DNA of 63,625 nucleotides, filler included, from Collodictyon triciliatum (taxonomy: Eukaryota), in the NCBI GenBank assembly GCA_043381765.1. It is 6 parts of 6 records of this genome, joined end to end, with 100 filler letters (N's around TTAATTAATTAA, not from the genome) between each part and the next. Parts side by side here need not be neighbours in the genome. Positions count along the whole stretch, not along the records: positions 43,912 to 55,717 come from JBHJMP010002309.1; 5 more parts are not named here. One strand, 5' to 3'. The translations under genes and the position numbers were made by a program. Under the pieces are notes generated by a model. That model worked only from the letters and a program-made list of their open reading frames with translations. It had not been told where the DNA came from and did no database searches. Position 1 is the stretch's first letter; every line of letters starts with the position of its first letter. Below, in pieces: positions 1 through 63,625 of the stretch.

Positions 1-25539: not shown

Positions 25540-28295
25540 ATGGTATGGTTTCACCCCTCCCCCTCCTTGCCGATGCCGTGTACCAATATAATATTCAACC
25601 CTTCCAAAAATACATAAATAAGCTTGACAATAGTTACATAAAAAGGAAAGAAAGTTGACCTTATATCAAGTCGATCTTACTCGTAACTTCTATCTCTAAT
25701 TAATAAATAAAAAATAAAATTAAAGGCCGATCCGTCCACATCAGTTCGTCGTTCAAGCTCGCGAAATCGAACCCTCGACCCCCTTACTCCAGGAAAGGTG
25801 AGATTCTAAACAGAGTACCATGCTGATCACTTAACTCTTTTTAAATTCTTTTTTAAATACACTAAATGCCTTAGAGGAAAAAAAAACCATAACAAAATAT
25901 AAACTTTTCATGAAACCAAAGGCCTGCGCTTATTCTATGCCTGAAAATATTACATGCAATAGTCAAACACTTCTCCCGAGAATTCCCCACTGCCCGAAAG
26001 GCAAAAGAAAAGCTCAAGAGGAAAAGCGAGGGATGTCCAAAACGTAGACTCTGTAGTGTTTAAGGACTCAGATCTGAAACGAATTCAAGTAAGGCACTAT
26101 ATGTGCGCTTTTTATTTTTACCCAGCTAGCTGCACCCCATATAAATATGACTAAGAGATGCATTGAACCTCTGATGCATATACTTTGAATCGAATAAAGG
26201 AAAAAAAATACCTCTAAAGCATTTATCAAATATTTTTTTAATTAAAAATGAAATGTCCTCATCGATACTAAAATCAAAACCAGTCGCTATCACACGTTCC
26301 CACGAAAACCGAGGAAGAATCAATGCGCTCAACCACTGAAGAAAAAAAGCTACAGAGTATGTTGGAAGCCAAGGTATAAAGAAACAACTGATCATATCAA
26401 TGGATACGATTTCTTCAAGCATAGAAAGGCTAATTCAGACATTTACATCCTTCAAAAGGCTCGTAAGGAACGTTTGCTTGCGTACGACGACGAGAAGAGA
26501 CGCAATCATCCACTTTCTGAAGCGGAAGCGCGCGAGGTCGACCGAGCAAATTACATCCTGCGTCATGCGAATGAAGTAGCAAAAGAGCAGAAGGATGATG
26601 TCAAGTTCATGAACTCTATTGCACAGTATGCAAAGTGTGCCACTATTCGAGACTTGCAAATCGAAGAAAAGAAAGCCATCACGCGCGATCGTGTCGAGGA
26701 AGAGCGTCGTTTAAATGCCATGATGGAGCTGGAGAGAATCAAGGCCATACAGATGTATGAAGAACGGGAGACAAAGAAGGCGCAGGAGAGAGTAAAAGGT
26801 GCCGAGGTAATAAAGAAGCAGATTGAAGAGCGCGAAAAGGAAAGAATTCTCCAGCAGGAAGCTCGTGAACAGGAGCTGATTGCGCTCCAGCTGCAAAAGC
26901 AGAAGCTTGAAGAGGAAGAAAGAGAAGATGCCAGGAGGAAGGCTGTTGCTCAAAAGTGAGTTTAAGATTACACATATCATCATATTGTAATCTCATTCAT
27001 GTGTATTGTCTGGGTTCTTATGCATTAACAATTCTTCCTTTCAATATTACAGGTCGATGATTACAGAAATCACAAAGTCCAATACGGAGCAGATTATGCG
27101 CAAACATATGCAAGTCGAAAGAGAGAAAGAAGGTACCAGTGGATATGTGCATTTTTCATTCTTATACATGCATATATTATTAGTACAGAGTCTTAAGTCT
27201 TTCGTATTAATCACAGAGGACCTGAGGATTGCTCAATATATATCCGAGAAAGCGCAGCGAGAGCAGGTTGGATTCCTATTCTTTTCTCAAGATAAACTTT
27301 CCATGTCGAACTTGTTCAAATGCGATGTTTCAATCGAGTGGTCTGCAAAAGTAATATTGTCTTTCTTAGCAACTGGTCGAAGAACAGGAACGAAAAAGAG
27401 CTGAGAAAGAAAAAGAAGTGGCACGGATGAGAAGCCTTCAAGAAAAGGCATTCTTTTACTTTACCAAGCATGTATTTATCTCCATTTCACCATACTAATC
27501 AACAAACAATTTTCGAAATGCAACAGAAAAAGGATGAACAAGAAGAAAAAGATGCACTGCGAGCAAAGAGAGCCATGGAAGCGCGCGACCGCGAATGGCG
27601 GCAGAAAGAGCTAGAAAAAGCTGAGCAGAAAGAGCGAGTAAACCGGGAGCTGGCAGTTGCTCGAGAGCACCAAAAGATAGAGCGTGAAATGAAAATGGCT
27701 CTAGTTGTTCAGGAGGAACGAGTAGAGTATGAAAAGAACGTGTCCATCGCGATGCGACAGATGGAAGAGGAGACAAAGCGGGACCAATCAGAGAAAGCTA
27801 GACGTTTGAAGCATTCCGAAGAAATCAGAGTAATTGCATACCTCCGACATACACACTCTTTCATAGCCTTCTCCCTAGGCAGTGAATATCTTGAGATTTT
27901 TTTTCCTACCGCGCATCATTCAAACCATATTCCCGCATTGGAAAGTTGATTTAATCATTTAATCCCTTCAGGACCAAGTCCGAGGCAAAGAAGAGATGAA
28001 AAAGCGAGAGTTGCAGGAGTTCTTTGATGAAGGTCGGCGCCTTCGTGTACAACAGCAGGAAGAAATGGCCCGACTGGAGGTATGAATTCTTGGGCATCCA
28101 GAGCAATCCTGTGTTCCTTACCAATCCCTCCCTGTACTTTTAAATAGTCATATATCCTCTTTCACTCCATTGTCCTCTTTTCTTATCGTTGTTCTCTCTT
28201 AGGAAATCAAAGTGGAGAAACTGCGCCAATTGAGAAACAGTGGCATCCCAGACAAATTCCTGTCCGACCTTGAGCGCCGGAAAATCGTGCTGTGA
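25540..28295 (+). CDS. CFAP45: Cilia- and flagella-associated protein 45 (CCDC19)
   Basis: ATG-only first exon, then in-phase exons. EQKDDVKFMNSIAQYAKCATIRDLQIEEK, EEERRLNAMMELER, KDALRAKRAME and C-terminal KLRQLRNSGIPDKFLSDLERRK match the CFAP45 pattern. Confidence 0.88.
26180..26209 (+). repeat. Short A-tailed dispersed repeat, copy 2 (CFAP45 intron)
   Basis: ATACTTTGAATCGAATAAAGGAAAAAAAAT between ACCTCTGATGCAT (26167) and ACCTCTAAAGCAT (26210). Confidence 0.7.
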
Positions 28296-29168
28296 TTCCC
28301 TCCTTTTTGTCTCTTTCCTTCCTCTCGCTTTTATTCTGGAGAGGGATCGATTCAATACCTCCTTTTCCAACAACAACCACACGAAAAAAAAGAAGAAGAA
28401 GAAAAAAAAAAAAAGGATTCTGCCCATGAAACAACCACACACATTTCATATATTTTCCCCCATCCTACTATTCCTCTTCTCTCTCTCTCTCCATTCTAAA
28501 CACCCAAACAAAAAAGCCAAAGAAAACAACAAAGAAAGACGACCGAACAGCAACTGTGATTTTACCTCTCCTACACCGCTTCATTGGCACCCCAAATAAT
28601 AAAATTGGCACAACCACAACCCGTTGGAAACAGCAAAAAGAAAAAAGCAGAACGAAACAGCGTTTTATTTGTCATCATGTATAAGAGAGAGAGAAGGAGG
28701 GATATGAACTGGAAGAAAGAGCAAAACAGAAGAGAAAAAGAATGAGAGGCTTCCCTGGCCGGCATCTGGTGCGTGATGATTCCTCTTCGCTTTTGCAGGT
28801 TTGTTCGTGTGTGTGCGTGCGTGTATGTGTGCTGATGACAATGGGAGTTGGCGGCAGATTGCGGCTGTGCTGAGTGTGTCTCGTTCAGAGCGGAGCGCAC
28901 TTCCACTCCGGAGGCCGCGTGAGCTGGGCAACAACCAAGCCGCAGACAGACCGAACAGAAGCACGCCACCAGCCCAGGAGACACAGCCAGCGAAGGACAA
29001 CGGCACGGGAATCGCCGCCGTCGGAGTCGGAGTCGGAGTCGGAGTCGGAGTCAGAGCCGGCCTCGTGGCAGCCGAAACACACCATCAGCATCCGAGCCAT
29101 CACACGCAGCGAGACAGGACGACGACTCTGGGCAATGCGGTAAGGCTTCTCCACACCCACAACCGCAT

Positions 29169-29275
29169 CTGAGGCAGGAGCAGATGCAGATACAGGGGCA
29201 GGACAGGGACAAGTGAGATTACTAGGACAGGATAATGGAAGCGGCACGTCGGGAGGAATGGAGACGGGTTCATAC
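29169..29275 (-). promoter_or_regulatory. Candidate intron in the eRF1 3' UTR
   Basis: Minus strand GTATGAAC, pyrimidine-rich body, TAATCTCAC, CTCCTGCCTCAG; 107 nt long, starting 115 nt after the stop. No transcript evidence. Confidence 0.55.
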
Positions 29276-29390
29276 AAGGGCCGAGCAGGACAGATGGTTG
29301 CTGCCTGGTCCTTGTCGGGTCGCAATGGCGCCGCGCAAGACAATGCATCGACCAAGGCATTGAGCGGCTGGGCCACGCTTGTGGGCGCGG

Positions 29391-31776
29391 CTATATAAAG
29401 TCGTCCTCATCGTCGTCGCCAAGGTCGACATCGTCCTCCTGGAACTCCATGCGGTAGCGCAGGATGCCTGGACAGATGTGTGGATGGAATTGGATGTGTG
29501 AGCGCTATGAGAGTAAGTAAAAATAGATGCTTTGTGATTGATGAAAAAGACAAAGAAAAAGAAAAACAAGGAGGATGTCTGAACCTCCGATGCCTCCAAA
29601 GCCCTTGCAGAACTGGGCTCCTTCTTGGGAACGGTTGGTCACGAATTGCAGTTCGGCTCCGAAGCGATGGTAGTTGTTGGCAAGCCACTCGAGGAGGGAA
29701 ATCTTTTCGACAACCTCGTAGTCGACTCCGGCCTCGGCGTCACGGAAGCGATGTGCTTGCTTCTCTTGCTCCGGATTCATGTTGGAGACATGTTCGACTG
29801 AAGAAGGCAGAGGAAAGGAGGAAGAAAAAATGCAGCAGCAAGTGAGGTGTTGAATTCGAAGAGAGAAATAAAATGAAACTATGTTGGCGAAAATGTGATA
29901 GCATGCTAGTATTTTACCATTTGTAATGGGGTGGCGGAATGTGTAACGATTGATGTCAAGATTTTCCCAGGTGATAAGAGTCTGAACAGAACCGTTTTCC
30001 ATGGCCTTGAGTTGTCGGGATAGAAATTTAAAAATTGCACATTACGCTCATAAGATGTCGTCGCATTTTTTTTTTTAGTGAGAATGGTTTGTTTTCGATA
30101 CGAAGCAATAGCTTACACGGAGAGTGTCTTCCACTCCAAAGACGTATTTCCCACTGTCCATGTTAATTTCTTCAAAGAAAGCCATGATAAGCTTCTTCTC
30201 TTGCATGAACTTGACGTTGGCCAAAACCTCAGCTGACAATTCGATGGCCTGCATGCAGTAAATAAATCAATCGGTCAGAATAGACTCAAATGCAGGACAT
30301 GAAAATCTGTGGGAAATTTGAGTACTTTGATCGGTTTAGACCAACCTGGTTGAAACCATTTTCACCTCCGTAAGAAACATCGACAATCTTGATGATTTTA
30401 GTTTGAAGTCGGGGGTCAAACATGTCAGAACCGCTCAATTCATTCTTAAAGTCGGCGGAGCCAGCAAGAATGAGTCCGGACACGTTTATCTGTATAATGG
30501 GGGCTTCCATTGGTCGAGATTCGATGCAGTCGTCCAATAGTAGTCAGTGAATGATTAAACTATGGTGCAAACCTTATCAGAGGTGATGAAAAGCTGAGTG
30601 GCGATTTCAGCGACCTTTCTGACGTAATTGTGACGTTTCTCCATACGAAGACGGGCAAAACGAAGGGCGGATTGGCCTAGTTTCATGTAATGACTTGAGG
30701 ATAGGTTCAACAGCAAGGGGTTACATGCTTGTCTGTGTATCATTCTACGGAGAAGTTGGCATAACCTCGCTACACTTTGAATCGAATAGAGGGAAAAAAA
30801 ATATTCTACGGAGAAGTTGAAAGGGGACCTCCTCTTCCGTGTTTCTTTGGAAGTTCGACGGAGAGTTTGTGGATGACTTCGCGAGTATTTCCGCTGAGCG
30901 TTCCATAAAGACAGCCGTTACCGTCCATGATGATAAAGCCGAATTTATCGTCAGATTCCAGGAGTTCATTGAGGGGCTAAGGCGAAAAAAAAAAAAAAGA
31001 AACTTTGTCATCAAAGGAAAAGACCAGTCCCAAGGAATTAATTGTTCATGACTTGTCTCTTCAGTTTCAGGGCTCCGAAATAAATCAAGAGCGAGGCCCT
31101 ACCTCAGTGTGGAACTTGTTGTCGCAAAGGTACAGAGATGTGTTGATCGGCTTGAAGGGCTCAAAGTCGATGTTAACCTTCTTTTCCTTACCTTCGTCAG
31201 TGATAATAGTACCGCAGTAGATGACGAGCCCGTTGGTAGGGATCTAGCATTTTAGTTGAGCCGAAGGTGAAAGGGGAATTCTTGGCTGTATAATTGACAG
31301 ATAAAAGAAGCGCTCGTTCCAATGTAGCTGGGGAAGAGAAAAACCTTAGAGTAAAGCTTCAGTCTCTGCTGGGTGGAGGTGATGGCTGAAAGCACAGAGA
31401 GGCGATTGACACGACTCTTGATGTTGGAGGCTGTGCCGAATTCGTCGCCCAACATCTTGGCAATACGCGAGACTTGGTCCTTGGGAGGGATGATCAAACT
31501 GATCATGCTGGTTCCGTTTCTAAGCAGAGCAGGTTGATACTAAAATAAGTAAAGAAAGCTATACTTGAACTCACCTGACAAAATGTCTACAGAAGTGCCA
31601 GGGTTATGGTATCCTCCTCTCATGACGATTGCAAGGAGGTTTGTGACAACAAAAAAAAAAAACGAATAAACAAACCCGCGCGCAGCTTCTAGATTCTTGA
31701 TCAGCTTCTTGATCTTCCACTGCTCGATGTTCTTATCGGCAGGCGGCTGGCCAGAGGAGGACGCTTCGGACGACAT
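29391..31776 (-). CDS. ETF1: Eukaryotic peptide chain release factor 1 (about 10 exons)
   Basis: [47 protein letters not shown] (intron inside GGQ), [14 protein letters not shown], acidic tail ending DDFI-TAG at 29391-29393. Confidence 0.97.
30759..30802 (+). repeat. Short A-tailed dispersed repeat, copy 3 (longest; eRF1 intron)
   Basis: GCATAACCTCGCTACACTTTGAATCGAATAGAGGGAAAAAAAAT between perfect 17-bp direct repeats ATTCTACGGAGAAGTTG (30742-30758 and 30803-30819). Confidence 0.8.
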
Positions 31777-31904
31777 TGTCGGATATTCTTATTCTTCTTT
31801 CGCTAGGCTCGAAGAAAAAAAAAAAAAAAAAAAAAAAAAACAACCCCAAAAAAAAGGGGAAAAAAAAAAGGACCCTCTACAAAAAAAACACAGAAATCAC
31901 GCCC

Positions 31905-32003
31905 NNNNNNNNNNNNNNNNNNNNNNNNNNNNNNNNNNNNNNNNNNNNTTAATTAATTAANNNNNNNNNNNNNNNNNNNNNNNNNNNNNNNNNNNNNNNN
32001 NNN
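31905..32003. other. Artificial contig linker
   Basis: N-run, TTAATTAATTAA, N-run. Confidence 0.95.
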
Positions 32004-32108
32004 NTTTTTTTTCTTAAGAATTTTAAAAAAAAAAAAAAAATAAAAAAAAAAAAAAAGCAAGGAAACAATAAATAAAGAACAATTCACGATGTAAATCGGG
32101 CCCTTTAG

Positions 32109-35100
32109 TTCTTCTCTTGGTTGATATAAGCGGATTCACGAAGTTAAGCGAAAAACTGGGGCGTGAAGGGGCCCAAGGACTGGAAAAGATAAAAAAGTAC
32201 GATCACGTTGATCCTCTACATTCATTTAATATTCGTGATTTTATGGTTGATTCATTCATCCAAGGTCATGCCATGATTATGATCATACATTCAATACTAA
32301 TATTTGATTAAGTCGGGTTGCCGTATTAGATGCTGATTTTTAATCCCGTTTGTATTATAGTTACCTGAACTCTTTCTTCAGTGACATAGTCAACATAATC
32401 GAAAAATTCGATGGCGATAGTAATCTTTTCTTAAAATCACAATATACTTTTTTTTTCCCATTCAGACACATATAAAAACAGGAATGAGCATGCACAATAT
32501 TCTTAATATAGTGAATAAAAAACCACTTTTTTCATATTTAGTAATCAAGATAGCCGGAGATGCACTTCTAGTGCTTTGGAAAGAAATGCAACATTATGAA
32601 CAAGTTCATAATACTCCCAACAACCATTTATCATCAGATATTAAGGGACAATACCTACATTCCAATATTGTGACTTGTCTCCTTAAAGCTATGAACGCAT
32701 CTCTTGCGTGCATATGCCTTAAACGAGCGGTCTCTGATGGCGCAGAGAGCCTAGAAAATACCTTGAGTAGCACGCAAGTATCAGATGTAATATCCCTCAG
32801 ACTTCACTGCGCCATTGTCACAGGCGAGCTTTTCGAAGTTGTATGCGGAGGTGAGAAAAAATATATTATATACTATTTGAAAGATGAAAAGAGATATAAG
32901 TCAAGAAAAACAAGATAAAAACAAGATAAAAACAAGATAAAAACAAGATAAAAACAAGATAAAAACAAGATAAAAACAAGATAAAAACAAGATAAAAACA
33001 AGATAAAAACAAGACAAAAACAAGATAAAAACAAGATAAAACAAGACAAAAACAAGATAAAAAAGATAAAAACAAGATAAAACATTAACATAATAAACAA
33101 AATAAACAAAATAAAGACAAAATTTCCCCCTTCATTCAATCCAAGGAAAATAAAGACACGATAGATGAAAGATAAAATAGATATAATTCCGATATAATCT
33201 TTATCTTGTATGAAACATCCATGATAAAAATAAATATGTCCACAATAAATGATAAAGTCTCCAAAATCTTTCGCCGTGACTACTGAAATATCTTTAACTT
33301 TATTTTCAAAAAAATTAGGATACAACAATCAATGGGATTACCTTATTTGTGGGGATGCTGCATTTGAATCACTTAGTAGCGTTCTAAATAATTCTTCACC
33401 TGGGGAGGTGTGTATTTGTTCAGACTCCGAGAGGATTGTGAGACAAAATCCGAACGAGTTTCACCATTTGGCTGTAAAGGAAAAAGTTCGCCATCCTCCC
33501 TTTCTCATATTATTAGAATTAATCGCAATGAACTCAGATTTTTATATACATTATTCATCGTTATTACATATATCATTTTCATGAAGATTATATCACTCAA
33601 TCCATCTTTCTTGTGTACTAATAATTCAAAAGTTTGTATATTCTTTCGAAATTTCACGGGTTTGAGTAGCGCCACAGATTACTGTTATTACATATTCAAC
33701 ATCAATTTATTTTTTTTCGTACGTACAGTCCACCTTGGGTCCACTCAAAATTTTCTACATCGATGGGTCAATAATGAAGCGTATGTTTTATTATTAAAAG
33801 AAAACTATCGGCCCACCCAAAAAAAAAAAAAAAGACCAAAAAAAGACTAAAAAAAACTATATATATAAAAAAAGACAGCAAAACAAAGAACAAGAAGCTA
33901 AAAATTTGAATTATTATGTTCCTTTTCACAGTTTTTCGAAAAAGAGGTATCAATCAAAATTTATGGCAAATTATTACCAGGGGTTAATGAAGCTCCCACG
34001 AAGCATCGCGGAAGAAAGGAAGAGAAGCCCTACTTCATACGAAAGTTTATCGTATGCTTCTGATAGAATGAAAAAGTCCTCTGCGTTTGCATGTTTTATT
34101 TAATTATGTGGAATCAGCTGATTTAATAAAATTTTTTTTTTATTCACGACAGACTTAGCTGTTGGCGCCCATGCCAACAATTTTTTTTCAACCACCAAGC
34201 AAGTATTCCGATAGCTGATTTAATAATTCTTTTTCTTATAGACTTGGACAGACGAGTACAGAGAAATGTCGGCTAATTTTTCAAAATTGGAGATGTTTAT
34301 TCAAAAGAGCATATTAGTATCCATTCAGAACGGAGAAAGGAAATTAGATTCTGAGCTTCGGCAATGCTGTGTTTTATTTGTGAGAGAAATAAATTCTGAC
34401 AAACATACTTTCTCCTCTAGTTAAAGTATACGTTTTAATAGCATTCTATAACGACCATTGGATTAGATCGGCTTGCCTACAATCAAATTCAAAGATGTTT
34501 CATACCTTAACGTTCTTCAAGCTGCATTTCATTCAATACAAGAGAATACATTCATAAGCAACGGGTTCATTCGGCAATTTCTCTATGTAATTTTTTTTTT
34601 GTTATTTATTATCAATATTGCAATCAGCTCTGACATATTTCACTCAGGATGATAAAGGATGTGTCGCAATAATTGCTTTTGGCACCCCAGGTTGCAGTCA
34701 CGTTGGTAAGATGACGTTATTTGATAGTTTCTTCTTCTTTTTCTTCTGAAATCCGTATATCTTTTCTAAATACAAACAGATGATGCAGACAGGTGTTTGA
34801 GAACCGCTTTATCCATCCGTCAAAGCCTCGAAAAATTAGGTTAAGGAACGATTATTATTTTATATGTATAGAAATGTTAGTACTGACGTTTTTATCGGTC
34901 TAAAAGGAAGCATATTAGACTTACTTTACCATATCTTGTGCAACAGGAGTTGTTTGCAGTATAGGATGCACATCTGGTCAAGTATTCTGTTCCTATGTTG
35001 GTTGCAGATCAAGAAGGTTTAATTTTACAAGATAAAATTAGTCTCGCTCTGCAAGTTCAATTTATTACTACCCAGTTATATTATAAAATTTCCTCTTGGT

Positions 35101-35950
35101 TGTGAACTTTAAATCGAATCGATGATTTTTTATCTTGGATATTTAAGTTAAACGCGCCTTTTACTTACTGATTTTTCTTCATATAGGGAATATGCTCTTA
35201 TAGGAAGTATAGTCGTTTTATAATAAACTGATCATTATTATCAATACTATTATGAATGTATATCAAACATTAAGTACATAATTTTTCGTTTTTTTTTTTA
35301 AATACCATTCTCTTCAGGCACAGTAAACGATGCCGCACATCTTATGAGTAATCACAAGGGAATCCAGTGTCAGGAATCAATTTTTAAAGCAACGAGCAAT
35401 CATTTTAAATTCACTCTTTCACCCTCCATGAAGATAAAAGGTATCATTTACCCCCAAATTTGAAGGAAAGGGATTGTTTAAATAAATCATTTGAGACAAT
35501 ATCATCTTAATTCTCTATTGACTAATGATTTTCACCCAATGCTGCCTGCTATATACACAGGCCATAAGCATCTGATGTGCACGTATAGCCCATACGACAC
35601 ATGTCCAGGACTGGTAGCTGAAGGAGAGATAGTCATGAATCAGACCGCCTCAGAGGCCGCAATATTTTCTTTGTGTCAAGATAAAACACCAAAAGAGGCT
35701 ACTTTGAGATGGCAAATTATTGAGCATATCCGGGAATTGGTTTCAGCGGCTTGTGGTAGCAGGTGCCTGATGGTGGTCATATGCGCCCACATCAATATTA
35801 AATTTAGAGACAAAACTTTAATTAAATCAGATGAGGCGAGTTTTTTCATCTTTTTGTTTATTTATTTCTTTTCCTAGAAATTCTGGGTCTGCATTGCATT
35901 CAGATATGAGAGCTTCAGATTTCAATATCCTGCATAAAAAGGCAAAATTA

Positions 35951-36049
<99 letters not shown>

Positions 36050-39000
36050 CCAAAAATAATTTTATTAGTTGTCTAATTCATCGAAAATATATAGCCTCAC
36101 TTTTTTTTTTATTATATTATGAAATCAAGTACTTGCTTGTCGATGGAAAGCAAGATTCAATCAAGTTGCACATGTTAAGAACAGTTTTAGAGGACTTTCA
36201 CTCTCAAGAAGTCTCTATTCTTTTCATCGATGCGCATATGTACATTCTACAGCCATTAGAAGCGATCTGGAAACTTGTGCTCACTCAAATAAAGTTCAAG
36301 CCCGGGCACTCAGCAGCTGATATATCAAATGTAAATTCAAAGAATACGATTATGTATTATATACGAATAAAGTAAATTTATCCCGCCATTTTCCTCTTTA
36401 TTCGATTCAAAATGATTTATCCCATAATCAAGAACTAAACTCCTATAAATGATATTTCTTTATAACTAATTCAAAAAATAACATTTTCCTGTTTGAAAGG
36501 GGGTGATATTAAAGCTCATTGAAGCTGTAGAGAAATCAACAAGCCCTGTTGTCATTGATGTCCAAAGTCCAAGAACTTTTCAAATAATCTCATATTTAAG
36601 CTCAAATTATTCAACATCAGATATGCCCGAAGATGATATTGAATTACTTAAGATTGTTTTGAATTTAATACTTACATCTGACGATACGATAAAACAAGTG
36701 ATATGCATTAATAAGATTGAAAGGTACACCACTTTTTCATCGGGTCTAAGAAATAACAATAAAATAAATACCACATAATTTCTGTATTTAATTCAATTTT
36801 TTTATTTCAAGGTGCGACCCTATGTCGGTTGAGTTCTTACTGGAACTAAAAAAAAACCATTGTTCAATTTTTGTCGTGTTCTTTGGGGAGCTTGCTTCAA
36901 ATCATTCTGAAGAAAAAACAATCCTTCTGCTTCGAAATGCCAGTGCAGATTCAAGCACTTTTATGTTCCAGCCATACACAAAGGATGAGATTCTCGACTA
37001 TGTCAGAGATGTCATGGGATTTTCAAAGATGGAGCCTGCCTTGGCGAATTATATATTATCAAAGTCTAAAGCTGATATAGATCTTTTAAAGTGTAAGTGT
37101 ACATTTTTACATCAGTAGCTTGAAATTATTTTTAAAGTGTTTTTGCAATCTGTTTCAACAATTTTTCATTTAAATCTATTTAGACGTCTGTCTTGGTCTC
37201 GAATTAGCTCTAAAAAACAAAATTTCGAATGTCTTCATGAATGCTTCAGTGGGAGTGGGTTTATTGTACAGGGACTCTTCAAATGGGGAACATGTATTAA
37301 ATTATAGTTCTATCATGAATTTGAAATATTGACTTACTAATCCATGCATACAATTTCTTCTTTAATTAGCTTTTTGATTCATTAAATCCAAAGAGTCTTC
37401 CTATTCTTAAAATTGCAAGGTATTTTCTATGTTAAGTTTTAATTCGCTACGAATATATATACATATTTCTTCTAATATGATAGATGCTGGAAGTATGTTA
37501 AACTAACTTCAACCATATGCAGTGTGCCGGATTTTTTCTCCGTTAACGTTATCAAATACATTAAACCGGAGATTAAATCACTCAAGGATATCCAAGATGC
37601 TCTTGATGACGGGATAGATATTGGAATACTAGAGATCATTCCACAGCTGAACATGTATAAATTTAAGGATGAAGCCATCAGAGTTTCAATGTGTAAGCCG
37701 ATTTGAACAGAAAAATAAAAAAATTACGATTTTATGATAAATAATATGATTAAAAAATTGACTCTTTCACCGGTATTACTCTATTTTTAAAACCTTACAT
37801 TATGTGGTTTTTAAATTTTGTAATAAAGTATATATTAGTTAAGATGATTGAAAAATAAATCGAATATTTTGGTTTTTTTTTTAAAAAATAATAATTTAAC
37901 CAGATAATACTGTTGCCACCAGCAAACGAAAGAGATATCATTTAAAATATGCAATACACCTCGAATCGGAGCTCAAAACAACAGAAATATCGCTCCCATT
38001 GTTGGCTGAACATTTTTCAAAGGCAGATGAAATGTCAAAGTCACAACGTATCATGTGAATCAATCTTTGTGAAACAATAGTTTGGATTGCAGTGTGTATC
38101 ATATTGTTTTTGCTTTAAGTTTAACTTCATATTGTAAAACATGTCTTGCTTCAAAGAATCATACCATTTCGGATATCCTAAAATAATCGATATTTATGAT
38201 GCATGGTAAGATTATCATAGAATGGCAGGTGAGAAGGCGTTGGACTCATATTCTTACTTAGATGCTCTTCAAGTAAGTTATTCTACTACATTTTCCTATA
38301 CTGGCTCATGACTGGTTCTTTTTCTTTTTTCTTTTCTTCTCTTTTTCTATTTCTTTTTCTTCTTCTTTTTTCTTTTCTTTTCTTTTTCTTTCATTATCAC
38401 TATCACTATCACTATTGTTATTAATATTATTGCATAGAGAACTCATAAAAATTCAAAAAGGCAACAACTCTGAGTAGTATAAATACTTTATCTATATTAG
38501 AATTTTGAAGCGTGCTTGAGGGAATTGGAGGGGTCCTTTATTAGCGGAATAGACTTTATAAAAGGGAAAGTTTACATTCACATGGGTAATTGCTATGACA
38601 TTTTGGGTGACCTGGATTCATCTACAAGGTGTGGATATGTCTCCTTTATATATATTAAAAAATATTTATATAATTGATACCCACCAAGGCTAAGTTACAT
38701 AAATGTTTTTATTTGTCCTTCGGTTCGATTTAACACATATTTTGAAAAAAAATCCTCTAATAATCAAAGGGTTCACAAGAAACTGCTTCAGTTATTTGAT
38801 CACGAAGTCCCAGACCTGGATGAAGAGTATTGTTTTTCAGTTGCAATTTCAATACATAGAATGCAGTTCAAAATAATTATGGATTCCATCAAAATATGCT
38901 GTGAAGCTGATGAGGTAGCTCCACTTGTACTTCATGAAGACTTGAAATCGTCCAACATGTTGGAGCAAAACGACTCATTAGAGAGACTGGGAATCGTGGA

Positions 39001-40911
39001 CATAGAGTCCCCGTCAAGTTTGATGAATTTTTCAAAACTTTATCCTGAGGAAACATTTGCTGAAAGAGAAGTGTCTAAAAAAGAGATGATAATACGTTGC
39101 TATGAAAGGATTTCACAGAATTTGATTGATCAAGGAAGAAACGGCGCCTCTCTTTTCTATATCATGAAAGTTCTTCAATTGGGACTTCAAGAACCCTTAA
39201 ATCACAGGAAAGTTAAGATATATGACATGGTTCACGTTCTATTTTCCATCTTAAAATATGAAACCATATCAAGGTAATTATTTTTTCTTACTTTCTGCCA
39301 TACCTAATTTAAAAATTTTTAATGCATAAACGTTTTTTTTTATCGTAGATATAGATGTTAAATATTTAGCTTATCGTTTGTCAAAATTTGACCATTAATT
39401 TAAATAGACACTATCTTTATCTAAGTGGTAAACACGGAAGGCAGCTATCTGCTGATGATAGGTCATTGTTAGATATTTGAATATGATGCATGAAATTTGA
39501 ATAATTCTTTAATTTTAAAAGTCAGGATAATATCGAAGAAATAATATTGAAGAAAAATCACACTTGAATAGATCCAACCGAAGGAACGATATCTTCCGGA
39601 TAGGGCATGAAATGATAAATGTTTCTAACTGTGGTAACTTTCGGGAAGTTCAGCGTCTATATTTGAGAATAACATACCTTACAGAAAGTCATCTCGATTT
39701 ACATGTTAAGGTAAAAATTTTTTTATTATTCCATAAATTTTGATAATTTGAAATTTAAAGCTATCGTTAAAAGAATACTACTACAAGGTATATTGTCGAG
39801 CAACGTTAGCCTTATCGTACTTTTACGTCGGTCCAGTCATTAAAGGATTTGCAGATATCCAAGCATTAAAATATTATGAGACACAGCATGAAAATCAAAA
39901 AAATTGGATGCTCACCATGACTGGGTTGCTACATATTCGGTATAACGTGGGAGACAAAGATGTGATCAGAAATAGGTTCAGTCAACTTTCCTTCGATTTA
40001 TCCTGCTTTGGTATTAAAATATCGAATCAACAGGATAACTAGATTATAGATGTATGAAGTAAAAAAAAAAAAGACAAAGTCTAACAACTTATTACGTCAT
40101 TTTTCAAAAATAATTACATTTAGGTTTATCGAGACATTTTGTATTCAAGAATGTCGTGGAGATGACAAATATACTGCCGACCGAATAATATCTCTAGTTG
40201 TTCTTTCGATAATGATAGGAAATCCCTTCTGTGTTTATTTGGTCTGATTTTACTTTTCTTTTAATCATTCCACTCATTTTTATTTTTAATTGCCATATTT
40301 CCTAATATCTACATTCGAAAAATTGTACTTTTCTCTCAGAAGATTTCAATATTGTACTGTTTTTTTTTATGTTCAATTCTTTTTATGTAAAGCAAATATA
40401 CCTAGCGTGCGCATTTTTAACTGAAACATGAAACCACCGTTTAATAGACAAAGAATGAGCTGCTGGATAAGAAAAACCTCTTTCCACCTCACAAGAAATT
40501 GCTTGCATTGGAGCTTTGCCTGAATTCTATAGCAAATCACATAGCTCGACCCACTGAAATTAAAGAGAGATGCTCGACAAAAACAATACCTGACTTATTA
40601 GAAAACTACCCTCAACTTCAATCATACTTTAGCCACGGAAATGCCTCGGTTGATTATGGAGAGCAAAATAAGGAACTCAACTATTCCATAATATCAGACT
40701 TATTGTCCCATCTGGAGAGTCTTTCTAATAGCAACGCCACTGCATTAAATATTTATGAACGTTACTATGCCTACTTTCATTACCTAAAAAGAGATATAGA
40801 GACCGCCAAAAAATGGGTAACCAGGTAATAATTTACGAAAACAATTATTCCGCAAAAATGAGTTATCATGCTCATATATACAAATATACAAACATTTTTA
40901 TTTTTATTTCG

Positions 40912-41002
<91 letters not shown>

Positions 41003-41153
41003 TTAAGCACGACAGCCTTAAATATACAAACCTTGATTGCGATAGAGCGCTCGACCGCTCAATCGAGACAGCAGATTACTTTGGAGAGTTTGCCTCGTTG
41101 AAGTTCATGCAATACTTGGAAATGTTCGGTGACGAATCCAGTGACGTGTCTAG
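32109..41153 (+). CDS. Soluble adenylate cyclase (ADCY10/sAC-like): two class III cyclase domains, degenerate NTPase domain, helical C-terminus; both ends uncertain
   Basis: VDISGFTKLSE, DGDIIKIAGDALLVLW, ELRQCCVLF, RQFLYDDKGCVAIIAFG, SIGCTSGQVFCSYVGCRSRREYALIGSTVNDAAHLM; many short GT-AG exons continue to about 41150. Confidence 0.85.
32906..33082. repeat. (AAAACAAGAT)n minisatellite in an intron
   Basis: About 17 copies of a 10-bp unit. Confidence 0.9.
36385..36414 (-). repeat. Short A-tailed dispersed repeat, copy 4 (reverse strand, cyclase intron)
   Basis: Reverse complement CATTTTGAATCGAATAAAGAGGAAAATGGC between ATTTATCCC direct repeats (36376 and 36415). Confidence 0.65.
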
Positions 41154-41317
41154 GTACAGTATCATCCATTCACGTACCTTTTGGTATCTCGATTTCTCCC
41201 TTCACTCCATTTTTACTTTGAGAAAATGGACTTCTTGGGACACCAAAGTGGTTTCTTACCTTCCAAATGGGTCCTTAATCGCTTTTATGCCCTTAAAATA
41301 ATAATTATAACAATAAC

Positions 41318-41353
<36 letters not shown>

Positions 41354-41365
41354 TATAACAATAAC

Positions 41366-41462
<97 letters not shown>

Positions 41463-42136
41463 GCATCAATGGAGCTGCGATACACTCAATCATCGTATTT
41501 GCCTTATTTTTTTTTTCATCTAAAGTGTTTTGCGCTTACATTTATATATATGCATGAACTAATAACTTATACCCTAGAAAATATCAACACAGTCAGGCAC
41601 ATTACAATGCACTACTAGATAAGCTTGGTTCTCATGAGATAAGTCATAATATTACGGAGAACCCTTTCTTGTAATCAACACAAGGTCGCAGTGGTCTGTT
41701 AACAGCTCGGTAGTATACACATATGCATATGTATTATGTGTGCTCGAGCATGATTCAATTAAGACCTAAACGTGCGTATCACCACATGATTCTGTCTCCT
41801 TCTATCTCTGTCCATCCTGGCTTCTCCTATCTCTTATTTTTCTTTCCTTTTTATTTTTTTTTTTTAAAAAAAAGGATATCATAAATAAAATGATTTAACT
41901 AAAAACCAAAGGTTTGAATTATATCTGTATACAAAGTCGACCTCTCTGAATGACTCTCCTTAACCTCAACTTGCATGAACTGACATAGTCGATATCTTGT
42001 TATCATTATTATTTTTTCACTTTTCGTACGAAGCCTTAAAAGAAAAAGAAAAAAAAGGAGGGGAAAATGATTCACTTTATGTCCAAAGAGACTCACTGCG
42101 TTTTCGTGCAGCAGAGAAAAAAAAAGGCTGTATTTT

Positions 42137-43630
42137 TCAAGAATGACGGGGGCAATCATCATGCGGATTCAATTCAGGGAGGGCCACCATCTTAGACTTT
42201 GTGTTTGGCCGAGCCGACTTTGGGGCTTGTTGGACGTAGTTTGCAGAAAACAATGGGAGATGGACCGGGCTTTCACTAACGCGCGGGGGGTTTGTGATGC
42301 CAAGAGGCGAAGATGAATGTGGTCGCTGCAGTGACGTCGGAGTTTCGTTGCGGCTTCCTGGGCGCACCCACGCTTTCCCGTCATGATCGTACCAAAACTC
42401 CACAAGGGCGTATATCAGGGTATCGATGTGGATTTGATTCGTTCTAAAGGAGAATGAGTTACCAAGTGGTTGTTGCATACAAACTCCTGACAACTTGCGC
42501 ATATGATGCTTTCTCCCAAAGATATTTTGGATATCTTTCATTTAAGGAATAGTATCGTGAATAATAATAATAAAAAAAAACTTTGGGCATTCTGAGTGTG
42601 TTGTCTTATAGTGTGATTTTTTTTAAATAATTATTATTTAAAAATGTATAGCGAATTGTTAGGTGCAAAAGTAAGAAGAAAAAAAGAAGAAAAAAGATAC
42701 AGAAAGTAGCTACCAAACTTGATTATAAGAACAGACACTTTGCTTACATATCTTGCCGCCTCAAACAAACTTCCTTCAACTTTTCCATCAAATCGGACTC
42801 GGAAATGTCCGGAAAATTTTTCTTGAAATTTATACTGATCTATTGTTAAAGAAATATGCATTTAAAAGAAAATGCTGTCATAATTCAATACATTTTTTTT
42901 TTTATTGAGATAAAACAATCCTACGGGAATATACATAGGAATAGAATTAGAAATTTGTCGAATGAATGTATTCAAGTGAGGTAGGAATACAAAATAATAG
43001 TCTGGAAAATTATTATTTCATAAAACGATGTAGTGTTTGGAGGTATCCAAGAAATAAATATAGTATTAGGAGGAATAGGAGGAACCGCAGAATCCAAACG
43101 CGTCACTGATATAAATTGATTGTCCTTTAGCATTTGAATAAGAAGCCCGAATCCCCCATTATTTTGGATTAGCGTTACAGTTGACCTTTGGAGGGAAGAA
43201 AAATTCAAGACTAGTTTTATTACATGGGCAAGAAACGTATTTGTTTGTCCTAGAAGGAGAATAAAAAAAAAACTAACACCAAATATTTAAGAGTATGTAC
43301 CGCCATGTATTCATTTTATTTACATGGCAAAGTTGAAGGCTTCCACCGGTATGAGATCCAATAAGCCACAAAACCTTGCAAACAGATGGACAAGTAAATC
43401 TTCATCTTTGTAATGGTCCATACTTCGGATGAGATTTCGAAGATGCTATGTGCGGATGAACGATATGTATTTTAATACAGTCTCCAAAATCACAAATTAC
43501 AACGCATTAATGAAAGGTTGGAGTCTGCTAAAGCAAACCTTCTGCGCAATGCTTTTGAGGCCGTATCGTTGGGACATATAATCATAAGCAAACTGTGATA
43601 CAGCAACCGCCAACGTAGTGGCGTCGGACT
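42137..43630 (-). CDS. Hypothetical multi-exon protein, 3' part
   Basis: Spliced exons SQFAYDYMSQRYGLKSIAQK|HLRNLIRSMDHYKDEDLLVHLFARFCGLLD, later IHIDTLIYALVEFWY and a Ser/Pro-rich tail. Family not confidently recognised. Confidence 0.55.
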
Positions 43631-43811
43631 GTAAGACAGTCGATGTAATCAGAACGATTGCCAAAATAAACAGGCTAAATGTGCATATTTACTGAAGAGA
43701 ATGAAGTGTCTTGAAGAAAGAAGAAAGAAGAAAGAAGAAAGAAGAAAGAAGAAAGAAGAAAGAAGAAAGAAGAAAGAAGAAAGAAGAAAGAAGAAAGAAG
43801 AAAGAAGAAAG

Positions 43812-43911
43812 NNNNNNNNNNNNNNNNNNNNNNNNNNNNNNNNNNNNNNNNNNNNTTAATTAATTAANNNNNNNNNNNNNNNNNNNNNNNNNNNNNNNNN
43901 NNNNNNNNNNN
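43812..43911. other. Artificial contig linker
   Basis: N-run, TTAATTAATTAA, N-run. Confidence 0.95.
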
Positions 43912-44189
43912 TCCCGGCAACCGATGCCTCTCCGAATCCCTCGGGCCTGGGCGATGACCCGTCTGCAAAGAGCAAAGCGTGTCTGATTTTATGAGCCCTT
44001 CGCCTTTATCTTCCCTTATTATACATACATACATACACAAACTTCTCTTTCGCGAGTATCGCCACTATCTGCCGTCCCCTTGGCCATCTCTTTCATTTTC
44101 TTTTATTAATTCTGCTCTAGCCACATGGTTCTGATGCGAACCAATAATGAATAATGATACCATTCGCAAATCCTGCACGACTATGCTAT

Positions 44190-44360
44190 GAGTCTCTCGC
44201 AAACGCCGCACGTTTTGACAACGATGCAAAACAGTCTTAATCCCATACTAGAAAAGGCATACAATATTTCGATTGGCAAGCCTGGTGCGCTAGTATCCAA
44301 GGTCTCACCACTTTTTTCACAAAGATTGTGTAGTGGTGAAGGCTGCCAGGGAAAGACCCA
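44190..44360 (-). ncRNA. Candidate Fanzor omegaRNA scaffold
   Basis: Directly 3' of the Fanzor ORF; at least five mutually compatible stems (see findings). Ends approximate. Confidence 0.6.
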
Positions 44361-44372
44361 ACAGCCTGTTTT

Positions 44373-46259
44373 TTAAAAGAGAGGTGTATGCATATTTGGA
44401 AGGATTAAAACAACTTTCTTGAGTCTATCATTAGCGCTGTTAAAGTCCCCTGTCAAGAATACACTTTGTTTGCTTTCTGAGCGATTGCATTCTCTACATA
44501 TGAGACATCTAAACACGTTTTTTGAGTTTCCTTTCAGTTTCATATATTCCAGTTCTTTTTCGCAGTGGCGACACATCTTGGAGGTTCTAAATTCATCTAT
44601 GCTAACTTGTTCAAAACGTTTGGATAGTATTTTTCGTAATCCTCTTCCGATTGTTGGCATAAAATGGTTCGTCTGAGATTTTCTGCTCCAGTCTCCATAC
44701 GCCAGTACAACATCCTTGCCAAAGGTCTTTTCGATTCTCTCCATAAACAATTGTTCACTTCCTTTTCGTATTTACATACTGTCTCCATCTCATCTTTCGA
44801 AAAGTTACTTGTTCATAAAATCTGGATAGTTCTATCTGATATCTTGATTTCATAGATATATATTTTCGAAATTTTTCATAATCGACCGTGCATGAATTAT
44901 GTTTATTCCGTTTTGTCTCTAAATCGATTAAAGATGCTCTTGATGTCTCAAACTGCTGATTCTCTTCAAAGTCCTGTGACCAAAAGAAACAGCACTTTGT
45001 AAATCTGTTGTCATACATATCCCTGAAGCATTGTACTTTTTTTTTTCGTGAAAGAGAATTTTGTGATTTTTAAGAGATTTGCTATTATGCCTTGTTTGGT
45101 GTGCTGTGCAACGTAATTTCTTACCTGTCTCATCCACCATGTAAACCAAATTAAACTTGCCTGCGCCCACTCTAACTAATTTTTTTTTTATTCGCTAATA
45201 AAGATAACTGCTCTTCGGAAAGTTCATCTACATAAATGTATTCTTGGGTTTTCTTTTGATTATATTTGATTCTTAAATTTGAAATACCTTTCTTTCCAAA
45301 AAATGATGACACCGCCAAGCTGTCTGTTTGTATAATGTATATAAAATTGTAGTCTCTTTGATGAAATATCCTCTCCTTCATTTCAAAGAACTTATACCAT
45401 ATGGTCTCCTTGCATCCTGATATATTCTTCAGTAATACTGTTTTTTCCGATGATACTAATAAATCTATCAAACATGCAGTATCTAGATTAATATGACATG
45501 GTATATTGGTAGTTCTTATAGAGATTGGTTGAAGCAGTTTGGTTCCAATGTCCTCAAAAATGTGATTCATGTATATCAGACATGGAATGTACTTATTCGG
45601 ATTGACTTTGATGTCATATTCGATACCCTTTACAATATCGCTGGTTATGATATGGTGCATATGCGTTGTAGCCCATTCTTTATATTGTTCATGTATTTCG
45701 AGCTTCTTGAAGATGGATTTTTTTTCAACTTTCGTAACTCTACCTTTTTAGTAGCTTCCGTAATATTCTTCATATTTAGGAACTGTTTGATTTATAAAGC
45801 GCAGTAGCCTCTTTAAAAATGTTCCTTAATGTTATTATGATAAGCTGTGAACATTTGCTTCGCCAAGTATGGTGATACATGAGAGAGTCCAACCAACGGA
45901 AAGCCTTCTTCTCGGGACAAAAGGAATCGAAAATAACTAAGTTAAAAGGTCATCATGCCATCTCTCAAACCTGGATGTTTTAATATTGTGCGTTTATCTT
46001 GTGGAACTATTCCGACTGTCTTTAAAACATACAAAAAAAACATTTCATCGATTGTTGGGAGCTGTTGTGATTTCAATATGTAACATCTTGCAAACAGATA
46101 AGTGTGGGTAACCAAATTATGACACAATAAAACCGTATCGTTGATTTTGTAATAGCTATCCGCATTCTTTACATCCGACTTTAGAGATGTTTTCACATTT
46201 CGATAGTCTGGTTTTACAGACTTTAGATTCTCAGACTCAAGGCGTTTTCTTTTCTTCAT
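44373..46259 (-). pseudogene. Decayed Fanzor (eukaryotic TnpB-family RNA-guided nuclease)
   Basis: Collinear intronless fragments: VKTSLKS..INDTVLLCHNLVTHTYLF, YHNNIKEHF, KLLQPISIRT..INLDTACL, IQTD, RuvC-I region LVRVGAGKFNLVYMVD, YGDWS..PTIGRGLRK, RuvC-II IDEFRTSKMC, CRHC/CREC zinc ribbon, RuvC-III TGDFNSA. Several stops and frameshifts. Confidence 0.9.
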
Positions 46260-46966
46260 GTGAAAGTCTTTGTTTTACTTTTTCCTTTAGAAAAATACCG
46301 AGCTTTCAATTTTAGTAAAACTTTAGTCAATTAGTCAATTTGATATATAAATAAAATCATTTTATGTAAAATTAAGCATCTACCGAGACTTTCAGAGTAT
46401 GTGCATTGTGGAAAACAAACACACGAAGTTTTTTTTTTTTTGTATAAGTGATTTGAGACAAAACGCTGAGAGCCGTTTCGGCGAGTTCGAAAGGACGACC
46501 GTATAGCCATTTCGATTGAAAGCCAACATATCGACTTCAAACAACATGATTACCGCCGCAAGTGTGGATAGTATGCTTTTTTGAAATGCATGTTTGGTGG
46601 CAGTTTATAGGGTGGGTTCTGTCTGGACTAACACAAGGGCTTGTTTGTAATTTTTTGGATTTTAATTAGATAATGGAAAATATAATATAAATTGATTATA
46701 TGAATTAAATGAGATTATCAAGTATTTTTAACCCTTATTATATTATTCCAAGCATACTATTATATTGTTCAGGTTGTTTCTTGGATTCATCAAAGCTCCT
46801 GCTTTCGTCAATCAAGATTTAATTTAGTGGTTGTCTGTGCAACAAACTGCTATATATGAGTATACTTTCGTTGTATGAAAAGTGTTGTGCCTTGAAAGGG
46901 ATAAAACCGAGCTCGTCACAACCTTTGTAGTGAAGTGTATCCATTTACAGGCTGGATGAGACCGAA

Positions 46967-47250
46967 GAAAAAAGGTAAGGAAAAAGAAAAAAAGGAAAAA
47001 AAGAAAAAAAAGAAAAAAAAGAAAAAAAGAAAAAAAAGAAAAAAAAGAAAAAAGAAAAAAGAAAAAAGAAAAAAGAAAAAAAGGAAAAAAGAAAAAAAGA
47101 AAAAAAGAAAAAGAATAAAGAAAAGAATAAAGAAAAGGAAAAGGAAAAAGGAAAAAAGAAAAAGAAAAGAAGAAAAAGAAAAGAATAAAGAAAAAGGAAA
47201 GGGAAAAGGAAAAGGAAAAAGAATAAAACAAAACAAAACAAAACAAAAGA
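46967..47250. repeat. A/G-rich low-complexity tract
   Basis: (A5-9G)n-like run. Confidence 0.9.
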
Positions 47251-48056
47251 TGAATGAACCAGAGCAACTAATACTGAGTATTATATTCATACTTATCTGG
47301 CTACCCGTGAGCCGATGGCTAGAGCTCTAATCTTATAACCCTCTCTTCAGTTGTTTCTTGTTCTCTTCGATTCCTTGCGTGAATCCCTTGGTCATGGAGC
47401 CTTTCATCTCTTTGCTGGAGCATCTCCTTTTGCCGTCGTTGTCTATCACGAACCCGCTTCTTTGCTAGTCTGCCTTCCCTTTCTCCAGTGTCTCATTTTT
47501 CCTCTTGACTTTTGTAAGTCCGCTTTTTCTCACCCTCGCTATCTTATTATATTTTTTATACCCAAACATCTGGAGCCTTGACCGTTGCTCACGCTGACTG
47601 GGCGTGGTAAAATGACCCTTTTGCTTATATTCTTGCTCCGTCAAATCGAACTATATAGTTTTTATATTAATGCGCCGTTCGATATTCAAACTTCTAAAAC
47701 ATCATCATTTATTATCAATAAATCCGTCAATAAAATACCTCTATCATTTCGAATGCTGTAAAACTTAATCACTGTTTTTATACGCAACTGTTCTAACTCA
47801 CTTCATGGAGGGGGATGTTTGGCTTCACTTGACTCTTTATTTTACATATAATCCTCATACCAGAGAATAAATAATATTTGTTGTTTTCTTCCATGGGTTG
47901 CAATATTGTATGCTTTGAGATCTCGCTATGATGGCAGGCTAGGAGCGTTGGAGTCGCCCATGCCACAGAGTTGTCCTCATTGCACGTTGCATGCTTATGC
48001 TCCGTGTGCAAAAGACTATCACTACACCTCTTCGATCGATCCGTCTTTGCTCCCCC

Positions 48057-48203
<147 letters not shown>

Positions 48204-48325
48204 CCTCTTTCCTTCGTTGCTCGCGTAGATCCCTGATAATTGTGGATGTTATAGTCAAGAGCCCTGCTCCACCGTGCTTTTCTACACAGCCGACGGGCTC
48301 GACTCCACCGCAGGCGAGGCAAAGG

Positions 48326-49198
48326 ATGAACCGACCAGGCCCGACGATTCCGTCTCTTGCGCTGGGACTCGGTCTTCCCGCTGCAAAGAGTCCCCTGAAC
48401 GACTCTCCTGAGACAACCAAGTTCAACTATGAGGTTGCGCTTCAGCTAGTCGAGCAGCCAATCGCTGTGAAAGTGGAGTTGTCTGACGGACGGTTGTTCT
48501 CTGCAACCTTTTGTGTTGGAGATACTTTCGCCACAGTGAAAAAGTATCTACAGGACAACCACGGAATTGAATACCATCGCTTGACTCTGTATTCCGGCAA
48601 GCGAGTTCTTCATGATCCACTGTCCATAAACGATGTGCCGGACCTGGTGGGCTCGAAAAGCCCTGTGATCCAGGGTGTTTTCAAGGTACGCTGAAAAGAC
48701 TCATGTTTCCCAATTTTTATTACAATTATTTTTATTCATCTATCCATTTAAATATCTTTTCATTTGATGATTGATTTATTGATTTATTGATTTATTGATT
48801 TATTGATTTATTGATTTATTGATTTATTGATTTATTGATTTGTTATTTATTTGTTATTATCTCATTCACGCATGCTCGGTTTATCCAAGTAGTTTTTGTT
48901 TTTGTTTTTGTTTTTGTTTTTTTTAAAAAAAAAAAATAAGAAATCAATAAACGGAACATGTCAGGAGCAACAACCGAACTCATTGGATGCTGGAGATACC
49001 CTTATTCAAGCTGCTCTTGAGGCCCCGGTAGCCCTGTCTGACGACCCCCAAAAGTCTCAAGAGTTTGAAATGGGTAGTGAGTGGGCCGTAAAAACGTATA
49101 AAAAGGGTCTTTTAAACGGTAAAAAGAAGGGGAAAAGCAAGTATGAAATCGCACCTTTGGAGGAACCTAAAAGGTCTCTTGCATGCACAATTCTCTAG
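48326..49198 (+). CDS. Ubiquitin-like domain protein with C-terminal CaaX (two exons)
   Basis: Exons 48326-48685 and 48965-49198 in phase; beta-grasp-like IAVKVELSDG..GDTFATVKKYL..LTLYSGKRVLHDPLSIND; ends KKKGKSK...ACTIL-stop. Confidence 0.7.
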
Positions 49199-49824
49199 CA
49201 CATCACCGCAGGGAGTCGCTGGGCTTATTATTATCTCTGGTTTGTCTGTGTATGCATACAATAGACCTACCAGAAGCGCAATACTCTTGTCACCATTTAT
49301 ATATGTATATTCACATATAAATGATGACAATTCTTTACTTCAAACCCAAAAGCAATCGCACATATATTCACCTTTCTTTGAACAGGGACGCTAGTTCATA
49401 TGGGTCTGTATGGCTTATATTACTATTTCTCGAGTTAATTTCTAAACGTCAAGTCGTACATAGGAGCACTTCTATAATAAGAGACACATTTCTTCGTTAT
49501 TCAATTCCAACATGTCTGTCAGAAAATGAGATGGTACATCATCAATCAATGAGAACTACGTTACCAATATCCTTAGTTGTCTCTCGCTCACTCGCATCTA
49601 GTGCTCTTTTCAGGCTTAATTTCATAATGCGATTTTGTTTTCCTTGATGTATGTACAAAATGACACTCCGTTTTTTTGTGTATCCGTTCAAAAAAATATA
49701 AAGTCATTAACACAGAAGGGGCAATTAACGTTGCATCGAAAAAAGTAAACCAAGAGCTCTAAAATGATTCAAAGTGGATAACAATAGGAAATAACCAACT
49801 TGTGGTTGAGATTTTACCAAAGAA

Positions 49825-50290
49825 ATGACTTCAATTTTGCATTACGGATGCCCAGGCACCAATAACATGGGTGTATCACAATCCTAACAACAGCACAGAC
49901 ACAGATGAATCACGTAGGAGAAGCTGGGATGGTCATCATGGAGATACAGTTTGCCTAATTCAATAGTATAAATTCCAGCTTTTTCAGTAGGGAATGATCT
50001 TCTCTGTCGTAAACTTGTCTGCTCGTCCATCGTCTCTGCGCCTGGTGTCTGCAAGCACGTCTCTTAGTTGGCAGTTGCCGATGGTGAAACGAGAAGGCAC
50101 AAAGGAGAATGAGTTGGAGCTGGAATCTGTTTCGTTGACCCATGCATCAAATGTGGAATATATTATATTTTCGAGTTCACAAGTAGGATATCTTTTATTT
50201 ATCGTTATATATTCAAATTAAATACACTATTATTTATCTATATTGAATTTTACTACTGCTAAGGTGATTGGCAACATGGTTGCGATCTGA
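49825..50290 (+). CDS. Possible small multi-exon hypothetical gene
   Basis: Four short segments join in phase through GT-AG sites (about 100 aa). No motif recognised. Confidence 0.2.
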
Positions 50291-50674
50291 TCGCATTTCT
50301 CCAACTGCTATCGATACCATCGCGCGATCAAGAACCCGTGAATAAAAGGGGATACTCCTAAGTAGTCGCAATAACAGCCCATTGCTAGCCTGTTGTGCTC
50401 GGCTGGAGCGGCAAAGAAGTTGTTTGGACTGATCAAATCGTTGACTGATCAACTGCCAAGCTCGATTTTTTTTCTTCGAAACAGCAGAAATCATGATCAT
50501 AAGGGGCGACTCCAGTGATTGGGCCCGTCTTCGAACACGAAGACAATATTCGACACCCCACTCTTCTATGATCTCTCCTCTTCAAAGCGCATTAAAACAA
50601 GCTAACTCGCACGTTTTATTTCCTTAAACGCCTCGCGTGATCTCGCTTAATGGAGCAGCCGCAGGAATCACTCG

Positions 50675-50693
50675 ATGCCGTAAGTAGCCGCCC

Positions 50694-50788
<95 letters not shown>

Positions 50789-53109
50789 TCCTTCTTTTAT
50801 TATCTGTTTCTTTATTTCATATTTGCCCTCAAATAGGAATCCCAAAACCTAGAATATAGCCACTCTAGAAAGCTACTTTTTCGTTTTTTTCCTTTTTATT
50901 TTAGCACTTGATGTTGTTTTCCTTCTCTTTCAATATAACATTCCGCCAGCAAACACCGAAAGACCAACTCATAGGAACATGTTTCTCCTAATCACTCCTG
51001 CATTTTTTTTTTACAGAGATAACCGAGCAAGCCTCAATATATATTTTATTAAAACAGGAGAGGAAGATCGTCATCTAGTTCCCGCTCCCCTTCTAAGACG
51101 AGAACTCGCCAACGTTCAAAGCGAAGTCCGAGCTCCAGTTCAAGCTCGCGGTCCAGCTCCAGTTCTAGCTCGAGGTCGAGTTCCAGGTAAGACTAGCTCT
51201 TCGCGGCACATACTTTGAAGCCAACAAAGCACTATCTGCACTGCATGAAAAGAACATTGCTGCACTTCTCGCAATTGAAGAAATCCCCAGATGATTGCTC
51301 CAAAATCTTTGAAACCTTCATTGTTTCTCCCTGTATTGAAATTGATCAAACAAATATTTATGGGGGTTGTTCATATGAGACATCTACTTCCATGACAAAG
51401 ACTCTGTCTGGGCTTTTTTTTAACTTTGCTGAACCACTAACTATTACGACTACATTCCAGCTCCAGAAGCAGCCCCACTCGAGACAGAAGGTATTGTCGA
51501 ATATTCAACTGATTAATTTATATCGAACATCATCACCATCACCATCGCCATCACCATCACCATCACCAAACACAGACGTCGAAGCCCGTCCCCTGTCAAG
51601 AAGCTCACAATATCAGAGCTTTCTCGTAATGTAACCGCAGCCCACTTGAAGGAAATATTCTCAGTCTTCGGAAGTATCAAGGAAGTCATTCGGCCAGTTG
51701 ATACTCGAGTTCAGTTGCCGCTGAATTATGCCTATGTAGAATACAATAGTCGAACAGATGCTGAAAAGGCAGAAAAAGCGATGAACGAGGTTTACTCTGG
51801 TTTTTTTTTATTTGTTTATGATTTTTTCAATACCTTACGATTTATCTGATCAAATCATGTAAATTATTTTCAATCACATTTTTTTTTCATGAGAAGTTGG
51901 AAATATTACATACTATTCACCCACAAACTTTAATTTTTGAAAAAAAAGGGACAAATTGATGGATGCATAGTTAAAGTTCAGTTTGTACTGAAGCCCCAAG
52001 AACCAGTTGCCAGACGTGAGGACTTCTTTATCTATTGCTCGCAACTCTGTTATCTAGTCAAAATGTCACCCTCCCTCCAATACAAATCCAGATACCTTCT
52101 AGCCTTTTCCTTTTATCAAATTAACTTATCGTGATGATAAGGAACGAAAATACCAGCCTTACCGATATCGGGCATCGCTATTTATACCCTATTTACCTTG
52201 CACAGCCTTGCCACCGAGCCAACCATGCAAACATACTTACGTATAAAACTGAGCCAGGTGCCAGCCCTCGACGTCGCCAACGAAGCCCATCGCCACGCAG
52301 GTCAAGTCGTGGACAACGTAGCATGTAAAGTCTAGAGCTTATTTACTCATTGTATGAAAAAAAAAATTAATAATTGAAATATCCTAACCGCTGACTGCAT
52401 CGTTCTGTTTTGCCTTGTATACGAGCCTCTATTTACCCTCTTTGGGCGACCATTACTGTTATACTTCTACACAAGAGACTGCTGACTCTTTTCTCATTTT
52501 TTCAATTATATCTAAATGAGCCGAAATCATGTATATCTTCACAGTGAAAGACGCCGTTCTCCAGTCAGACGCCGTTCACCAGTTCGACGCCGTTCTCCAG
52601 TTCGTCGTCGCTCTCCCATTCGCCGGCGCTCACCTGTCCGCCGCCGGTAAGTCAAACAAGGACAAACAGATTTATGAATGACTCTGGCCTAAAAAAACGA
52701 AACACTAAAAGCTCGTCTTTATGAAGCTCCATCATTTGTATAATCATGTATTGTAATGAGAGGATCTATTAAATCTATGAGTAAGAAAACAATGGCAATA
52801 CTGCGTGTGACAACTTTCTGACCACCGCAGGAGCCGCAGCCCAAAACGTGACTCACGTCGCAGCCGAAGGTGACTCCTACTGTTCTCTGGTCCCCACACA
52901 TTCGTCATTTCCAGTCACAAAGCGTTTATATCCTGCTTCATTTTGAGAATATTCCAAGATGACCAAATCGCTGCAGAATCCATGACTCACACTGCCTCAT
53001 AAACAGCCCCGCCCGCCGACGCGCTGCATCTTCGTCCTCGTCTTCATCCTCTTCATCGTCGTCGTCCTCCTCAAGCTCGTCCTCGCCGTCCCGCTCTCCC
53101 GCTGGGTGA
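50675..53109 (+). CDS. RNPS1: RNPS1/SR45-like RRM and RS-rich splicing/EJC factor
   Basis: ATGCC|gtaagt first exon; Ser-rich N-terminus; RRM LSRNVTAAHLKEIFSVFG..YAYVEY..AEKAEKAMNEGQIDG; RRRSP repeats. Confidence 0.9.
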
Positions 53110-53933
53110 GTCAGCACGCCACACATACCACACATCTCGTGCTTGTGTTACACTTTGATTCGTTACAGTGGAAAATAATAAAATTAAAATTAAATAAATA
53201 GAAGCAAAATGAATATAGATAGGAAAGCCCCATCTTGACAGATTCGAAATTACCCAATCATATAGCGGGAAGAGCGATGCCAAGTAAAGGAAAAGCCGAC
53301 CCCCAAAGCAAACAGCCCAGCAGCCACATCGCATTATGCGCTCCATTTCTCTGGCTCGTTCAGACATGACAGGCAAGTGCATCGGAAAGAAAACATCTTG
53401 TGCGNNNNNNNNNNNNNNNNNNNNNNNNNNNNNNNNNNNNNNNNNNNNNNNNNNNNNNNNNNNNNNNNNNNNNNNNNNNNNNNNNNNNNNNNNNNNNNNN
53501 NNNNNNNNNNNNNNNNNNNNNNNNNNNNNNNNNNNNNNNNNNNNNNNNNNNNNNNNNNNNNNNNNNNNNNNNNNNNNNNNNNNNNNNNNNNNNNNNNNNN
53601 NNNNNNNNNNNNNNNNNNNNNNNNNNNNNNNNNNNNNNNNNNNNNNNNNNNNNNNNNNNNNNNNNNNNNNNNNNNNNNNNNNNNNNNNNNNNNNNNNNNN
53701 NNNNNNNNNNNNNNNNNNNNNNNNNNNNNNNNNNNNNNNNNNNNNNNNNNNNNNNNNNNNNNNNNNNNNNNNNNNNNNNNNNNNNNNNNNNNNNNNNNNN
53801 NNNNNNNNNNNNNNNNNNNNNNNNNNNNNNNNNNNNNNNNNNNNNNNNNNNNNNNNNNNNNNNNNNNNNNNNNNNNNNNNNNNNNNNNNNNNNNNNNNNN
53901 NNNNNNNNNNNNNNNNNNNNNNNNNNNNNNNNN

Positions 53934-55058
53934 GGCAGCAAAAGATGGATGAACAAAAAGTCAAACTAGAAATATTGAACCAACAAGTGGCTGAGAAAAA
54001 CAAGGTAATTCACAGAACGTAATATACCCAGCTGCAGAGAAATATATTTTCACCTAGTCTCGTCTGACATTCGAACCAGGAATTTGATTTGATGGTGCAA
54101 GACTATGACACGCGAATCGAGGAAGTGCGAGTGCAGCTAGACCACCAAACGAAGGTTGAATGAGACTTTAAGTATAATACTTACACACCTATCTCGACAG
54201 GCGGACTTACCAACACATACCGCACAGGAACGAGAACGCCTTGAGGCTGAGGTTGCTGAGCGGTCTGATTCCTATGACGTTCAAATGGAAAAATACAAAA
54301 TGGAAATAAGGTTGATTGAACATTTTGATTCTGACTCAGATTAATACAAAGAAATGAAATTTGGATATATAAAAGCCCTTTCACACTCATACTACTTTTT
54401 TTTACTATGCCAAATCTTATGGCCTTTTTTTTTCAATATTCTTGGACAGGTCTTTAGAGGAACAGCTGGAGAGCATTCGGCAAGAAACAGCCTCTATGAA
54501 GCAACAAGCCTCCGAAAAACAACAAATACTGGCGGATTTGAAGCAAGGAAAGGTATCAATTCAGTGTGAAAAGTAACATATGGGCATCCTTGCTCTTGTT
54601 TCTCTTTTAAAGCCCAGCACTTATTGAACCAGGGGAATAGAAGCTCAGACCCGAGGCAAGGAAAAGCACCTGCAAAGCGTATGTCTCCATCCATACATCC
54701 ATACATCCATACATCCAAGAATCGAATAAAGGAAAAAAAATACATCCATACATCCATACATCCATACATCCATACATCCATACATCCATACATCCATACA
54801 TCCATACATACATACATCCATACATCCATACATACATCCATCCATACATACATCCATCCATCCATCCATCCATCCATACATACATACATACATACATACA
54901 TACATACATACATACATACATACATACATACATACATACATACATACATACATACATACATACATACACATATATTATGCGCAGCTACCACCGTGGGTTC
55001 TTCAAAGCCAACCCGCCCAGCAAGCCGCTCTGGAGCCAGCGCTCTTGGAAATGCATGA
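53934..55058 (+). CDS. Coiled-coil protein, 3' exons after a gap
   Basis: In-phase E/Q/K-rich exons (QQKMDEQKVKLE.., EFDLMVQDYDTRIEE.., ERERLEAEVAE.., SLEEQLESIRQE..). Confidence 0.6.
54689..54968. repeat. (CATA)/(CATC) compound microsatellite, interrupted by copy 5 of the short A-tailed repeat at about 54719-54741
   Basis: GAATCGAATAAAGGAAAAAAAAT embedded in the CATACATC array. Confidence 0.85.
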
Positions 55059-55626
55059 CCTCTAGGTGTAGACACAATCAACGCACTCAACTACTGAATA
55101 AAACAACCACGGAACAAAAACACAAAAACAAACATAAACAATGTGGGGTATCATCTACGCAGTACATGGGTGATAGAGCCACATAAAATACACACACATA
55201 CACTTCAATAAATCACTCGAATTGATTCAAATAACACAATATAATCTCATACGGAGCAGTTATAAAAAGAAAAAAAAAGAAAGGAAAAGGTACTGGGAGC
55301 AGGCACTTTACCGTCCCCACACCCGCTCCAATACTTCAGTCCCCGCCAGCAGTTCGTGCCCAAAGACACTATAAACACAGGCGATGGCTCCACGAAGCAG
55401 CCGCCACCAAACACAACGCCGACCCGGCGGGAATCGCAACCCTCGTGCATCCACAACCGCACAACAAAATGACACTTCAGCTTCGACCTCAGAGCGCGTG
55501 AGTCCCCCTACTTCCTTATTGCTTACTTACTTCTAAAGAACTCTTCCTTTCACACTATATGTGTGAGTTATATTGTGGATATAGTCGGCTACAGAATCAG
55601 TACGGAAAGCAGATGGTGAAGGAAGA

Positions 55627-55717
<91 letters not shown>

Positions 55718-55817
55718 NNNNNNNNNNNNNNNNNNNNNNNNNNNNNNNNNNNNNNNNNNNNTTAATTAATTAANNNNNNNNNNNNNNNNNNNNNNNNNNN
55801 NNNNNNNNNNNNNNNNN
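55718..55817. other. Artificial contig linker
   Basis: N-run, TTAATTAATTAA, N-run. Confidence 0.95.
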
Positions 55818-55981
55818 GTGAGTGAGTGAGTGAGTGAGTGAGTGAGTGAGTGAGTGAGTGAGTGAGTGAGTGAGTGAGTGAGTGAGTGAGTGAGTGAGTG
55901 AGAGAGAGAGAGTGAGAGAGTGAGAGATTGGGGATTAAAAGCGAGGAGGGCCTCTCCTTCATGCTGGATCTTGCCTCTTCC

Positions 55982-56881
55982 TTATAAGTTTGCGGAGGAT
56001 TTCGCCGGTAAACCCTTGATAGTACGGGTAACAAAGAAGAGAGACGCACTCAGGATAAGGACTGCAACGCCCAATGGCAAACCAATTCCGAGTCCAACAG
56101 CGAGCGTAGTGTCGTCGCAATCATCGTCTTCCTTCACGACATGCATCGAGGAATCAGAGATCATCGACCCGCAGTAGGCCCTGGCGTACAGTCCTTTCCA
56201 GGCAGAGGCAGGATCAGGGACTGGAACACACTGAGAAGAGATGGTCCACACGTAATCTCCACCCAGGTTAACATTTCCAGGGCAGTAGTTGCCACTAGTT
56301 AAATCATTGTGTACACTCAATGAATTGCCTTCGCACACATAGAGATACCTCCATGTGAGACCAGGTGCTTTGACACAACGGAGATTCTGGTTGTTTGAGA
56401 GAGGGATAATCTCGCGATAAACAACATTGTTACATGTGTTCGTATCAAACAGCTGCAGATCAGCGTAGATGGAGGTTCGGTCCCACGGGTCCATCTCTGC
56501 GACACAATCGTACTTCACATACATGCGAGAGGGGGCATAGTCCGATGTGTTCTCGAGTGTGCATGCGCGATAAGGACGGCTCCCAGAGCATGTGGCGCAC
56601 TGAGGTCCATCAGGGTTCACTGGGCAGTAGGTCGCATTCATGCCGCTTAGGTCGTCAAAACAGTGTCGCTGGATGGACCCACCGGTCGTTGTTCGGGGAG
56701 TCACGGCTAGTTGCAGACAGGAATCGCGTGAGAAGTATATGACCTGGAGGAGAGTATCCTCTTTGGTGCAGGTAGGGTCATCCAGGTACTTCGTAAGCTT
56801 TGCATACGGGCCGATGCATAACACTCCGCCGTTCATGAGGGCAGCAGCGAAGAAGGCAGTGATGAAGAAGTAGTTGGCCAT
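55982..56881 (-). CDS. Cys-rich type I membrane (surface) protein, intronless CDS
   Basis: 299-aa ORF with hydrophobic N-terminus, many Cys, TM segment LAVGLGIGLPLGVAVLILSASLFFV and a short basic tail. Confidence 0.8.
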   Translation of the reverse strand: MANYFFITAFFAAALMNGGVLCIGPYAKLTKYLDDPTCTKEDTLLQVIYFSRDSCLQLAVTPRTTTGGSIQRHCFDDLSGMNATYCPVNPDGPQCATCSGSRPYRACTLENTSDYAPSRMYVKYDCVAEMDPWDRTSIYADLQLFDTNTCNNVVYREIIPLSNNQNLRCVKAPGLTWRYLYVCEGNSLSVHNDLTSGNYCPGNVNLGGDYVWTISSQCVPVPDPASAWKGLYARAYCGSMISDSSMHVVKEDDDCDDTTLAVGLGIGLPLGVAVLILSASLFFVTRTIKGLPAKSSANL

Positions 56882-57614
56882 GTCTCTTGGTCTACATAGG
56901 TTATAAATAAGTTGAATAAAAAATGGCTTCAGTCAGTAAATTCGATTCATGTATATCACCCGATGAAAACCCCTGTGTCAGACGACGTTTTCATGATTAT
57001 TATTCTTCTTGCTATTTTCCTGGACAATCGAATGTTCCATTCCGTTGAGGCTGGCACTTTGTTGGGTTATTGATTTCACGATGGATTCAGATCATGGCGT
57101 GATGCTAGAGCTACATGTCACAAGTTGTCTGTGGACAGATTATCACATCAAAATCAAAGTTGCACCTGTCTCGACAACGGCGTTTTTATATCATCCCTAA
57201 GCACAATAGAATGTTCCACCACAGCAAAAGCCTCTTTTTATTCTGGACGAAATTTTGTGGCTGGCTTGTGTTTGAATTAGCCAAGGGGCGAATGTCGCTC
57301 GAGATACGAGAGGATATTTGGGCGGCCCATAAGGCAACATCTATTTTATTTTATTTTTCATTTATAATGTAGGTTGTTGTGGAATGCCCTAATTCCACAA
57401 AGATAGGCAGGCCTCTAAACCATTTTAAAAAAATGCTGCGAAAATCATTTGGTTTTTATTCATCATGGTTTTGCGTCTTCGAGGGGGCGTTGGTTCCACC
57501 ACTGGCCAGGCTGTCGTGAATAAATAGAAAAGGAAAAATATACAGCCCCCGGAACGAGCCCTTTTCGAAATGACAAATGAAGACAAGGAGAATGTCTCAT
57601 ATTGACCACGAATA

Positions 57615-57711
<97 letters not shown>

Positions 57712-58797
57712 TAATTTATCACAACTTACATCAAGTGTAGGAAACTAGAGAAGATTCGTACTTTTACACTCCATGCACACGACATTGTATTTCTACAAGC
57801 GTTGAGACCCTGAGCACACCATCTGATTGATTTTGTGAAAGCGAACATCGGCCCATCCACACGTCGGATATCAAATGAAATTACCTCAAGAACTTTCCTT
57901 CACTGATATTCTTCTGCTTTGTATCCTACACCTTCTTCATGAAGGAATTGGATGAAGATTGTTTGTGATGAATAATTTGGCTTCGCCAGTCGGATATAAA
58001 AAAAAAATTGATTACCACAACACACAAAAGTCGATAAGCACACCCAAATGACCAGACCAAATAGTTTCTGTATAAAAGTCAAACCAGGCATTTAGCTGGC
58101 TGGATTCATTCACCTGAGCGATTAATCGCCGCTGGAAAATCAATAGCAAATCAGATATGCATCTCAGAGGGGGGTTTTCTTTATTCTACTAGAGTTTTTC
58201 TTGGTAATGCGCGCATTCATTGATTGCGATGCGAAAGATGAAGTAAATACTGCCGCATAATAATTCCTGAAGTATAGAAAACCTTACAAAAGATAAAAAA
58301 AAAAATTAGATGAGGAAGATGGAATTAAAAAAAAAAAGAAGAAAAAAGAAAGCGAGCAAATCGGTGTGCGGGGAAAAATCGCCATTTAATTTGGAAGCAA
58401 CTACGACATATGCGCCAAAAGATATCACTTGAAAAGGGAAATTTAGAGTTTGCATGACAATATTAGTTGTAATACCGATTAAAAAAAAATAATACGGACA
58501 CGTAATCAGTTTTACATCAGGCCATCACAGTTTGAAAGTCGAAGTAGCCGTTGTTGCAGGGTGCAGCAGAAGACCAGCTCCAAATCAAACGCCAAAAAAC
58601 TGAGAAAAAAAACAAGGCTGCAAAGCCAACAGATTGCCCAAGGGTCTAGATTTAGTGTCTTTATTTAATCTATAGACTCCTTTGAAGCTCCAAGATGTAT
58701 CCCTTGAATAGGTCGCAAGCATTCTTCCACGCGGAAAGCCGGTATCGTTATACTCAACCTTTTATTACCTACCTGCATAATCATTAACTCGTCTGCC

Positions 58798-59992
58798 ATG
58801 AAAGAATATCTCACCATCGCCGTTAATGACTCCGCAGAGAGCAGCAAAGAACTGAAGAGAGAGTAATCAAGAGGAGAAGGAGAAGAGGGAGTTCCTGTGC
58901 CACATTATTTCCTATCTGCGAGCTTGGTAAATGTTGCACAAACTACCTCAGGTGGTGCGCAAAAGGATGTGCCATGCGACACACTTGCAGACGCCCGTTC
59001 GACCCAAAGATGAAGGAGCTGAGCCAAATCCTATGCACTTGTGGAATCAACAGCCCTGTGCAAGATACTGAAAGTAACACACCTGCGAATGCATTCTATA
59101 ACCCAAGCAAGATGTATCACTCAGCGAGTACCACACCAATGCCTCCATCACTTCCTGGCACTGAGTTCGACAGGGTGAGCGAGATGCATAGCCTCCCGCA
59201 AGACCGACTTTCAGAAAATCAACTGGAGTCACAGTTGAATTGTGTCCGCAAATATGCAGATATTTCTCCCATTGATGAGGAATCGATGTTTTACTCTTCA
59301 TCCAATGGATGCAGCGACAGCGGCTTCCATCCATACCCGACCAATGAAGAAGGTTGTCATGTTTTTTTGTTTTTTGTTTTTTGTTTTTTGTTTTTTGTTT
59401 TTTGTTTTTTGTTTTTTGTTTTTTGTTTTTTGTTTTTTGTTTTTTGTTTTTCATTCAGAATTATTTTTCACTCGAATTCCGTAAACTTACCCTCATCCTA
59501 GGTTTCGAGAATATGGGTGAGAGGTTTTTTGAATGCCCTTTCTGTTGTCATACAATCCACCACAAGTGCGACCACATCTTCAATGAACCATCGAACCGAG
59601 ACACGCCCGGCACCTCTGACTCTACGGCAAAATCCTACAGCAGCAATGAGGTATCATCTTCACAAGGCTCATGCCCGTCCACCGTCTTTGCCCCCACAAA
59701 TTCTGCAGACGAGCTGCTGGACCCTTATCTGGGCTCTCACTTGGGCTCAGTCTTTGACACCGAGAACATCCCAGCCAGCACCCACCCACAGGGTCAAGTC
59801 CATTCCCTCCTAGGTTCAGGACATAACGGAGGCTATGCTGAGGCAAGACAGACAGAGCCCGTGGGATACGCAAGTGTGCTGCAGTATCCTGATGACTGGA
59901 TGAGTTCGGCAGAGGACCCATTCAACCTACTGGGGTTTCCTGGGAATGATGGTAGCTATGGTTGGGGAAACGATTTCTTCTCCACGATGTGA
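58798..59992 (+). CDS. Hypothetical protein with Cys/His clusters and an acidic low-complexity tail; 5' end uncertain
   Basis: Exons at about 58798-58862, 58951-59352, 59502-59992 join in phase; WCAKGCAMRHTC and CPFCCHTIHHKCDH. Confidence 0.5.
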
Positions 59993-60579
59993 GACCCTTG
60001 AGGCCACAAAGAATCATTCTGAACCCGTCTCGCTCGTTTGCTGATTCTAAGTATTGATTGCAACAATCAGTGCAACCCATAAACTCACAATTATTGAAGC
60101 CCGCCGTATGCTTGCTGTAAGGAAATGATGCCCGGGCGGATGGACATAGACGGAATCAGGTATTGAAACCAGGGTAACAGGTTAATGGCCCACAAACTAA
60201 TTCTCGGCTCAAGCATTATTTCACTTATTTATTTTCTTTTCATTATACTGTAGTGAAAGCGTAATAAACTAATGGATGTATTTTAAAACTGCTGACCGAA
60301 CAAACAGGCAGCGCCACCAAGTTTCATAGATGTTTCTTTGTTTGTTTCTTTGTTTGTTTCTTTGTTTGTTTCTTTGTTTTTGAGAAAAAGAGCTCAAATT
60401 AAAAAAAAATACCAGCTCGATGGAAAATTATACAGGTCAAATCCACATGGCAGACCCAACCTGCATCGCTGTTTCACTTTCTGTTTCCCTTTGTATATCA
60501 TTTGGGAGCGAAAAACTTGTGTTGCGTTCGACCGTTATCTGGCTGGGTCATGAGACATTGGCTTTATTGGGTCCTGCTT

Positions 60580-63470
60580 TTAAGCAAATCTCACGATAAA
60601 AGTCTTGATTTCGCTTGGGTTGAGAAGGACCGAAGCACCAACAAGAGTCGTCTGCTTTGGGGCCATTATAGAGCATCGATTAGTGCAATGCCCGCCATGT
60701 TCTCAGTTGCTCATGCATGAAAGCTGTGTGATATTGCTTTCATAGTTTAAATACCTCATCCTTCTCGACGACGATGGACCCTGTATTCCAAGCGAGGCGC
60801 GTACACATGCTTATGTCTGATGCATATAGAAAAACACGTAGGGATTTTAAATACATTTCATTTGCTTATGGCATCCAAATATTTAATCGTAAAACACATA
60901 TAAACCGCTACATTCCATAAAGAAATTCGTTTATTGGCACAAATGCATTTTTGTTTGTATTTTTGTGGTAGAATAAAAAAATAAAAAAAATACTAAGCAG
61001 TAATAAGCAATAATGTATATTAATTGTGGGTATGCTACGGCAACTAGAAAGGCACGTTTTTCTGGTGGGATAGATGAAAACATACCATGAGCGGCTGTCA
61101 AGGTGACTTCCCTAATTTCGGTCAACCGATGCGGAGCAAACAGAGCAGAAAGATCCACAGTCGTTGAGGCGGACCAAATCGGATGGTCATCCACTTGATA
61201 CAAATGCTGCAAGCGGACAACATGCGAGCCAAGTCTCACGTCATGGGGAGCCAAAGAGAGGAGATGAACGTTCTGAGGAAGAGCGGCACTTGTAAACGAC
61301 TTGCTCATGACGTATTGGGAAGCAAAGCGGTTGATGTCTGCAGTCATGGTAAAGACTGCACGAAGTGGGTTGCGATGGGTAAGGCTGTGATAGCGGCGGG
61401 ACACTTGGCTTTCGACCGGACTGGCCGAGTAAATAGGTTAGCTTTTTCTCGCAAAGAAAACAAGAATAGCGTGGTTGTTATCCAAGGTGCTAGTGTGTAT
61501 CTTCATGATATTAGAAGGTGATGAATTGTTACTTGTCAAAGAATACGCGGAAAATGTCGTCAACGATGCTTTGGTCATCCATGGGCTCCACAAGTCCTTG
61601 ATATAGTGGTCAAAATGAAGAGAAAGGTTGTCTTTCATTTCATCTGTAATTAAGTATTTTATGTGCAGAATATGGCCATCGGCATCGTATCTGTGAATAA
61701 GCATCCAAACCACGCCCATCGTCTTGAAGGGTTCTACGGTGAAGCATGACCTCCATGGCCCCGTCTGCTAGGCTAGCTGTTCCATGGGAGCTTTTCACAA
61801 CAACCTAGTTAAGAAGGTGATCGTATGAGTAATTAAATTCAAAATTCTGCTCTTTTGTTATAAAAAAACGATGGCGAGCCAATGAGGAATTATGAAGGGA
61901 AAGGAGGAGAAAAAATAGGGAACATTATGTCTTGGCAGCTCACATTGAACTGGAATTCGCTATTTTTAATAAACGCAGAGGCAACCAACGGATAGTAGTT
62001 TCCTTGGAGGGGTTTATCACTGCGGTATGGTCGTGGAATAACCTCGAAATTGCTGACGGTGATAAGCAAATAATATCATGTACAGATCATATATATATAC
62101 TCTTTCTATAAGGTTATAAATGCTACATCCACTTATTTATCAAACAATAAATTATATTGCAAAAACAGAGAGTACTTGTCATCAGTGTAAAGAGTGGCGC
62201 CTGTAATGTCAGTGACAAATCTATGGTATTGGGTAAATTTTGGACTCGCGCCTTATCATATCACACATGCTCTGACACATATTTGGACCGAGTTTTCATG
62301 AATATAACGCTTACCTGCTAATGACTTCAGTGTTTCCTTCTATCGGCCCATAGACAAACCTCATCTATTTATTTGGTTAGCTGTTTACTTCTGTGTTCGG
62401 TTGAGTGTTTATTTCTATTCTGATTTTAAAAAATGTCATATTATATCTTCCATGTATTTGATACGATAGAAACGGGCCACCATGTAATTATTGTATTTAA
62501 AATCCTTCAAATTATGTCACTTTTTTTGAAAACTTTTTTAAAAAAAACCTCAATCATGTTGTTGATCTTCGAATCACCATTTCCGTTGTGAAGACGCACA
62601 TATTGCCTGGCATATGAGTTAATTGTCTGGACGAAGAGTGATTGATTGTGAGAAATATTTCATACGGCGCGCGTGTGCACCGATTATTAAGCATGATGAT
62701 GTACCCGCGTCACTCATGTATGCCGTATAGATGCGTGGGTATACCTGCTCTACTTCTTGGACAAGATTCCCACGAATAAACTTGAGTGAAGCGGGGCTAT
62801 TGGATATACTTGAAGCAACACCGGATGGACGGAAAAGGTATGCACCACCAGTTGTCGTGCGATAAAGCATAGGCTTGTCAAGACGAAAAAGGTTTATGTT
62901 TCAAAAAAAAAAAAAAAAGAAGGGGGGTGGGGGGCATAGTTATGCAAAAGGACTTGTTTTTTTAAAATAATTGATTTAATAATAGCATATTTTCAGCAAC
63001 GAAAATACAGACAGCTTACGATTTGCTGAAGCTTAATCATCTTTCCTGTGGCTTTAACAAAGACAGACTCCAAAAGACCAGTGGTATTAGAAAATTGCAG
63101 CGAGATGGCGTCATTCTCAATAGATAGTGTCTCATAGTCAACTGGCTTCGACTCATGGGCTTAATTTTGAAAATATTTCACATAGAGGTTGAAAACGAAT
63201 CAATGTCGTCGTATTTCAAAATAAATATTTTTTTGGTTTCTTTTCAACAGTTTATTGAGAGAAAACAAAGCCGTCGTATTTCAAAAGAAATATAATAAAA
63301 AGATAGGAAATAAGACTAACTTATATGTAATATAGACATTTTGAAACTCGGAAGTGTATCTTTAAATAATCTAATGGAATAGAGATACGGTTCATGAATA
63401 CTCACAACGCTTCGTAGGCTCGTCATCCACAACAAAGTCTGATGGTCGGGCATTTGGTGCTGTAATAGGG
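60580..63470 (-). CDS. GH38 lysosomal-type alpha-mannosidase, C-terminal part (5' truncated)
   Basis: GAYLFRP, GNLVQEVEQ, LYTDDN, LQGNYYP, SLADGAMEVMLHRRTLQDDGRGLVEP, LPQNVHLLSL, VVRLQHLY, LNPSEIKTF; TAA at 60580-60582. Confidence 0.92.
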
Positions 63471-63625
63471 GCCATTATTTTACGCATGAATATCAATCGA
63501 TTAAAAAAGTGAGAGCGGTTGCAATCGATGGTGCAAAAAAAAAAAAAAAAAAACAAAATTTAAATTTGGGGGCTTTTTTTATTTTCCTATAAAAAAACGA
63601 TATTAATCACCAAACAAATAAAAAA

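Follow-up and report, generated by a model that had tools for sequence, protein, structure and literature searches.

Fanzor1 proteins are RNA-guided DNA cutters borne by transposons and are found both in eukaryotes and in giant viruses. Descriptions of the elements that carry them date back to 2013 (PMC3627910) and cover the sequence motif, the occurrence in multiple copies, the capture by mariner and other transposons and the presence in large DNA viruses; Bao and Jurka gave the motif as D-X(125,275)-[TS][TS]-X-X-C4-X(5,50)-RD. RNA-guided nuclease activity, introns and nuclear localisation signals of Fanzor proteins and genes were described in 2023 (PMC10432273, PMC10530073), with a tally of 3,655 putative nucleases (unique sequences after clustering at 70%) and as many as 122 copies in one genome (PMC10530073). 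One of the known systems closest to our locus is SpuFz1 of Spizellomyces punctatus (PDB 8GKH), whose metal-binding residues are D383, E541 and D606, together with N385 (Saito et al. 2023, PMC10432273). Its element SPu-1 is a single-ORF unit of ~2.1-2.4 kb encoding a ~630-aa protein, is multi-copy, with partial copies, and has 30-33-nt inverted ends and putative TA duplications (PMC10432273, PMC3627910). Tc1/mariner-type Fanzor1 elements occur in giant viruses (PGv-1 type, PMC3627910), and the fungus Parasitella parasitica encodes a Fanzor1 with a long insertion (PpFz1, PDB 9CF0).

The locus analysed here resembles SPu-1 in the size of its element and protein and in belonging to a multi-copy family with partial copies, whereas inverted ends and TA duplications like those of SPu-1 were not detectable in it. 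With the giant-virus Fanzor1 proteins it shares the domain order, the xDPGK, NEFRTSK, C4 and RD motifs and a Lys/Arg-rich N-terminus. Unlike SpuFz1, however, the copy is dead as judged from its sequence, having Gly in place of a catalytic Asp as well as stops and frameshifts. We consider it very probable that the stretch is a decayed, non-functional Fanzor1 copy within a ~2.4-kb repeated element of microbial-eukaryote nuclear DNA.

The window, that is, the whole stretch of 63,625 nt that was analysed, consists of six pieces joined by five N44-TTAATTAATTAA-N44 linkers (11832-11931, 23737-23836, 31905-32004, 43812-43911 and 55718-55817). Since the pieces are concatenated, the real genomic context of the locus is 43912-55717 only (11.8 kb), the piece in which the element lies. 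The features of the element, all on the minus strand, are as follows.

44259..46662, minus: repeated unit (whole element, ~2.4 kb), placed by contig depth and diverging contig ends; edges approximate
46260..46662, minus: 5' non-coding part of the unit; contig depth in runs X2 and X3 peaks in the bin 46548-46638
44373..46259, minus: Fanzor1 pseudogene, ATG 46259-46257, terminal TAA 44375-44373; read-through of 598 positions with 7 breaks written as X
45942..45944, minus: in-frame TAA at a Tyr conserved in 4/4 references
45814..45816, minus: frameshift, one base missing, beside a T5 run; some other copies, seen in all 4 runs, have an extra base behind 45815
45724..45769, minus: frameshift pair (~45769, placed at ~45765 by the alignment, and a break at ~45725 by the A8 run ~45733-45726) on the path aligned to P0001; otherwise TAA 45750-45748 is a second in-frame stop
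45177..45195, minus: frameshift in or beside the A10 run 45190-45181; 45177-45216 in the frameshift-aware alignment
45165..45167, minus: RuvC-I Asp position, now GGC (Gly); equals P0001 D372 and SpuFz1 D383
45162..45164, minus: Pro beside the RuvC-I Asp position, now Ala by alignment to relatives
44939..45036, minus: 98 nt without counterpart in relatives, bounded by GT..AG; candidate spliceosomal intron
44760..44764, minus: frameshift, one extra base in AAAAGG, from sequence and alignment
44592..44594, minus: RuvC-II Glu (GAA), kept in IDEFRTSK; equals P0001 E530 and SpuFz1 E541
44496..44573, minus: C4 zinc ribbon, CRHC (44573-44562) and CLIC (44507-44496), all four conserved Cys kept
44445..44450, minus: RuvC-III GGG GAC in GDFNSAN; Asp kept (44447-44445), the preceding conserved Arg replaced by Gly
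44304..44366, minus: two adjacent hairpins just past the stop codon, within the repeat unit (z -2.29); contig depth runs across them

The piece 43912-55717 contains an RRM_1 exon (E 3e-11), a weak ubiquitin-like match, microsatellites and a gap of 529 N, and elsewhere the window carries intron-rich cellular genes, including a CFAP45-like gene whose product shares 55% identity with a protein from a protist transcriptome and 42-47% with proteins of animals and fungi. Such gene content suggests as the probable source a microbial eukaryote that bears flagella and has no closely related sequenced species. The assembly is gappy, with 14 N runs.

Between 46259 and 44373 on the minus strand lie six overlapping stop-to-stop frames, and the region is collinear with full-length proteins of ~620-650 aa. 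The last, C-terminal fragment (132 aa), searched exhaustively with phmmer against 1.84 billion representatives, retrieved 949 proteins at E<=1e-3, of which 173 reach E<=1e-10 and 6 reach E<=1e-30; its full-length matches are 620-653 aa long and are matched at their C-terminus. The best of these, P0001 (634 aa), is 58% identical to the fragment (E 2.9e-35). By tblastn, P0001 aligns to the window in three collinear segments that together span aa 2-587 of its 634 residues (summed E 2e-101), and neither another match to it better than E 0.5 nor a second copy was found in the whole window. A frameshift-aware protein-to-DNA alignment with P0001, the two giant-virus translations L002 and L005 and P0007 as references was likewise collinear, from Met1 to the RuvC-III motif, with all four. 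Hence the original prediction that fragments of a full-length Fanzor protein lie here in order was borne out, and the coordinates it gave all proved exact on the sequence, in which the ATG, VRVGAGK, GAA, the two CxxC motifs, GAC, TAA 45944-45942 and the terminal TAA were each located.

Comparison with PDB sequences placed P0001 against SpuFz1 at E 9.2e-37 over residues 14-607, against PpFz1 at E 7e-34 and against the Fanzor1 of Guillardia (GtFz1) at E 7e-16, so that all three PDB sequences matched by P0001 at E<=1 are Fanzor1; the D-to-E spacing is 158 residues in both SpuFz1 and P0001, the closest full-length relative of the window. The window's own C-terminal fragment gave its best direct PDB match with PpFz1 (E 1.4e-11; GDWS...IDEFRTS..C..C), confined to the RuvC-II/zinc-ribbon region, followed by a weak match to SpuFz1 (E 0.0015) and by GtFz1 (E 0.057), the remaining four matches at E<=1 being MinE chains at chance level (E 0.06-0.34). 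Neither P0001 nor the window fragment had a Fanzor2 or TnpB chain among its PDB matches at E<=1. Because the phmmer, tblastn and PDB matches all lead to Fanzor1, the stretch is by homology a Fanzor1, neither a Fanzor2 nor a bacterial TnpB; the family assignment, proposed at first for Fanzors in general, is narrowed to Fanzor1 by the PDB matches. Pfam searches were less telling, with one relevant match in the six fragments, Cas12f1-like_TNB (PF07282) at E 0.0019 and 18.8 bits, under the 26.3-bit cutoff; the same family matches 8 of 10 relatives at E<=0.01, one of the ten above cutoff. A word-based search with the 191-aa middle fragment gave no match, and single-protein scans with the 132-aa fragment matched 2 stretches in viral_contigs and 497 in metagenome_contigs, none of which was confirmed as a close relative.

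Other candidates were tried and rejected. Fanzor2/IS607-type elements encode an IS607 TnpB-like protein of ~400-500 aa and a serine-recombinase TnpA, and here the read-through spans ~600 codons and no recombinase lies nearby. Prokaryotic contamination was ruled out by the eukaryote-type genes in the piece and by PDB matches confined to Fanzor1. A variant code with TAA as a sense codon was ruled out as well, as TAA also closes this gene where its C-terminus is expected, and the standard code gives normal host ORFs.

The catalytic centre combines loss and retention. The RuvC-I motif reads GTT AGA GTG GGC GCA GGC AAG (VRVGAGK) at 45176-45156, with Gly where 54/54 full-length relatives have Asp, just as anticipated; the columns of D372 and of the adjacent P373 are both 100% conserved in those relatives and both are changed in the window. 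Mapped through the alignments, SpuFz1 D383/E541/D606 correspond to P0001 D372/E530/D581 and to Gly/Glu/Asp in the window, the SpuFz1-to-P0001 residues having been counted along the printed alignment with a chain offset of 394. Downstream, the RuvC-II/zinc-ribbon stretch, IDEFRTSKMCRHC...CLIC, keeps all of the E530, T533, S534, C537, C540, C564 and C567 columns. Retention of the RuvC-II Glu, the zinc ribbon and the RuvC-III Asp had been foreseen and was upheld, but the Arg before the RuvC-III Asp has become Gly, and the conserved Asn four residues past that Asp is itself Asp. Of the 37 columns with 90% conservation or more across the 54 relatives (fetched proteins of at least 560 aa plus five viral-locus translations, shorter rows excluded), the window keeps 27 and alters 10.

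No open frame for the protein is present, as one or two in-frame TAA codons and four or five frameshifts interrupt it. The range reflects the alignment path: three reference paths other than that of P0001 run into a second in-frame TAA at 45750-45748 rather than through two frame changes. More lesions emerged than had been listed beforehand, namely those at ~45815, at ~45769 with ~45725, at ~45190 and at ~44760. Several frameshifts do exist, as stated originally, but their description as lying mostly in homopolymers was an overstatement, since only the A8 (~45733-45726) and A10 (45190-45181) runs are long homopolymers among the lesion sites. The lesion at 45815 is not a run-length miscount because other copies have an extra base there that is not T. 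At 45769 other copies leave one base out, and a contig has a loose end at 45770; since part of the copies differ at both sites, the lesions at 45815 and 45769 are changes private to this copy or its sub-family, not run-length errors. Having lost the RuvC-I Asp, acquired one or more premature stops together with four or five frameshifts, and altered roughly one in four of the most conserved residues, this copy cannot work as an RNA-guided nuclease.

Between 45029 and 44935 the alignment to the four references shows a frame change together with 32 extra codons. The 98-nt stretch (32 codons plus 2 nt) is absent from 4/4 references and adjoins an A10 run at 45046-45037. We tried 3,097 stop-free in-frame removals, and 19 of the 20 best-scoring ones take out exactly 98 nt; the one with GT..AG boundaries, 45036-44939, comes 11th, with a score of 939 against 962 for the best, and restores both the frame and the exact spacing of the relatives. 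A GT..AG pair would arise among the ~17 near-equivalent offsets in ~7% of cases by chance (a rough estimate), so the boundaries are supportive, not proof. Fanzor genes are known to gain introns (PMC10530073). Host introns, as read through the CFAP45-like homologue, measure ~73-136 nt, start with GT in 4/5 cases and end with AG in 5/5, and one of them, GTACCA...TCACAG, closely resembles an inner 63-nt option, GTACAA...TCACAG (45036-44974). The alternatives for the 98-nt stretch are therefore an insertion, or this 63-nt intron plus a frameshift, as the shorter option needs one more frame change. A contig joint matching the candidate intron was not found among 15 of the 24 joints. What had been taken for a homopolymer frameshift at 45046-45037 would thus be an intron on a finely balanced judgement that leans, if at all, slightly in favour of splicing. 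As the frame change by this A10 run coincides with 98 extra nucleotides bounded by GT..AG, the claim that the fragments are intronless has become doubtful.

The element has relatives well beyond this copy. Contigs from four public runs, comprising metagenomes and single organisms, were aligned to the region at 80% likeness, and 187, 394, 427 and 91 contigs, respectively, fell on 44273-46655 at identities of 80 to over 99%. In run X2 they distribute as 30 at >=99%, 88 at 95-99%, 143 at 90-95% and 133 below 90%, and up to 19 different contigs cover a single position in a run labelled as a single organism, a depth of contigs that is not a copy number and to which strain variety may contribute. 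Summed contig depth falls below ~44273 in the four runs, and one contig departs from the window at 44259; at the other side, contig ends past 46655 share ~6 nt and then differ between runs. The depth drop and the divergence points at both edges define the unit of ~2.4 kb (roughly 44259-46662). Upstream of the ATG, neither tblastn nor the frameshift-aware alignment detected Fanzor homology. Internally deleted derivatives of the unit appeared in the table of joints. Moreover, P0005, which NCBI lists as a 'protein' (136 aa, from a contig of 582 nt), is another decayed, frameshifted copy, the first part of which matches an off-frame reading of the window, while the second is 78% identical to the true frame and keeps Arg-Asp. 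The loose end of an X4 contig, reverse-complemented by hand, reads V-G-V-D-A-S-K against V-R-V-G-A-G-K in the window, with GAC at the RuvC-I site. Since this sister copy reads Asp there, the RuvC-I Asp was once present in the family and its loss here is derived. In related organisms the family comprises multiple, diverged copies, and the proposal that this lineage hosts a Fanzor family is accordingly supported, both by the contigs at 80-99% identity that tile the whole element and by P0005 as a second decayed copy.

Examination of the flanks, advised at the outset as a way to define the ends, the target-site duplication and a partner transposase, was productive only in part: approximate shared edges of the repeat were obtained, but no inverted ends, target-site duplication or partner transposase were found. 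Terminal inverted repeats do not exceed chance, 480/500 and 153/200 shuffles scoring as high; no target-site duplication was found at the element and no transposase in the piece 43912-55717. Just past the stop codon, the two hairpins at 44366-44304 are matched in stability by 3/200 shuffles and constitute a candidate guide-RNA scaffold or 3'-end structure. An alignment of this 3' flank with viral 3' flanks revealed no meaningful conservation, and Rfam and tRNA scans of the window gave no match.

Among full-length relatives, those nearest to the window gene are intact genes of giant viruses from fresh water and the sea, and some of these genes lie within Tc1/mariner-type elements (L001-L004). 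The Atlas clusters nearest P0001 are 92-100% Nucleocytoviricota and are named 'transposase', and five giant-virus contigs carry intact genes 49-88% identical to P0001. One of them, L001, on a 254-kb contig, shows an intact 634-aa Fanzor and a DDE_3 (IS630/Tc1-type) transposase enclosed by perfect inverted ends of 32 nt. Copies of the L001-L004 type are intact and lack the 98-nt stretch, with the DDE_3 transposase beside the gene and the inverted ends 47 nt past the stop, whereas the window element has neither transposase nor inverted ends and continues into a conserved 3' tail of ~115 nt. A quick maximum-likelihood tree of the read-through (X at breaks) and 54 relatives placed the window as sister to the L001-L004/P0001 clade (SH-aLRT 97) on a terminal branch of 1.11; most rows of this tree lack taxonomy, and closer relatives exist only as fragments. 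Identity to the clade is ~43%. The resemblance to giant-virus Fanzors, perceived from the motifs originally, was thus right, as seen from the Atlas clusters, the five viral loci and the sister clade.

These affinities raise the question of whether the stretch could be what remains of a giant-virus genome once integrated here (an endogenous viral element) instead of a copy of a host transposon family. The location of the nearest full-length relatives on giant-virus contigs would fit such an origin, as would the decayed Fanzor1 relics that also occur inside long, virus-sized contigs. However, the six ORFs tested in 47852-51849 (one RRM exon, one weak ubiquitin-like match and four without family) included no viral hallmark gene within the 11.8-kb piece, identity to viral proteins is only ~43%, and the candidate intron of the window is absent from viral genes. 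A 2.4-kb unit with common edges that recurs as many diverged variants in single-organism runs behaves as a transposon, and we regard a viral relic as very unlikely. Returning to a decayed copy within a host repeat family, a plausible history would be that giant viruses and their hosts exchanged Fanzor, in a direction that we can only infer, and that amplification and decay in the host followed.

Still less credible is the notion that the gene is intact in the organism and that its stops and frameshifts are assembly or sequencing errors. Two frameshifts do fall in the A8 and A10 runs, where homopolymer errors of assembly could be partly responsible, the assembly has many gaps (14 N runs), and the stretch itself was not found in public sequencing runs, the best of which contains 8% of its sampled words and among which no RNA run was listed. 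Errors in run length, however, explain neither the TAA at a conserved Tyr nor the lesions at 45815 and 44760; 10/37 conserved columns are substituted, the catalytic Asp included, and other copies, such as P0005, are broken too. That a nuclease-dead Fanzor has been domesticated and acts by RNA-guided binding, by analogy with dead TnpB-derived regulators (bioRxiv 10.1101/2023.11.30.569447), might be prompted by the loss of the RuvC-I Asp beside a retained Glu, zinc ribbon and RuvC-III Asp, but the frame is broken in at least 5 places, the unit is a diverged multi-copy repeat and a sign of constraint is absent, so this idea deserves almost no credence. A decayed transposon copy therefore remains our reading of the locus.

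In intact relatives, the ~630-aa protein is a TnpB-like RuvC nuclease. It takes up a guide RNA whose template is the 3' end of the element itself, and by cutting matching DNA beside a short motif it helps the element to persist. This guide-RNA cutting mechanism has been demonstrated for SpuFz1 and others (PMC10432273), not for the window copy. A wider scenario can be sketched, in which a poorly sampled flagellated protist lineage would bear a high-copy Fanzor1 family that underwent a fairly recent exchange with freshwater giant viruses and later gained a spliceosomal intron, perhaps on a carrier of non-mariner type without inverted ends and possibly with 3' hairpins, and in which intact, active copies may remain; taken as a whole we hold this to be speculative and somewhat unlikely. 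The source species or the family may already figure in published Fanzor catalogues.

The significance beyond annotation is small, as the locus contributes a further host lineage and a further decayed copy to a family catalogued in thousands, together with a minor observation in line with the long-standing idea that giant viruses carry Fanzor elements between eukaryotes (PMC3627910, PMC10432273). For genome editing it offers nothing that naturally intact relatives, of which there are many, do not offer already. When metagenome contigs were scanned with a profile, 527 of 598 candidate stretches were confirmed, and their identity to the window fragment was at most 58%. Among the 80 metagenome loci kept, 50 have an ORF of 560 aa or longer, a contig end truncates 16 and the other 14 have shorter internal ORFs, counts that show intact relatives and relics alike to be common. 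At least 12 of those 14 are partial or frame-changing, and L014 can be aligned with P0001 over aa 8-632 without a change of frame. With regard to neighbouring genes, the L001 element adjoins a ribonucleotide reductase gene and L005 a MutS gene.

Decayed relics of the Fanzor1 family are common outside the Collodictyon triciliatum genome too, since a partial or frame-changing Fanzor1 gene was found in 12 of the 80 metagenome loci (L009, L013, L015–L017, L019, L023, L030, L042, L054, L073 and L084), some of them on contigs spanning 17–42 kb. Another decayed copy of the same family underlies the NCBI entry P0005, a 136-aa 'protein' annotated on a 582-nt contig, which is in fact two reading frames fused over a frameshift; its second half shares 78% identity with the 132-aa C-terminal reading from the window and retains the Arg-Asp pair. 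An intact 634-aa Fanzor1 is carried, together with a 346-aa DDE_3 transposase, by a complete Tc1/mariner-type element of 3.3 kb in a 254-kb giant-virus contig (L001, 4637–7952), also present in a second giant-virus contig (L003, 4630–7952). The inverted ends of the L001 element are perfect over 32 nt, and just 16 nt separate the Fanzor stop from the beginning of the right one.

Within the window, the following features accompany the decayed copy or lie elsewhere:

46260–46662, 5' non-coding part of the element
43715–43811, 46905–47330, 47939–48250 and 54600–55000, long microsatellites flanking the element
26252–28082 (+), CFAP45-like gene (TPH domain)
11832–11931, 23737–23836, 31905–32004, 43812–43911 and 55718–55817, five spacers (N44-TTAATTAATTAA-N44)

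Summed depth of the run contigs peaked at 46548–46638, inside the 5' non-coding part, in two of the sequencing runs, and several contigs bridged internal deletions of the element (e.g. 46294 to 46466), which together suggests the existence of short non-autonomous derivatives. The long microsatellites are of purine-rich, trinucleotide and (TATG/CATA) types, and much of what lies between the genes in the element's piece (43912–55717) consists of them.

As the five spacers show, the window is made of six artificially joined pieces, and neighbourhood across spacers is without meaning; each spacer carries a stop in all six frames, and four of the six pieces have a near-identical length of ∼11.8 kb. 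The CFAP45-like gene contains five short introns (about 73–136 nt), one of which (27448 region) may begin with GC instead of GT at its 5' end.
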